DNA from: an uncultured Acidimicrobiia bacterium
Lineage (GTDB): Bacteria; Actinomycetota; Acidimicrobiia; IMCC26256; JAENVU01
Length of the DNA: 64,000 nt
NCBI GenBank assembly: GCA_963801105.1
Contig: CAWDDH010000003.1
Location: 3,642,056-3,706,055 of the forward strand
Direction of reading: 5' to 3'
This document shows, piece after piece, positions 1 to 64,000 of this stretch; within the stretch, counting starts at the first letter, position 1, and each line of letters starts with the position of its first letter. A program made the position numbers and the translations under genes. The notes beneath the pieces are model-generated. The model saw nothing but the letters and a program-made list of their open reading frames with translations. It was not told where the DNA came from and did not search any database.

Positions 1-1186
1 GGTGATGAAGATGAGGCGGGCATCGTCGCCGATGCCGGCCTGCTGCATCGACTTGATGCTCACGCCGTGCGCGCCGAACTGCTCCGCGATACCGGCGAGC
101 ACACCGGGTTGATCCGCCACCTCGAGCTGCAGGTAGAACTGGCTCTCGACCTCGTCGATCGGACGGATGGGCTTGCGGGCGAGCGTGCCGATCGTGGCCC
201 CCCGCGCGCCACTCACGACGTTCTTCGCTGCGTCGATCACGTCGCCGAGCACCGCGCTCGCGGTCGGCGCGCCACCGGCGCCGCGGCCGTAGAACATCAG
301 CTCGCCGACGGCGTCGGCCTCTATGAACAACGCGTTGAACGACTCGCGCACCGATGCCAGCGGATGCGACATCGGGATCATCGTCGGGTGCACCCGGACG
401 GCAATGCCGTCGGGGGTCTCCTCCGCGACCGCGAGCAGCTTCACCGCGTAGCCGAGCCTGGCGGCCGACGCGATCTCGGCGATGGTCAGCTCGCTGATGC
501 CCTCGCGGTACACGTCCCCCGCCACGACCCGGGCGCCGAACGCGATCGACGCGATGATCGCGGCCTTCGCCGCCGCATCGAAGCCCTCGACATCGGCCGT
601 GGGGTCGCGTTCCGCGAATCCGAGCGTCTGGGCCTCGGCGAGCGCGTCGACTGAACGACGCGCCGGACTCGGACATGCGGCTCAGGATGAAGTTGGTCGT
701 GCCGTTGACGATCCCCATGACCCGCCGGATGCGGTCGCCGGCGAGCGACTCGCGCAGCGGCCGGATGAGCGGGATCCCACCGGCGACCGACGCCTCGAAC
801 AGGAGGTCCACCCCGGCACCCTCGGCCGTCGCGAAGAGCTCGCGCCCGACGTTGGCCAGGAGTTCCTTGTTGGCGGTCACGACCGGCTTGCCGGCCTTGA
901 GGGCCTCGATGATGTGTTCGCGTGCAGGCTCGATCCCGCCGATCACCTCGACCACGACGTCGACGTCGTCCGCGGTCACCACCGCGGCGCCGTCGTGGGT
1001 GAAGACCGACGCCGGCAACGCGACGTCGCGCTCGCGGGCGAGGTTGCGGACGGCGACGCGCGTCACCTCGAGCCGGACACCGGTGCGCGCCTCGATCTCG
1101 CTGCCGTTCTCCGTGATGAGCCGCACCAGCGCCGAGCCGACGTGGCCACAGCCGAGCAGTCCGACGTGCACCGATCGTGAAGTCAT
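1..1186 (-). CDS. hom: Homoserine dehydrogenase with C-terminal ACT domain (runs off window edge; +1 frameshift near 650)
   Basis: ATG at 1186 gives MTSRSVHVGLLGCGHVGS, VVTANKELLA, FEASVAGGIP, GIVNGTTNFIL; after the shift ALAEAQTLGFAERDPTADVEGFDAAAK, GRGAGGAPTASAV and ACT-like DQPGVLA. Follows argS-lysA as in other actinobacteria. Confidence 0.93.
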   Translation of the reverse strand, partial: MTSRSVHVGLLGCGHVGSALVRLITENGSEIEARTGVRLEVTRVAVRNLARERDVALPASVFTHDGAAVVTADDVDVVVEVIGGIEPAREHIIEALKAGKPVVTANKELLANVGRELFATAEGAGVDLLFEASVAGGIPLIRPLRESLAGDRIRRVMGIVNGTTNFILSRMSESGASFSRRARRGPDARIRGTRPHGRCRGLRCGGEGRDHRVDRVRRPGRGGGRVPRGHQRADHRRDRVGRQARLRGEAARGRGGDPRRHCRPGAPDDDPDVASAGIGARVVQRVVHRGRRRRRADVLRPRRRWRADRERGARRRDRRSEERREWRAGGHDRHARPQAHPSDRRGREPVLPAARGGGSTRCARRYRGAVRRARREHQVDAAGRHRRRCPPHLHH

Positions 1187-1216
1187 GGCAGGGAGTTTCG
1201 CACGGGATCCGAGCGC

Positions 1217-2467
1217 TCAGGCATCCAAACGGACGAGATCGTCGGGAGTCTCCCTGCGGACGACGATCCGGGCCGTCCCGTCGCGGAGGAAGACGACCGC
1301 CGGGCGAGGGACCTTGTTGTAGTTCCCGGCCATCGAATAGCCGTACGCGCCCGTCACCGGCGTCACGAGCAGGTCTCCGACCGCGACGTCGGCCGGGAGG
1401 TGAGCGTCCGGGACGATCACGTCTCCCTGCTCGCAGTGCTTGCCGGCCACGGAGGCGGCCAGGAGCCGCGCGGAGCCACGGGCGCGCGGGAGGTAGGCCT
1501 CGTACCCCGCGCCGTACAGCACCGGTCGGGGGTTGTCGCTCATCCCGCCGTCGACCGCGACATAGGTCCGGCCACCGGGGATCGCCTTGACCGTGCCGAC
1601 GCGATAGAGGGTCACGGCGGCGACGGCCGCGATCGACCGGCCGGGCTCGACCATGAGGCGGCGGTCGCCGATTCCGTTCCGCAACGCCGCCGCGTACTCG
1701 GACACCGAGGGATCCGGATCGCTCGCGAGGTACCGCGCGCCGAGACCGCCGCCGAGGTTGACGAGTGGGATCTCCACCCCGGTCGCCCGCTCGCATTCGT
1801 CGGCGAAGCGCGCGACCACACCGGCGGCCTCGGCGTAGGAGTCCAGCCGGAACACCTGGGACCCGATGTGTGCGTGGATCCCTCCGAAGCGGAGCTGGGT
1901 CGAACGTGCGACCCGGGCGACCGCCTCGGCCGCGGCACCGGTCGAGACGGTGAAGCCGAACTTCGAGTCGTCGGTGCCGGTCTGGATGAACTCGTGGGTG
2001 TGCGCTTCCACTCCCGGAGTCACCCGGACGAGGACCTCGCCGTCGAATCGAGCCGCCTCGAGCCGGCCGAGCTCGTCGAACGAGTCGGCGACGATCCGCC
2101 CCACGCCGGCGCGGTGCGCAGCAGCGATCTCGGCCTCGCTCTTGTTGTTGCCGTGCATCACGAGGCGCGCGGGCGGGAAGCCGGCGTGCAGCGCGACGTG
2201 GAGCTCACCGCCGGTGGCGACGTCGAGCAGCAGATCCTCCTCGTCGACCAGCCGGGCCATCGCGGTGCACAGGAACGCCTTGCCCGCGTAGGCGACGTTG
2301 CCCGCGCCGAAGCTCCCCACGTACGTCCGACAGCGCGCCCGAAGGTGCTCCTCGTCGTACACGAACAGCGGCGTACCGAACTCGTCGGCCAGTGCGTCGA
2401 GATCGGCCGCGGCCAGGGCGGGTGGCAGCAGCGTGACGTCGAAGGGCGCGTCGGCGGCGCTGGTCAC
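1217..2467 (-). CDS. lysA: Diaminopimelate decarboxylase
   Basis: YAGKAFL (PLP Lys), HGNNKS, SKFG, HIGSQ, NLGGG, EPGRS, GKHCEQGD, TGAYGYSM; GTGA overlap with argS stop. Confidence 0.97.
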   Translation of the reverse strand: MTSAADAPFDVTLLPPALAAADLDALADEFGTPLFVYDEEHLRARCRTYVGSFGAGNVAYAGKAFLCTAMARLVDEEDLLLDVATGGELHVALHAGFPPARLVMHGNNKSEAEIAAAHRAGVGRIVADSFDELGRLEAARFDGEVLVRVTPGVEAHTHEFIQTGTDDSKFGFTVSTGAAAEAVARVARSTQLRFGGIHAHIGSQVFRLDSYAEAAGVVARFADECERATGVEIPLVNLGGGLGARYLASDPDPSVSEYAAALRNGIGDRRLMVEPGRSIAAVAAVTLYRVGTVKAIPGGRTYVAVDGGMSDNPRPVLYGAGYEAYLPRARGSARLLAASVAGKHCEQGDVIVPDAHLPADVAVGDLLVTPVTGAYGYSMAGNYNKVPRPAVVFLRDGTARIVVRRETPDDLVRLDA

Positions 2468-4119
2468 TCGCCGTCCGGATCGTCGAGGCGCTCCATGGCG
2501 TCCGGCGCGGACACGCCCAGGATCCCGAGCGCGTTCGCGAGCCCGATCCGGACCGCCTCGACCAGCCAGAGGCGCGCCTGGGTGAGCGCGTCGTCGTCGG
2601 TGATGACCCGGCAGTCGCGGTAGAAGCCGTGGAGGCGCGCGGCGAAGTCGCGCACCCAGGTCGTGACCCGGTGCGGCGCGCGGAGCTCGGCCGCGCTGCG
2701 CATGACGTCGGGATACTCGGCGAGCGCACGCAGGAGATCGAGCTCGCGCTCGTGCGTGAGCAGCGCAAGGTCCACGGAATCGAGCGGCGCGCGCGTGATA
2801 CCGGCCTCCGCGGCCTTGCGGCCGATCGATGCCACACGCGCGTGCGCGTACTGGACGTAGAAGACGGGGTTCTCCATCGACTGCGTGGTCACGACGTCGA
2901 GGTCGAACGTCATCGCCGTGTCGATGCCCTGGAGCAGGAACGTGAGGCGCGCGACGTCCGGATCGACGTCGTCGAGGATGTCCGCGAGCGTGATCACGTT
3001 CCCGGTCCGCTTCGAGATCCGCACGACCGCCCCGTCCTTCACCAGCGTCACGAGCTGGCCCAGGATGATCTCGGGCTCAGGCGCGGCGTCGGTCCCGATG
3101 CCGAGTGCGCGCAGCCCGACCTGGACCGACTTCACCTGCCCGTGGTGGTCGGCACCCCAGATGTCGATCAGGTGGTCCCACCCACGCGCCACCTTGTCGC
3201 GGTGGTAGGCCAGGTCGTTGGCGAGGTACGTGGTCGTGCCGCTGCTGCGCACGAGGACCCGGTCGCGCTGGTCGCCGAGCGCCTCACTGGCCAGCCACTC
3301 GGCACCGTCCTGCTCGTAGGTGTGCCCACCGGCGCGCAGCGCGTCGAGCACGCCGGCGACGTCACCGCGAGCGTGCAGCGTCCGCTCCGAGAACCACGTG
3401 TCGAACTCCACGCCGACCCGTCCGAGGTCCTCGCGCAGCCCCGCCACGATCTCCCGGTAGCCCCAGTCCGCGGCCGCCTCGGTGGTGACGTCGTCGCCGA
3501 GGGCGGCGCGCAGCTCCTCGGCCATCTCGCCCACGTAGGCGCCCCGGTAGCCGTCATCGGGGATCTCGGTCCCGTGGTAGCGGGCCATGAGGGAGGCGGT
3601 GAAGGTGTCGAGCTGGGTCCCGGCGTCGTTGAGGTAGTACTCCCGGTGCACCGTCGCGTCCTGGGCCGCCAGGAGGTTCGCGATCGCGTCGCCCACCATC
3701 ACCCAGCGGCCACCGCCGGCGTGGAGCGGACCGGTCGGGTTGGCGGAGACGAACTCGAGGTTCACCTTCAGCCCGGTGTACGCGGTCCCCCGCCCGAACC
3801 CCGTGCCCCCCGCGACGGCCGCCCCGAGGACATCGTGCAGCCATGTCGGCGCCAGGAAGAAGTTGACGAAACCCGGCCCGGCGATCTCGATCCGCTGCAC
3901 GTGCCGGGGTCGTGCCGCCTCGAGCGCGGCGACGAGGCGTTCGGCGACGGCACGGGGCGCCACGCCGGCCGGCTTGGCGAGGACGAGCGCCACGTTGGTC
4001 TGCCAGTCGCCGTGCTCGCGGGCCTTGGCCGGCGAGACCTCCACCCCCCGAGGTGGCTCCGGCAGACCGGCCGCGACGAGGGCCGCGGCGATGGCGGTCG
4101 AGAGGTCGTCGGCAATCAC
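2464..4119 (-). CDS. argS: Arginine--tRNA ligase
   Basis: HGDWQTN, IAGPGFVN, EFVSANPTGPLHAGGGR (HIGH-like), WGADHHG, ISKRTG, NPVFYVQYAHAR. Start placed at GTG 4119; the ORF-track extension to 4287 looks non-coding. Confidence 0.96.
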   Translation of the reverse strand: MIADDLSTAIAAALVAAGLPEPPRGVEVSPAKAREHGDWQTNVALVLAKPAGVAPRAVAERLVAALEAARPRHVQRIEIAGPGFVNFFLAPTWLHDVLGAAVAGGTGFGRGTAYTGLKVNLEFVSANPTGPLHAGGGRWVMVGDAIANLLAAQDATVHREYYLNDAGTQLDTFTASLMARYHGTEIPDDGYRGAYVGEMAEELRAALGDDVTTEAAADWGYREIVAGLREDLGRVGVEFDTWFSERTLHARGDVAGVLDALRAGGHTYEQDGAEWLASEALGDQRDRVLVRSSGTTTYLANDLAYHRDKVARGWDHLIDIWGADHHGQVKSVQVGLRALGIGTDAAPEPEIILGQLVTLVKDGAVVRISKRTGNVITLADILDDVDPDVARLTFLLQGIDTAMTFDLDVVTTQSMENPVFYVQYAHARVASIGRKAAEAGITRAPLDSVDLALLTHERELDLLRALAEYPDVMRSAAELRAPHRVTTWVRDFAARLHGFYRDCRVITDDDALTQARLWLVEAVRIGLANALGILGVSAPDAMERLDDPDGE

Positions 4120-4354
4120 GGCAGTCGCAGGGCCCGGCGGGAGAAAGGACGGAGGATTCGTGACCATACTGTCCGGACTGCTCGGTCCCGACGTGCAATC
4201 GGGGTCGGGCGGCGCGATCTGTTCGGGCACGGTGCGACCACCCGTCGCGCGACGGATAATCTGGACATCCTTCCGGAGATTGGACACAACGGTCCGGGAG
4301 CATCATCGAGGGGCGGCGCAGCGTGACCACACGACTGCGATCGGGAGGAGGATC

Positions 4355-5233
4355 GTGGCACGACAAGGCGGATTGGGGCGCGGCCTGGCCTCGTTGTTGC
4401 CGGCCGCTTCGGAGCCCCATCCCGTCGGCCACATCCTCGCTCCGTTGACGGAGGGCGACGACGTGAGTGACCTCGGGACCGCGATGGTCGACGAGCTCGC
4501 AACCAGCCAGAGCGGTCTCGCGATCATCTACCACGCGCTCGACACGCTCGTCGCGGAGCACGACCTGCGCGACGCCGCGGTCGTGATCCAGGAACCGGGA
4601 CTCGGACGCCAGGTGTTCCGCGCCGGTCGACGACCCCTCGACGACCCCGGCGGTGAGGCGCTGCTCGACGCTCCTGCGGGGCTCTACACCGATCCCGCGG
4701 TCGACGCCGGAACCGTCGACGCGACGCTCGTCACGAGCCTCTGCGTGGTCGCGCTGCGGATGGAGATGCTGCGCTACGACTCGTGGCACGACGGGCTCAC
4801 CGAGCTGTTCGACCGCAGGACCTTCGACCGGTTGCTCGAGATGTCGGTGGCGCGCAGCGTGCGGTACCGGTGGCCGTTCACGCTCGTGCTGGTGGACCTC
4901 GACGAGCTCAAGCAGATCAACGACAGCGAGGGCCACCAGGCCGGCGACGCGGCGATCCGTGCGCTGGGTGAGCGCTTCCGGCGGGTGCTGCGCTTCGGCG
5001 ACAACGCCGCCCGCATCGGGGGCGACGAGTTCGCGTTGATCCTCCCGAGCACCGATCCCGACGACGTCCCGCCGCTGCTCGAGCGAATCGGTGCGGCCGA
5101 CGTCGGCCAGCGCAGCTGCCCGCCGTTCTCCTACGGAATCGCGCACTGTCCGACCGAGGCCGAGTCGACCGAGGAGCTCGTCGCCCTGGCCGACCAGCGA
5201 CTCTACGAAGCGAAGGCGGCGCGTCGTGCCTGA
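4355..5233 (+). CDS. GGDEF diguanylate cyclase with N-terminal ParB-like GLGRGL peptide
   Basis: Strong SD GGAGGAGG just before GTG 4355; DGLTELFDRR, DLDELKQINDSEGHQAGD, RFGD (RxxD I-site) five residues before GGDEF, ADQRLYEAK. Confidence 0.9.
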   Translation: MARQGGLGRGLASLLPAASEPHPVGHILAPLTEGDDVSDLGTAMVDELATSQSGLAIIYHALDTLVAEHDLRDAAVVIQEPGLGRQVFRAGRRPLDDPGGEALLDAPAGLYTDPAVDAGTVDATLVTSLCVVALRMEMLRYDSWHDGLTELFDRRTFDRLLEMSVARSVRYRWPFTLVLVDLDELKQINDSEGHQAGDAAIRALGERFRRVLRFGDNAARIGGDEFALILPSTDPDDVPPLLERIGAADVGQRSCPPFSYGIAHCPTEAESTEELVALADQRLYEAKAARRA

Positions 5234-5963
5234 CAGTGACGTCGGTCCCGTGAACCTCGACGACCTCGAGCTCGAGCTCCGCAAGCTTCCCGGCGTCCGC
5301 GCGGCCGGGTTCACCGATCGCGAAGACATGCTGATCGTGCAGGTCCAGGTCGCGGGCGACGATCCGGCCGCCGGGCTCGCGCACCAGGCCGCGCGTATCG
5401 CCTACCGGCACGCCGACAAGCCGGTCGCGCTCGAGGTCGTCCGCTGGCGGACCGTCGTCGGCCCCGGTGCGTCCGGACCGCCGGCCGTCACGGGTTCGAG
5501 CACGAACGACGCCACCAGCGCCATCGCGCCGCCGACCGACGACGACGCGGTGGAGGAGCCCGTTCGCGCTCGGGCCACCGACGACGCGGCCCGCGGACCA
5601 CGCGTCCGGCTGCTCGCGGTCCTGACCTTCCCCGACACCGACGAGCTCGAGGTCCACCTCACCTACGGCGGTCGGCGCGTGATCGGACGGGCCAGCGCGA
5701 GCACCGGGGTCAGCGGCGCGGTCGGCGCGACGATCGAAGGACTTCGCTCCTTCGTTCCCGACCTCGATGCCGATCTGCTCTGGGCCGAGGAGCTCGCGGG
5801 CCACGACGCCGCGCACGCGTCGGTCGTCGCGTGCGCGGTCGCCGTCGGGACGAGCCCGGTGCTCGGCATCGCGGCGGGTGGCAGCCGCATCGAGGCCGCG
5901 GCCCGCGCCACGCTCCACGCCTTGAACCGCACGCTCGAGGGCCGCACCGAGGACGCCGAGTAG
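5226..5963 (+). CDS. Hypothetical protein overlapping the DGC stop; C-terminus EAAARATLHALNR
   Basis: GTG at 5226 overlaps DGC TGA (alternative start 5250); GC-rich third positions; two apparent domains joined by a Pro/Ala/Thr linker. Confidence 0.75.
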   Translation: MPDSDVGPVNLDDLELELRKLPGVRAAGFTDREDMLIVQVQVAGDDPAAGLAHQAARIAYRHADKPVALEVVRWRTVVGPGASGPPAVTGSSTNDATSAIAPPTDDDAVEEPVRARATDDAARGPRVRLLAVLTFPDTDELEVHLTYGGRRVIGRASASTGVSGAVGATIEGLRSFVPDLDADLLWAEELAGHDAAHASVVACAVAVGTSPVLGIAAGGSRIEAAARATLHALNRTLEGRTEDAE

Positions 5964-6017
5964 GCGGCACCCCGGCCCCGGGCGATACGGGGCCCGGTTG
6001 GTAGGCTCCCCCGCCTC

Positions 6018-6089
6018 GCCCTCGTAGCTCAGCGGATAGAGCATCGGCCTCCGGAGCCGTGTGCGCAGGTTCGAGTCCTGCCGAGGGCG
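6018..6089 (+). tRNA. tRNA-Arg (anticodon CCG), CCA not encoded
   Basis: Acceptor GCCCTCG/CGAGGGC, D arm TAGCTCAGCGGATAGAGC, anticodon loop CT-CCG-GA, T arm GCAGG-TTCGAGT-CCTGC; TAGGCT -10-like hexamer at 6002-6007. Confidence 0.97.
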
Positions 6090-6094
6090 CAAGA

Positions 6095-6114
6095 CGCCGA
6101 TGCCAGCATCGGCG
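6095..6114 (+). terminator. Hairpin immediately 3' of the tRNA
   Basis: CGCCGATG-CCAG-CATCGGCG, perfect 8-bp stem, no U-tract. Confidence 0.45.
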
Positions 6115-6152
6115 ATCGACGCGGATTCATCGCAAGGTCGGGGGGACCACGG

Positions 6153-7280
6153 ATGAAGCGGAGTGCAGTCGAGCGCCGGCGACGAAACCGAGGAACACGG
6201 CTCCTGGCGGTGATCGCGACCCTGGCGGCCGCCACCCTCACGTTCGGTGCGACCGGAGCCGCCGCCCGTTCCGATCGGACCGACCACGCCCGCCGCGGTC
6301 GCGACCGGCTCGAGCACGTCTTCGTGATCGTGCTCGAGAACTACAAGGCCGAGGATGTCACGCCGGCCACGGCACCGTTCCTCACCTGGATCACCCGCGC
6401 CGGGGTCTCGCTCGACCAGATGTACGGGGTCGACCACGCGAGCCTCTCGAACTACATCGCGATGACGAGTGGGAACACCCCCAACGCGAAGACCAAGGCC
6501 GACTGTTTCCTGTACGACTGCATCGTCGAGCCGCCCCAGGACGCCAACATCGGCGACCAGCTCGAAGCCCACGGGCTCGACTGGAGGGCCTACCTGGAGT
6601 CGATGCCGGCGCCGTGCAGCCATCCGACGGTGTCGGGTCAGCTCGATCCGTATCTGGTCGGGTACGCGACTCGGCACAACCCGTTCGTCTACTACCGCGA
6701 CGTCGTCGGTCCGGACATCACCGTGGCATCGCCGCGGTGCGTCCGCCACGACGTGCCCTTCACACAGTTCTCGAACGACCTCTCGCACCATCGGGTGCCG
6801 AACTACTCCTTCATCGTCCCGGACACCTGCAACGACGCGCACGACCGCGGCGCGTCCTGCGCGCTGCCGACCGCCGATGCGTGGCTGATCCGGAACGTGC
6901 CGGCGATCCTCGCGTCGCCGGAGTACCGCCATCACGGCGCGCTCATCGTCACCTTCGACGAGTCGGAAGGCACCGACAGCCGCGGATGCTGTGGCAACGC
7001 CGTGGGCGGCCGGATCTTCACGAGCGTGCTCTCACCGTTCGTGACCCACCCGGGGACGCACAGCTCCGTCCCGTACAACCACTACTCCGTGCTCCGGTCG
7101 ATCGAGGACGCCTTCGGGCTGGGCTGTCTCGGTCACGCGTGCGACGCCTCGACGACGCCGTTCGGGCCCGACGTCTGGTCACTCGGCGGGCGGCACCACG
7201 GGAGCCATGGTGGCCACGAGAACCATGACGGCCACGGGCGCCACCGGCGCCCGCCGGGCCGGGATTCCCGGGGCGACTGA
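6153..7280 (+). CDS. Secreted phosphoesterase / acid phosphatase (SapM/AcpA-like)
   Basis: Arg-rich n-region plus hydrophobic signal; HVFVIVLEN, HASLSNYIAMTSG, HNPFVYY, CNDAHD, VTFDE, YNHYSVLRSIEDAFGL; His/Gly-rich tail. Confidence 0.88.
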   Translation: MKRSAVERRRRNRGTRLLAVIATLAAATLTFGATGAAARSDRTDHARRGRDRLEHVFVIVLENYKAEDVTPATAPFLTWITRAGVSLDQMYGVDHASLSNYIAMTSGNTPNAKTKADCFLYDCIVEPPQDANIGDQLEAHGLDWRAYLESMPAPCSHPTVSGQLDPYLVGYATRHNPFVYYRDVVGPDITVASPRCVRHDVPFTQFSNDLSHHRVPNYSFIVPDTCNDAHDRGASCALPTADAWLIRNVPAILASPEYRHHGALIVTFDESEGTDSRGCCGNAVGGRIFTSVLSPFVTHPGTHSSVPYNHYSVLRSIEDAFGLGCLGHACDASTTPFGPDVWSLGGRHHGSHGGHENHDGHGRHRRPPGRDSRGD

Positions 7281-7341
7281 GGCTCAGGTCGCCCGACCGG
7301 AGCGCCGATGACCCTGTGGTACCTCGCCTCAGGGAGTCCGC

Positions 7342-8871
7342 GTGGCCACAATCGACGAAGCACCACCGTCCGGCCCGGCCCGGCCGTATCGGGGGCCGGA
7401 CCGACGCGGTGTCGCGCGCTTCGTCGTCCCCGCGGGCATCCCCACCGCGCTCCTCGTCGGACTCGCAATCCTGGCGCTGGCGACCGGGCCACACCTCGTC
7501 GTCCACGCCTCGCCGGCCGTGTTCGTCGAGCTCCGCGCGGTCGCAGCGACACTCGCGCTCCTCGGTGGCATCGCCTGCCTCCTGCGCTGGCGGCTCGACG
7601 GGATCGCGATGGGCTGGTGGTGCGGATGGGCGCTGCTGGTGATCGGGGTCGGCCAGCTCAGCCTCGAGCCGGTCGCCAGCCCCAGCACCCACGCCATCGA
7701 GCTCGCCACCTACATCGTGGCGGTCGTGCTGTTCGGACGCGCCGTCGTCGGCCCGGAGGTCGATGCGACGATCCACGTCGGGGCCACCGTCGCGATGGTC
7801 ACCGCGGGCGCTGCGCTCGCGACGGTCCCGGCCCTCGTCGTCGGCCGCTCCACGTCGGCCGCGGGCGCCGCGCTGGCGATCTCCGGCGCCCTCTGGATCG
7901 CGGTCGCCCTGGCCGCGTTCCTCCAGTCCCGGCGGGGACGCCAGCACCCGGAAGCCGGTTGGATCATCCCGGTGGCGGTGGCCTTCGGGCTGGCCGAGAT
8001 CATGCCCGAGCTCCTGCACCACCAGGGAACGGCGCTGCTCGCCGACCGATCCTTCGAGCTGGCCGCGACGAGCCTCGCGTGCGTCGGCGCACTCGGCGGC
8101 CTCGTCCGCGCCGCGGTCCACCACCGCACGCGCGCCCTCCGCGAGCACATCGACCACGAGCGCGAGATCGCCAACCGCCAGCGCGTCGAGGAGTCCTTCG
8201 CCGACCGGCTCCACGAGATGCGTTCCACGGTGGTGGCGATCGAAGGCGGCGTCGAGACCTGGGCTCCCGAGCTCGCGGCCAGCACGGACGCAACGCTGCG
8301 TGCGGCGCTCATCGCCGAGATCCGACGCCTCCGGACGCTCGTGAACGAGTCCCCCGCGGCCGCGGGCGTCGAGGCGTTCGACATCGAGACGGCCCTGATG
8401 CCCACGATCGCCCTGCACCGGGCGAACGGGCAGGTCGTGACGTTCGAATGCGACGGTGCCTGCAGCGCGGTGGGCCGCCCGGCCGAGGTGGCCCAGGTGG
8501 TGCACGGCCTGCTCGCCAATGCCGCCAAGTACGCGCCCGGGTCACCGGTCCTGGTCCGTGTGCACCATGCCCTCGACGAGATCGCGATCCGCGTCCAGGA
8601 CGAGGGGCCGGGGATCGACCCCGTCTACTGGGACCAGATCTTCGAGCGGGGGGTCCGGCTCGAGGGCACCCGGGCCGAGGGATCCGGGATCGGGCTGAGT
8701 GTGGGCCGCCGGTTGATCCGGAGCCAGGACGGCGACCTCTGGGTCGAGGAGGCCCCGACGGGTGGCGCCGCCTTCCTCATCTCGATCCCGGCCGCACCGG
8801 CCCTCAGGGTCGTGGCCGGGCGTGCCGAAGCATCTCCCGTGATGTCCCCGTCCATCCAGGAGGCCCGGTGA
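7342..8871 (+). CDS. Multi-TM sensor histidine kinase
   Basis: About 7 hydrophobic segments, H-box LHEMRST, N-box LLANAAKYA, G1 DEGPGI, F-box IFERG, G2 GSGIGL. Confidence 0.92.
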   Translation: MATIDEAPPSGPARPYRGPDRRGVARFVVPAGIPTALLVGLAILALATGPHLVVHASPAVFVELRAVAATLALLGGIACLLRWRLDGIAMGWWCGWALLVIGVGQLSLEPVASPSTHAIELATYIVAVVLFGRAVVGPEVDATIHVGATVAMVTAGAALATVPALVVGRSTSAAGAALAISGALWIAVALAAFLQSRRGRQHPEAGWIIPVAVAFGLAEIMPELLHHQGTALLADRSFELAATSLACVGALGGLVRAAVHHRTRALREHIDHEREIANRQRVEESFADRLHEMRSTVVAIEGGVETWAPELAASTDATLRAALIAEIRRLRTLVNESPAAAGVEAFDIETALMPTIALHRANGQVVTFECDGACSAVGRPAEVAQVVHGLLANAAKYAPGSPVLVRVHHALDEIAIRVQDEGPGIDPVYWDQIFERGVRLEGTRAEGSGIGLSVGRRLIRSQDGDLWVEEAPTGGAAFLISIPAAPALRVVAGRAEASPVMSPSIQEAR

Positions 8872-9609
8872 CCGGCGCTGCAGTCGACGACCACTGGTCC
8901 GGCGTATCGGCGTCGTCGACCTCGGAGCCGGCCGTCGCCCGCGCGCCTGGCCATCGTCGAGGATCACGCGCTGCTGGCCCAGTCCCTGGCGTTCGCGCTG
9001 ATGAACCTCGGCGTCGACGTGATGGTGGTCGCCGACCTCAGTCCCGCAGCCGTCGTCGAGACGCTGCGGGCCAACCAGCCCGACATGGTCCTGCTCGACT
9101 TCGACCTCGGCGACGCGGGAGTCGGTCTCGACCTGATCCCCTTCATCACCGAGCTCGGTCTCCGGGTCGTGATGCTCACAGGCGAGAAGAGCCCGATCAC
9201 CCTCGCCGAGTGCGTCGAGGCCGGTGCGATCGGCATCATCGACAAGTCCGAGCCGTTCGCGCGGCTCATCGAGCAGGTCAGCGATGTCGCCGACGGTCGG
9301 GGGATCCTGAGCCGACCGGCACGCGACGCGCTCCTGGCCGATCTCCGTGCACACCGCACCCAGGTGAGCCAGCAGCTCTCGCCGTTCCAGCGGCTGACCG
9401 TGCGCGAGAGCGAGGTCCTCCAGGACCTCGTCGAGGGCAAGAACGCGGAGCGCATCGCCGAGGACAGCTACGTCTCGGTGGCGACCGTCCGGTCACACAT
9501 CAAGGCCGTGCTCGCCAAGCTGGGCGTCAACAGCCAGCTGGCCGCGGTCGCGATGGTGCGGCGCGCGGGCTGGTCGACCGGCGACCGCCGGCCCGCCGCC
9601 GACGACTGA
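8868..9609 (+). CDS. NarL/LuxR-family response regulator (apparent frameshift near 8940)
   Basis: Receiver LAIVEDH..VLLDFDL..MLTG..IDKS and LuxR HTH LTVRESEVL..VSVATVRSHIKAVLAKLGVNSQ. SD-preceded GTG at 8868 (GTGA overlap with kinase stop) is out of frame with LAIVEDH. Confidence 0.9.
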
Positions 9610-9751
9610 GCCCGCCACCTCGCGTTCACCGAGAACGCCCCGTCCGCTCGCGAATTCCCGAAACTTGAGGATGCCGCAACCGGATGATTCGGTCATCCTC
9701 CTCGAAGCGCACAGTGGCGCATCGGGCTCGGACACCGGAGGTGGCATCGGC

Positions 9752-9934
9752 ATGAGGGAATGGTCGGTCGGGCTCTGGATCCGCACCGTCGGGACACGCG
9801 ACCAACGCGGCACGACCGCCGTGGAGTTCCTCATGATCGTCGCGCTCGTCGCCGCCGTCCTCGTGACGGTCGCGGCGGCGTTCGGCGGCCTCGTGGCCGC
9901 GCCGTCGGCGCGGGTCGGAGGGGGGCTGCCCTAG
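9752..9934 (+). CDS. flp: Flp-family type IVb/c pilin
   Basis: 60 aa; prepilin site DQRG|TTAVEF (E+5; F in place of the usual Y) then hydrophobic helix LMIVALVAAVLVTVAAAFG; GGAGG upstream. Confidence 0.8.
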   Translation: MREWSVGLWIRTVGTRDQRGTTAVEFLMIVALVAAVLVTVAAAFGGLVAAPSARVGGGLP

Positions 9935-10005
9935 CGGCCCCGCCGTCCGACGCTGTCCATTCGACGCACCACCCGGACCTCGGAGGCCGAGCCATCAGCA
10001 GCACC

Positions 10006-11013
10006 GTGACCAACGAGGACGACCGGCACTCCGCCTACGTCGCTGCGGCCAGCGCCGCCGAGCTGCTCACCACGGCGAATGAACCGCGCGCGTCCGCCCG
10101 TTCCACTCGCTTCGCGACCGGGTTCCAGCCCCTCGACGACGTCCTCGGGGGAGGCTTTCGCGCCCAGGACCTCGTCGTGCTCGGCGGCCGACCGGGGGTC
10201 GGGAAGACCGTCGCCGCCCTCCAGTGGGCGCGCACCATCGCAATGGAGGGCTCCACCGCCATCTACGTGTCGTACCAACACTCTCCGCAATCGCTGTTGC
10301 ACCGCGTGCTCGCGCTCGAGCTCGGGAGCATCGCCCGCGCCGACGAGGTGACCGATCTCACGCGGCTGCGCACCGTCGCCCAGGAGGTGGTGCTCGGCGC
10401 TGCACCGGTGACCCGTCTCACGGTTGATCCACTCGGCGAGGAGGCGATCCGCCGGCTCGAGTCCTACGGAGCGCGCCTGCGCCTGGTCCAGGCCTCGGGA
10501 TTGCGGACGGGAACCGTCGAGCTGTCACGGATCCTCGCGGAGCAGCGGAGCGGGCCCACCGCACTGTTCGTGGACTACCTCCAGAAGATCCCCGTGGAGA
10601 GTCGTCCCCAATCGGACGAGGACCGCACCACCTTCCTCGCCGAGCGGCTGAAGGAACTCGCGATGATCGCCGAGGTCCCCGTCGTCGTCGTCGCGGGCGC
10701 GGACCGCGAGGGCCTGACGTCCAGGAGCATGCACCTCCAGCACCTCCGCGGCTCCACCGCCCTCGCGCACGAGGCCGATGTCGTCATGCTGCTCAACGAC
10801 AAGATCCGCGTCGTCTCGCGGACCCACCTCGAGTTCGACCCGGTCCGAGCCGAGGAGTTCCGTCGCCGGGTCGTGCTCAGCGTCGAGAAGCACCGCGAGG
10901 GATGGGCCGACGTGCACCTCGAGTTCCGCAAGGACCTCGCCAGCTACCGGCTCGATCCGCACGGCGCGTTCGTGACCGAGACCCTCGCGGACCGCGTCGG
11001 GTTCGAGGAGTAG
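10006..11013 (+). CDS. DnaB-like (SF4/RecA-fold) ATPase, C-terminal domain only
   Basis: TGFQPLDDVLGGG, Walker A GGRPGVGKT, LFVDYLQ, LKELA..VPVVV, HLRGS..EADVVMLL, KHREG arginine finger; no DnaB N-terminal domain. Start uncertain (GTG 10006; SD at 9982 suggests about 9994). Confidence 0.85.
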   Translation: MTNEDDRHSAYVAAASAAELLTTANEPRASARSTRFATGFQPLDDVLGGGFRAQDLVVLGGRPGVGKTVAALQWARTIAMEGSTAIYVSYQHSPQSLLHRVLALELGSIARADEVTDLTRLRTVAQEVVLGAAPVTRLTVDPLGEEAIRRLESYGARLRLVQASGLRTGTVELSRILAEQRSGPTALFVDYLQKIPVESRPQSDEDRTTFLAERLKELAMIAEVPVVVVAGADREGLTSRSMHLQHLRGSTALAHEADVVMLLNDKIRVVSRTHLEFDPVRAEEFRRRVVLSVEKHREGWADVHLEFRKDLASYRLDPHGAFVTETLADRVGFEE

Positions 11014-11066
11014 CGGAGCACCGACCACCCGGCCGCCGCGATCCGGGACGCAGGTAGCCTCGGAGC

Positions 11067-12485
11067 GTGACGACTCACGAGATGCGCATCGGATCCGAAC
11101 GGGTGACCACCGACGAGCTCGCAGTGGTCCGCTCCCCCTTCGACGGCTCCGAGCTCGGCGCCGTCCCGGTCGGCCGCGCCGAGCACGTGAACGCCGCCGT
11201 CGCGGCTGCCGCGGCGGTGCGAGGCACGCCGATCCCCGCGCACGAGCGCGCGCGGATCCTCGACGCCGCCGCCGATCTCCTCCAGGCGCGCCACGAGGAG
11301 TTCGCCCGGTCGATCGCCGGTGAGGCCGCCAAGCCCATCAAGACCGCACGCGTCGAGGCGGCCCGGGCCGTCGGAACCTTCCGCTTCGCCGCGGTCGAGG
11401 CTCGCTCGCTCGCCGGCGACATGATCCCGATGGACGCGAACGACGCGGGTGCCGGCAAGCTCGGCTTCACCCTCCGGATCCCGATCGGCGTCGTCGGCGC
11501 GATCAGCCCGTTCAACTTCCCGCTCAACCTCGTCTCCCACAAGGTCGCGCCGGCCATCGCGGCGGGCTGTCCGGTGGTGCTGAAGCCGGCTTCGCAGACC
11601 CCCCTCACCGCGCTCCTGCTCGCGTCGGTCCTGCTCGACGAGTGCGGACTACCAGCCGGCTGGTTCAACCTCGTGATCGGTGGGGGCGGCACGGTGGGCA
11701 ACGCGCTCGTCGAGCACCCGGACGTCGCCTACATCACCTTCACCGGCTCCCCCGACGTCGGCTGGAGCATCAAGGGCCGCGCCCCGCGCAAGAAGGTCGG
11801 GCTCGAGCTCGGCAACAACGCGCCGGTGATCGTCGAGCCCGACGCCGACCTGGAGATCACGGCCAGCAAGATCGTCGCCGGCGGCTTCGGGTACTCGGGC
11901 CAGACGTGCATCTCCGTGCAGCGCGTCTACGCCCACGAGGCGATCCGCGACGAACTCGTCGACCGGGTCGTGGCCCGGGTGGACCAGCTCGTCGTCGGCG
12001 ATCCCATGGACGACGCCACCGACGTGTCGGCGCTCATCAACGAGGGTGAGCGTGACCGCATCGTGTCGTGGATCGACGAGGCAACGGGCGGGGGCGCCAA
12101 GATCGCGACCGGTGGCACCGTCGAGGACGGTGTCCTCCGGCCCACCGTCCTGACCGGCGTGCTCCCCGACATGCAGGTGTGCTCCCAGGAGGTCTTCGGT
12201 CCGCTGATCGGGTTCCAGGGGTACTCCTCGCTCGACACCGCGCTCGCGCTGGCCAACGACACGCGCTACGGGCTCCAGGCCGCGATCTTCACCAACGACC
12301 TCCGCAACGCGCTCCGCGCCGCGCACGCGCTCGACTTCGGCGGCGTGACGGTCAACGAGATGCCCACGTTCCGGACCGACCAGATGCCCTACGGCGGCGT
12401 CAAGGACAGCGGGAACACCCGTGAAGGCCCGCACTACGCGGTGCGGGAGATGACCGAGGAGCGACTCGTCGTCATCCAGATGTGA
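11067..12485 (+). CDS. Aldehyde dehydrogenase (GapN/lactaldehyde-DH-like)
   Basis: ISPFNFPLNL, LKPA, FTGS, LELGNNAP, GQTCISVQR, EVFGP, PYGGVKDSG. Confidence 0.95.
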   Translation: MTTHEMRIGSERVTTDELAVVRSPFDGSELGAVPVGRAEHVNAAVAAAAAVRGTPIPAHERARILDAAADLLQARHEEFARSIAGEAAKPIKTARVEAARAVGTFRFAAVEARSLAGDMIPMDANDAGAGKLGFTLRIPIGVVGAISPFNFPLNLVSHKVAPAIAAGCPVVLKPASQTPLTALLLASVLLDECGLPAGWFNLVIGGGGTVGNALVEHPDVAYITFTGSPDVGWSIKGRAPRKKVGLELGNNAPVIVEPDADLEITASKIVAGGFGYSGQTCISVQRVYAHEAIRDELVDRVVARVDQLVVGDPMDDATDVSALINEGERDRIVSWIDEATGGGAKIATGGTVEDGVLRPTVLTGVLPDMQVCSQEVFGPLIGFQGYSSLDTALALANDTRYGLQAAIFTNDLRNALRAAHALDFGGVTVNEMPTFRTDQMPYGGVKDSGNTREGPHYAVREMTEERLVVIQM

Positions 12486-13068
12486 CACCGCGAGCGTCCA
12501 GCTCGTGCGTGAGTGTCGCGGCGTCCTCGAAGGGGATCGCCTCCCAGCCCGCGGCGCGCGCACCGTCCACGTTGCCGATCGAGTCGTCGACGAGCAGCAG
12601 CCGACCGGGCTGGACCCCGCACCGCTGGGCTGCCCGGTCGAACGCGGCCCGCGTGGGCTTGACCGCGCCGAGCTCGGCCGAGAGCATCACCGGGTCGCAC
12701 CGCTCCGCGAGCGGCGCGAGCGCGCCCCGGAGCAAGTGCGCAACGACCGGACCGTTGTTGGTGAGCAGCGCCCGGCGGGTGCGGAGCCGGTCCGCGATCG
12801 CGACCACCTCGTCGTCGATCGCGAAGCCCGCGCCCCAGCACGCGAGCACCGTCGCCCGGTCGAGCCGCCCGTCGAGTGACGCGAGCTCGAACACCTCGTC
12901 CTCGGTCAGTGCCCCCGAGTCCGTCGCGAGCTCGCGCCCGCCTCCCCAGATCCGCTCCTCGACCCTCTCCGTCGACCAACCCGAAGCCGCGGCGAAGGAC
13001 GCGAGGCGGGCCTCGGGGCGGAAGCGGCACAGGACCCCGCCCAGGTCGAAGACGACGACGTCGGTCAT
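12472..13068 (-). CDS. HAD-superfamily hydrolase (YihX-like)
   Basis: MTDVVVFDLGGVL, LLTNN, KP, LVDDSIGNV; ATGA overlap with the upstream GNAT. Confidence 0.88.
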   Translation of the reverse strand: MTDVVVFDLGGVLCRFRPEARLASFAAASGWSTERVEERIWGGGRELATDSGALTEDEVFELASLDGRLDRATVLACWGAGFAIDDEVVAIADRLRTRRALLTNNGPVVAHLLRGALAPLAERCDPVMLSAELGAVKPTRAAFDRAAQRCGVQPGRLLLVDDSIGNVDGARAAGWEAIPFEDAATLTHELDARGVTSG

Positions 13069-13583
13069 CCGAGCACGCGCTGCACCAGCACCAGGTCGAG
13101 CCACCGCCCGTGCTTGAAGCCGATCTCGGGCATCCGCGCCACCTCCACGAACCCCAGCTGCTCGTGGAACCGTATCGAGGCCGTGTTGTCGCCGTCGATG
13201 GCACCGACCATCGCGTGGAGCCCCATCGCGCGGCCTCGTTCCATCAATGCCTCGAGGAGCTCTCGACCGATCCCGGCCCCTCGCCGGTCGGTGCGCACGT
13301 GGATCGAGTGCTCGACCGTGAACCGGTAGCCCTCCCATCGTCCCGTGTCCCGGAACTCCCCGAAGCTCGCCACCCCGACGACCTCGGGGCGGTCGGCGTC
13401 CGCGATCTCGGCCACGAGGACGGGAAAGCCCCGAGTCCGTTGGTCGGCGAACCAGGCTGCACGCGCCTCGCGGGTGACCGGCCGGTCCGTCCACGCCACG
13501 GTGGTGGTGGGGACCAGCTCGTTCAGGATGACGAGCGTCGCTTCGAGATCGCTCTCCCCCGCGTCACGGATGCGCAGCGTCAC
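13065..13583 (-). CDS. GNAT N-acetyltransferase (phosphinothricin/methionine-sulfoximine acetyltransferase-like)
   Basis: GYRFTVEHSIHV, RRGAGIG, NTASIRFHEQLGF, GFKHGRWLD. Confidence 0.92.
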   Translation of the reverse strand: MTLRIRDAGESDLEATLVILNELVPTTTVAWTDRPVTREARAAWFADQRTRGFPVLVAEIADADRPEVVGVASFGEFRDTGRWEGYRFTVEHSIHVRTDRRGAGIGRELLEALMERGRAMGLHAMVGAIDGDNTASIRFHEQLGFVEVARMPEIGFKHGRWLDLVLVQRVLG

Positions 13584-14200
13584 GGCCGGGCCCCCTCGCC
13601 GGCCAGTCCGGCGAGCAGCGCCTCCAGGCCCAGGCCGAAGTGGCGATCAGTGTCGATCGACGCGAAACGGCCCTGGACCCGGACCAGGTGGGGAAACCGA
13701 TCCGGTTCCGCGGTCACCGCCGGCAGCGCCCGGCGCCGTCCCCCGGCGAGGACCGCGCGCTCGGCCATCACGCGCGTCAGGACGTAGACGAACACGGCGT
13801 TCGCGATGCCCACCACGACCTCGTCGTCGTCGGTGCCGTCCGACACCACGGCGAGCAGACTCTCGACGATCCGACACCCCGCGGAGAGCGTGACCCACTC
13901 CGTGAGCACCGCGTCGGCGAGCCCCGGGTACCGGATCAGCACGGCGCGGGCACCGTGCGCCCAAACTCGGAGCCGGGCGGTGACGGTGCCTTCGGGGGGC
14001 GGCGGCCGGACGTCCGCCAACAAGAAGTCCAGGGTGGCCAGGCGCAGCCCGGCGCTCGACCCGACGTGGCGATACAGGGCCATCGGGGTGACGTCGAGCG
14101 CCGCGGCGACGGACCTCGTCGTGATCGCCTCGATCCCCCGCCGCCGCGCGATCGTGCGCGCGGCGCGGACGATTGCGGCACGGCTCACCTTGCGCGGCAT
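13580..14200 (-). CDS. TetR-family regulator (TetR-class C-terminal domain)
   Basis: HTH ITTRSVAAALDVTPMALYRHV; C-terminal HFGLGLEALLAGL. Confidence 0.92.
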   Translation of the reverse strand: MPRKVSRAAIVRAARTIARRRGIEAITTRSVAAALDVTPMALYRHVGSSAGLRLATLDFLLADVRPPPPEGTVTARLRVWAHGARAVLIRYPGLADAVLTEWVTLSAGCRIVESLLAVVSDGTDDDEVVVGIANAVFVYVLTRVMAERAVLAGGRRRALPAVTAEPDRFPHLVRVQGRFASIDTDRHFGLGLEALLAGLAGEGARP

Positions 14201-14208
14201 GACTCGAA

Positions 14209-14224
14209 GTATACAGCTGTATAC
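14209..14224. promoter_or_regulatory. Perfect 16-bp palindrome, probable TetR operator
   Basis: GTATACAGCTGTATAC, AT-rich, overlapping the TATACT -10 of the tetR gene, between divergent tetR and SDR. Confidence 0.75.
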
Positions 14225-14271
14225 CCGAGGGACCTCGCGTCACCGGGCGTCCCGCGCCTACGGTGCCCCGC

Positions 14272-15054
14272 ATGGGTGCACTGGATGGCAAGGTCGCGCT
14301 GATCACAGGCGCGGCGTCGGGAATCGGGCAGGCGACCGCCGAGCGGCTCGCGACCGAAGGGGCGCGGATCTGCGCGGTGGACTTCGACGACGGCGCCGGT
14401 CGGGCCGTGGCCAACTCGGTGGACGGCGTGTTCGTGCACGCCGACGCGGGCGAGGCGAGCGAGGTGGACGCCGCGTTCGCCGAGTGCGAGCGCACGCTCG
14501 GTGGCGTGGACATCGCGTATCTCAACGCGGGCATCGCGATCGGCGTCGCCGACCTCACCACCCTGACCGATCAGGACTATCACCGGATCATGCGCGTGAA
14601 CGTGGACGGCGTGGTGTGGGGCACCCGGGCGGCCATCCCGACGATGGAGCGTCGTGGTGGTGGCGCGATCGTCGCGACCAGCTCGCTCGCCGGGTTGATC
14701 CCGTTCCCGTTCGACCCCGTCTACGACCTGAGCAAGCACGCGGTCGTCGGGTTCATCCGCAGTGTCGCACCGACGCTGACCGGCAGGGGCATCACCGCGA
14801 ACACGGTGAACCCGGGCATGACCGACACCAACATTCTGAGCGAGGACGCGAAGGCGATGTTCACCGCCAACGACTTCCCGTTGATGCCACCGAGCCAGAT
14901 CGCGGAGGCGGTGCTGACGATCGTCACGACCGGCCGGACCGGCGAGTGCTGGGTCTGCCAGCCCGGCCGTGAGGCCGAGCCGTACCGCTTCCACGACGTC
15001 CCCGGGCCCCGGGCCGCCGGGGCGATCGGCCGCCGCCCACCCGCTGTCGGCTGA
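14272..15054 (+). CDS. Short-chain dehydrogenase/reductase
   Basis: ITGAASGIG, LNAG, SSLAG, YDLSK, VNPGMTDT. Confidence 0.95.
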   Translation: MGALDGKVALITGAASGIGQATAERLATEGARICAVDFDDGAGRAVANSVDGVFVHADAGEASEVDAAFAECERTLGGVDIAYLNAGIAIGVADLTTLTDQDYHRIMRVNVDGVVWGTRAAIPTMERRGGGAIVATSSLAGLIPFPFDPVYDLSKHAVVGFIRSVAPTLTGRGITANTVNPGMTDTNILSEDAKAMFTANDFPLMPPSQIAEAVLTIVTTGRTGECWVCQPGREAEPYRFHDVPGPRAAGAIGRRPPAVG

Positions 15055-15120
15055 CCGCACCCCGCCCGCCGCCGAAACTCGCTGCGAGCGACCCGCGGCC
15101 CCACCGGTATCGTGGAACGG

Positions 15121-15669
15121 ATGTCCCACCCCGACCCGAGCACCGATCCTCGCACCGTGGTCCCCGAGGTCGTCGACGGCCCACCGCTCCCGGGGGGTGG
15201 AGATCCGGTCGACGCCCTGCTCAACGTTCCGGCCGAGGGATCCGGCCCGGAGACCGACGAGCAGGTCCTCCGTCCGACGAAGCTCATCCGCATCGCGTCG
15301 ATGGTGCGCACGATGCTCGACGAGGTCCGCCGGGCACCCCTCGACGACGCCGGGCGGCGGGCACTCCGCGAGATCCACGAGCGGTCGCTCCACGAGCTCG
15401 AGGGCGTGCTGTCTCCCGAGCTGCAGCAGGAGCTGAGCGAGGTCGTGCTGCCGTTCAGCGCGGAGACGCCGACCGAGTCCGAGCTGCGCATCTCCCAGGC
15501 CCAGCTCGTCGGCTGGCTCGAGGGACTCTTCCACGGGATCCAGGCGACGCTCTTCACCCAGCAGGCGATGGCACAACAGCAGTTCGAGGAGGTGCGCCGC
15601 CGCCAGGCCCTGCAGATCGGTGCGCCGGACGGCAGCGGCGAACCGCGTCCGCCCGGCGCGTACCTCTGA
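15121..15669 (+). CDS. bpa: Bacterial proteasome activator Bpa (DUF2587)
   Basis: PTKLIRIASM..LDEVRRAPLDDAGR, ESELRISQAQLVGWLEGLFHGIQATL; C-terminal GAYL (HbYX; GQYL in mycobacteria). Confidence 0.95.
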   Translation: MSHPDPSTDPRTVVPEVVDGPPLPGGGDPVDALLNVPAEGSGPETDEQVLRPTKLIRIASMVRTMLDEVRRAPLDDAGRRALREIHERSLHELEGVLSPELQQELSEVVLPFSAETPTESELRISQAQLVGWLEGLFHGIQATLFTQQAMAQQQFEEVRRRQALQIGAPDGSGEPRPPGAYL

Positions 15670-15671
15670 CC

Positions 15672-17021
15672 ATGAGCGCACCCGTCGAATCTCCCTGGAG
15701 CCCGGACTCCTGGCGCGCGCGTCCCGCCGCGCAGCAGCCCGGGTGGCCCGACTCCCTCGCGGCCGTCGTCGATGAGCTCTCCACGATTCCGCCCCTCGTC
15801 TTCGCGGGTGAGGCCCGGTCGCTCACCGAGTCCCTCGCGCTCGCCACCGAGGGCAAGGCGTTCGTGCTCCAGGCCGGCGACTGCGCGGAGACGTTCAGCG
15901 CGTTCTCGGCGAACGCGATCCGCGACAAGCTCAAGATCATCCTGCAGATGTCGGTGGTGCTGACCTACGGCACCGGTGTTCCGACCGTGAAGATCGGTCG
16001 GATCGCCGGGCAGTTCGCGAAGCCACGGTCGTCCGACACCGAGGTCCGCGACGGCGTCGAGCTCCCGAGCTTCCGCGGCGACATGGTCAACGACATCACA
16101 TTCGACGTGGACGCCCGCCGTCCTGATCCACAACGGCTCCTGCAGGGATACCACCAGTCCGCGTCGACGCTGAACCTCCTGCGCGCCTTCACCAAGGGTG
16201 GCTACGCCGACCTCGCCCAGGCGCACGCATGGAACCAGGACTTCGTGACGTCGAGCCCCGAGGGGCGTCGCTACGAGAGCCTGGCCGCAGAGATCGAGCG
16301 CGCGCTGCGGTTCATGGCCGCGTGCGGCATCGATCTCGACGCCGAGCTCCAGCTGCACCAGGTGGACTGCTACACCTCCCACGAGGCACTCCTCCTCGAA
16401 TACGAGCAGGCGCTCACCCGTCAGGACTCGCTGACCGGCGACTGGTACGACTGCTCGGCGCACCTGCTCTGGATCGGCGACCGCACCCGCCAGCTCGACG
16501 GCGCCCACGTCGAGTTCCTCGCGGGCGTGGGCAACCCGATCGGCGTGAAGCTCGGACCCTCGATCGACCCCGACGAAGCGGTGGCGCTGTGCAAGCGGCT
16601 CAACCCCGAGGCCCGACCGGGACGGCTCATGCTGATCAGCCGCATGGGTGCCGACCTCGTCGAGGAGCGCCTCCCGCCGCTGATCGCCGCCGTTCGCGAC
16701 ACCGGCCAACCGGTCGTATGGGCCTGCGATCCGATGCACGGCAACACCTTCGCCCATTCCAGCGGCCTGAAGACGCGCCGGTTCGACGACGTGATGCGCG
16801 AGCTCCGCGGATTCTTCCGCACCTGCCACTCGCTCGGCGTCTGGCCCGGCGGCGTGCACGTCGAGCTGACCGGCGAGGACGTCACCGAGTGCCTCGGCGG
16901 CACCGAGGAGGTGCTCGACGCACACCTCGAGCAGCGGTACGAGACCGCGTGTGACCCGCGCCTCAACGCCCGCCAGTCGCTCGATCTCGCCTTCCAGACG
17001 GCCGAGTTGCTGAGAACCTGA
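15672..17021 (+). CDS. aroG: Class II DAHP synthase
   Basis: QAGDCAETF, GRIAGQFAKPRS, SFRGD, TSHEALLL, WIGDRTRQ, CDPMHGNT, GVHVELTG, CDPRLN. Confidence 0.97.
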   Translation: MSAPVESPWSPDSWRARPAAQQPGWPDSLAAVVDELSTIPPLVFAGEARSLTESLALATEGKAFVLQAGDCAETFSAFSANAIRDKLKIILQMSVVLTYGTGVPTVKIGRIAGQFAKPRSSDTEVRDGVELPSFRGDMVNDITFDVDARRPDPQRLLQGYHQSASTLNLLRAFTKGGYADLAQAHAWNQDFVTSSPEGRRYESLAAEIERALRFMAACGIDLDAELQLHQVDCYTSHEALLLEYEQALTRQDSLTGDWYDCSAHLLWIGDRTRQLDGAHVEFLAGVGNPIGVKLGPSIDPDEAVALCKRLNPEARPGRLMLISRMGADLVEERLPPLIAAVRDTGQPVVWACDPMHGNTFAHSSGLKTRRFDDVMRELRGFFRTCHSLGVWPGGVHVELTGEDVTECLGGTEEVLDAHLEQRYETACDPRLNARQSLDLAFQTAELLRT

Positions 17022-17062
17022 GGCTCGGTCCGACGCGACCCGAGAGCGGTACCCTCGAGGTC

Positions 17063-20000
17063 GTGGCCAACACCTTCGAGGATCTCGGACCGAACTCGGG
17101 GCTGGTCGACGAGATGTACCGCCAGTACGTGGCGGATCCCTCGTCGGTCTCTCCGTCGTGGCAAGAGTTCTTCTCCGACTACGTCCCGCCCGGCACCCGC
17201 CCGACCAACGGGGACCTCGCCGGGCGTGAGGAGCCCCCCGCGTCCTCGGCCCCGACGTCGTCGGTCACGTTGCGCCAGGAGCCGCCGGCCGAGCCCCGCC
17301 GGCCGGGTGCTGCGGCCCCGATCGTGCTCGACGGTGAGACGTCCCGGCCGATCCGGGGCGCGGCGGCGCGGATCGTCGAGAACATGGAGGCCAGCCTCGG
17401 CGTCCCGACGGCCACGTCCGTCCGGGACGTGCCGGCCAAGTTGCTCGAGGTCAACCGCCAGATCCTGAACAACCACCTCGGGCGCACGGCCCGCGGCAAG
17501 GTGAGCTTCACCCACCTGATCGCCTACGCCACGCTGCGGGCGATCCGTCAGGTCCCGGCGATGAGCGCCGGGTACGGGGTGGAGGAGGGCGCCCCCGTGA
17601 TCGTCCGCCACGACCACGTGAACCTCGGGCTCGCGGTCGACGTCGCCAAGTCCGACGGCTCACGCACACTCCTCGTGCCCAACGTCAAGCACGCCGACGA
17701 TCTGGACTTCGCGGGGTTCTTCGCCGCGTACGAGGAGTTGATCCGCAAGGTGCGCACCGGCGCGATCACCCCCGACGACTTCGCGGGGACCACCGTGACC
17801 ATCACCAATCCCGGGATGATCGGCACCGTCCACTCGGTGCCGCGCCTCATGCCCGGCCAGGGGTTCATCCTCGGCGTCGGCGCGATCGGCTACCCGGCCG
17901 AGTACGAGGGCGCCGACCCGGCGACGATCGCCCGACTCGGCGTGTCGAAGGTCATCACCCTCACGAGCACGTACGACCACCGCGTGATCCAGGGCGCGGA
18001 GAGCGGCGCGTTCCTCGGCGCGGTCCACGATCTCCTGCTCGGCGAGCACGGCTTCTACGACGCCATCTTCCAGAGCTTCGCGGTTCCCTACGAGCCGGCC
18101 CGTTGGTCCACCGACATCAGTCCGCTCGACGACGAGGCCGCCCTCAACGAGAAGGTGGTCCACGTCCACCAGCTCATCAACATGTACCGCGTGCGCGGCC
18201 ACCTGCTCGCGAACCTGGACCCGCTCGGTCGACGTGAGCCCGACACCCACGCCGAACTCGACATCAACCACTACGGGCTGAGCATCTGGGACCTCGACCG
18301 CGAGTTCCCCGTCGGCTCACTCGGCGCCGGGCGCGGCGACCGCCGCTCGATGCCGCTGCGCGACATCCTCGGGGTGCTGCGCGACGCCTACGCGCGCACG
18401 GTCGGCGTCGAGTTCATGCACATGCAGGATCCCGAGCACAAGGAATGGATCCAGACTCGCGTCGAGGCACGCGCACCCGCGCCGGACCCCGCGGTCCAGC
18501 GGCGCATCCTCGACCGCCTCAACGCCGCCGAGGCGTTCGAGAGCTTCTTGCAGAAGAAGTACCTCGGCCAGAAGCGCTTCAGCCTCGAGGGGGCCGAGTC
18601 GCTGATCCCGATGCTCGACGCGCTCCTCTCCTCCGCGGCCGACGGCGGTCTGAGCGACGTCGTCCTCGGAACCGCGCACCGCGGCCGCCTCAACGTGCTC
18701 GTCAACATCGTCGGCAAGAGCTACAACCAGATCTTCCGCGAGTTCGAGGGGGCGCTCGACCCGTCGTCGGTGCAGGGATCCGGCGACGTCAAGTACCACG
18801 TCGGCGCGACCGGGACCCACGTCGCACCGTCGGGCGCGACCGTCGGCGTGACACTTGCGTCCAACCCGAGCCACCTCGAGGCCGTCGACCCGGTCGTGGA
18901 AGGGATGGCACGCGCCACGGGGGACCGGATCGACGACACAGAACGCTCGCACGTGCTCCCGGTTCTCGTGCACGGCGACGCGGCGTTCGCCGGGCAGGGT
19001 GTGGTCGCGGAGACGCTCAACCTGTCCGAAGTCCCCGGCTACGAGGTCGGCGGGACCGTCCACATCGTGGTGAACAACCAGCTCGGGTTCACGACCGCGC
19101 CGGAGCTCGGGCGCTCGGGCGTCTATGCGACCGACGTCGCCAAGATGGTCCAGGCTCCGATCTTCCATGTGAACGGTGACGATCCCGAGGCCTGCGTGCG
19201 CGTGGTGCAGCTCGCGTACGAGTTCCGCCAGACGTTCCGCAAGGACGTCGTCGTCGACATGGTCTGCTACCGGCGCTTCGGACACAACGAGGGAGACGAA
19301 CCCGCTTTCACCCAGCCGAAGATGTACGAGCTGATCCGCGCGAAGCGCAGCATCCGCAAGCTCTACACCGAGACACTCGTCAACCGCGGCGACTTCGGCC
19401 TCGAGGAGGCGGAGGCCGCCCTCGACGACTTCCACGACCGGCTCGACCGGGCGTTCGACGAGACGCACCAGTCCGGGCCGCCGACCATCCCCGTCAACAT
19501 CGCCATCTCCGAGGAGGTGGAGCCACCCGTCGCGACCGGAGTCGCCGCGCTCGGATCTCGAACGGGTGATCCACGCGCTCACCACCTGGCCCGACGACTT
19601 CCGGGTCAACCCGAAGCTCGCCCGTATCCTCGGCGCCCGCGCGACCGACTTCGCGGCCGGGCACGTCGACTGGGCGCTCGCCGAGGCCCTCGCCTTCGGC
19701 ACGCTCGGGCTCGAACACACCCCGGTCCGGCTCGCCGGCCAGGACACCCGGCGCGGCACGTTCAGCCAGCGCCACTCGGTGCTCGTCGACCGCGAGACCG
19801 AGGCCGAGTACTTCCCGCTCCGGAACGCGAGCGAGGACCAGGCGCCCGTCATGATCTACGACACGGTCCTCAGCGAGTACGCCGCGCTCGGGTTCGAGTA
19901 CGGCTACTCGGTGGCCGACCCCGACGCGTGGGTCGGATGGGAGGCCCAGTTCGGCGACTTCACCAACGGCGCGCAGATCATCGTCGACCAGTTCATCGTC

Positions 20001-20696
20001 GCCGCCGAGGACAAGTGGGGGCAGAGCTCACGACTCGCGCTTCTGCTCCCGCACGGCTTCGAAGGCCAGGGCCCCGAGCATTCGAGCGCGCGCATCGAGC
20101 GCTTCCTCGCGCTCTGCGCGGAGAACAACCTGCGGGTCTGCTACCCGACAACTGCGGCGCAGTACTTCCACGTGCTGCGCCGCCAGGCCCGGACGTCGAC
20201 CCGCAAGCCGCTCGTGTGCTTCACCCCCAAGCGCTATCTGCGGTCGCCACACACGCAGAGCCCCGTGAGCGCGTTGGAGCAGGGCAGCTTCAACGAGATC
20301 CTCGACGACGACCGTCTCGCGATCGACCCCGCGTCGGTCACGCGCGTCCTGCTCTGCGCCGGGAAGATCGGTCACGAGCTCATGGACCGGCGCGACCAGC
20401 TCGGCGCGCCCGTCGCGGTGGTACGGGTGGAGCAGCTCTACCCGTGGCCCGAACCCGCGCTCGTCGCGCTCGCCGACAGGTACACCGCGTGCGAACAGGT
20501 GTGGTGGGTCCAGGAGGAGCCGGCGAACATGGGCGCGTGGAACTTCGCCCACGGCAAGCTCCACCGGATCCTCCGGGACCGGGCCCAGCTCCGCCACATC
20601 GCGCGGCCACCGTCACCGTCGCCCGCGAGCGGAAGCTCCGCCGTCCACGACCGCGAGCAGGAGCAGCTCTTCCTCGACGCCTTCGCCGAGCTCTGA
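17063..20696 (+). CDS. kgd: Multifunctional 2-oxoglutarate decarboxylase/dehydrogenase (fused E2-E1); +1 frameshift near 19547
   Basis: GPNSGLVDEMY, STYDHRVIQGAES, KRFSLEG, HRGRLN, GDVKYH, NPSHLEAVD, HGDAAFAGQG, GHNEGDEP; second frame GQDTRRGTFSQRH, WEAQFGDF, HGFEGQGPEHSS, QEEPANMGAW. Confidence 0.96.
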
Positions 20697-20729
20697 GACG
20701 AGCCCCCGGGCCGCTCGGGATGTGACAGC

Positions 20730-21338
20730 TCAGCGGGCGAGGAGGAGGTCGACGAGTGCGTCGATGTCGGCCTCGGTGACGCCCCGCCCGGTGACGAACA
20801 CCCGCATGAACAGCGCACCGGAGAGCATGTCGGCCACGATCGTGGCATCGGTGGGCGCGGGCAGCTCGCCGCGGTCGATGCCGGCCTGGATGATCGCGAC
20901 GAACGCGCCGCGCCGCTCCTCGACCAACGCGTTGTGCGCCGCGGCCAGCTCCGGACTACGGGACTTGGCCGAGAGCATCATCGGGATGGAGCGCCCGGCG
21001 TAGGAATCGGTGAGCATCGCGAGGTAGCCGTGCGCGATCGCGAGAAGATCGGTGCGCAGGTCGCCGGTCGACTCGGTGGGGATCACCGCGTGCGCCACGC
21101 ACCCGAGTGCGTCCATCACGAGGTCGAGCTTCGCGGGGTACCGGCGGTAGATCGTCGACTTGGCGACGCCGGCACGCGCCGCCACCGCCTCGACCGACAG
21201 ACCGTCGTACCCCTGCTCGCAGAACGTCTCGATCGCAGCCTGGAGGATGGCCGCGTCGGCCACGGTGCTCCGCGGCCGGCCGCTCGCTCCTCCGGCGGTC
21301 GTGACCTGCGGCTCGTCGCCGATGGCAGGAGTCGTCAC
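20730..21338 (-). CDS. TetR/AcrR-family regulator
   Basis: GRPRS..AILQAA..GYDGLSVEAVAARAGVAKSTIYRRY, TGDLRTDL; GTGA overlap with the MFS stop. Confidence 0.93.
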   Translation of the reverse strand: MTTPAIGDEPQVTTAGGASGRPRSTVADAAILQAAIETFCEQGYDGLSVEAVAARAGVAKSTIYRRYPAKLDLVMDALGCVAHAVIPTESTGDLRTDLLAIAHGYLAMLTDSYAGRSIPMMLSAKSRSPELAAAHNALVEERRGAFVAIIQAGIDRGELPAPTDATIVADMLSGALFMRVFVTGRGVTEADIDALVDLLLAR

Positions 21339-22933
21339 GGGACGATGCTCTCCGCGCGCAGTTCGACGATCTGCTCGGCCTCGCTCTCCTCGGTGGCCCG
21401 CGCCGGCAGCCACCGCAGCACGATGACCACGCCGATCGCCAGGACGATCGCGCCGACCCGGCTCCCCCAGCGGAACGCCTCCACGAACGCGTGGTTCGCG
21501 ACGTTGACCAACGACGCCGACAGCTGCTTGGCGTTCGGGACCGGCTGCTTCGCGAGCTGCTGCGACACGCCGATCGCGCCACCGAGCGAGTTCTTGGCCG
21601 CGTCCACCGCCGCCTTCGGCGCGGCCTTCCCGACGAAGAACTCGCTGATCTTGCTGCCGTAGACCGAGGAGACCACGCTGCCGATGATCGCGACGCCGAG
21701 TGCGCCGCCGACCTGGCGGGTCGTGTCGTTCACGGCCGAGCCGACACCGGCCTTGGCCAGCGGGAGCGAACCCATCACGGAGTCGGTCGCGGGCGCCATC
21801 ACGAGCCCCATGCCGGCGGCGAGGATCACGAACCGCCACACGATGTCCAGGTACGGCGTGTCCACCTGCAGCCCGGTCATCAGCACCAGCGCGAGGGCCG
21901 CGAGCCCGAGGCCCAGGGCCACCGTGTACTTCGACCCGAACCGCTCGACCACACGCGAGCTCGTGGGTGCCACGACCATCATGGTGATCGCATACGGGAG
22001 CAGACGGATCCCCGACTCGAGCGGCGTGTAGCCCAGCGTGAACTGCAGGTACTGGGTCAGCAGGAAGATCGAACCGAACATCGCGAAGAACGTGAGCGTG
22101 ATCGCAGCGTTCGCGGCACTGAACCGCGGGTTGCGGAAGAAGCCGACGTCGAGCATCGGATGATCGGATCGGCGCTCCCACCACACGAAGACGCCCAGCA
22201 ATGCGAGGCCCCCGACGAGCAACCCGACGGTCCGTTGGTCCGTCCACCCCTGGTTGGGTGCCTCGATGAGCGCGTACACGATCGTCATGAGGGCCGCGAT
22301 CGAGAGCAGGGCGCCGAAGGGATCGAGCTTGGGCGCCGACGGGTCCTTGCTCGTCGGGATGAGGACGAAGCCGGCGACGAGTCCGAAAACCACGATCGGC
22401 AGGTTCACCATGAAGATCGAACCCCAGTAGAAGCGCTCGAGCAGGAACCCGCCGGTGAGTGGCCCGAGCGCCACGCCGATGCCCGCCGTGCCCGCCCATA
22501 CCCCGATCGCCCGGCCGCGCTCGTGGGGCGGGAAGACGTTGGTGATGATCGAGAGCGTCGCCGGCATGATCAGCGCGCCCCCGATGCCCATGAAGGCCCG
22601 GGTCGCGATCAGCTGGTCGGCGCTGCCGGCGAAGGCCGAGGCGAGCGAGCCGAGCCCGAAGAGCAGGTAGCCCGCCTGGAGTGCGCCCCGGCGTCCGTAC
22701 CGGTCGCCCATCGCGCCCATCGTCAGGAGCAGTCCGGCGAAGACCAGCGTGTAGCTGTCGACCATCCACTGCACCTGGCTGTTGCTCGCGTCGAGGTCTC
22801 GGATCAGCGTGGGGATGGCGACGTTGAGGATCGAGTTGTCGAGCACGATCACCAGGAGGCTCACGCACAGGACGACGAGGATCGCCCATCGCCGCTGGTA
22901 GGCCTTCTCCTGGATCGCTTCGGCGCTGATCAC
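21335..22933 (-). CDS. DHA2 (EmrB/QacA) MFS efflux permease
   Basis: LDNSILNVAIP, WMVDSYTLVFAG, GDRYGRR, GPLTGG, WGSIFMVNLP, TTRQVGGALG. Confidence 0.95.
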   Translation of the reverse strand: MISAEAIQEKAYQRRWAILVVLCVSLLVIVLDNSILNVAIPTLIRDLDASNSQVQWMVDSYTLVFAGLLLTMGAMGDRYGRRGALQAGYLLFGLGSLASAFAGSADQLIATRAFMGIGGALIMPATLSIITNVFPPHERGRAIGVWAGTAGIGVALGPLTGGFLLERFYWGSIFMVNLPIVVFGLVAGFVLIPTSKDPSAPKLDPFGALLSIAALMTIVYALIEAPNQGWTDQRTVGLLVGGLALLGVFVWWERRSDHPMLDVGFFRNPRFSAANAAITLTFFAMFGSIFLLTQYLQFTLGYTPLESGIRLLPYAITMMVVAPTSSRVVERFGSKYTVALGLGLAALALVLMTGLQVDTPYLDIVWRFVILAAGMGLVMAPATDSVMGSLPLAKAGVGSAVNDTTRQVGGALGVAIIGSVVSSVYGSKISEFFVGKAAPKAAVDAAKNSLGGAIGVSQQLAKQPVPNAKQLSASLVNVANHAFVEAFRWGSRVGAIVLAIGVVIVLRWLPARATEESEAEQIVELRAESIVP

Positions 22934-22990
22934 GAACTGGTCCTTCGGAGAGGAGGGGTCGGGGGTCCGGCGAGTGTGGCGGCCCGGGTT

Positions 22991-23010
22991 ACGAAACGCA
23001 ACCGTTTCGT
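22991..23010. promoter_or_regulatory. Inverted repeat, probable operator of the TetR co-transcribed with the DHA2 pump
   Basis: ACGAAACG-CAAC-CGTTTCGT, perfect 8-bp arms about 60 bp upstream of the MFS start. Confidence 0.7.
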
Positions 23011-23115
23011 TTCGAATGTGCCGCGGGGCACGGCGACCGCGCGGGCTTGTCGCGCGGTCGCTTTCCGGCCGCGGCCAGGTGTCTGAAATTCCCGGTCTAT
23101 GGGCATCTCCACACT

Positions 23116-23144
23116 TTGCCCGGGCCGGGGTTCGCCCCTAGAGT
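23116..23144 (+). promoter_or_regulatory. Putative SigA-type promoter of the Ig-repeat gene
   Basis: TTGCCC-17 bp-TAGAGT, then SD GGAGGA before GTG 23179. Confidence 0.5.
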
Positions 23145-23178
23145 CCGCCGCTTCACACCGGGCGGTCGGAGGACAGTC

Positions 23179-25188
23179 GTGTTCACGAACAAGCGTCTCA
23201 GGGTTCTCGGCGCGCTGGTGCTCGTCGCGAGTGCGGCCGGCGTCATGGTCGCCGTCGCCAGCAGCGGCGCCGCACCGAACGAGGTTCGGCTCCACCTGGG
23301 CAGTGACGCCCGGTTCTTCCAGTACGGGAGCACCACTCAGACCCTGACGACCGCGTCGAACTCCTGCAAGATCAACTCCGCCGAACCCGTGATCGACCTC
23401 GCGACACCGAGCGGGTCGATGGCACCCGGCATCGGCCCGGACGACTCGATCGGCGTACGCAGCAACAAGGGCGGCAACGGCACACCGTGCTCCCAGATCG
23501 ACCCGAGCGAGAGCCTCTCGTTCAAGCCGGGGACGAGCATCGCGGGACGGTCCTTCAGCGGTTTGCGCATGGACCTCGAGATGACCGGCAACGCCACCGT
23601 GGAGCTGACCCTCGCCAACGGGACCACGAGCGCCGTCTACCAGCTGCAGACCGGCACCTCGATCACCGCGGCGCAGGCGGCCGAGCCCGACTACGACACG
23701 ACGGTTCCCTACAACGTGAGCTCGAGCCCGGGCGACGCCATCGACGCGTGCGCCGCGCCGAACAGCTCCGGGCCGAACAGCGGTCCGAACGACAACTGTG
23801 AATGGACCGTGCAGCCCGGGTTCAACTTCACGACGGTCACCCTCACCGCGATGACGGGAACGGTGTCGCTCGAAGGCAGCGCCGACTTCGGGAACGACCC
23901 CGCCTTCGACACGCTGTTCTACCTGTCGAACACGCCGCCGTCCGCGACGAACGACACCGTGACCACGGCCGAGGACACCGCCAAGAGCGGCAACGTCCTG
24001 ACCAACGACACCGACGCGGACGGCAACCCGCTGAGCGCGACGCTGCTGACCGGCCCGAGCCACGGCACGGTCTCACTGGCCGCGTCGGGTGCGTTCACCT
24101 ACACACCGGCACCCGACTACAACGGTCCCGATTCGTTCACCTACGCCGCGTCCGACGGTCTCGCGAGCTCGAACGCGACGGTCAACATCACGGTGACCCC
24201 TGTCAACGATGCGCCCGTCGCCCAGAGTGGGAACGCGTCGACGAACGAGGACCAGAAGGTGACGATCACGATCGCCACCGATATCGACAGCACTTCCTTG
24301 ACCGCAAGCTGCACCGGCGCGGCCGGCGGCACCGTGCAGGACAACGGCGATGGCACGATCGACTTCACCCCGGCCGCGAACTTCAACGGCGCGATCACGC
24401 TGACGTGCACGGCCACCGACGACAAGGGTGCCCAAACGAGTTCCTCGGCGACGATCGTGGTGGGAGTGACGCCTGTCAACGACGCACCGGTCGCACACGA
24501 CGACACCGCGGAGGTCGCTCAGAACGGGACCGTCGACATCCCCGTGCTCGCCAACGACACCGATGTCGACGGCGACACGCTGACGCCGACCAGCATCGGC
24601 AACCTCAACCCGAGCGGAGCGAGCGCCGTCGCCAACCTCGACGGCACGGTGACGTTCACGCCGCCGGCCGGATACACCGGATCAGCCTCCTTCACCTACA
24701 AGGCGAGCGACGGACAGGCGACCTCGAACCCGGCGACCGTCGATCTGACCGTGTATCCGGTCATCTGCAGCAACGAGACCGTCACCGACACCGACGCTGG
24801 CGTGACCGGTTCGTTCACCCGACTCGACGACTCCTTCAGCTGCAAGCGCTACACGCTCGACGCTTCGTCGGCGAACGGCACGATCGTGTTCCAGCCGAAC
24901 GGTGCCGCGGCCGTCGACTACCGCGGCTTCGTCTCCTTCGGCAGCACGGCGGCGCCGATCGGTCCGTTCCCGCTGCTCCTCGAGTACGACCCGACCGGCG
25001 GCGACACGTTCCGCCCGGTGCAGTGGTGCGTGAACCCGCAGTTCGACGCGAGCGACCGCGTCACCTCGGCCACGATCCCGGCCGGTGAGACTTGGTGCAT
25101 CGCGTCCGCCGACACCCGCGGGAGCAGCAGCGGAGCGCTGGTGACCACGTGGCAGGTGTTCGGCCACGACGACCCGAAGTTCCGGTAA
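23179..25188 (+). CDS. Secreted protein with three tandem cadherin/Ig-like (tandem-95-type) repeats
   Basis: Signal peptide; repeats with EDT..NVLTNDTDADG, FTYTPAPDYNGPDSFTY, VTPVNDAPVA (x2), VLANDTDVDGD; Cys-containing N- and C-terminal domains not recognised. Confidence 0.88.
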   Translation: MFTNKRLRVLGALVLVASAAGVMVAVASSGAAPNEVRLHLGSDARFFQYGSTTQTLTTASNSCKINSAEPVIDLATPSGSMAPGIGPDDSIGVRSNKGGNGTPCSQIDPSESLSFKPGTSIAGRSFSGLRMDLEMTGNATVELTLANGTTSAVYQLQTGTSITAAQAAEPDYDTTVPYNVSSSPGDAIDACAAPNSSGPNSGPNDNCEWTVQPGFNFTTVTLTAMTGTVSLEGSADFGNDPAFDTLFYLSNTPPSATNDTVTTAEDTAKSGNVLTNDTDADGNPLSATLLTGPSHGTVSLAASGAFTYTPAPDYNGPDSFTYAASDGLASSNATVNITVTPVNDAPVAQSGNASTNEDQKVTITIATDIDSTSLTASCTGAAGGTVQDNGDGTIDFTPAANFNGAITLTCTATDDKGAQTSSSATIVVGVTPVNDAPVAHDDTAEVAQNGTVDIPVLANDTDVDGDTLTPTSIGNLNPSGASAVANLDGTVTFTPPAGYTGSASFTYKASDGQATSNPATVDLTVYPVICSNETVTDTDAGVTGSFTRLDDSFSCKRYTLDASSANGTIVFQPNGAAAVDYRGFVSFGSTAAPIGPFPLLLEYDPTGGDTFRPVQWCVNPQFDASDRVTSATIPAGETWCIASADTRGSSSGALVTTWQVFGHDDPKFR

Positions 25189-25197
25189 TCGGCTGGG

Positions 25198-25238
25198 GCT
25201 GATCGTTCGGGGCGGAACTCGGCGAACGAACGATCAGC
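25198..25238. terminator. Hairpin between convergent genes
   Basis: GCTGATCGTTCG...CGAACGATCAGC, 12-bp perfect stem. Confidence 0.6.
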
Positions 25239-28200
25239 TCAGGTCGTCCCCGAGGTAGGGGACCGAGCGCACACCGAGGCGGTCCAGGATCTCCTTGCCC
25301 TCCGTCCGGAGCACCGCGCCCTCGGCGCCGGCCGTGAGCCGGCCGAGCGCGACCGACGTCAGCGCGATCTCGTACGGACGCGTGGCGGGACCGACCCGCC
25401 TCCAGGCTGGCCTCGAGCGCCGTCCGCGCCTCCGCGTCCGCTCGTCCGCACAGGGCCAGCGCCAGGCCCCGGACCCGCAGCAGCAGCGGAAGCTGCGCCG
25501 CGACCCCGCCGAGCGTCTGCGCCTCTCGGAGCGCGTCCTCCACGCACGCCAGCGCCCGTCCGGCGTCACCCGCGGCGAGGTGGCTCTCCGCGATGCGTGC
25601 GGCCGCCTCGAGCGCGTCAATGTGCGCGCCGACCTCGATCGACGCGACACGCGCCTCGGCCAGGAGCCGCAGCCCCTCCGCGTGGTCACCCGACAGGCTC
25701 CTTGCTCGTCCGAGGAGCAGCTTGGCGAAGGCCGAGGCCGGGCGGTCGCCGGCGACCCGCCAGATCCGCGCCGCGTCCTCGAGGAGCGTGGTGGCGGGCT
25801 CCGGCTCGCCACGATCCAACGCGATCTCACCGATGTTGGTCATACAGAACGCTCCGAGGACCGTATTGCCCGTCTGCCCCGCGAGCGTCCTCGCCTGCTC
25901 GTAGCGCAGCAGCGCGGCATCCCACTCCCCGCGCCAGTACGCGAAGCCTCCGAGCAGGTTCAACACGCTGGCCTGGCCCGGGAGGTCCTCGACCTGCTCG
26001 TAGAGGTCGAGCGACGCGGCGCAGGCTGTCGCTGCTCTCGAGGTCACCGAGTTCCATCTGCGCCCATCCGAGCACCTTGTACACGTCCGCGAGGGCGCCC
26101 GCGTCGCCAACGAGCGTCGCGGTCTCGATCGCCCGCTCGCACCATGCAATTGCCAGCTGATAGCGGCCCGCCTCCTTGCAGAACTGCGCGTACCAAGCGA
26201 GCATCCGGGCCCGCTGCCGGAGGCCTTCGGAGCTGTCGACCGCCTCGAGCAGCTTGAGGCCCCGCGTGATCGCGGCTCGCGCTTGCGAGTAGCTCTCCAG
26301 CCAGCCTCGGATCCACGCGCGCTTGAGCTGTACCCGCGCGTGGGCGACCGGATCGTCACCGATGTACTCCGCGCGCGGCACCGAACGCGTCCTCGGCACC
26401 GGCGAAGCTCCCCGACCGATGGCGTACGTCGCCGAGCGACTCCCGCAGGCGCGCGTGCTCGGCCCGCGGCACCTCGGGGAGTCTCCGGGCCGCCGCGAGC
26501 GCGCGCTCGTACAGCTCCGCCGCCTCGTGGTCGGCGAAGACCGCGCGGGCCTGTTCAGCGGCAGCGCGCGCGTACGTGAACGCCTCGTCGAATCGCTCCG
26601 CACGGAGGTAGTGAAGCGCGAGGAGTTCCGATGCGTCGTCGCCGGTCTGCTCGGCGCCATTCCGGATAGCGTCGCCGACGCGTCCGTGCAACTCCTTCCG
26701 GGAGCGATACGCGAGGCCCTCGTACGCGGAGTCACGCACCACCGCGTGCTCGAAGGTAAGACGCGAAGGCTCCCGCACGAAATATTCGCTCACGCGTGAC
26801 CACGCCGACTCGTCGAGCTCGCGGGGATCGAGCACCGCAGCAAGCAGATCCTCCGGGAACGACCGTCCCAAGACCGCGACCCGACGCAGGAGGTCGCGAT
26901 CCTGCGGTGGGAGCCGGTCGATGCTCGCGGCGACGAGGGCCTCGACCGAGTCCGGCAGGCCCTGCACCCCGCCGGCCGACCGCGCCGCGGCCACGAGTTC
27001 GGTGAGGAACAACGGATTCCCGGTGGAGCGTTCCGCGAGCAGCTCCACCTCCTGGGCCGAGATCGGCGAATCCACCGTGGCCCCGTGGACCAGCGCGATC
27101 GCATCGACGAGTTCGAGCGGCGCCAGCTCGACCGTGATCACCTGGGTCGCGTCGTCCGGTCGGCCGCCCTCGACATCGCGACGGGTGACCACGACGAGCC
27201 ACGGCACCGACTCGATCTCAGCGGTGAGCGCTTGCAGCAGCGCGTACGAGGCATCGTCCATCCATTGGACGTCCTCGATGACGAGGACGGCGGGGCCGGT
27301 GAGGAGGCGCTGCGCCAGGTCACGGAGCACGTCGGCCGTACGAGCCGTCCGAAACTGGCCTTCGAGCCGAGCCGTCTCGGGACTCTCCTCCATCGGGACG
27401 TCGACCAGCGAGGCGAGCAGCGGCGTCCAGGGCTCGAGCTCGGGGGCCGCGGCCCGCACGACGGCCAGAAGGTGCTCCCCGTCCGACGCCTTCCGTTGCG
27501 CCGGATCCAGCCCCACGAGCTCGCGAACGATGAGCCGCCAGGGCGAGTACGGCGTCGTGGACTCGTACAACTCACAGCGGGTCGCGCGCACCGTCAGGTC
27601 GACGCACGCGGCCCGCAACTCGTCGACGATCCTGGACTTGCCCATTCCGGCCGCGCCGACGATCTCCACGAACCGGCCCGACCCGCCGGTCACCGCGTCG
27701 CGCGCGGAGCAGCTGGTCCAGCTCGGCGTCGCGGCCGATGAACGGGAGCCGGAGAGCCGCCGCGTCGGCCTTGGCGCCCGCCACCGGCCCGACCTTCCAC
27801 GCTTCGACGGGTCGGGCCTTCCCCTTGACGGAGAATGGTTCGACCGCTTCGCGCACGAACGCCGTCGGCGATCGATCGAGGACATCGTGGGTCGCAAGAA
27901 TCTCGCCCGGAGCGGCGTGCGCCATCAGTCGAGCCGCCAGGTTCACCGCGTCGCCCATCACGGTGTACGTCCGCCGGTAGCTGGGACCCACATCACCCGC
28001 GAAGACCGGCCCGCGGTTCACGCCGATGCGAATCGGGATTCGAGGTGACGCGTCCACGATGTCGCGGAGCGCCAGCAGCATGTTTCGCTCGTCGTCGCCC
28101 GAACTGGTCGGGACGCCCGCAGTGAGGATGAACTTGCCGCCGTCACGATCGACGTCACTCGCGAGGAAGGTGACGCCGTGTCGATCGACAGCCTCTTGGA

Positions 28201-29047
28201 CGGTCGTGACCAGCTCGTCGAGCGCCCGGCCGACCTCGTCCAACGGGTGATCGCGGATGAGTACGTCGGTCCCGTCGAAATGAACGAACGCAATCGTCGC
28301 CCGTCGGTGCTCCGGGGCGCGCGTCTCAGCCAACGATTCCCGGAGCCCGACCGGGATGCATGTCGTCAGGTCGACGCCCTCCGGCGTCGGCGTCACCTCG
28401 TAACCGACCGGCCCGGTCGCGAGCGCCGGAGCCCGGCGCAGCAGGAAGCCGGGACCCTTCGCCCGTCCAACCGCCGATTGGCGAAACCGACGGGCCATCG
28501 CCGGGCTGATGAGGATCTCCCCGGCGTCGGCGGCGCCTTCGAGGGTCGCCGTCTCACTGGTCCCGGGTCCCGTGACCACGAGCTCGCGGTGGGATCCGCC
28601 GACGAGGAAGAAGTGGAACGTTCCGGTGTGGGCCCCGATCGACATGCGGAGGCGCACCTTCTGTCCGAGCACGCTCAGCTCCCCGCGCTCGCGAAGGGTA
28701 CGGCGCATCCCGACCGCCGAGTACGCCGCCCGGGCCGCGTGCTCGTCGCCGGTGAACAGCAGGAGCAACGCATCTCCGCCGAACTTGAGGAGACGGCCGC
28801 CATGGTCGTAGGCGACGGCCAAGAGGTCGGTGAAGGTGGCGCCGATGGTGGCCGCGAGCTCCTCGGCGCCGATGTTGCCCTGACGTGCGAGACCCTCGGA
28901 GAGCTTCGTGAACCCCGAGATGTCGATGAACACGACGCTGCCCTCGAGGGCCCGCGCGGTCGCCGCCGGACCCTGGCCCAGCCACTCGATCACGAGGCGG
29001 GGCAGGTACGGCGAGAACCGCTCGTTCCGCCCGCGGTCCTCACCCAT
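25234..29047 (-). CDS. Tandem class III adenylate/guanylate cyclase + STAND NTPase + TPR protein; four apparent frameshifts (about 27703, 26370, 26020, 25382)
   Basis: FIDISGFTKLSE, KFGGDALL, DVDRDGGK, YTVMGDAVNLAARLM; Walker A GAAGMGKS, Walker B VIEDVQWMD, GNPLFL, FEHAVVRDSAY, then TPR-like helices. Pieces lie in successive frames. Confidence 0.88.
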
Positions 29048-29265
29048 GAGGTCGGAGTCTCGCGCGCTCCGCGGCCGACCGATCACGCTGGCGAGTCTCG
29101 CGCGACCCCGTGGCCAACCGGGTTGCACGGCGTTCAGGCGCCGGTCGACGACGCCGGACCGCTTCTCGCGGACGCGGGCGGCGGCGAGCGCGGTCTCGAG
29201 CACGCCGGGCATCCGGACGTCGGGTCGTCCACGTGCGCCGATGGGGAGATCACGCCCGCGCCACC

Positions 29266-30595
29266 ATGAGTCAGACTGCGGCAGTGGCACGAGACCGCGA
29301 GGCCCTCACCGTCGGCGCGGATCCGGCCCGATCGGTGCCGCGGCGCGGCCGACGACTGATCCTGGCGGCGGCCGCGATCGCCGTGGTGGCCGCGATCGTC
29401 GGCGTCGTGGTGCTCGCTCGCCACCACGATCCGCCGACCGCGTCCGAGATCTCGAAGTTCTGCAATGTCATCCTCCGCGGTCAGCCGGGTCAGGGCTCCG
29501 ACCCGGCGGCCGCCGTCGACCGGAAGCGCGCGGGTCGCGCTCGCACCCGATTCGCTCCGCGCCGACGTGCAGGCGGTGACGCGCGGCGGCACCACGTCCG
29601 CGCTCGCACCGGACGCGCGCCCGCGACTCGAGAGGAGCCTGGATCGTGTCACGGGATGGATCGAGACCCGCTGCTATCCGGCGGCGGCGCAACCGGGTGC
29701 CATGCCCGCCGAGCAACGTTTTGCCCCCGCTCGTTTACCTTCGGGATCACACGTCTGCGTCGTGAACAATGCCCGGCGGTCGTCCGAGGACGCCTTCGGC
29801 GTACGCACGTCGAGCATCACGATCTACGCCGACACCTCCCGCGCCGACCCGTGGGCCGGACCGCTCCTCGCCACGGCGTTCTCGGTCCCGTCGCTGCTCG
29901 ACGAGAAGAGCAGGAATGACGTCCTCGTGCCCGCCGTCGGCGCCGGCCGTCAGGGGTCGATCCTGGGCTCCAGCCGGGATCGCCTCCGCACGGGCACCGG
30001 CATCGAGATGTACGACGCCGCGCAGAACGGCCGGGTTTCCGTGCTCGCCCGCGGGGAGCTGCTGGAGCGCCGGATCCTCGCGCTGGCGTCCCACATCGTC
30101 GACGCGCAGGGACACCCTCGGCTCGACGCCACCGCGGTCCCCGCCGGGTATTCGGTCGTCTACGAGGGGGCGGTCGAACCGATCAGCCAGGTGCCGAGCC
30201 TGCTCAGGCCGCAGTTCCCCACGTTCTCGGTCAGCGCGACGGCCGGGACCGGTCCGCCATCACCGTCGCAGGGCCTCCAATGGACGGGTGCCGTCCTCGA
30301 CGACGCCACCTTCGAGGCGACCCGCTTCTTCGTACCCGATCCAGGTCTGCGACCAGTCGGCACGAAGCAGGCGCTGGTCTGGGACACGACGATCGCGTCA
30401 GGCTCGCCGCTGACCGTCGCGCGCTGGCGGGAGGGACGCGTCGTCATCACGGCGGGTATCTACGGCGAGCACGCCGGGACACGGAGGAAGGCCATGGAAT
30501 CGTTGGTCACGTCCATGCGCAGGCTGGACCGTGACGAGTGGACGAGCCTGACGTCACAGTTCAGCTTCTGCAGGATCCTGTCGACGACGCCCTGA
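29266..30595 (+). CDS. Hypothetical single-TM/exported protein (frameshift near 29530)
   Basis: ATG 29266, RRGRR then hydrophobic LILAAAAIAVVAAIVGVVVLA; continues in the 29465-30595 ORF frame. Confidence 0.6.
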
Positions 30596-30596
30596 G

Positions 30597-31505
30597 TCAG
30601 GACGCGAGCGCGATGGCGGCGAGGGCCGCCTCGACCGCGGCCGACGAGGCGTTCGTCAGGGGCATCCGGACGTCGGGGGTGGGGATGCGGCCCTGGGCGT
30701 GGAGGACGCCCTTGAACACCGCCGGGTTGGGTTCGGTGAAGCAGGACTGCACGACGGGCAGCAGCCGCTCGGCGTGGGCCCGGCCCTCCTCGACCTTGCC
30801 CGCGACGCCGCACTCGATCATCGAGACGAACTGCTCGGTGCACACGTGCGCCGACGCGCAGATCGCGCCCGCGCCACCCATGAGCACGATCGGGAAGAGG
30901 AACGGGTCCTCACCGCCGAGCACCGCGAAGTCGTCCGGCGCGCCGCGCAGGAGCTCGAGGGTGTCGAGATCCAGCCCCGCCGCCGCCTGCTTGATGCCGA
31001 CGATGTTCGGGTGCTGCGCGGCTTCGAGCACTCCGGCGGCCGACAGGTTGCGTCCGGTGCGGATCGCGATGTTGTAGAGGATCACCGGAACGGGCGACGC
31101 GTCGGCGACGGCCCGGAAATGCGCCACGATCCCGGCTTCGGACGGGCGGACGTAATACGGCACGACGATGAGGACACCGGAGAGCCCTGGCGTGCCCGCG
31201 AGCCCCTCGACCGCAGCGACGGTCGTGGCCGTGCTGTTCGTCCCGGCACCGACGATCAACTGCGCGCCGCGCTCCACGCACACCGCCGAGCACGCAGCGA
31301 CGACCGCCTGCTTCTCCGCCGCGGTCAGCGCGGCCGACTCACCCGTGGTGCCGAGCGGGACGATCCCCGACGCGCCGGCGTCCAGGTACTCGTGGCACAG
31401 GGCGGTCACCGCGTCGAGCGCGACCGAGCCGTCGGACGCGAACGGGGTGATCAGCGGGACGTAGACACCGCGCAGCGTGAGTCCGTCGGTGGGTGCATTC
31501 GGCAT
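30597..31505 (-). CDS. dapA: 4-hydroxy-tetrahydrodipicolinate synthase
   Basis: LITPF, GTTGE, GAGTNST, VPYYVRPS, LYNI..RTG, IVGIKQA, EPNPAVFK. Confidence 0.93.
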   Translation of the reverse strand: MPNAPTDGLTLRGVYVPLITPFASDGSVALDAVTALCHEYLDAGASGIVPLGTTGESAALTAAEKQAVVAACSAVCVERGAQLIVGAGTNSTATTVAAVEGLAGTPGLSGVLIVVPYYVRPSEAGIVAHFRAVADASPVPVILYNIAIRTGRNLSAAGVLEAAQHPNIVGIKQAAAGLDLDTLELLRGAPDDFAVLGGEDPFLFPIVLMGGAGAICASAHVCTEQFVSMIECGVAGKVEEGRAHAERLLPVVQSCFTEPNPAVFKGVLHAQGRIPTPDVRMPLTNASSAAVEAALAAIALAS

Positions 31506-31547
31506 ACGAGCCAGGGTACCGGCCGGGCTTCGGTAGTGTCGGCCTCA

Positions 31548-32336
31548 ATGTCGGACCTGGTCACGGTCGTCCTGGTCCTCATCGCCGGGTTCTTCACCGG
31601 CGTCCTCTCCGGGGTCTTCGGCGTCGGCGGCGCGGTCATCTCGACCCCCGCGATCCTCCTGCTCGGCGCGACGCCGCTCCAGGCCGTCGGCAGCACGCTC
31701 CCCTCGATCATCCCGTCGTCGATCTCGGGCACGCTCCGCTATCAGCGCGAGGGACTCGTCGTCCGGCGCGTGGTGCTCGGGACCGGCCTCGCCGGCGCCA
31801 CGTGCGCGGCACTCGGCGCGATCGCGAGCGACCTGATCCCGGGACGCGGCCACGTGCAGATGGTGCTCACCGCGGGCCTCATGGGCTTCACCGCCTACCG
31901 GACGGGGACGATGGGACGGATCCCGCCCCGCGTGGACGACCAGGGCGAACCCGATCTCGACCTGCGCGTGGGGAAGCTCCTCGCGATCGGCGTCGCCGCG
32001 GGGCTGCTCTCGGGGTTCCTCGGGGTCGGCGGCGGGATCCTGATGGTCCCCGGCTTCACCGGCCTGCTCGGCCTGCCGCTCAAGTCGGCGATCGGCACGT
32101 CGCTCGCCTGTGTCGGTGTCATCGCGATCCCGGGCACGCTGACCCACCAGTTGCTCGGCAACGTCAACTGGTTCTACGCGCTGCCGCTCATGGTCACCGC
32201 GATCCCCGGTGCCCGCGTCGGCGCGCACCTCGCGATCCGGACCACGGACCGGGTGCTCCGGCGCGTCGTCGCGAGCGTGCTCGGGACCATCGCCGTCGTG
32301 TACGGCACCGTCGAGCTCATCCGCCTGTTCCGCTGA
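31548..32336 (+). CDS. Sulfite exporter TauE/SafE (TSUP) family protein
   Basis: Duplicated [17 protein letters not shown] / [17 protein letters not shown] motifs, AIGTSL, multiple TMs. Confidence 0.92.
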
Positions 32337-33018
32337 GCCCTGCGAGGTCCCGGGCCCGGGCGAACACGCCGTCGATCATCGGCTCCGTGAGCTTGCCGGT
32401 GAACGTGTTCTGCTGCGACGGGTGGAAGCACCCGAGCACCACGGCGCGCCGGGTCACCACCTCGAGCCCGTGGGTGAACTTCGGGCGCGGCCGCGGGAGG
32501 TCCGCGCCCGACGCGCGGAGCACGCGCCACAGCGCCTCGAACGCGAAGGCGCCGAGCGCCACGATCACCCGCACGTCCCGGAGAAGCGCGAGCTCGCGCT
32601 CGAACCAGGGCACGCACGTGTCGCGTTCGGTCGGCGTCGGCTTGTTCGCGGGCGGAGCGCAGCGCACGACCGCCGAGACGTAGGCGTTCCGGAGCGCGAG
32701 ACCGTCATCGGCGTGGACCGACGTCGGCTGGTTGGCGAGGCCGTTGCGGTACAGCGACGCGTACAACCAGTCCCCCGAGCGGTCGCCGGTGAAGACGCGC
32801 CCCGTGCGGTTCGCGCCGTGGGCGGCCGGCGCGAGCCCGACGACCAGAATCCGTGCCGCCGCGTCGCCGAAGCCGGGTACCGGTCGGCCCCAGTAGTCCT
32901 GGTCGCGGAACGCAGCGCGCTTCTCGCGCGCCACCTCCTCCCGCCAGGCGACCAGGCGCGGACACGCCCGGCACGAGGTGATCTCTTCGGCCAATACACG
33001 GAGGGAATCGGAAGGCAC
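32317..33018 (-). CDS. udgB: Uracil-DNA glycosylase family 5 (Fe-S type)
   Basis: [42 protein letters not shown]. Confidence 0.95.
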
Positions 33019-33038
33019 GGCCGATAGCCTGCCCCGTC

Positions 33039-33953
33039 GTGCGGGTCCTGCTCATCGTCAATGCGACCGCGTCGTCGGTGACCGCCCGCCGGAGGGTCGT
33101 GATCCAGAAGGCGCTGGGCGCCGATCACGACCTCGTGGTCGCCGAGACCTCGCGGCGCGGCCACGCGGCGCGGCTCGCGCGCGGTGCCGCGGCCGAGGGT
33201 GTGGAGGTCGTCGCGGTCCTCGCCGGCGACGGCACGCTCAACGAGGCCGCCGACGGCCTGGTCGGCACCGACACCGCCCTCGCGCCCCTCCCGGGCGGCT
33301 CCACCAACGTCTACGCCCGCTCGCTCGGGATCGCCGACGACCCGGTCGAGGCCACCTCGGAACTGCTCGAATCGCTCGACCGGAAGTCGTTCCAGCGCAT
33401 CGGGCTCGGTCGGGTCGGCGACCGGCACCTCCTGTTCCACTGCGGCGTCGGGTTCGACGCGGCAGTGGTCGAGTCCGTCGAGCGCCGGGCCGCGTACAAG
33501 CGCTACGCAGCACACCCGCTGTTCGTCGTCGCGGCGTTCGACACCTGGCTGCGGACCTACGACCACTCCCACGGCCGGTTCGCGGTCACGTTCCCGGACG
33601 GCGAGACCGTGCCCGACGCGACCCTCCTCATCATCTCCAAGACGAGCCCGTACACCTACCTCGGGCACCGGCCCCTGGTCGTCGCGCCCGCGGCGTCGCT
33701 CACCAGCGAGCTGAGCTTCACCGTCGTGCGGGCGCGGCATGCGCCGGGAATGCTGAGCATCGCGGCGCGGGCGTTCCTCTCTCCTCGCCTGCTGCACCGG
33801 CAGCGGGACGTCGTGCAGCGTGACGGCGTCGCCGCCGCGACCATCTCCTCCGACGAGCCCTTCCCGTACCAGGTCGACGGCGACTACCTCGGTGACGTGC
33901 GGCGACTCGACGTCGCGTACGTCCCCGACGCGCTCACCCTGGTCGTGCCGTGA
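33039..33953 (+). CDS. Diacylglycerol/lipid kinase family protein (Rv3218-like)
   Basis: [43 protein letters not shown]. Confidence 0.92.
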
Positions 33954-35773
33954 CCGCCCTCGCGGCATCCGGGCCGGCGCAGGACCCTCCCGAGCCCGAG
34001 CCCGTCCCGCAGCACGTCCTGCGGCGCGGGCTCCGGGTCCTGATCCGGTTCGTCCGCCTCAACCCGCTGCCGTTCTCGATCGCAATCGTCGGGGCGGTCG
34101 TCTACGCAGGCTCCTCGGTGCTGGGCACACTGGTCCTGGGCCGCGTGACCGACAAGGTCCTCACCCCGGCGTTCAAGGCCGGCGGCGCGGACCGGGCCAC
34201 GACGTGGACGTGGGTCACCCTGATCGTGGGCGTCGCGGTGCTCCGGGGCGTCGGCACGGTCATCCGCCGTTACTTCGCCGGCAAGACGACCTGGCTCGGG
34301 CAGGCGTGGCTCCGTCGCGAGATCGCCGACCACTTCCTGGCGGTGCCCCTCGGGTTCCACCGCACGACCTCGACCGGGGAGCTGCTCGCCCACGCCGACG
34401 CGGACGTGCTCGCGGCCACCGAGGTGGTCAACCCGCTTCCGTTCTCGACCGGCCTCGTGGTCCTGGTCATCTTCTCCGTGATCGCGCTCATCGCGGTCGA
34501 CCCGGTCCTCGCACTCGTGGCGCTCGTCCTGTTCCCGACCATGGCCGTGCTGAACCGCTATTACACCCGGCGGGTCGAGCGCCCCGCCGCCGCGGTGCAG
34601 CAGCACGTCGGGGAGGTGTCGGGGATCGCGCACGAGAGCTTCGACGGCGCCCTCATGGTCAAGACGCTCGGCCTCGAGCACCACGAGGTGGACCGGCTGG
34701 CGGTCGCGGCCGACGCGCTGCGTGTCGAGCGCATCGAGGTGGGCCGGCTCCGTGCCTTCTTCGAGCCGGCGCTCGACGCGCTCCCGAACCTGGGGATCGT
34801 CGCGATCCTCGCGGTCGGGAGCTGGCGCATCTCCGAGGGCGTCATCTCGCCCGGTGACGTCGTGCAGGCCATGGCGCTGTTCACGCTCCTCGCGTTCCCG
34901 ATGCGCGTGGTCGGGTTCCTCCTCGAGGAGATGCCGCGCGCCGTGGTCTCGACCGAACGGCTCGACCGGGTCCTCGCCGCGCCCCACGCGCCCGAACCCC
35001 ACGAACACGACGAGCCACCGTCGACCCCCGCCGAGGTCGTCCTCGCGGGAGTGGACTACTCCTACCCGACCGGCGACCCGGTCCTCGTCGGCCTCGACCT
35101 CACCATCGATCCCGGAGAGATCGTGGCGCTGGTCGGGCCGACCGGATGCGGCAAGAGCACGCTGTGCGAGCTGCTCGTGGGCCTCGACGAGCCTGATCGG
35201 GGCTCGATCACCGTCCATGGTCTGGCGCCGCACCGCCTCCGTCGCGAGGCCCGCCGGGACCTGCTCGCGCTCGTCTTCCAGGAGTCGTTCGTCTTCGCCG
35301 ACACCGTCACCGAGAACATCCTCGTCGGCACCGACCACGGGTCCGACCGGTTGGAGTCCGCCCTCGCGGTCGCACAGGCCGAGCGCTTCGTCGCTTCGCT
35401 CCCCGACGGCCTCGACACCGTGCTCGGCGAACGGGGCGTCACGCTCTCGGGCGGCCAACGCCAGCGCCTCGCCCTCGCCCGCGCGCTCGCGCGACGGCCG
35501 CAGCTCCTGGTCCTCGACGACGCGACCTCGGCCGTCGACCCCCGAATCGAGGCGCGCATCCTGTCCGCGCTCCGCGACGAGCTCCGCATGACGACGCTGG
35601 TCGTGGCGCACCGCCGCTCGACCGTCGAGCTCGCCGACCGCGTCGTACGCATGGAGGCCGGCCGCATCGTCGCGTCCGGCACCCATACCGAGCTGGTCGC
35701 CACCGACGCCGAGTACGCGGCCATGTTGTCGGCCTACGACTCCGCGGTCCCCGGGGAGTACGACGATGTCTGA
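33950..35773 (+). CDS. ABC exporter, fused permease-ATPase (heterodimer subunit 1)
   Basis: TM domain; GPTGCGKS, LSGGQRQR, degenerate Walker B VLDDATS, AHR. Confidence 0.94.
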   Translation: MTALAASGPAQDPPEPEPVPQHVLRRGLRVLIRFVRLNPLPFSIAIVGAVVYAGSSVLGTLVLGRVTDKVLTPAFKAGGADRATTWTWVTLIVGVAVLRGVGTVIRRYFAGKTTWLGQAWLRREIADHFLAVPLGFHRTTSTGELLAHADADVLAATEVVNPLPFSTGLVVLVIFSVIALIAVDPVLALVALVLFPTMAVLNRYYTRRVERPAAAVQQHVGEVSGIAHESFDGALMVKTLGLEHHEVDRLAVAADALRVERIEVGRLRAFFEPALDALPNLGIVAILAVGSWRISEGVISPGDVVQAMALFTLLAFPMRVVGFLLEEMPRAVVSTERLDRVLAAPHAPEPHEHDEPPSTPAEVVLAGVDYSYPTGDPVLVGLDLTIDPGEIVALVGPTGCGKSTLCELLVGLDEPDRGSITVHGLAPHRLRREARRDLLALVFQESFVFADTVTENILVGTDHGSDRLESALAVAQAERFVASLPDGLDTVLGERGVTLSGGQRQRLALARALARRPQLLVLDDATSAVDPRIEARILSALRDELRMTTLVVAHRRSTVELADRVVRMEAGRIVASGTHTELVATDAEYAAMLSAYDSAVPGEYDDV

Positions 35774-37664
35774 GCACGACGCTGCGCTCGACGCGCTCGC
35801 CGAAGTCGCACCCGACGCGATGCTCGACGAGCTCGTGGACCGCAGCCACGCCCACCGCGGCCGGGAGCTCGGCGGAGACGGGGAAGCCGGGGCCGAGGTC
35901 GAGGAGCCCTCCGGCGCGCTCGCGGTGCTCCGCAAGGGCGCGGCGAAGATGCCCGAGATCCGTCAGGGGATCGCGGTCAGCCTCACGTTCGCGATCATCG
36001 TCGCGGCCGGCCGGCTCCTGATCCCCGTCGCGATCCAGCAGGTCCTCGACCGCGGGGTGCTGCACGCCGAGGGGTTCCGCGGCGGGTTCGTCATCACCGC
36101 CTGCGTCCTGACAGGCATCGGCGTCCTCGTGCTCGCGACACTGTCGCGGCTCACCTACATCCGACTGGTCCGGGCCGCCGAGGGGGCGCTCTTCTCCCTG
36201 CGAGTCCGGGTCTTCGAGCACATCCACCAGCTGAGCGTCGCCGAGCAGAACGAGACCAAGCGCGGCGTGCTCGTGTCCCGCGTGACCAGCGACATCGAGA
36301 CGCTGGCGCGGTTCGTGAACTGGGGGGCGATCAGCTGGGTCGTCAACAGCGCGCTCGTCCTCGGGACCCTGGTCGTGATGGCGATCTACTCCTGGCAGCT
36401 GACGCTGGTGACCATCGTGGCGTTCCTGCCCGTCATCCCGATCCTGCGCTTCCTCCAGCGGCGCCAGCTGCGCGCCTACGACCGGGTGCGGGTCGCGACG
36501 GGCGACATGCTGGCCGAGTTCTCCGAGAGCATCACCGGCGCCGCCGCGGTCCGGGCCTACGGGCTCGAGGAGCGGTCCCGCACCCGGCTGCACCAGCGGA
36601 TCCACACCCTCTACCTGGCTCACAAGGAGGCGGGCCGGTACTTCGCGCTGATGTTCCCGGTCGGCGACATGTTCGGCTCGATCGCCCTCGCCGCGATCGT
36701 CACGATCTCGGCCTTCGCCGGCGTCGAGCTCGGGCTCGACCTCGGAACCGTCGTGGCGTTCGCGTTCCTGACCAACCTCCTGCTCTACCCGATCGCCGAG
36801 GTCAGCGAGATCATCGACCAGACCCAGACCGCGATCGCGGGATGGCGCAAGGTCCTCGACGTGCTCGACATCCCGATCGACGTCTCCGATCCCGAGGCCG
36901 GCGTCGCGCTCCCCGCCGGACCCCTTCCCATCCGCAGCGAGCACCTCGACTTCGCCTACCGCACCGGACCCATGGTGTTGCGGGACGTCTCGATCGACGT
37001 TCCCGCCGGCACGAACGTCGCGATCGTCGGCGAGACCGGGTCGGGCAAGACGACGTTCGCGACCCTCCTCTGCCGCCTCGCCGACCCCACCGCCGGGCGG
37101 ATCCTGATCGGCGGAGTGGACCTCGCCACCGTCGCCGGCGACGCGCGCCGCGCCCGCGTCCGGCTCGTGCCTCAGGACGGGTTCCTCTTCGACACGAGCG
37201 TGCGTGAGAACGTGCGGATCGGCCGGCTCGGCGCGACCGACCGCGACATCGAGCACGCCTTCGCCCAGCTCGGACTCGACGACTGGCTCCAGCGCCTCCC
37301 GCTCGGGCTCGAGACCCACGTCGGCGAGCGCGGGGACTCGCTCTCGGTCGGCGAGCGCCAGCTCGTGGCGCTGGCCCGCGCCCACATCGCGCGTCCCGGC
37401 CTGCTCATCCTCGACGAGGCCACGAGCGCGGTGGACCCCGAGACCGAGCGGGCCCTCACGACCGCGCTGCTCCGCGTGGCCGCGGGTGCCACGACCGTCT
37501 CCGTCGCCCACCGGCTCTCCACGGCCGAGGCGGCCGACCTCGTGCTCGTGTTCGACGCGGGCCGGATCGTGCAGCACGGCGCGCACGCCGAGCTGGTCGA
37601 GCAGGACGGCATCTACCGCGATCTGCACCGCTCGTGGGTCGGCGCCACGCGCTCACGCGCCTGA
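35766..37664 (+). CDS. ABC exporter, fused permease-ATPase (heterodimer subunit 2)
   Basis: GETGSGKT, degenerate signature LSVGERQ, ILDEATS, AHRLST; overlaps subunit 1. Confidence 0.94.
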   Translation: MSEHDAALDALAEVAPDAMLDELVDRSHAHRGRELGGDGEAGAEVEEPSGALAVLRKGAAKMPEIRQGIAVSLTFAIIVAAGRLLIPVAIQQVLDRGVLHAEGFRGGFVITACVLTGIGVLVLATLSRLTYIRLVRAAEGALFSLRVRVFEHIHQLSVAEQNETKRGVLVSRVTSDIETLARFVNWGAISWVVNSALVLGTLVVMAIYSWQLTLVTIVAFLPVIPILRFLQRRQLRAYDRVRVATGDMLAEFSESITGAAAVRAYGLEERSRTRLHQRIHTLYLAHKEAGRYFALMFPVGDMFGSIALAAIVTISAFAGVELGLDLGTVVAFAFLTNLLLYPIAEVSEIIDQTQTAIAGWRKVLDVLDIPIDVSDPEAGVALPAGPLPIRSEHLDFAYRTGPMVLRDVSIDVPAGTNVAIVGETGSGKTTFATLLCRLADPTAGRILIGGVDLATVAGDARRARVRLVPQDGFLFDTSVRENVRIGRLGATDRDIEHAFAQLGLDDWLQRLPLGLETHVGERGDSLSVGERQLVALARAHIARPGLLILDEATSAVDPETERALTTALLRVAAGATTVSVAHRLSTAEAADLVLVFDAGRIVQHGAHAELVEQDGIYRDLHRSWVGATRSRA

Positions 37665-37698
37665 CCGCGGCGATCGACGGAGGCGACGGGCGCCGAGC

Positions 37699-38412
37699 TC
37701 AGCCGGCGAGCGCGGCCCGGGCGTCCGCGGGGGCGTCGGTGATGACGGCGTCGACCCCGGCCGCGGCGAGTCGGCGGATCTCGTCGGGCTCGTTGACGGT
37801 CCAGGCGTTGACCGCGATCCCGAGCGTGTGCGCGGCCTCCACGACCGTCCCCGCGGCCCGGTCGGCCAGGATCCCGAAGAACGGATGGATCGCGCGGTGT
37901 CCGCCGGAGACGGCGACGGCGATCGCGTCGAGCGGCGGCGGGTCCAGGACGGCGAGGTAGCCGGTCGGGATCGCCGGGTCGCGGGCGTGGACCCGCCCGA
38001 TCGACGGCAGGTGGAACGAGGACACGAGGACCTCGTCACCCTCCCGGCCGTGCAGCAGGTCCACGACGAGGTCCGAGACGCCCAGACCGGCGTCGAAGTC
38101 GGCGTCACCGGGCGAGTTCTTGATCTCGATGTTCACGAGGAGCCCACGGCACTCGTCCAGCACCTCGGCCAGCGTGGGCAGCCAGGCCAGCGCCCCCCGG
38201 ACCGCTGCGAAGGGCTGCGTCGCCAGGACGCCCACCGTCTCGGCGTCGGCGTCGTGATGGACCACCAGCACGCCGTCCGCGGTGCGATGGACGTCCAGTT
38301 CGACCCCGTCGGCGCCCTCGTCCCGCGCCGCGGCGAACGCCTCGAGGGTGTTCTCCCGGGCCCGGTGCGGCGCCCCCCGGTGACCGACGATCAGTGGACG
38401 GGTCTCGCTCAT
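37699..38412 (-). CDS. Glycerophosphodiester phosphodiesterase
   Basis: GHRGA..ENTLEAF, VELDV, VVHHD, NIEIK, WTVNE, ITD. Confidence 0.94.
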   Translation of the reverse strand: MSETRPLIVGHRGAPHRARENTLEAFAAARDEGADGVELDVHRTADGVLVVHHDADAETVGVLATQPFAAVRGALAWLPTLAEVLDECRGLLVNIEIKNSPGDADFDAGLGVSDLVVDLLHGREGDEVLVSSFHLPSIGRVHARDPAIPTGYLAVLDPPPLDAIAVAVSGGHRAIHPFFGILADRAAGTVVEAAHTLGIAVNAWTVNEPDEIRRLAAAGVDAVITDAPADARAALAG

Positions 38413-38460
38413 CCGCCCAGCGTATTCGCAGACGGTCTGCAAAACGGCAGGTCAGACCCC

Positions 38461-38490
38461 TTGCAACGCGTTCTCATTCGACCGTAGCGT
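38461..38490 (+). promoter_or_regulatory. Putative SigA-type promoter of whiB1
   Basis: TTGCAA-18 bp-TAGCGT about 70 bp upstream of the start. Confidence 0.55.
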
Positions 38491-38560
38491 GACGTCCGCT
38501 CCGAGGCTCGGGCCCGGAGACCTCCGGCCCGCACCATCGGCCCCGATCGAAAGGCGCAAC

Positions 38561-38848
38561 GTGGCACTGACCTGGGTTCGCACGCACGACTGGGACGCCG
38601 ACGACTGGCGGGACCGCTCACTCTGTCGCGATTCGAACCCGGAGCTGTTCTTCCCGATCGGGGCCACCGGGATCGCGCTCGACCAGATCGACGCCGCCAA
38701 GGAGATCTGCGGGGTCTGCCCCGTCCACGCCGAGTGCCTCGAGTTCGCGTTGGCCACGAACCAGGAGGCCGGAGTCTGGGGCGGCACCACCGAGGACGAG
38801 CGCCGCAAGCTCCGCAAGAACTGGCTCGCCGACCAGCGCACCGGCTGA
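38561..38848 (+). CDS. whiB1: WhiB-family Fe-S transcription factor (WhiB1-like)
   Basis: DWRDRSLCRDSNPELFFPIG..CGVCPVHAECLEFAL..GVWGGTTEDERR (4 Cys, GVWGG); convergent with pdtaS as in mycobacteria. Confidence 0.92.
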   Translation: MALTWVRTHDWDADDWRDRSLCRDSNPELFFPIGATGIALDQIDAAKEICGVCPVHAECLEFALATNQEAGVWGGTTEDERRKLRKNWLADQRTG

Positions 38849-38873
38849 GCCCGGTCCGCGGCCGTCGCCGCTC

Positions 38874-40367
38874 CTAGCTGGGCTCCACGACCTTCGTCGC
38901 CGCCGCGGTGGCGAGCGGGACCCGGGCGTGGAAGCGGGTGCCGGCGCCGTCGTCGCCCGGTCCGACATCGAGCGCGCCGCCCAGCTCTCCGGTCACGAGC
39001 GCCTGCACGATCGAGAGCCCGAGCCCCTTCCCGGTCTCGAGGTCGAACCCCTCCGGGAGCCCGACGCCGTCGTCCACGACGTCGACGTCCACCTGGTTCT
39101 CGTGCCGCCGCAACCGCACCTGAACGGTGCCCCTCAGGGGCACGTCGTCGAGGTGAGGAAACGCGTGGTCGACCGCGTTCTGCATCAGCTCGTTGAGCAC
39201 GACGGCGAGCGGCGTGGCCAACTCCCCCGGCAGCTCGCCCGCGTCGCCGACGACCTCGAACCGCAACCCACCCTCCGGCGTCGAGACCGTCTCCTCGACC
39301 ACCCGGACCAGTGGCTTCACGATCTGGGCGAAGTCGACGAACTCGCGCGCCTCGCGTGAGAGCGTCTCGTGCACGATTGCGATCGAACGGATCCGGCGCT
39401 CGGATTCCGCGATCGCGTTGCGCGCCTCGCGCGAGTCGACCCGCCGGCCCTGCAGGCGGAGCAGCGACGCGATCGTCTGCAGGTTGTTCTTCACCCGGTG
39501 ATGGATCTCGCGGATCGTCGCGTCCTTCGACATGAGCATGCGGTCACGACGCCGCAGATCGGTGACGTCGCGCAGCAGCACGAGCGCGCCTGCGGGCTTC
39601 CAACCGTCGAGCAGCGGGATGACGCGCACGAGCACGGAGGCCTCCTCGCGCTCCACCTCCTCGATCACCGGCAGCCGACCGCGGACCGCGGTGTCGACCG
39701 CGGTCTCGTCGAAGCCGATCTCGCCCAGCCGCACGCCCGACGTGTACGCGTGGATGCCGAGCCGGTGGAGCGACGAGACCGCGTTCGGGCTCGCGTACCG
39801 CATGCCGCGATCGGCGTCGAGCACGATCACCCCGTCGCCCACGCGTGGGGCACCCTCGATCTCGACCTCCTCCCGGGTGAACGGGAACGTGCCCTCGGCG
39901 ACCATCGCCATGAGCCGGTCGTAGACCTCGAGGTAGTACCGCTCGAGCTCGCCCGGCCGCCGGCCCGAGGTCGTGGGCGCCTCCCGGGTGAGCACCGCGA
40001 TCTCCTGTCCACGGTGGCGCACCGGCACGCTCTGGAGCCGCACGCGCTCCTTCCCCCCGAGCACGTTGGCCTCGCCCTCGTGGATCTCGGCGTGACGCCA
40101 CGACCGCGCCAGCGCGGGTCGCTCGACCTCGTCGACCACGTGACCCACGAGGTCGTGCACGTAGAGCGTCTGACCGGTCGTCGGCCGGACCTGAGCGAGG
40201 ATGACGAACCGGTGCCCGTCCTCGTGCGCGATCGGCGCCAGGAGCAACAGGTCCGAGAACGAGAGGTCCGCCAGCAGCCGCCAGGACACGGCCAGCCGTT
40301 CGAGGTGGGCCAGCGACTCCGGTGTGAGCTCGGTCCGCAGGATCGCGAGCTCCGGGAAGGCGGCCAT
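38874..40367 (-). CDS. pdtaS: Cytoplasmic sensor histidine kinase PdtaS-like (GAF-PAS-HisKA_2)
   Basis: WRLLADLSFSDLLL, QVRPTTGQT, PRVGDG, ASPNAVS, KDATIREIHHRVKNNLQ, NELMQNA, DDGVGLP, GLGLSIV. Confidence 0.94.
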   Translation of the reverse strand: MAAFPELAILRTELTPESLAHLERLAVSWRLLADLSFSDLLLLAPIAHEDGHRFVILAQVRPTTGQTLYVHDLVGHVVDEVERPALARSWRHAEIHEGEANVLGGKERVRLQSVPVRHRGQEIAVLTREAPTTSGRRPGELERYYLEVYDRLMAMVAEGTFPFTREEVEIEGAPRVGDGVIVLDADRGMRYASPNAVSSLHRLGIHAYTSGVRLGEIGFDETAVDTAVRGRLPVIEEVEREEASVLVRVIPLLDGWKPAGALVLLRDVTDLRRRDRMLMSKDATIREIHHRVKNNLQTIASLLRLQGRRVDSREARNAIAESERRIRSIAIVHETLSREAREFVDFAQIVKPLVRVVEETVSTPEGGLRFEVVGDAGELPGELATPLAVVLNELMQNAVDHAFPHLDDVPLRGTVQVRLRRHENQVDVDVVDDGVGLPEGFDLETGKGLGLSIVQALVTGELGGALDVGPGDDGAGTRFHARVPLATAAATKVVEPS

Positions 40368-40429
40368 GCCCGAAGGGTATTCGCCACCGTCACCTACTCC
40401 CTGGGACTCCCGCCAATAGTCTCCCGACG

Positions 40430-41653
40430 ATGCGGCAACGGTGGTGGAGTGGCAATTTCCTCCGCCTGTGGACCGCCGGCGCGGTCTCCAACCTGGGCGA
40501 CGGCGTGGTCCTCGCGGCGCTGCCGTTGCTCGCGGCCTCGCTCACCGCCTCGCCGCTGAAGGTCTCCCTCGTCTCCACGGCCGCGACGCTGCCCTGGCTG
40601 CTGTTCTCACTCGTGGGCGGCGCCATCGCGGACCGCACGGACCGGCGCCGCACGATGGCGGTGGTCGACACGTTCCGGGGCGTCGCGATCGCGCTCCTCG
40701 GCTTCGCGATCGTCACCGACACCGAGTCGATCCCCTTGCTCGTCATCGTGGCGTTCTCCCTCGGCATGGCCGAGACCGTGTTCGACAACGCCTCGCAGGC
40801 GATCCTTCCGAGCGTCGTCGAGGACCGGCACCTCGAAGGCGCCAACGGCGCGCTCGAAGGTGCCCAGATCACCGCGAACCAGTTCGTCGGACCACCGCTC
40901 GGCGCCTGGCTGTTCGGCCTGGCCCTGTCGGCGCCGTTCTTCCTCGACGCGGCATCGTTCGCGATCGCAGCCCTGCTCGTCCTGACCGTGCGCGGGTCGT
41001 TCCGTCCCGCCCGCGACCTGACCAAGACGTCGATCCGCGCCGACATCAGCGAAGGCGTGCGCTGGCTGCTGCGTCACCGCGTCCTGCGCACGCTCGGAAT
41101 CGCGCTCGGCGTCATGAACCTCATCGGCATGGCGTGGATGAGCGTGCTCGTGCTCTACTCACGCGAGCTCCTCCACCTGAGCGACTTCGAGTACGGGCTG
41201 CTGCTGACGACCGAGGCGGCCGGTGCGGTGCTCGGCTCGACGTTCGCGTCACGGATCGGGCGTCGCGTGGGTTCGGGAACCACGCTCGGGCTCGCGATCG
41301 GCGTCGCCAGCGCGTCGATGCTCGTTCCGGGCCTGTGGGCCCAGCCGATCGTGGTGGCGCTGTCGCTCGCGGTCGGCGGGTTCGCCGGGCTCGTGTGGAA
41401 CGTGTTGACGATCTCGCTCCGCCAGTCGCTCGTCCCGGATGCCCTCCTCGGCCGGGTCAACAGCGGCTACCGGCTCCTGGGTTGGGGAACGATGCCGATC
41501 GGAGCGCTCGCGGGTGGCCTCGTCGCCCAGGTGTTCGGCCTGCGAGCCCCGTTCCTGGTGTCGGGTGTCTGCGGCCTCGCGCTCGCCCTCTGGATCACCG
41601 TGCGCGTGACCGACCGGTCGATCGCCCGGGCCCGCCGCCGCGCCGCTGCCTGA
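40430..41653 (+). CDS. MFS transporter (DHA3/EntS-like)
   Basis: FLRLWTAGAVSNLGDG, GAIADRTDRRR, FVGPPLG, LRQSLVPDALLGRVN. Confidence 0.93.
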   Translation: MRQRWWSGNFLRLWTAGAVSNLGDGVVLAALPLLAASLTASPLKVSLVSTAATLPWLLFSLVGGAIADRTDRRRTMAVVDTFRGVAIALLGFAIVTDTESIPLLVIVAFSLGMAETVFDNASQAILPSVVEDRHLEGANGALEGAQITANQFVGPPLGAWLFGLALSAPFFLDAASFAIAALLVLTVRGSFRPARDLTKTSIRADISEGVRWLLRHRVLRTLGIALGVMNLIGMAWMSVLVLYSRELLHLSDFEYGLLLTTEAAGAVLGSTFASRIGRRVGSGTTLGLAIGVASASMLVPGLWAQPIVVALSLAVGGFAGLVWNVLTISLRQSLVPDALLGRVNSGYRLLGWGTMPIGALAGGLVAQVFGLRAPFLVSGVCGLALALWITVRVTDRSIARARRRAAA

Positions 41654-41707
41654 GGGCCGGTCGCCGCACGCCCCCGAATCGGCGCCGGCACACCGGCGGG
41701 ACCGGCA

Positions 41708-42895
41708 TCAGTCGGGGACGAGGGAATCGGCGATCCGCGCCAGACCGGCGAGGTCGGCGATCTCGTCGGCGAAGGTCCGCACGTCGACGACGATGTCGGG
41801 CCGGTGCTCGAGCTCGGTACGCAGCTCCGCCTCCCGTCGCGCCACGACCGCGAAATTCTCGAACGACGTCCCGATCGTGATCAGCACTCGCGCCGCCGTG
41901 CCGCGGTCCTCGATGCCCTCCACCTCGGCGGCGATCCGCGCGCCGTCCCGGCGCAGCACCGCGGCGGCGTGGGCGCCGTCGTCGCCGAAGAGCTCGACCG
42001 GCAGCGTCTTGTTGAGGATCAACGCCCCGAGGTGGAACTCGCGCTTGACGAGCTCGGAGCAGAACCGCTGGCCCTCGCGGAACGGCGCGTCCTCCAGCGT
42101 GGTCACGACCGCGAACGTCGTCCGGCGGTCGTGCAGCAGCTCCTCGACCGCTCGGGATCGCTTCACGAAACCGTCGTACATCGACTGGAAGTTCAGGAAG
42201 AACTCGGCGATGTCCTGGAGGAACTGGCTGCCGAGCAGACGGTCGGCGACCTGGTAGAAGGGCTTGCTCGCCATGGTCAGGAAGCGCGCGCCGCGTTTGC
42301 CGCCGACGCGGTAGGGCGCAGTCAGCCAGCGCAGCAACCGCCCGCCGAAGAACTCGGCCATGCGCGCGGGCGCGTCGAGGAAGTCGAGCGCATTCCGGGT
42401 CGGGGGGGTGTCGACGACGATCAGGTCGTACTTTCCCGTCTGGTGGATCTCGAAGAGCCGCTCCATTGCGACGTAGTCGTGGCTCTGGACGAAGCGCGAG
42501 GTGAGGTTGTCGTAGAGGCGGTTGTCGAGGATGCGGTACGCCGTCTCCTCGTCGGGGGCATGGCGCAGCACCAGCGCGTCCCAGCTCTGCTTGGTGTCGA
42601 GCATCGCCGCCCAGAGCTCCCCGCGGGGCGTGAGGCCGGCCTCGGCGAAGGCCTGCTCGGGCACCCGCACCTCGACGTTGCCGATCCCCTCCACACCGAG
42701 CGCGTCGGCCAGCCGCTTGGCGGGGTCCACCGTCACCACGAGGACCTTCCCGCCGAAGCGCGTGGCCGCCGCCAGCCCCGCCGCGGCCGCGATCGACGTC
42801 TTGCCCACGCCCCCCGAGCCGCAGAACACGACGATCTCCTTGGACGCCAGCACCGACTCGAGGCTGTGTACGTTCGCGAGGGCGGCGTCGCTCAC
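41708..42895 (-). CDS. ArsA/Get3-like ATPase (Rv3680-like)
   Basis: CGSGGVGKT, TVDPAKRLADALG, VVDTPPTRNALDFLDAP; GTGA overlap with partner gene. Confidence 0.92.
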   Translation of the reverse strand: MSDAALANVHSLESVLASKEIVVFCGSGGVGKTSIAAAAGLAAATRFGGKVLVVTVDPAKRLADALGVEGIGNVEVRVPEQAFAEAGLTPRGELWAAMLDTKQSWDALVLRHAPDEETAYRILDNRLYDNLTSRFVQSHDYVAMERLFEIHQTGKYDLIVVDTPPTRNALDFLDAPARMAEFFGGRLLRWLTAPYRVGGKRGARFLTMASKPFYQVADRLLGSQFLQDIAEFFLNFQSMYDGFVKRSRAVEELLHDRRTTFAVVTTLEDAPFREGQRFCSELVKREFHLGALILNKTLPVELFGDDGAHAAAVLRRDGARIAAEVEGIEDRGTAARVLITIGTSFENFAVVARREAELRTELEHRPDIVVDVRTFADEIADLAGLARIADSLVPD

Positions 42896-43854
42896 AGGCC
42901 CAGCTCCGCGGTCAACGCGTCGGCGACGAGCTCGGTCTCCCGCCGGCCCTGCGAGCGCGCGAACAGGTACGGGACGTAGAGCGTGGGCAGGTCCACGGTG
43001 TCCCTGAGCTCGCGGAGATGCTCGACGCGGCTCCGGCGCATCATGACCGCGAGCCGCGCCGCCTCGACGACGGCTGAAGTTCCCGGGCCGGCCCGCTCGG
43101 CGACCCGGTCGAGCAGGGGCGGCGTCGCGAGCTGCTCGAAGACCGCCTCGTCCCGCGTGGTGAACAGCTCCGGCAGGACGCGGTTGACGATCACCGCGCC
43201 GAGCGGGACGTCGAGCTCCTGGCGGGCGCGGGCGACGAGGTCGATCGTCTCCTGCACCGGCATCTCCTCCGGGGTCGTGACGACATTGAGCGCGGTGATC
43301 GCCGGATCCGAGAGCAGCTCGCTCATCCATGCGGTCTGACCGCGGACCGGCCCGACCGCCACGAGATCCCGGATCGCGTCCGCCGCGCCGAGCTGCGCGA
43401 TGACGTGACCGGTCGCGGCGGCGTCGACGACGACGACGTCCCAGTCGGCGCGGCCCTCGATCGACTCCCGCACTTCCCAGCACACCTTGCCGATCGTGAG
43501 GATCTCCTTCACGCCGGGCGCGGCCGTCGCGACGAAGTCGAGCATCCCGGCGAGCGGGCCGAGCCGACCGAGGATCGGGATTCGCAGGTTCAGGCGCAGG
43601 TACTCGGCGAGGCTGGCCTCGGTGTCCATGGCCATGACCGACACGCCGGGCATGACCTCACGCGGCTTGAACCCGATCGTCCCCGCCTCGAAGCGCTCGG
43701 CGATCGTGCCCTTCGCGTCGACGTCGACGACGAGGACCCGCTTGCCCTGCCGGGCCGCCACGAGCGCGAGCGCGGCGGCCACGGTGCTCTTCCCCACGCC
43801 GCCTTTGCCGGTGACGACGAGGAGGCGCCGCCCGAGGAGGTCGGGCTCGGCCAT
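42892..43854 (-). CDS. ArsA/Get3-like ATPase (Rv3679-like)
   Basis: VTGKGGVGKST, APGVKEILTIGKV, VDAAATGH, PEEMPVQET. Confidence 0.92.
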   Translation of the reverse strand: MAEPDLLGRRLLVVTGKGGVGKSTVAAALALVAARQGKRVLVVDVDAKGTIAERFEAGTIGFKPREVMPGVSVMAMDTEASLAEYLRLNLRIPILGRLGPLAGMLDFVATAAPGVKEILTIGKVCWEVRESIEGRADWDVVVVDAAATGHVIAQLGAADAIRDLVAVGPVRGQTAWMSELLSDPAITALNVVTTPEEMPVQETIDLVARARQELDVPLGAVIVNRVLPELFTTRDEAVFEQLATPPLLDRVAERAGPGTSAVVEAARLAVMMRRSRVEHLRELRDTVDLPTLYVPYLFARSQGRRETELVADALTAELGL

Positions 43855-43867
43855 GGCTGCTCCGGGC

Positions 43868-44095
43868 CTAGCGCCCGAACCCGACCTTGCGGGTGCCGTC
43901 GTCAATGGTCAGCTCGACGTAGGCGATCTTGTCGGTCGGGATGCCCACCTTCCGGCCCTTGCCGTCCTCGAACCAGACGAACGCGGAGTCCGAACCGACG
44001 CCCGCCTCGATCACGCCGATGATCTTCGCCGGGTCGTCGTCGACCTCGATCGAGATCTCCTTGGGCGTGTGCACGACACCGATGTGGATTTCCAT
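43868..44095 (-). CDS. DUF3107 family protein
   Basis: MEIHIGVVHTPKEISIE..FEDGKGRKVGIP..IAYVE..RKVGFG matches the recalled DUF3107 pattern. Confidence 0.88.
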   Translation of the reverse strand: MEIHIGVVHTPKEISIEVDDDPAKIIGVIEAGVGSDSAFVWFEDGKGRKVGIPTDKIAYVELTIDDGTRKVGFGR

Positions 44096-44174
44096 GCCTG
44101 GGGGGCCTCCGGAATGGGCGAACGCGAAGCGCCGCCGATCGTAGGCGAGTCGGGCGCGAGGGTCCGGCTCGGAG

Positions 44175-47100
44175 TCAGTGGGCGCCGGTGTTGGCGAGGT
44201 CGCGTCCGAAGCGCGGCCACTGGTGGACCCGGCCCGCCGCGGTCGGCGTGTGCCACACGATGAGCACGCCGTCTCGGCGCACGACCGCGAGCTCGAGCCG
44301 GCCGTCCCCGTCCCAGTCCCCGAGGCTCGGTGTCCCCACGAGCCAGCCGCCGGTGAGCTTCGGCCATCCGGCCGGAACGGTCCCGTTCGGCGTCACCGCG
44401 CTGAGCGTGTACACACCGTTGCCGGCGATCACCTCCGTGCGCCCGTCGCCGTTGACGTCCGCGATCGCCGGCGTCACGAAGAAGGCGAGGTCCGGGGTCT
44501 CGCGCGGGTACGCCGGACGCATCGCGCCGGTCGCGCCGTCCCAGGCCGCGAGCAGGTCATCGGACGGCAGCTGCAGTTCGGGCGACGCCGTGTCGAACAG
44601 GCGGGAGAGCCCCGACACCGGCGCCGCGACGTCCATCCGCCTTCGGCTGCCCAGCTTGCCGACGCTCGGACCGCCGAAGGCGCTCAGGATCACGCCGACG
44701 TCGTCGGAGTTGCGCAGCGCGCCGGTCCCGGTCGGGTCGTTCGCGAAGAGCCCGCCGTACCAGTGGAGCGGGACATCCTTGCCGCCGACCTGGCCCAGCG
44801 CCGACTTCCCGTCGAGACCGAGGACGTAGATCGGGCCGACCGCGGACGTGGCGACGATCTCGCGGCCGGGATGCGTCGGGACGACGTCGCCGATCGCGGC
44901 CTGGGCCGCGACACCGTCGCCGATCACCGGGAGGACCTCGCGCTGGAACATGCCGAGCTTCACCGGCCACCCCGGCAGGTAGGCCTGCGCGTCCGGGTGC
45001 GCGGGATTCGGGTTCGGGTTCGTCGCCAGCGTTCCGCGCGGCGAGATCACGTACTCACGCGAGTTGCCCGATGTCCCCGGCAGGCCGCCGAACTCGGGCG
45101 CGTTGAAGGGCTCGTCGTACTCCTCCTGCGCGCCGACGACGATCTCGGCGCGTCCATCGCCGTCGAGGTCGGCCAGCGCCGGGGTGGCGACGAGCTCCCC
45201 GCCGTCGCCGACCCCGGCGTCGGGGCGGAAGACGACATGGTGGGTGACGGGGTCCACGCTCGCGACCTTGGCGGGATCGACGACCAGGACCGGGAAACCC
45301 GCGACCGGCGAGCCGTCACCGTGCCAGGCGTACACGTGGCGGTCCATCGCCGCGCCGACGAGCTCGACGCGACCGTCGCCGTCGAGGTCGGCCGCGGCGA
45401 GCGAGTTCGCGAAGCCCGGCTTCGTGCGGTTGACGTGATCCTGCGCCGACGGATCGTCACGCGAGAAGTCCGGGTTCGTCTGCGCGTCGCGCGAAGCCCG
45501 GCAGCTCGTGGCCCCACCGGTTCCATGCGTCGACCCGGCCTTCGAGATCCGCGACGGCGATGTCGGGCGAGCCGTCGCCGTCGAGGTCCGCGATCGTGGG
45601 CGCGCCGACCATGACCGCACCCCCGGGGCCCGTGATGCCTGCGTACGCCGCGGCCCAGGAGCGGATCCAGTACGGCGCCGGACGGGTGTGCACCGGGAAA
45701 CCGGGCAGCTCCCGACCGTCGGCGCGTCGCACGTGCACGGCCCCATCGTCGGTGGCGACGACGAGCTCCTGCCCGCCGCCCGGCTCGAGATCCGCGAACA
45801 CCGGCGACGCGGTGCCCGCCCCCGCGATCCGCTGGGGCATCCCGCGCACGAGATCGGGGTCGTCGTGCACGAACAGCTGCTTCTGGGACTCACCCCGGAG
45901 CCCTCGGGTGGGACCGTCCTCCGCGGTGACCACGACCCGGACGCGGACGCTGAAGCGCTCCTCATCGGTGCGGCCCGTCGTGGCGTCGGCCGGTGATCCC
46001 GTCGCCCCGGCGAGGGCCGCCGCGACCTCGCGTCGGTGCAGGGTGGCGAGCCGGCCGTCGACGGCATGGTGGCGACGGCGCTCGGATTCGATCACGTGCC
46101 AGGTGTCGGCGGCGGGATACGGGGGCGGCTGGAAGCCCGCCGCCCACTCCACCCGGTACGAGTAGCGGTGCGCCCGCGGTGCCGCGACGTGACCGGTGAT
46201 CGCGACCGAACCGGAGGTGGGCAGCACGTCGAACCACCGTGGGCCCGTCAGGTCGGCCTCGGGCGGGATCCGCGCGTCGCGGACCGCCTTGACCAGCTCG
46301 TACGCGTTGAGCCGGCCGTAGCCGTGGGTCGCGTCCCACCCGGCACGGCTCGGATAGCGCACGGTGCTCCCCGTGAGGAAGTCGTTGGCGGGATCGACCG
46401 CGTTCGGAGTTCCGAAGTCGATGTCGTCCGCCGAGGCCCGGGCGAGCTGGAGGATCTCGTTCGCCGTGAGCGTGATGCCGCGGTCACGCGCCTCGCTGAT
46501 CACCAGCCCGGCGACACCGCTCATGACCCCGGCGGCCTCCGACGAGCACGACGACGACGGAACGGAGAGGAACGTGCGCCCGCCGTAGTTGGTGCAGCCG
46601 TTGAGCGCGAGGTAGCTCGGCGGCGAGCTCGTGGTCGTGACCGAGTTGACCGCGAGCGTGTGCTCGAGCGCGCCGGGGAGGTTCGGGTGCTTGGAGGCCT
46701 CGTCGGCCATGGAGGCGATGACGGGGATGCCCCGCGCGTACGCGGCATCGATCGCCTGCTGGGCCTGGGGCGGGTTCGTGATCGCACCGAGAGCTTCCTG
46801 GATGACCGCCGCACCCGAGTCGATCCCGAAGAGCGTCCCCGCCGCGAACCGCCCACCGTCGGCGATGAACGAGTCGCCGACGCGGACGGGGATGAACGTG
46901 CACCGCGGGCAGGTCCCCACGCCCCCGGTTCCGTTGTCGGCGGCGGTGGAGTCCTCGGCTTCCCCGGTGCCGTGGCCGTACTGCACGGTGTCGAGGGGGT
47001 CGTTGTCGCCGAAGAGGAAGTCCCACCCCGAGATGTCGTCCACGTACCCGTCGTGGTCGTCGTCGATGCCGTTGTTCCATCGCGGGTCGAGGATCAGGTC

Positions 47101-47604
47101 CTCGGGATCGGCGACGCCGTTGCCGTTGCGGTCGGCGATCGCGCCAAAGTCCGCGATCGAGAACCGGCCGTCGCCGTTGCAGTCGCCGCTCCGGATCGCG
47201 CACGGGGGCGTGACCTCACCGCGGTTGAGGTAGGCGCGATCGGCGAGGTCGGCCATGGCTCCCGCGTCGCGCCACTTGATGCCGGAGTCGAGCACCGCGA
47301 TGCGCACGTCCGGACGACCGCGCGTCACACCCCAGGCCAGGTCGACCGCCGCGCCCTTCTGCCCGCAAAGATGGTGCGGCGAGGTCGCGAGGGCCGGGTC
47401 CCGCAGGCTGGTGCGCTTGAAGTTGGTGCGGTCGAACTCGGCCGGGAGGCTCGCGGGCTCGTCGGCCGGTCCGTAGCGCCAGTTGGCGCAGTCGAGCGCG
47501 TGGACCACCGGCGGTGGGGTCCCGTGGTGCGCGCCCGCCGCGGGCACCAGGCCGCCGAGACCGGTCAGCGCCACCACCACCCCTGCGATCGCAAGTCTCC
47601 GCAC
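44175..47604 (-). CDS. Secreted S8 peptidase-like protein with C-terminal FG-GAP repeats (frameshift near 45488)
   Basis: Signal peptide; IAVLDSGI, GHGTG, SCSSEAAGVMSGVAGL, GYGRLNA; Ca-loop motifs DCNGDG, DRNGNG, DDDHDGYVDD; repeated ADLDGDG/GDWDGDG with GFP/GWP. Confidence 0.87.
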
Positions 47605-47694
47605 CGGCCCCCCTGAACTGCGCGAAACGCCCGAGGTTAGGGCAGCGGCGCGTTGCAGTGCGAGGACGGCCCGCGCGGCGCGCCGGCGGGTCGG

Positions 47695-48562
47695 TCAGCC
47701 GATCGTGAGCTCGGAGCGGTAGATGCGGCGCGGCGTGATGGCGTCGATCTGGGTGGCGATCGAGACGAACGCGGCCGCGGCCTCCGAGTCGGGATCGGTG
47801 ACCACGATCGGTGCGCCGGTGTCGCCGCCCTCGCGCAGCGCCTGGACGAGCGGGACCTTGGCGAAGAGCGGGACCTCGAGCCGGTCGGCGAGCTCCTGAC
47901 CCCCGTCGGCACCGAAGATCTCGTACGCGACGCCGTCATCGCCGCGGAACCAGCTCATGTTCTCCACCACGCCGATCACGTCGAGCTCGACCTTCTGCGC
48001 CATCGCGGCCGCGCGCTGGGCGACCGCCTGGGCGGCGCGGCTGGGGCGTCGTCACGATCACGACCTCGGCACGCGGCAGGAACTGGCTCATCGAGAGCGA
48101 GACGTCGCCGGTCCCCGGCGGCATGTCGATGACGAGGTAGTCGGGCTCGCCCCACGCGACGTCGGTGAGGAACTGCTCGAGCGCCTTGTGGAGCATCGGG
48201 CCCCGCCAGATGACGGCCTGGTCCTCGGGGACGAAGAAGCCCATCGACAGCAGGCGGACACCGTGGGCCGACGGCGGGATCATCAGGTTGTCGTCGGTGA
48301 GCTCGGGACCGTTCTCGACGCCGAGCATCCGCGGCATCGAGAAGCCCCACACGTCGGCGTCGATCGCGGCGACGTCCTTGCCCATGCGGGCCAGCGCGAC
48401 CGCCAGGTTGGTCGTGACCGAGGACTTCCCGACACCCCCCTTGCCCGACGCCACCGCGATCACACGGGTGCGGGCGTGCGAGAACGGGTTCGTACCGGGC
48501 ACGGGCGTCTCCTCGGATCGGGGGTCACCCCGGGGGCGGGGCGACATTTCCACTACGGACAT
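47695..48562 (-). CDS. mrp: Mrp/NBP35 (ApbC) family ATPase (frameshift near 48038)
   Basis: ASGKGGVGKSS, DADVWGFS, WRGPMLHKAL, DMPPGTGD, VTTPQ then GVVENMSW..IFG..GG. Confidence 0.93.
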
Positions 48563-48579
48563 AGGTAGAATACCCGTCC

Positions 48580-49299
48580 ATGCCGACCACGCCTCCGCTC
48601 GACGCCGACGAGTTCAGTGCGGCGGTCACCGCGGTCACCAGCGCCTTCGGGGATCCGACCCGGCGGGAGATCTATCTGCTCATCCGCGAAGCGCCCGACG
48701 GCGTCACCGCGGGTGAGGTCGCCGAGCACTTCGACCTGCACCCCAACGTCGCCCGCCACCATCTCGAGAAGCTCAGCTCCGGCGGCTACCTCGTGGTCGG
48801 CGTCGGCCGCAGCGACGGCGCGCGCGCCGCGGGCCGGCCGTCCAAGCGCTACCGCGTGTCCGAGCTCGACCATGCGCTGAACTTCCCGCCCCGGCGCGAC
48901 GACCTGCTCGGCACGCTGCTCGCCCGCGCGCTCCAGATGCTGCCGCCCGATCAGGCCGAGCCCCTCGCCGAGGAGGTGGGCTTCGACTACGGCCGCAGCC
49001 TCGCGACGCGCATGGCCCCGTCGGAGGGGCAACGCTCCGTGAAGGCCGCGCTCGCCTCCGTCGCCGACGCGCTCACCGCGCACGGGTTCGCCGCGCACGC
49101 CGAGTCGCGCGGCGAGGTCCTCACCATCGTGAACGACCACTGTCCCTTCGGCGACGCGGCGCGCCAGTTCCCCCACGTCGTCTGCGCGGTGGACCGCGGG
49201 ATGATCCGCGGGCTCATGGCCGGGCTCTACGGCGATACGGATCCGCGCTTCGAGTCGAGCCGCCCCGACGGCGACGACCACTGTGTCGCCCGCGTGTGA
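48580..49299 (+). CDS. SufR-like HTH transcriptional regulator with C-terminal Cys motif
   Basis: FGDPTRREIY..HPNVARHHLEKL..GRPSKRY; HCPF..VVCAVD..DDHC (3 Cys); divergent from mrp, upstream of iscS. Confidence 0.85.
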   Translation: MPTTPPLDADEFSAAVTAVTSAFGDPTRREIYLLIREAPDGVTAGEVAEHFDLHPNVARHHLEKLSSGGYLVVGVGRSDGARAAGRPSKRYRVSELDHALNFPPRRDDLLGTLLARALQMLPPDQAEPLAEEVGFDYGRSLATRMAPSEGQRSVKAALASVADALTAHGFAAHAESRGEVLTIVNDHCPFGDAARQFPHVVCAVDRGMIRGLMAGLYGDTDPRFESSRPDGDDHCVARV

Positions 49300-49491
49300 C
49301 GTGAGCGAGGCGTCGACCCCGGCCCAGCACCAGCAGACCCCGCCGAGCGGGGCCCGAACGGCCCGGCCCCCAGGGCCGAGAGTGGAAATGACGTGAGCGA
49401 GGCGTCGACCCCGGCCCAGCACCAGCGGACCCCGCCGAGCGGGGCCCGAACGGCCCGGCCCCCAGGGCCGAGAGTGGAAATGACGTGAGCG
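49297..49491 (+). repeat. 92-bp direct tandem repeat (2 copies + 11 bp), MIRU-like
   Basis: Units start at 49297, 49389 and 49481 with TGACGTGAGCG; the two full copies differ at one base (CAGCAGACC vs CAGCGGACC); each encodes a 31-aa ORF (49301-49396, 49393-49488). Confidence 0.95.
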
Positions 49492-50624
49492 GGCGGAGCT
49501 ACCTCGACCACGCGTCCAGCGCACCCCTCCGACCCTCGGCGCTCGAGGCGATGGTGCCGTACCTGCGCGACCACCACGCCGACCCCGGTCGCGTCCACTC
49601 CGACGGTCTGATCACCCGGGTCGCGATCGAAGATGCCCGCGAGCAGGTGGCGGCGTTCGTGGGGGCACGCGCGCGCGAGGTCGTGTTCACGAGCGGCGGC
49701 ACGGAGGCGGTCGACACCGCGATCTTCGGCGCGTGCCGGGGGATCGAAGGCGCCGACCGCATCGTGACCACCCGCGTCGAGCACTCGAGCGTGCTCGACG
49801 CGTGCCGGCGCGAGCCCCTCGCGACCGTGGCCGTCGGCGTGGACCGCCAGGGTCGCTTCGACGCGACCGCCGTGCTCGACGAGATCACGCCGACGACCGC
49901 CGTCGTCTCGGTGCAACTCGCGAACCACGAGGTCGGCACGCTGCAACCCGTGGCGGAGATCTGCGCCGGAGCCCGCGCCCGGGGCACGCTCGTCCACGTC
50001 GACGCGTGCGCCGCGGCGGGCTACCACCCGGTCGACTTCGCGGGTCTCGGCGCCGACCTGCTGAGCGTCACCGCGCACACCTGGGGCGGCCCGAAGGGCA
50101 CCGGTGCCCTCGTCGTCCGCCGCGGCCTGCGCCTGCCGCCCTTCGTCGTCGGCGGTGCGCAGGAGCGAGCCCGGCGCGCGGGGATCGAGAACGTGCCCGC
50201 GATCGTCGGCTTCGGTGCCGCCGCGGCGGAGACCGGGCCGGCCCTGGCTGCCGAGTCGGCGCGTCTCGCGGCCCTGACGGCCCGGCTGCGTCGGGACCTC
50301 GAGCACTCCGTGTCCGGTCTGGACTTCCACGGCCCGGAAGCCCCCGACGGCCGGCTCCCGAACCTGCTGTGCTTCGGCGTCCGGGGCGTCGAGGCCGAGC
50401 CGGTGCTGCTCGCGCTCGACCAGCACGGGGTCGCCGTCCATTCCGGCTCCGCCTGCTCGTCCGAGTCGCTCGAGCCGTCGCCCGTGCTCGAGGCAATGCG
50501 CGCCGACGCCGACCACGCACTGCGAATGTCGGTCGGCTGGTCGAGCACCGACCGCGACATCGACCGGGTGCTCGACGCGCTGCCCGGAATCATCGAGCGG
50601 TTCCGCGGGTTGCGCAGCGCATGA
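49485..50624 (+). CDS. iscS: Cysteine desulfurase family protein (IscS/NifS type I) lacking the canonical PLP Lys
   Basis: YLDHAS, FTSGGTEA, EHSSV, ANHEVGTLQP, TAHTWGGPKG, RAGIEN, HSGSACSS, LRMSVG. Confidence 0.88.
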   Translation: MSGRSYLDHASSAPLRPSALEAMVPYLRDHHADPGRVHSDGLITRVAIEDAREQVAAFVGARAREVVFTSGGTEAVDTAIFGACRGIEGADRIVTTRVEHSSVLDACRREPLATVAVGVDRQGRFDATAVLDEITPTTAVVSVQLANHEVGTLQPVAEICAGARARGTLVHVDACAAAGYHPVDFAGLGADLLSVTAHTWGGPKGTGALVVRRGLRLPPFVVGGAQERARRAGIENVPAIVGFGAAAAETGPALAAESARLAALTARLRRDLEHSVSGLDFHGPEAPDGRLPNLLCFGVRGVEAEPVLLALDQHGVAVHSGSACSSESLEPSPVLEAMRADADHALRMSVGWSSTDRDIDRVLDALPGIIERFRGLRSA

Positions 50625-51082
50625 TCCCGGTCCAGCGCCTCAACCATGCCGTGCTCTACGTACGGGACGCCGCGCGATCCGCCGCGTTCTACCAGGAGGT
50701 GTTCGGGTTCGAGGTGGTCGAGCAGATGCCCGGCGCCGTCTTCCTGCGCGCGTCCGCCACGAGCAACCACCACGACCTCGGGCTGTTCTCGGTCGGCCCC
50801 GACGCGCCACTCCCCCAGCGCGGTCGCGTGGGCCTCTACCACCTCGCGTGGGAGGTGCCCTCGATCCACGACCTCACCGTCGCCCGCGACGAGTTGATGC
50901 GCGTCGGCGCGTACGTCGGCGAGAGCGATCACGGCGTGTCGAAGTCCCTCTACGCCCATGACCCCGACGGCAACGAGTTCGAGGTGATGTGGGCGGTACC
51001 GGCGACGGCGTGGGGCGAGTACGCCGGCCGGGCCGTGGTACAACCTCTCGACCTTCCCGCCGAGATCGAGAGATTCGGATGA
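50621..51082 (+). CDS. VOC/glyoxalase-family protein
   Basis: LNHAVLYVRD, NHHDLGLF, GLYHLAWEV, SDHGVSKSLYAHDPDGNEFEV; ATGA overlap with iscS. Confidence 0.92.
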   Translation: MIPVQRLNHAVLYVRDAARSAAFYQEVFGFEVVEQMPGAVFLRASATSNHHDLGLFSVGPDAPLPQRGRVGLYHLAWEVPSIHDLTVARDELMRVGAYVGESDHGVSKSLYAHDPDGNEFEVMWAVPATAWGEYAGRAVVQPLDLPAEIERFG

Positions 51083-51798
51083 TGCAGAACTGGAACGACC
51101 TCGCCCGGCGGCTCCAGGGCGCGCTCGCGCTCGCGGCGCCGCCGATCGCGATCACCTTCGCCGACGCCCCGCCGACCGACGTGGCGGCGTTCGACGCGCC
51201 CCTCCCGGCACCGCTCGAGGACGGCCGGACCGGGCGGGTCCCCGCCGGGTGCGTGTTCTGGATGCACGCGGCCGAGTCCACGTTCTCGACCGTCAAGGCC
51301 GACCACGCCAACTGCTCGGTCGGCAGCCTCACTCACGGCTTCGTCACGCTGGACGAGGTCGCGGGCAACGGCGACGTCGCCGCGCTCCTCGAGACCGGCT
51401 GGGTCACGATGGACGTCGTGCCCGAGATCCCGGTCGTCACCCAGACACCGGGTGCGGTCACCTACGGGCCCCTCGGCGACACGACCGTCGATCCCGACGT
51501 GGTGCTGCTGCGCGTGAACGGCAAGCAGCTCATGGTGCTGTCCGACGCCATCCCCGGCCTGCGCATCGAGGGCAAGCCGCAGTGCCACATCGTCGCGATC
51601 GCGAAGGAGCAGGGCGAGGTCGCCGCGAGCGTCGGGTGCGCGCTCTCCCGCGTGCGCACCGGCATGCCCGCCACGGAGATGACGTGTGCGATCCCCGCCG
51701 CCAAGGTGGCCGTTGTGCTCGAGTCGATCGAGCACAACGCCGTCGCCGACGCGGCCGTCGCGCGCTACGCCGGCGAGGACGCCCGGCGCTTCGCCTGA
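51079..51798 (+). CDS. DUF169-like Cys-containing protein
   Basis: PIAITF, AGCVFW, NCSVG, YGPL..PDVV, PQCH, SVGCALSRVRTG; ATGA overlap with VOC. Confidence 0.75.
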   Translation: MMQNWNDLARRLQGALALAAPPIAITFADAPPTDVAAFDAPLPAPLEDGRTGRVPAGCVFWMHAAESTFSTVKADHANCSVGSLTHGFVTLDEVAGNGDVAALLETGWVTMDVVPEIPVVTQTPGAVTYGPLGDTTVDPDVVLLRVNGKQLMVLSDAIPGLRIEGKPQCHIVAIAKEQGEVAASVGCALSRVRTGMPATEMTCAIPAAKVAVVLESIEHNAVADAAVARYAGEDARRFA

Positions 51799-51804
51799 GC
51801 GGGG

Positions 51805-52428
51805 CTACTTCTTGGCGGCCTCGTAGTAGGGGTTCGTGCCGCTGGCGTGATCGGTCACGTCGACAACCTCGGTGATGTCGGGCACCGTGTCGAGGATCGC
51901 GACCTCGATCCCCTGCGACAGGGTCGCCGCGGCCATCCCGCACCCCTGGCAGCCGCCACCCATCCGCAGGTACGCGATGGCGCCCTCGACCGCGACGAGC
52001 TCGGCGTAGCCGCCGTGTGCCGCGATCTGCGGATTGATCTGCACCGCGAGGACCTCGATCACCTTCGCGACGACGGGGTCGTCGAGGTCCAGTTCGGGCA
52101 TCGGACCCATCGGCTCGGGTTGGGGCGAGTTCGGGTTCTGGAGCACCATCCCGCCGCCCGACAGGTCGAGCGTGGAGCCGCGGATCTTGTCCACGTGCTC
52201 GGAGGGCACGACGATCGAGAGGTCGTCGCCGTGCTGGACGGCATCGTCGTCGCCGGCCTCGTCGGTGCGCCGGAAGTACATGTCGTAGGTGAACGCCGTC
52301 CCGGAGACACCGTTGACCTCGAGCCAGAGCGCCAGGCTCCCGGGCTCGGGCTCGCCGGCACGCACCTCCAACACCCGCTCGCGCGCATCGTCGGTCACAT
52401 GGAGGAGCGGGACGGTGGTTTCGGTCAT
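51805..52428 (-). CDS. nfuA: Fe-S biogenesis protein NfuA
   Basis: Degenerate A-type carrier N-domain (LQNPN) plus NifU-C domain INPQIAAHGG..MGGGCQGC..DVTDHASGTNPYY. Confidence 0.93.
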   Translation of the reverse strand: MTETTVPLLHVTDDARERVLEVRAGEPEPGSLALWLEVNGVSGTAFTYDMYFRRTDEAGDDDAVQHGDDLSIVVPSEHVDKIRGSTLDLSGGGMVLQNPNSPQPEPMGPMPELDLDDPVVAKVIEVLAVQINPQIAAHGGYAELVAVEGAIAYLRMGGGCQGCGMAAATLSQGIEVAILDTVPDITEVVDVTDHASGTNPYYEAAKK

Positions 52429-52447
52429 GTGCACCATGATACGGGAG

Positions 52448-53610
52448 ATGGCCCGGGTACTTCTCCTCGTCCCCACCGCGTCCTACCGCGCCCCCGACTT
52501 CCTCCGGGCCGCCCGGGCGCTCGACGTGGAGGTGGTGCTCGCCTCCGAGGAGCCGCCGGCGATCAGCGCCGAGGGCCGATCGATCACCTTCCCGCTCGAG
52601 GACACGAGCGCGGCCCTGCACGAGATCGACGCGCTCGATCGCGCCCGGGGATCGACGCGGTCGTGGCCGTCGACGACCAGGGCGTCGTGTCCGCCGCGAC
52701 CGCCGGTGAGCGCCTGGGCTTCCCGCACAACCCGCCCGATGCCGTCGCCGCGACCCGGGACAAGCTCGAGCTGCGCACGCGCCTCGCTCGCAGCGAGATC
52801 CCCCAGCCCGCGTTCGGCACCGATCCCGATGCCGTCGGCTACCCCTGTGTCGTCAAGCCGGTCGGCGCGGCCGGGAGTCGCGGGGTGATCCGGTGCGACT
52901 CGCCGGCCGAGTGGGCCGCCGCCGTCGAGCGCATCCGCCGGTTCTGGGACGGCGCGCTGATCGTCGAGCGGTACGTCCCCGGCGTCGAGGTCGCGGTCGA
53001 GGGCCTGCTGCGCGACGGCGAGCTCACGATCCTGGCCGTGTTCGACAAGCCCGATCCGCTCGAAGGCCCCTACTTCGAGGAGACCATCTACGTCACGCCC
53101 TCGCGGCTGCCCGGGACCAAGCTCGCCGCGATCGACGCGCTGGTCGCGCGCGGCGCGACGGCCGTGGGCCTTCGCGAGGGACCGGTCCACGCCGAGGTCC
53201 GCGTGGACGGCGAGCGCCTCGCCCTGATCGAGATCGCGGCGCGCACCATCGGGGGGTTGTGCGCGCGGACGCTGCGCTTCGGCGCCGGGATCTCCCTCGA
53301 GGAGGTCGTGCTGCGCCACGCGCTCGGGCGCCCGATCGAGGACCTGGAGCGACCGCGGTCGGCGTCGGGCGTGATGATGCTGCCGATCCCGAGGGCGGGC
53401 ACGCTGCGAGCGGTGAACGGCCGCGACGCCGCGCTCGGGGTGCCCGGAGTGGTCGGCGTCGAGATGACGATCCCGATCGGATCGCCCGTCGTCCCCCTCC
53501 CCGAGGGCGACCGCTACCTCGGATTCCTGTTCGCGCGCGGCGACACCCCGGCCACGGTCGAGGCGGCGCTCCGGGCTGGCGCCGACGCCCTCGATATCGT
53601 CGTCGGGTGA
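52448..53610 (+). CDS. ATP-grasp ligase (frameshift near 52648)
   Basis: MARVLLLVPTASYRAPDF; after the shift TRDKLELR, YPCVVKP, GSRGVIR, VERYVPGVEVAVEG, DKPDPLEGPYFEETIYVTPS, HAEVR, EIAARTIGGLC. Confidence 0.9.
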
Positions 53611-53617
53611 TCCGCGC

Positions 53618-54889
53618 GTGAAGATCCTCCTCATCTCGACCTACGAGCTCGGCCACCAGCCGCTCGGGGTCGCCGCACCCGCCGGCGCCCTCCGCACCCG
53701 GGGCCACGAGGTCCGGGCCCTCGACCTCGCGGTGGACGACTGGGATCCGTCGCTCGTCGCCTGGGCCGACCGGGTCGCCGTCTCGGTCCCGATGCACACC
53801 GCCACCCGGCTCGCGCACGAGATCGCGGGCCGTATCGACCGACCGCTCGCGTGCTACGGCCTGTACGCGGGCATGTGCGCCGACGTAGGGGACGCGCTCG
53901 TCGGCCGCGATCCGGTCGCCGAGGTGGTGCGCTGGGTCGAGGACGATCCCGGGCTGACGGTCACCGGCTCGATCCCCGCCCGGGACCTGCTTCCGGCGCC
54001 GGACCGCTACGCGCACCTGATCCGCGACGGGGTGCGCTTCCCGATCGCGTACGTCGAGGCGTCCCAGGGCTGCGCCCACCGGTGCCGGCACTGCCCGGTG
54101 CCGGTGGTCTACGACGGCCGGATCCGGATCACCGACGTCCCCACCGTGCTCGCGGACGTCGACGCCCAGGTGGCGCTCGGCGCCCGGCACGTGACCTTCG
54201 GCGATCCCGACTTCTTCAACGGGGTCCACCACGCCCGCCGCGTCGTGGAGGCGGTCCACGCCGCGCACCCCACGCTCACGTTCGACTGCACGGTCAAGGT
54301 CGAGCACGTCCTCGCCCAGGCCGAGCTGTGGCCGTGGATGGCCGAGCACGGCTGCCTGTTCGTGATCAGCGCGTTCGAGTCGGTGTCGGACCGCATCCTG
54401 GGGATCCTCGACAAGGGCCACACGGCGGCCGACGGCGCACGGGCCGTCGGGATCCTGCGTGCGGCAGGCATCGAGCCCCGGCCGACCTGGTTGCCCTTCA
54501 CGCCCTGGTCCACCGTCGACGACATCCGGGCCATCCTCGAGTTCGTGGACGAGCACGCTCTGATCGGCAACGTGGACCCGGTGCAGTACTCGATCCGGCT
54601 CCTCCTGCCCGCCGGCTCCCTCCTGCTGGGCCACATCGACGACCTCGGCCCCTGGGACCCGGCCGCGCTGTCGTACCGCTGGTCGTCCCCGCTCGACGGG
54701 CTCGCCCGGGCGGTGGCCGAGGTCGTGGAGCAGGGTGGCGAGGACCCTCCCGCCGAGGTGTTCGACCGGGTGCGCGCGCTGGTCGACCTGCCGCCGATCA
54801 CCGCCGGGGGGATCACCGAGGCCCCGCGCCTGTCCGAGTCATGGTTCTGCTGCGCCGAGCCCACCGCGGGACAACTCGAAGGGCTCTGA
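53618..54889 (+). CDS. CUAEP/CCAEP-tail radical SAM protein (Cys-Cys variant)
   Basis: ISTYELGHQPLG, SVPMHTATRL, CAHRCRHC (CxxxCxxC), TFGDPDFFNG, SAFES, FTPW, VDPVQYSIRLL, C-terminal WFCCAEP (TGC TGC). Confidence 0.9.
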   Translation: MKILLISTYELGHQPLGVAAPAGALRTRGHEVRALDLAVDDWDPSLVAWADRVAVSVPMHTATRLAHEIAGRIDRPLACYGLYAGMCADVGDALVGRDPVAEVVRWVEDDPGLTVTGSIPARDLLPAPDRYAHLIRDGVRFPIAYVEASQGCAHRCRHCPVPVVYDGRIRITDVPTVLADVDAQVALGARHVTFGDPDFFNGVHHARRVVEAVHAAHPTLTFDCTVKVEHVLAQAELWPWMAEHGCLFVISAFESVSDRILGILDKGHTAADGARAVGILRAAGIEPRPTWLPFTPWSTVDDIRAILEFVDEHALIGNVDPVQYSIRLLLPAGSLLLGHIDDLGPWDPAALSYRWSSPLDGLARAVAEVVEQGGEDPPAEVFDRVRALVDLPPITAGGITEAPRLSESWFCCAEPTAGQLEGL

Positions 54890-54954
54890 CCTCGCCGGGA
54901 CGGGCGGCCGCCGGAACCTCGCAGGAGCCGGCGGAACCGCCTACGCTGCGCCGG

Positions 54955-55053
54955 TTGCACGGGCACGAAGGGGCCGCGGGCGGAGGCAACGGCAACCCGG
55001 GCACCCTCGCGATGCTGTGCTCCAAGTTCGACGGGACGGTCTGCACCACCTGA
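54955..55053 (+). CDS. Putative small peptide MHGHEGAAGGGNGNPGTLAMLCSKFDGTVCTT (alternative ATG 55012)
   Basis: TACGCT 7 nt before TTG; almost all codons end in G/C; TGA at 55051-55053. Confidence 0.4.
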   Translation: MHGHEGAAGGGNGNPGTLAMLCSKFDGTVCTT

Positions 55054-55104
55054 ACCTTCAGTTCGGGGACCTCGGAACTCGTCGAACCGTCGTAGGATCG
55101 ACGC

Positions 55105-55218
55105 ATGGCCAAACCGAAGAAGAAGGGCGACGCCAGCACGCCCGCAGGTTCACCCGAAGGCCCCCCGGGCAAGAAGCAGCGAGCGAAGGCGCGTCGCAAC
55201 AGCGGAAAGAAGAAGTAG
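55105..55218 (+). CDS. Putative small basic protein, 37 aa (MAKPKKKGDASTPAGSPEGPPGKKQRAKARRNSGKKK)
   Basis: TAGGAT 6 nt upstream of ATG (leaderless geometry); Lys almost all AAG; TAG stop. Confidence 0.6.
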   Translation: MAKPKKKGDASTPAGSPEGPPGKKQRAKARRNSGKKK

Positions 55219-55271
55219 CCCACCGGCACTGGATTCGAACGACCGACGCGTTGGTGAACGCCTTCGGTGCG

Positions 55272-55303
55272 CTGGCCACCGGGCGGTACCGCCCGGTGGC
55301 CAG
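55272..55303. repeat. Perfect 32-bp spacerless palindrome
   Basis: CTGGCCACCGGGCGGTACCGCCCGGTGGCCAG equals its own reverse complement. Confidence 0.95.
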
Positions 55304-55392
55304 GGTCACGATCGCGGGCCGCCGCCGGCGATTGAGCGCCGATGCCCCTGACCGATTGTCCGACCTCGGAAGGCGGGTGCGATGATCGGCCG

Positions 55393-56151
55393 GTGGTGCC
55401 CTGGCCGTTTCTGACGCTCGCCGGCGGCGCGGTCGGGCTCGGCTTGGGGCTCTTCGGCGTCGGCGGGTCCTCGGTCGCGACGCCCATTCTGTCGATGCTC
55501 GGCGTGCCGGCCTTGGCGGCGGTCGCCTCGCCGCTCCCGGCGATGATCCCGTCGGCGCTCACCGCGGCTCGCCCCTACGTACGCGACGGCACCGCGTGGC
55601 CGAAAGCCGCGGGCTGGACCCTGCTCGGCGGAGTGCCGGCCACGATCGTCGGGGCGATGCTCTCAAAGGTGGTCGGGTCCACCGCCCTGCTCGGCATGTC
55701 GGGACTGGTCCTCGTGATCGTCGGGATCCGGGTGCTGCGGCCGATCCACGAGGCCGCCCGGGAGGCGGGCACGGCTCGACGACAGAACCGCCCGCTGCTC
55801 GTGGCCGCCGCCGCCGGCGTCGGCCTGTTCACCGGCCTGCTGGCCAACGGCGGCGGGTTCCTCCTCGTGCCGATGTACCTGCTCATATTCGGACTCGAGA
55901 TGCGCCAGGCTGTCGGGACGAGCCTGATCGTCATCGCGGTGCTGTCGATCCCGACGCTCGCGACGCACTGGGCGCTCGGCAACATCGACTGGATCGTGGC
56001 CGCGGCGTTCGGCGCAGGACTGCTGCCGGGGGGAGTCCTCGGAAGTCGACTCGGCCAGCGGGTCGACGGCGCGTCCCTGCGCACTTCCTTCGGCTGGTTC
56101 CTGATCGTCTTCGGGACCTTCTTCACCCTCTACCGGGTATTCGGCGGCTGA
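55393..56151 (+). CDS. Sulfite exporter TauE/SafE (TSUP) family protein
   Basis: GLFGVGGSSVATP and GLLANGGGFLLVP, AVGTSL, multiple TMs; start approximate. Confidence 0.9.
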   Translation: MVPWPFLTLAGGAVGLGLGLFGVGGSSVATPILSMLGVPALAAVASPLPAMIPSALTAARPYVRDGTAWPKAAGWTLLGGVPATIVGAMLSKVVGSTALLGMSGLVLVIVGIRVLRPIHEAAREAGTARRQNRPLLVAAAAGVGLFTGLLANGGGFLLVPMYLLIFGLEMRQAVGTSLIVIAVLSIPTLATHWALGNIDWIVAAAFGAGLLPGGVLGSRLGQRVDGASLRTSFGWFLIVFGTFFTLYRVFGG

Positions 56152-56460
56152 GGCACGAGCGATCGAACCGGCCGACTCCGACCCAACGATCGCGCGGCTC
56201 GATCAGCCTCTGTCAGTTCTTCACCTCGGCGGTCGAGCGGCGCGCCAAATGGAACGGGCAGCGCAGCCGCGCCGCACCCTTGTCCCACGGGAGCGCGGAT
56301 ACAGCTCGGGCCAGGAGCAACCGAGACGCAAGTCGTGCTGCATCGTCCCCGATCGCGGCGCGAAAAGTCCTGACCGCCGCCTCCAGGGCAGGTCGGTTCC
56401 ACTTGCCCCTCGGATACGCGGTCGGTACTGTCCGCGACCTGGTCGGCGGAGGGGGCGGAG

Positions 56461-58166
56461 ATGACTCGACGCGAGCGGCGTCTTTCCAGACGTACGAGCA
56501 ACATGCGCAGGTCGCGCCGTCCATTGTCGACGGCGGCCGTCTCAGTGGCGGTGCTTTCGGTCATCGCGCTGATCACGGTCACCGGATTGGCGACGCTCCG
56601 CTCAGGTGCGGCCACACCGCCCTCGCGACCCCGATCTCCCGTGGTTGTCTCAGGCCCGGCGGTCGGCCAGATCGCCCTCAGCTGGCGCGCACCGTCGAGC
56701 CTCGGCGGGTCTCCGATCACGGACTACGGCGTCGAGATCTCACTCAACGGCGGGACCTCCTGGGGATCGACGATCTGGCTCGGGTCGACAGCCCTGACGG
56801 CTTCGAGCGCCGATCACGCGGCCATCCTGTGCACGCAAAGTGGGGCAGCGAACGTGACCGGGCTCGGTTGCGAATATCGGGTGCTCGCTCGTACATCCGC
56901 GGGTGACGGCCCTCCGAGCGCTGTCGTCACCGCGTGGGTGGTTCCGTCCGCGCCACGATCGGTGACGGCGACGCCCGATACCACCTTCAACCTGGTCACC
57001 CTCAGTTGGCTTCGACCAGCTGAGGACGGAGGATTCTCAACGATTCTGTATCACGTCGAAGCCTCCATGGACGGCTCGCCGTTCCTCGAAGTCGCCAGCG
57101 GAACCGACCTCGGTGCGGATGTCCTGTGCACCGGGATCGTTGCATGCGAGTATCGAGTGACGGCCTCGAACGGCCAAGGTACGGGAGCCGCGTCGGCCGT
57201 CAGAACCGTGGGAACCGCTCCGGGGCCGGTCCGTCGGATCGACGCACGTATCCAGTCTTCCGACCTGGGAACGGGCGTCTCGGGCATCGGGCTCACCTTC
57301 GACCTTCCGGCGAGCGGGATGCCGGTCGACCAGGTCGAACTCCGCGGTGCACGATCGCCGCAGGGGCGACGTCTGGGTGCGGAACCAACGCGAACCCAAA
57401 CATTGGCGATTGGGGCCCTAGCGAGGTCGTCGCTGCACCGCTGCAGCCGTCGATGACCCTGTCAGAAACCTGCAGCTCCGGGGTCGCGTCGTGCTACTGG
57501 CGCGTCCGAGCTGTCAACGTGCGCGGCGGGGCGGGACCGTGGCGGTCAGTCGACGCGCGACCTTGGGCTCCGATCGTTTCGCTCGTGCCGGCAGCTGGGC
57601 CGAACCAGGTCATGATTCTCTTCTCCGGGCCGGCCGAGAGCGGTCCGGACGGCGCACCGAAGTACTACTCGGCGTTCATCTGCAAGACCTCATGCAACAA
57701 CGCGTCGAGTTGGGCGGATTCCGGACTGTCGATCCCCTACCCACCGTCGGGAGCCGCACCTCACCCCGCGGGAACGTTCACCTGCGAGGACGGCCTCGTA
57801 TGTCAGGTACGCATGCAACTGACCGATGGAAGAGGCGACCACGGAATCCTGTCCGAGGCGGCGATCGTGCTGGGCTCCGGCGGTCGAGTACTCAACGTCA
57901 ACATTGTCGGCTCAGGAAGGGTCGTCTCGAGTCCGGGCGGAGTCGACTGCGCGATCAGCTGTGCGGCTGCGTTCCCAGACGGTTCTCTGGTGGGGTTGGT
58001 GGCGACGCCGGTACCCGGCGGCACGTTCGTCGGGTGGAGTGGTGACTGCTCGGGTGCCGACGGGTGCATCCTGACCATGAACCAGGACCATTCCGTGACC
58101 GCGACATTCACGCTCTACCCGAACGCCGGAACCCCGCCGGCAATCGCGGGCACCGAGCACCCGTAG
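56461..58166 (+). CDS. Secreted Cys-rich fibronectin type III repeat protein with C-terminal InlB-B-repeat-like domain (frameshift near 57343)
   Basis: Signal/TM; LSWRAPSSLGGSPITDY, YRVLART, LSWLRPAEDGG, YRVTASN, WRVRAVN; GSGRVVSSPGGVDC..FVGWSGDC..CILTMNQDHSVTATF. Confidence 0.82.
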
Positions 58167-58664
58167 ACCTCCGACGCTTGCTGAGGACGGCGTGCCCCTG
58201 GGCGCCCCGCAAACCCGAATCTTGATGACGAAGTTGGCTGCCTCCTTCCGGTAGAACGGTGGGAGTGAATCCGTCGACACGAGCGGGCGGCGAAATGAGA
58301 GACAGCAGAACGATGTTGGAGCGGCCGACCCCAAAGGGTGGTCCAGGCAGTCGACCTGCGGCGCGGGTTCCCCGCTGTATCGAAGTCGCTCAGGCTCGCG
58401 TGATCGAGGCTCTCGTGTCGATCCTGAGTGATGCGCCGCCCATAAGGCATGCCTTGGTCGATCCACCAGAATCGCATCTCGCGCCCCTGTCACGGTGACA
58501 CGGTTCTCGGACCTCACCAAGCTCATCGAGCCTCGCGCCGACTCTAAGTCTGGTTGGATATCGCCGTTCGCTGTGATGGCGGAACGCACTGCCCTCGACG
58601 GCCCGAAGATCCGAACGCCAATCGAGTGAGCGTCGGCCTCGTCGGCCAACGGAACAACGTCGCT

Positions 58665-60929
58665 CTACGGTACCCCCCAGCCCCTCGGAGTTGCCCCGCT
58701 CGAGACGTCGGCAAGATCCGAGGCGGCGGCCGGCGCGGGAGCCGGGACCGCGGGGGTGGCGGTCACGACCATCCCGCCCGCCGGCCCCGCGGCCTGGGGG
58801 GTCTCGTGTGACGCGCCCTCCAGATCGAGATGCGGCAGGATGCGGTCGAGCCACTTCGGGAGCCACCAGGCCGCGGGGCCGAGGAAGCGCATGACCGCGG
58901 GAACGAGGAAGAGGCGCACGATCGTGGCGTCGACGAACACGGCCGCCGCCATACCGACGCCCATCATCTTCACCGTCGGCTGCGGGCTGATCACGAAGCC
59001 GAGGAAGACCGAGATCATGATCCCCGCGGCGGCCGTGATGACCCGCGCCGTCTTCGCGACTCCGACCGCGACCGCCTCGCGTGCGTCTCCGAGTCGGAGG
59101 TACTCCTCCCGGATGCGCGAGAGCAGGAACACCTCGTAGTCCATCGAGAGCCCGAACAGGATCGCGAACATCATCAGTGGGATGAACGCGACGATCGGGA
59201 TCGCCTGGTGCACTCCGATGAGCTCACGGCCCCAGCCCCACTGGAACACGGCCACGATCACGCCGTAGGCCGCGCCGATCGAGAGCAGGTTCATGACCGC
59301 GGCCTTGAGCGGAACGAGGAGCGACCGGAACACCACCATCAGCAGCAAGAACGCACCGGCCACGACGATCCCGATGCACGCGAGGAGGCGGTCCGAGATG
59401 CGGTCGGTCACGTCGATCAGCGAGGCGGTCTGCCCGCCGACGAACACCCGGCCGGCGAGCACGGTGCCGGCCGTCGCCCGCGGGATCGTCGTCCGCCGGA
59501 GCGTCCGGACGAGCCGTTGGGTCGACACCGCGTTCGGGGCGTGCTTCGGCGTGACGATCACGATCGCGGCGTTCTTGCTCGGGCTGGGAATCGGTGGGCT
59601 CACCCCGTCGACGTCCGGTGCCTTGCCGATTGCGCCGACGAGCTTCTCCACGGCCGCGAGCTCCGCGCCTTCGGTCGCGGCGGTCGGCGTCGGCAGCGAC
59701 ATCGCGACGAGGAGCGGTGCGTTCGCGCCCTCGCCGAAGCCCTCGGAGACGAGGTCGTAGGCCCGGCGCTGGGTGAAGGTCGTGGGGACGTTCCCATCGT
59801 CGGTGAAGCCGAGGCGCAGATCGAGCAGCGGAGAAGCCAGCACCGCGAGCAGCAGCACCGAGACCGCGGTGAAGAGACCGGCCCGGTGCGCGACCGCGTG
59901 GGCGAAGCGGTACCAGACGCCACCGACGTCCTCCGCGCGCTCCACGTTCCGGTGCTTGCGGGTGATGCGCTCGCCCGCGATCGCGAGCACTGCGGGCAGG
60001 AGCGTGAGCGCGGCGACGACCATGATCGCCACGTAGAGCCCGGCCGAATATCCGAGCGTCGCGACGTACGGGATACCCGCGACCGCAAGACCGCACAGCG
60101 CCATTGCCACGCAGCACCCGGCGAACAGCGACGCGGCACCGGCGGTGCCGAGCGAGTGCCCGATGGCCGCGACGTGTGCCATGCCGCTGTCACGGTTCTG
60201 GAGGTACCGGCTGACGACGAGCAGCGAGTAGTCGATGCCCACGCCCAGGCCGATCATCGCACCGAGGATCGGGGCGACCGTCCCGATCGTCATGTGCGAC
60301 GCGACGAGCATCAGCGTCATCGAGGAGACCCCGACCGCGAGCAGCGCCACGCCGATCGGGAGCACCGCGGCGAGCAGCGTGCCGAAGAGGAAGAGCAGGA
60401 TGACCACCGCGGCGACGATCCCGATGAGGTCGGCCGAGTCGGAGCTCTGCGAGTTCTGGATGTCGACGACCGTGCCGCCGTACTCCACGTCGATCCCGGC
60501 CGCGCGGGCCGGCGCGCCGGCGGACTCGAGCGCCTCGAAAGCGCCCTTGGGCAGATCCGAGAACGAGCCGTGGTAGCTGGCGGTCGCCACTGCGATCCGC
60601 CCGTCGGCCGACACCCGCGGCACGGTGCCGAAGGGGTTGGTGACGTTCGCGACGCCGGGCAGGTCCGACACCGCGGCGAGCACCTTCCCGATCGCGGCGC
60701 GATCGGCGGAGTCGGAGAGCGTGCCCGTCCGCGTCGCGAACACGATCGACGCCGTCGGGTCCTGCTGGGACGGGAACCGCGTCTCGAGCAGGTTGGTCGC
60801 GTCCTGCGAGTTGGTGCCGGGAACGCTGAACACGTCGCGGTAGACATCGTGCAGGTGCGACGCCGGGACGAGCAGCGCCACCACCGCGAGCAGCCATGCG
60901 CCGATGACCCACCACCGGCGCCGGGCCAT
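58665..60929 (-). CDS. MMPL (RND superfamily) transporter
   Basis: RRRWWVIGAW, GVGIDYSLLVVSRY, FRSLLVPLKA, GLSMDYEVFLLSRIREEY, DATIVR..VPAVM..AAWWLPKWL; true start may lie up to about 60 nt further upstream. Confidence 0.94.
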   Translation of the reverse strand: MARRRWWVIGAWLLAVVALLVPASHLHDVYRDVFSVPGTNSQDATNLLETRFPSQQDPTASIVFATRTGTLSDSADRAAIGKVLAAVSDLPGVANVTNPFGTVPRVSADGRIAVATASYHGSFSDLPKGAFEALESAGAPARAAGIDVEYGGTVVDIQNSQSSDSADLIGIVAAVVILLFLFGTLLAAVLPIGVALLAVGVSSMTLMLVASHMTIGTVAPILGAMIGLGVGIDYSLLVVSRYLQNRDSGMAHVAAIGHSLGTAGAASLFAGCCVAMALCGLAVAGIPYVATLGYSAGLYVAIMVVAALTLLPAVLAIAGERITRKHRNVERAEDVGGVWYRFAHAVAHRAGLFTAVSVLLLAVLASPLLDLRLGFTDDGNVPTTFTQRRAYDLVSEGFGEGANAPLLVAMSLPTPTAATEGAELAAVEKLVGAIGKAPDVDGVSPPIPSPSKNAAIVIVTPKHAPNAVSTQRLVRTLRRTTIPRATAGTVLAGRVFVGGQTASLIDVTDRISDRLLACIGIVVAGAFLLLMVVFRSLLVPLKAAVMNLLSIGAAYGVIVAVFQWGWGRELIGVHQAIPIVAFIPLMMFAILFGLSMDYEVFLLSRIREEYLRLGDAREAVAVGVAKTARVITAAAGIMISVFLGFVISPQPTVKMMGVGMAAAVFVDATIVRLFLVPAVMRFLGPAAWWLPKWLDRILPHLDLEGASHETPQAAGPAGGMVVTATPAVPAPAPAAASDLADVSSGATPRGWGVP

Positions 60930-60991
60930 GAAGCGGCCGAGCCGCTCCAGCCCGCGCGGGCGGGACGCGCCGTCCGGCGGGTCCGATGGGT

Positions 60992-63274
60992 CTACTGCTG
61001 TTGCTGCGCCAACAGGTTGAGTGCCGAGCCCGCTCGGAACCACGCGATGTGCTCCTCCGACATGGTGTGGGTCGTGGTGACCTCGTCGGTGGTGCCATCG
61101 GCGTGGTGGAGGACGACCTTGACCGGGCGCCCCGGGGCGAGCTCGGCGAGCCCGGTGATGTCGACGGTGTCGTCGGCCTGCACGCGGTCGTAGTCCGCGG
61201 GATCGGCGAAGGTGAGCGCGAGCACCCCCTGCTTCTTGAGGTTCGCCTCGTGGATCCGGGCGAAGGAGCGCACGATGACCGCTTTGCCCCCCATGAAGCG
61301 GGGCTCCATCGCGGCGTGCTCCCGCGAGGAGCCCTCCCCGTAGTTCTCGTCGCCGATCGCGACCCAGGCGATGGCGGCGTCCTTGTACCGCTTCGCGAGT
61401 TCGGGCAGGCCGACGTGCTCGCCGTCGCGCACGTCGATCCCCACGCCCGACTCACCCGGCGTGAAGGCGTTGTTCACGCCGATGAAGAGGTTCCCCGAGA
61501 TGTTGGTGAGGTGGCCACGGAAGCGCAGCCACTGCCCCGCCGGCGAGATGTGGTCGGTCGTGCACTTCCCAGCCGCCTTCATGAGCACGCGCAAGCCGGT
61601 GGAGTCCTCCCCGTCCCACGCCGCGAAGGGGGTCAGGAGCTCGATCCGCTCGCTGGTCGGGCTGACCACGACCTCGACCGAGCTCGGATCGGCGGCCGGC
61701 GCGGAGAACCCGGACTCCCCCCGGTCGAAGCCCTTGCTCGGCAGCTCGTCGGCGACCGGTGCGACCAGGCGCACCTCGGCGCCATCGGGTGCGGTGATCG
61801 GCTCGCGGACGAAGTCCACGTCGAGCCGACCGGTGAGCGCCATCGCGGTCACGGTCTCGGGGGACCCGATGAACGACAGCGTCTGCGGGTTGCCGTCGTT
61901 GCGGGCCGGGAAGTTGCGGTTGAACGACGACACGATCGTGTTGACGTCGCCCTTGCTGATGTCATCGCGCTGCCACTGGCCGATGCACGGCCCACACGCG
62001 TTGGCGAGCACCGTCGCGCCGATCGCCTCCAGGTCGGCGAGGAGTCCGTCGCGCGCGATGGTGGCGCGCACCTGCTCCGAACCGGGAGTGATGAGCAACG
62101 GTGTCTTGACCCGCAGACCCGCGGCCGACGCCTGGCGGGCGACGTTCGCGGCGCGCCCGATGTCCTCGTAGCTCGAGTTCGTGCAGGAGCCCACGAGCGC
62201 CGCGGAGATCTCGGCCGGGTAGCCCTCGGATTCCACCGCGGCCCGGACCTCCGAGATCGGGCGGTCCAGGTCGGGCGTGTGAGGACCGACGAGGTGCGGT
62301 TCGAGCGCGGAGAGGTCGATCTCGATCACGCGGTCGTAGAACCGCTCCGGATCCGCGTCGACCTCGGGGTCGTTGCGCAGGTGCTCCGCGGAGTGGTCGG
62401 CCAGGTCGGCGAGCTCCTCGCGGCCGGTGGCCTTGAGGTAGCGGGCGATCGCGTCGTCGTAGTGGAACACCGAGCAGGTCGCCCCGATCTCGGCACCCAT
62501 GTTGCAGATCGTGGCCTTGCCGGTGGCCGAGATCGACGCCGCGCCGGGTCCGAAGTACTCCACGATCGCGCCGGTGCCACCCTTCACCGTGAGGATGCCG
62601 GCGACCTTGAGGATGATGTCCTTGGGCGCGGCCCACCCGGACAGCTCCCCGGTGAGCTTCACCCCGATCAGGCGCGGTACCCGCGTGTTGAACGGCCACC
62701 CGGCCATGACGTCGACGGCGTCGGCACCGCCGACCCCGATCGCCACCATGCCGAGCCCGCCGGCGTTCGGCGTGTGGCTGTCGGTGCCGACCATCATCCC
62801 GCCGGGAAAGGCGTAGTTCTCGAGCACGACCTGGTGGATGATGCCCGACCCCGGCTTCCAGAAGCCGATGCCGTACTTGGCGCTCACGGTCCGGAGGAAC
62901 TCGTACACCTCGGAGTTCACGTCGAGGGCGTACTTCATGTCGGCGGCGGCACCGACGCGGGCCTGGATCAGGTGGTCGCAGTGCACCGTCGTGGGAACGG
63001 CCACGGTGGGGAGCTTCGCGAGGGTGAACTGGAGCAACGCCATCTGCGCGGTGGCATCCTGCATCGCGACCCGGTCGGGACGGTAGTCGCCGTAGTCCAC
63101 CCCGCGGTCGAAGCCAACCGTCTCGGGGTCGTCGGCGTGCGCGACGAGGATCTTCTCCACGAACGTCAGCGGCCGGCCGAGCCGGCGACGCGCAACGGCG
63201 GTGCGCTCGGGGAACTTCTCGTACGTAGCGCGGACGAGCTCGATCGGGGTGTTCGGTTCGACGACTTCAGCCAT
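60992..63274 (-). CDS. acn: Aconitate hydratase, mitochondrial-like type
   Basis: DRVAMQDATAQMALLQF, HCDHLI, VLENYAFPG..GTDSHTPNAGGLG, GSCTNSSYED, NACGPCIGQW, NRNF, TTDHIS, YGEGSSREHAA. Confidence 0.96.
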   Translation of the reverse strand: MAEVVEPNTPIELVRATYEKFPERTAVARRRLGRPLTFVEKILVAHADDPETVGFDRGVDYGDYRPDRVAMQDATAQMALLQFTLAKLPTVAVPTTVHCDHLIQARVGAAADMKYALDVNSEVYEFLRTVSAKYGIGFWKPGSGIIHQVVLENYAFPGGMMVGTDSHTPNAGGLGMVAIGVGGADAVDVMAGWPFNTRVPRLIGVKLTGELSGWAAPKDIILKVAGILTVKGGTGAIVEYFGPGAASISATGKATICNMGAEIGATCSVFHYDDAIARYLKATGREELADLADHSAEHLRNDPEVDADPERFYDRVIEIDLSALEPHLVGPHTPDLDRPISEVRAAVESEGYPAEISAALVGSCTNSSYEDIGRAANVARQASAAGLRVKTPLLITPGSEQVRATIARDGLLADLEAIGATVLANACGPCIGQWQRDDISKGDVNTIVSSFNRNFPARNDGNPQTLSFIGSPETVTAMALTGRLDVDFVREPITAPDGAEVRLVAPVADELPSKGFDRGESGFSAPAADPSSVEVVVSPTSERIELLTPFAAWDGEDSTGLRVLMKAAGKCTTDHISPAGQWLRFRGHLTNISGNLFIGVNNAFTPGESGVGIDVRDGEHVGLPELAKRYKDAAIAWVAIGDENYGEGSSREHAAMEPRFMGGKAVIVRSFARIHEANLKKQGVLALTFADPADYDRVQADDTVDITGLAELAPGRPVKVVLHHADGTTDEVTTTHTMSEEHIAWFRAGSALNLLAQQQQ

Positions 63275-63983
63275 GACTGACTCCAGTGACGTGGGGGGCG
63301 GGGAACTCGACTTCGAGGGCGGTCGACTGGGCGGGATACCGGTGCTCCGAGACCATGACCGCGGCGCCGCGCCGATCGTAGGTGACCCTCCGGCACGCGA
63401 GCACCGGGTCGCCGGCGTGCACCCCGAGCCGGGGCGCCTCCGTACGCTCGGCCGCGCGAGCCACGATCGTCTGCACCACGCGCCCGGCCTCGACGCCCTG
63501 GAGCGGGAGCAGCTCGAAGAACGTCGCGCGCTCGACGTCGGCCCGACTCACGTGGTCGCCGACGGCGGCCGGCAGCCACACCGTGACGAGCGCGAACGGC
63601 TCGCCGTCGGCCAGGTTCAGCCGCAGCACGCGCAGGACCTCGGCGTCGGCCGCGAGCCCCAGGGTCTTCGCGATCTCGGGCGAGGCCGGCTCGAAGCCGA
63701 ACTCCAGCACCCGCCGCTCCGGCCGGGCGCCCGCGGCCTCGAGCGCGGCCTCGATCGTGGTCACCCGACCGAGTGGTTGGCGGATCGGGTCGGAGAGCAC
63801 GAACCACCCGGCGCCGCGCCGGCTCGCGACGAGCCCCTCGTCGCGCAGCAGCTCGAGCGCCCGCCGGACCGTGACCCGGGAGACGCCGTGGCGCTCCCCC
63901 AGCTCGGCCTCGCTCGGCAGCGCCCCGGTCACACCGGTGGCGATCTCGTCGCGTAGCTCGGAGGCCAGGTCCAGGTACCGCAT
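63267..63983 (-). CDS. GntR-family (HutC/UTRA) regulator
   Basis: LPSEAELGERHGVSRVTVRRAL..RRGAGWFV; UTRA-like C-domain; overlaps the aconitase start. Confidence 0.93.
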   Translation of the reverse strand: MRYLDLASELRDEIATGVTGALPSEAELGERHGVSRVTVRRALELLRDEGLVASRRGAGWFVLSDPIRQPLGRVTTIEAALEAAGARPERRVLEFGFEPASPEIAKTLGLAADAEVLRVLRLNLADGEPFALVTVWLPAAVGDHVSRADVERATFFELLPLQGVEAGRVVQTIVARAAERTEAPRLGVHAGDPVLACRRVTYDRRGAAVMVSEHRYPAQSTALEVEFPAPHVTGVSHG

Positions 63984-64000
63984 CACTTGTATCGTACTTG

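Follow-up and report, generated by a model that had tools for sequence, protein, structure and literature searches.

The gene at positions 4355 to 5233 (forward strand) encodes a real, conserved and apparently undescribed protein, which we read from its sequence as most likely a ParA-docked diguanylate cyclase of Acidimicrobiia. Our preferred reading, which we consider reasonably probable, is that of an active, product-inhibited diguanylate cyclase whose extreme N-terminus would be a functional replica of the peptide by which chromosomal ParB binds ParA. The finding suggests that c-di-GMP signalling may be tied to chromosome segregation in these bacteria. Coordinates refer to the window, the whole stretch of 64,000 nucleotides that was analysed, unless a position on the contig is given.

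Gene and domain organization

The reading frame runs from a GTG start codon at 4355 to a TGA at 5231–5233, the stop codon being included in the coordinates of the gene. The 292-residue product begins V(M)ARQGGLGRGLASLLP and consists of a ParB-type peptide, a middle domain and a GGDEF domain. The strong ribosome-binding site that the sequence-only reading had placed before the start is found as the Shine-Dalgarno-like sequence GGGAGGAGG (4343–4351, forward strand, read directly), 3 nt 5' of the GTG codon. Of the 37 orthologue loci with enough upstream frame, 33 have a similar tetramer 4–18 nt before the start.

Residues 1–16, M/V-ARQGGLGRGLASLLP (4355–4402, forward strand), constitute the candidate ParA-binding peptide, with the core residues L7, R9, L11, L14 and L15. 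The peptide is followed by a flexible linker (residues 17–36; 4403–4462, forward strand), delineated by alignment gaps and by pLDDT values below 50 in the model; the linker is variable in sequence and ranges from 2 to 73 residues in length across the cyclase orthologues. Residues 1–26 and 32–34 are modelled as disordered (pLDDT < 50).

The middle domain (residues 37–143; 4463–4783, forward strand) is confidently modelled as an α/β domain and has no Pfam name. Its elements are the helices 39–48, 54–68, 98–103 and 123–144 and the strands 73–80, 84–89 and 109–113; in the model, the long helix 123–144 closes the domain and runs into the GGDEF domain. Relatives of the domain are rare, with only 163 at E ≤ 0.001 among 1.84 billion representatives. 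Foldseek matches to the cyclase model are dominated by the GGDEF domain and give the middle domain no identity. Its Atlas feature matches score 0.80–0.85, below the level that counts as more than a lead; some of them are GAF clusters, and as a weak lead only the domain may be GAF-like.

The catalytic GGDEF domain (residues 144–291; 4784–5227, forward strand) is the sole Pfam match in the protein (PF00990, E 1e-31, 110.3 bits against a cut-off of 23.8). It is also matched by NCBIfam TIGR00254 (E 9.4e-33, 113.3 bits against a cut-off of 37.4) and by Foldseek to solved GGDEF structures, e.g. 4urs_A (E 1.2e-14); none of the NCBIfam equivalogs reaches its cut-off. The I-site R213-F-G-D216 (RxxD; 4991–5002, forward strand) and the active-site motif G222-G-D-E-F226 (5018–5032, forward strand) can be read directly. 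An RxxD inhibitory site five residues before GGDEF, the spacing seen here, is typical of many cyclases and is not required. R213, D216 and the GGDEF motif are invariant in a 43-sequence alignment and, with both sites intact, the cyclase looks active. The linker, the unrecognised middle domain and the intact GGDEF domain with its I-site are thus all present where they were first described.

Pfam finds no match at E ≤ 0.01 to the ParB_N/CTPase fold (PF02195) in the cyclase, and the parS-binding HTH domain (PF17762) and the C-terminal dimerisation domain, both present in the host ParB, are absent from it. The protein is consequently not a ParB of the ParB/Spo0J family (TIGR00180), and the original statement that no ParB CTPase or HTH domain follows the peptide holds: GGDEF is all that Pfam finds.

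Genomic neighbourhood

Upstream, the cyclase gene is flanked by the divergent argS (arginyl-tRNA synthetase; 2464–4287, reverse strand; Pfam DALR_1, Arg_tRNA_synt_N and tRNA-synt_1d), which adjoins it in 61 of 90 loci, a count limited by flank length. argS is a conserved synteny anchor and not a functional part of the system. Downstream lies a gene for a 237-residue protein (5250–5963, forward strand) that adjoins the cyclase in 76 of the 90 loci; the gap between the two genes is 16 nt and they are therefore probably co-transcribed. This partner protein has no match in Pfam. Its model (pLDDT 82.9) shows a ferredoxin-like N-domain joined by a disordered linker to a C-domain resembling the regulatory domain of LeuA and citramalate synthase (Foldseek 3fig_A, E 1.5e-5; 3f6g_B, E 5e-4). 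In one protein, P0157, a partner of this type is fused to the middle domain.

The observation that the window contains no parA is right in substance; of its three P-loop matches, two are ArsA-like and the third is Mrp/NUBPL-like. The host parAB operon is at 1015475–1017100 of the same contig, about 2.6 Mb from the cyclase gene (3646410 on the contig), and the single ParB_N match of the host genome is at 1016298. There is thus no genomic linkage of the cyclase to parA.

The N-terminal peptide resembles the motif with which ParB binds ParA

Alignment with the N-terminus of the host ParB, ARRGGLGKGLGALIP, as the sequence-only reading had proposed, shows that 11 of 16 positions match, among them all the residues found to be needed for ParA binding. 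The cyclase contains L7-G-R-G-L11, within GGLGRGLASLLP, and so conforms to [LIF]G[KR]G[LIF], the definition of the ParA-binding motif in bioRxiv 10.1101/2025.10.10.680097. Its residues L7, R9, L11, L14 and L15 are identical or equivalent to L11, R13, L15, L18 and I19 of Myxococcus xanthus ParB, where single exchanges to Ser or Ala are reported to impair ParA binding or function (PMC12462528). As in ParA-docking proteins generally, a central basic residue, here R9, is flanked by hydrophobic ones in a stretch that the model leaves disordered. According to the same report, ParB1–20 alone stimulates the ParA ATPase, and the free peptide drives hydrolysis and dissociation of the ParA dimer.

The features shared with chromosomal ParB/Spo0J proteins, as described for M. 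xanthus ParB and its LG-R/K-GL motif (PMC12462528), are the location at the extreme N-terminus before an unstructured stretch, the pattern G-L-G-R/K-G-L-x-x-L-(I/L)-P and all five critical residues. The cyclase differs in lacking the ParB/Srx CTPase fold as well as the two further ParB domains, in that its gene is not beside parA, and in two positions of the peptide itself: throughout, Ala replaces the ParB Gly at 12 and Leu replaces Ile at 15. Behind these fixed differences could lie another partner or an altered affinity.

The bare five-residue motif is common: the 3.9-Mb host genome has 139 six-frame matches, of which 29 lie close to a potential start. For the extended motif, G[LIVM]G[RK]x[LIVMF]xx[LIVMF][LIVMF], there are seven six-frame matches, and only two of these, ParB and the cyclase gene, open a long frame. 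The ParB-hallmark peptide noticed at the extreme N-terminus is thus more than a chance resemblance. When GLG(R/K)GLxxL(L/I)P was back-translated and searched in 74 related genomes, all 103 matches, assigned by coordinate comparison, fell at ParB (72) or at the cyclase (31), with none elsewhere; the reversed pattern, used as a control, gave 2. A search for other long proteins with the peptide (region 1–40, lengths 512–2000, E ≤ 10) scored none, which is weak evidence. Since the ParB N-termini are almost invariant in 70 genomes, a test for co-variation between the two peptides has no power.

Conservation and translation of the peptide

Homologues of the cyclase are numerous (1104 at E ≤ 0.001), and the best 120 of them share 59–98% identity. 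Among these 120 and the query, 101 of 121 sequences carry GLG[RK]xL at their start, within the first nine residues in 90 of the 101 and with the start residue exactly five residues before the motif in 99. The homologues thus keep the peptide and do not begin downstream of it, the outcome on which the sequence-only reading had made its proposal depend. A later start is annotated in the other 20 entries; three of these begin inside the motif and so are calling or contig artefacts.

The same picture emerges from 90 genomic orthologue loci. The strict motif is found in frame and upstream of the middle domain in 45, and 40 of those have GTG or TTG exactly five codons before it; in 10 further loci it is present as the weaker RGLxAL(F/L/I)P, for example as ARGLGALFP in g22, and 35 loci lack it altogether. 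The peptide-less loci comprise lineages of the same order (g18, g10, g13, G015, G268, G124 and G374; approximately 55–64% identity), together with every homologue from outside that order. As judged from a quick IQ-TREE phylogeny, only a subclade has the peptide, which is decayed or lost in some lineages and can be dispensed with. In a contig scan with a generic ARIGGDEF pattern, 3 of the 80 kept loci were true orthologues, all of them from MAGs of uncultured Acidimicrobiia or Actinomycetes.

Within the 43-sequence alignment, G6, L7, G8, R9, L11, L15 and P16 of the peptide are invariant. The G, L, G, R, L and L residues are invariant or nearly so and yet are spelled by four to six synonymous codons each, and the adjoining linker is free to vary. 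This pattern indicates that the peptide is translated and under strong purifying selection.

Soj as the presumed partner

Soj, the ParA encoded beside parB, is taken to be the partner of the cyclase. It adjoins ParB in 69 of the 71 loci examined, and whereas the two ParA paralogues are missing from part of the peptide-bearing genomes, Soj accompanies the peptide throughout. At a constant offset of 15, the host Soj is identical at 15 of the 21 ParA positions that PMC12462528 names and has similar residues at the other six (E>D, V>I, L>V, T>A, T>N and Q>K). In 45 Soj sequences, 20 of the 21 named columns are invariant or nearly so, the column of Q190 being variable. By this comparison the host Soj keeps the ParB-binding pocket.

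The paralogues ParA2 and ParA3 were rejected as conserved partners, as their presence and absence do not correlate with the peptide. ParA2 orthologues occur in approximately 40 of the 74 genomes, including the peptide-less g18, and none was found in the peptide-bearing g9 genomes of 1.5–1.8 Mb that were searched; ParA3 occurs in only 8 of the 74. A predicted complex of two Soj cores, two ATP and two Mg with residues 1–40 of the cyclase, both proteins being supplied as alignments, scored 0.03 against a mark of 0.32, with a partner pLDDT below 50 and no controls alongside, and is taken neither as support for binding nor as evidence against it.

It is also conceivable, though we regard it as unlikely, that the peptide addresses something other than Soj: another ParA/MinD-type ATPase or an unrelated partner, or else a role in self-regulation of the cyclase, as a degradation tag or in membrane contact. 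The likeness to ParB would then be due to ancestry or convergence and not to a shared partner. The retention of A12 and L15 across families fits such a role, as do the further ParA-family ATPases encoded in the host genome (11 AAA_31 and 17 CbiA matches) and the several lineages that lost the peptide while keeping ParAB. However, ParA2 and ParA3 do not track the peptide, the five kept residues are exactly those that contact ParA, and no third protein family with the motif was found in the 74 genomes; in addition, the single-chain model leaves the peptide disordered and undocked on the protein's own domains.

Proposed mechanism

In the reading that we prefer, that of a cyclase docked to ParA, the peptide M-ARQGGLGRGLASLLP is carried on a disordered tether of about 20 residues (2–73 in orthologues). 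The long helix leading from the middle domain to the GGDEF domain would make the enzyme a dimer, as in other cyclases (dimerisation is assumed), and the dimer would present two peptides, like the ParB dimer. R9 would contact the conserved Tyr/acidic patch of ParA, which is conserved in the host Soj. The cyclase would thereby be transiently tethered to nucleoid-bound ParA-ATP, and the distribution of ParA, as segregation reshapes it, could position, apportion or gate c-di-GMP synthesis. In return, the peptide should stimulate ATP hydrolysis by ParA away from the centromere and compete with ParB. Points that weigh against this reading are the distance of about 2.6 Mb from parAB, the fixed differences from ParB at positions 12 and 15, and the loci that do without the peptide.

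The effect on ParA may instead be the main function. The protein would then be chiefly a regulator of ParA, a soluble mimic of ParB that triggers hydrolysis or blocks the ParB pocket off-centromere, so that segregation would answer to sensing by the middle domain or to c-di-GMP bound at the I-site. The same motif evidence applies and, because free ParB1–20 stimulates ParA hydrolysis and dimer dissociation in M. xanthus by itself (PMC12462528), any protein showing the peptide must perturb ParA. P0157, furthermore, has the peptide and the middle domain and no GGDEF domain, so the peptide can be kept without a cyclase output. On the other hand, where a large clade keeps the peptide strictly, the GGDEF motif and the I-site are invariant too, which argues that the enzymatic output matters, and segregation would presumably suffer from a ParB competitor spread through the cell. 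We consider this reading quite unlikely.

That the motif is an artefact, with the true start downstream (e.g. GTG 4463) or a chance likeness to ParB in a GC-rich genome, is highly improbable and already close to refuted: the later starts in 20 of the 121 entries, the frequency of the minimal motif (139 matches) and an open frame reaching far upstream of 4355, as is usual for DNA of 71% GC, are outweighed by invariant amino acids over varied codons, a start codon conserved at −5 with a Shine-Dalgarno-like element in 33 of 37 loci, and an extended motif found only at ParB and the cyclase against 2 matches of the reversed control.

The ParA-docked cyclase also admits a more specific form, which we rate as a long shot. 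Here the DNA-bound ParA-ATP dimer would be an activating scaffold, its two ParB pockets holding the two peptides of a cyclase dimer and switching the GGDEF domain on. c-di-GMP would then report the ParA-ATP remaining on the nucleoid, and with it the progress of segregation, and the operon partner with its LeuA-regulatory-like domain would act as receptor or co-sensor.

Comparison with known systems

Reuse of the motif for functions other than segregation is known from two ParB-fold proteins, PadC of M. xanthus and KorB of plasmid RK2 (bioRxiv 10.1101/2025.10.10.680097), which bring or couple ParA to another function, as proposed here for the cyclase; both keep the ParB-CTPase fold, whereas the cyclase motif sits on an unrelated enzyme. 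The survey in that preprint covers ParB-fold proteins only, and the words 'GGDEF' and 'diguanylate' do not occur in it. In the accessible text of the literature searched, no proteins other than those with a ParB fold (ParB, PadC and KorB) are described as carrying the ParA-binding peptide. The sequence-only reading knew of no described example of a GGDEF protein with a ParB-type peptide, and our search of the literature outside subscription journals and supplements likewise gave none.

PomX, McdB and MinE, which are not ParB proteins, likewise use short N-terminal peptides to activate ParA/MinD ATPases (PMC7993993, PMC13170346, PMC12139897, PMC12462528). As proposed for the cyclase, a short, positively charged N-terminal peptide engages the ParA/MinD dimer; unlike the cyclase peptide, these belong to dedicated ATPase partners. 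TlpT/PpfA is a further example among the non-ParB partners of ParA/MinD-type ATPases. To our knowledge, none of the peptides of PomX, McdB, MinE and TlpT/PpfA resembles the ParB motif. The cyclase peptide is a near copy of that of the host ParB and should therefore address the chromosomal ParA itself.

There are also precedents on the side of c-di-GMP. DmxA of M. xanthus is a diguanylate cyclase localised in the cell cycle (PMC11255338), a GGDEF enzyme that depends on cell-cycle machinery for both its position and its activity, and so a precedent for c-di-GMP being hard-wired to the cycle; unlike the present cyclase, DmxA carries no ParA-binding peptide, and it is not linked to ParABS. CdbA and CdbS link c-di-GMP to chromosome organisation in M. 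xanthus (PMC7156744, PMC10313047), connecting it with nucleoid organisation and segregation, as is proposed for the cyclase, but they are c-di-GMP receptors or effectors on DNA and not a cyclase docked to a segregation ATPase.

Implications

Scans for ParA-binding motifs should reach beyond ParB homologues. The system is well suited to experiments, as it offers a peptide of 16 residues with five defined contact residues, natural variants in which the peptide is decayed or lost, and a conserved two-gene operon that indicates where to look for a further component. If the cyclase is docked as proposed, it would be the first known case of an unrelated signalling enzyme addressing the chromosomal ParA, and would join c-di-GMP signalling to ParABS segregation physically, in a concrete way that can be tested. 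A ParA gradient would then organise the local action of a second messenger in nature and, should ParA prove to be an activating scaffold, c-di-GMP would read out the ParABS cycle, an arrangement conserved over much of one order within the Acidimicrobiia.

Domain organization of the cyclase

The cyclase gene (window 4355-5233, + strand) extends from GTG 4355 to TGA 5231-5233 and encodes a protein of 292 residues, the N-terminus of which reads V(M)ARQGGLGRGLASLLP; a Shine-Dalgarno-like GGGAGGAGG (4343-4351, +) is located 3 bases ahead of the start codon. The elements described in the sequence-only reading, namely a Shine-Dalgarno sequence, an N-terminal ParB-type peptide, an unrecognised middle domain and an intact GGDEF domain with an RxxD site, are all confirmed in the sequence. 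GGDEF is the sole Pfam family in the protein (residues 144-291; 110 bits, E 1e-31; cut-off 23.8 bits). In NCBIfam the match is to the generic model of the GGDEF domain, and no named equivalog scores above its cut-off. The active-site GGDEF (residues 222-226) and the RxxD I-site (residues 213-216) are invariant in an alignment of 43 sequences.

The AlphaFold2 model built on this alignment has a mean pLDDT of 83.9. Residues 1-26 and 32-34 are disordered, residues ~37-143 form a small alpha/beta domain, and the last helix of this middle domain (123-144) continues into the GGDEF domain. In a Foldseek search the model resembles solved GGDEF domains (e.g. 4urs_A, E 1.2e-14). The Pfam search gives the middle domain no name, and its matches to GAF-like clusters are weak feature matches only (0.80-0.85). 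The host genome (3.9 Mb, 4 contigs, ~71% GC) contains 19 GGDEF genes and the small genomes of lineage g9 contain 9-13; the cyclase is a specialised enzyme and not the sole source of c-di-GMP.

Similarity to the ParB peptide and the Soj pocket

The genome encodes a single ParB (domains ParB_N, HTH_ParB and ParB_C), in an rsmG-parA-parB operon ~2.6 Mb from the cyclase. Its N-terminus, ARRGGLGKGLGALIP, shares 11 of its first 16 residues, position for position, with that of the cyclase, which bears out the resemblance proposed from the sequence alone. ParB N-termini are almost invariant among the related genomes examined, and the cyclase peptide shows a fixed difference from them, with Ala12 and Leu15 where ParB has Gly and Ile.

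According to the accessible text of a study of M. xanthus (PMC12462528, 2025), ParB1-20 by itself stimulates the ParA ATPase, and a single exchange at L11, L15, L18 or I19 strongly impairs ParA binding; the central R13, a position held by Lys in roughly half of ParB proteins, makes contact with a conserved Tyr/acidic patch. In the register G-L-G-R-G-L-x-x-L-(I/L), ParB residues L11, R13, L15, L18 and I19 correspond to L7, R9, L11, L14 and L15 of the cyclase, all invariant or nearly invariant in the 43-sequence alignment. That text names 21 ParA residues, of which 15 are identical in Soj, the host ParA encoded beside parB, assuming a constant numbering offset of 15 inferred from the match pattern; the remaining six differ as E>D, V>I, L>V, T>A, T>N and Q>K. 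Across 45 Soj orthologues, Q190 is the one variable column of the 21, the other 20 showing little or no variation. The Soj frame itself (L002:613-2271; contig C3 of the host genome G000, 1014587-1016245) spans 552 aa without a stop; its last 263 aa form the ATPase core, and the part before the core is a long acidic stretch of open frame rich in Ala, Glu and Thr.

The minimal ParA-binding motif given in the accessible part of a recent survey, [LIF]G[KR]G[LIF] (bioRxiv 10.1101/2025.10.10.680097), is unspecific: translated in six frames, the host genome has 139 matches, of which 29 lie close to a potential start. The extended motif is N-terminal in only two places in this genome, ParB and the cyclase. 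As a back-translated DNA pattern, GLG(R/K)GLxxL(L/I)P has 103 matches in 74 related genomes, which were assigned to loci by coordinates: 72 are at ParB loci (70 primary and two second ParB copies), 31 are at the cyclase and none lies elsewhere. A reversed-pattern control gave 2 matches.

ParA paralogues as candidate partners

The ParA family of the host comprises Soj, two clear paralogues (ParA2 and ParA3) and several distant P-loop relatives. Orthologues of ParA2 (at least 57% identity) occur in ~40 of the 74 genomes; none was found in the searched 1.5-1.8-Mb g9 genomes, which retain the peptide, and in lineage g18 ParA2 is present and the peptide lost. ParA3 occurs in 8 of the 74, and Soj adjoins ParB at 69 of 71 loci examined. 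Because the distributions of ParA2 and ParA3 do not follow the peptide, Soj, which is conserved and has a matching pocket, appears from these comparisons to be the only ParA that accompanies it everywhere. The orphan ParA2 of the host (252 aa) adjoins a small excisionase/MerR-like helix-turn-helix ORF of 137 aa (L003, G000 C3:1067422-1070937).

The earlier statement that no parA lies in the window stands: its three P-loop matches, at 41711-43905 and 47939-48562 (- strand), are a pair of ArsA/GET3-like ATPase frames, adjacent or overlapping, and a Mrp/NUBPL-like ATPase. In their vicinity, 44178-46067 encodes an FG-GAP repeat protein and 45460-47604 a subtilase.

The peptide could serve a different partner or role, a reading that the fixed differences from ParB would allow; given the confinement of the extended motif to ParB and cyclase loci and the constant presence of Soj, we consider it unlikely.

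Genomic neighbourhood and a fused relative

Upstream of the cyclase, argS is divergent at 61 of 90 orthologue loci, a count limited by flank length. Downstream, 16 nt past the cyclase, lies a gene for a 237-aa protein (5250-5963, +), which adjoins the cyclase at 76 of the 90 loci. This protein has no Pfam match; in its model (pLDDT 82.9), a disordered linker joins a ferredoxin-like N-domain to a C-domain, a duplicated beta-beta-beta-alpha unit, that resembles the allosteric, amino-acid-binding domain of LeuA/citramalate synthase (3fig_A, E 1.5e-5; 3f6g_B, E 5e-4). The protein is a possible ligand-binding partner or receptor for c-di-GMP. Further on, a histidine kinase (HATPase_c) and LuxR-type response regulator pair is followed by a 417-aa KaiC/DnaB_C-like ATPase (7342-11010, +).

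P0157, a 337-aa relative from family f3, has no GGDEF domain; its 'MERGGLGRSLSSIL' and middle domain are followed by a fused region homologous to the downstream protein (hhalign probability 99.2%, E 1.4e-19). A ParB-like peptide is thus present on a non-cyclase; similar N-termini occur at L095 (G353) and L102 (G172). Because all three parts are fused in P0157, in the manner of a Rosetta stone, the peptide and the middle domain probably move as a unit, and the middle domain probably functions together with the downstream protein. Such a non-cyclase would fit a variant in which ParA regulation is the main purpose of the cyclase protein; with the active site and I-site invariant, this seems quite unlikely.

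Conservation of the N-terminal peptide

Conservation of the motif at the N-termini of homologues, proposed as a check on the peptide, is found both in databases and in genomic DNA. Among the query and the 120 best of 1104 homologues at E <= 0.001 (59-98% identity; source names only 'Acidimicrobiia bacterium'), GLG[RK]xL, the strict motif, is present in 101 of 121 sequences, in 90 of them inside the first nine residues and in 11 behind longer annotated N-termini. The other 20 are annotated shorter, three starting within the motif. In 99 of the 101, a start residue is found exactly five positions ahead of the motif's first Gly.

A DNA search independent of gene callers, with cyclase residues 1-143 as query, matched 93 of 400 genomes of the class (a tally that includes 3 flagged unpublished), nearly all from the window's own order. 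Of 98 match rows, 90 were analysed; the other 8 came from the unpublished genomes (3) or were weak or second matches (5). The strict motif is in frame 5' of the middle domain at 45 of these 90 loci; the codon exactly five upstream is GTG in 38 and TTG in 2 of the 45, and an SD-like tetramer precedes the start at 33 of the 37 loci with an upstream frame long enough for the check. Across the 45 loci, 4-6 different codons encode each of the invariant residues (G, L, G, R, L and L); residues past the closing Pro are free in sequence, and the linker is 2-73 residues long. Because the invariant residues use varied codons and the linker varies in sequence and length, the comparison shows that the peptide is translated, under purifying selection and tethered to the enzyme. 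An artefactual motif, for which the shorter annotations might speak, is highly improbable given this codon pattern.

In the family to which the window belongs, the linker (window 4403-4462) contains the short motif 'EPHPxxH(L/H)F(A/P)P', with HPxxH matched at 12 of the 45 loci; linkers of the g9 lineage contain 'PPxS(I/V)YETPK'. Such lineage-specific motifs may be second docking sites.

Family and evolution

The middle-domain family is small: at E <= 0.001, 1.84 billion representatives contain 163 relatives. Of the 150 relatives listed, the strict motif is present in 9 and a weaker form in another four. In a quick IQ-TREE tree of 82 loci, a clade of 35 rows and eight families is motif-positive throughout. 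The sister clade, with 23 rows from families f4 and f11, has 7 strict, 10 weakened ('ARGLGALFP', 'GRGLAAILP', 'RRGLSALIP') and 6 lost forms, and the motif is absent from family f8, other orders and second paralogues. The tree requires 6 changes between presence and absence of the motif, against 24 with shuffled labels, which demonstrates clustering only, because related rows share labels. The simplest reading of this distribution would be that the motif was gained once within the order, was long retained and later decayed in some of its lineages. Some f4 genomes have a second, divergent middle-domain cyclase (34-36% identity) without the peptide (L096 in G015, L097 in G140, L100 in G216).

A proposed model for Soj-docked c-di-GMP synthesis

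GGDEF cyclases and the ParA-binding peptide of ParB are both known, and their combination is apparently undescribed. No GGDEF protein with a ParB-type peptide was found in the literature searched, a provisional result because subscription journals and supplements lie outside its scope. The motif survey (bioRxiv 10.1101/2025.10.10.680097) is, in its accessible part, confined to ParB-fold proteins (ParB, PadC, KorB) and does not there mention 'GGDEF' or diguanylate cyclase. Near functional precedents, as far as the accessible texts describe them, are DmxA, a cyclase brought to the division site via its own transmembrane domain (PMC11255338), the c-di-GMP-binding nucleoid protein CdbA (PMC7156744, PMC10313047), and PomX and McdB, peptide-bearing activators of dedicated ParA/MinD ATPases (PMC7993993, PMC13170346, PMC12139897).

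The observation itself is confirmed: an intact cyclase carries a conserved, exposed ParB-type peptide on a flexible tether. The proposal that this peptide docks to ParA is well supported by comparative evidence, through its likeness to ParB, the specificity of the motif and its co-occurrence with Soj, and a Soj-docked cyclase, taken as a whole, is in our judgement the probable arrangement, by a modest measure. A dimeric cyclase would display two peptides, as ParB does, and these would dock at the ATP-dependent interface of the Soj dimer, holding the cyclase transiently on nucleoid-bound ParA-ATP, so that the distribution of ParA would place, share out or gate the synthesis of c-di-GMP. The peptide would in turn stimulate ParA hydrolysis and compete with ParB.
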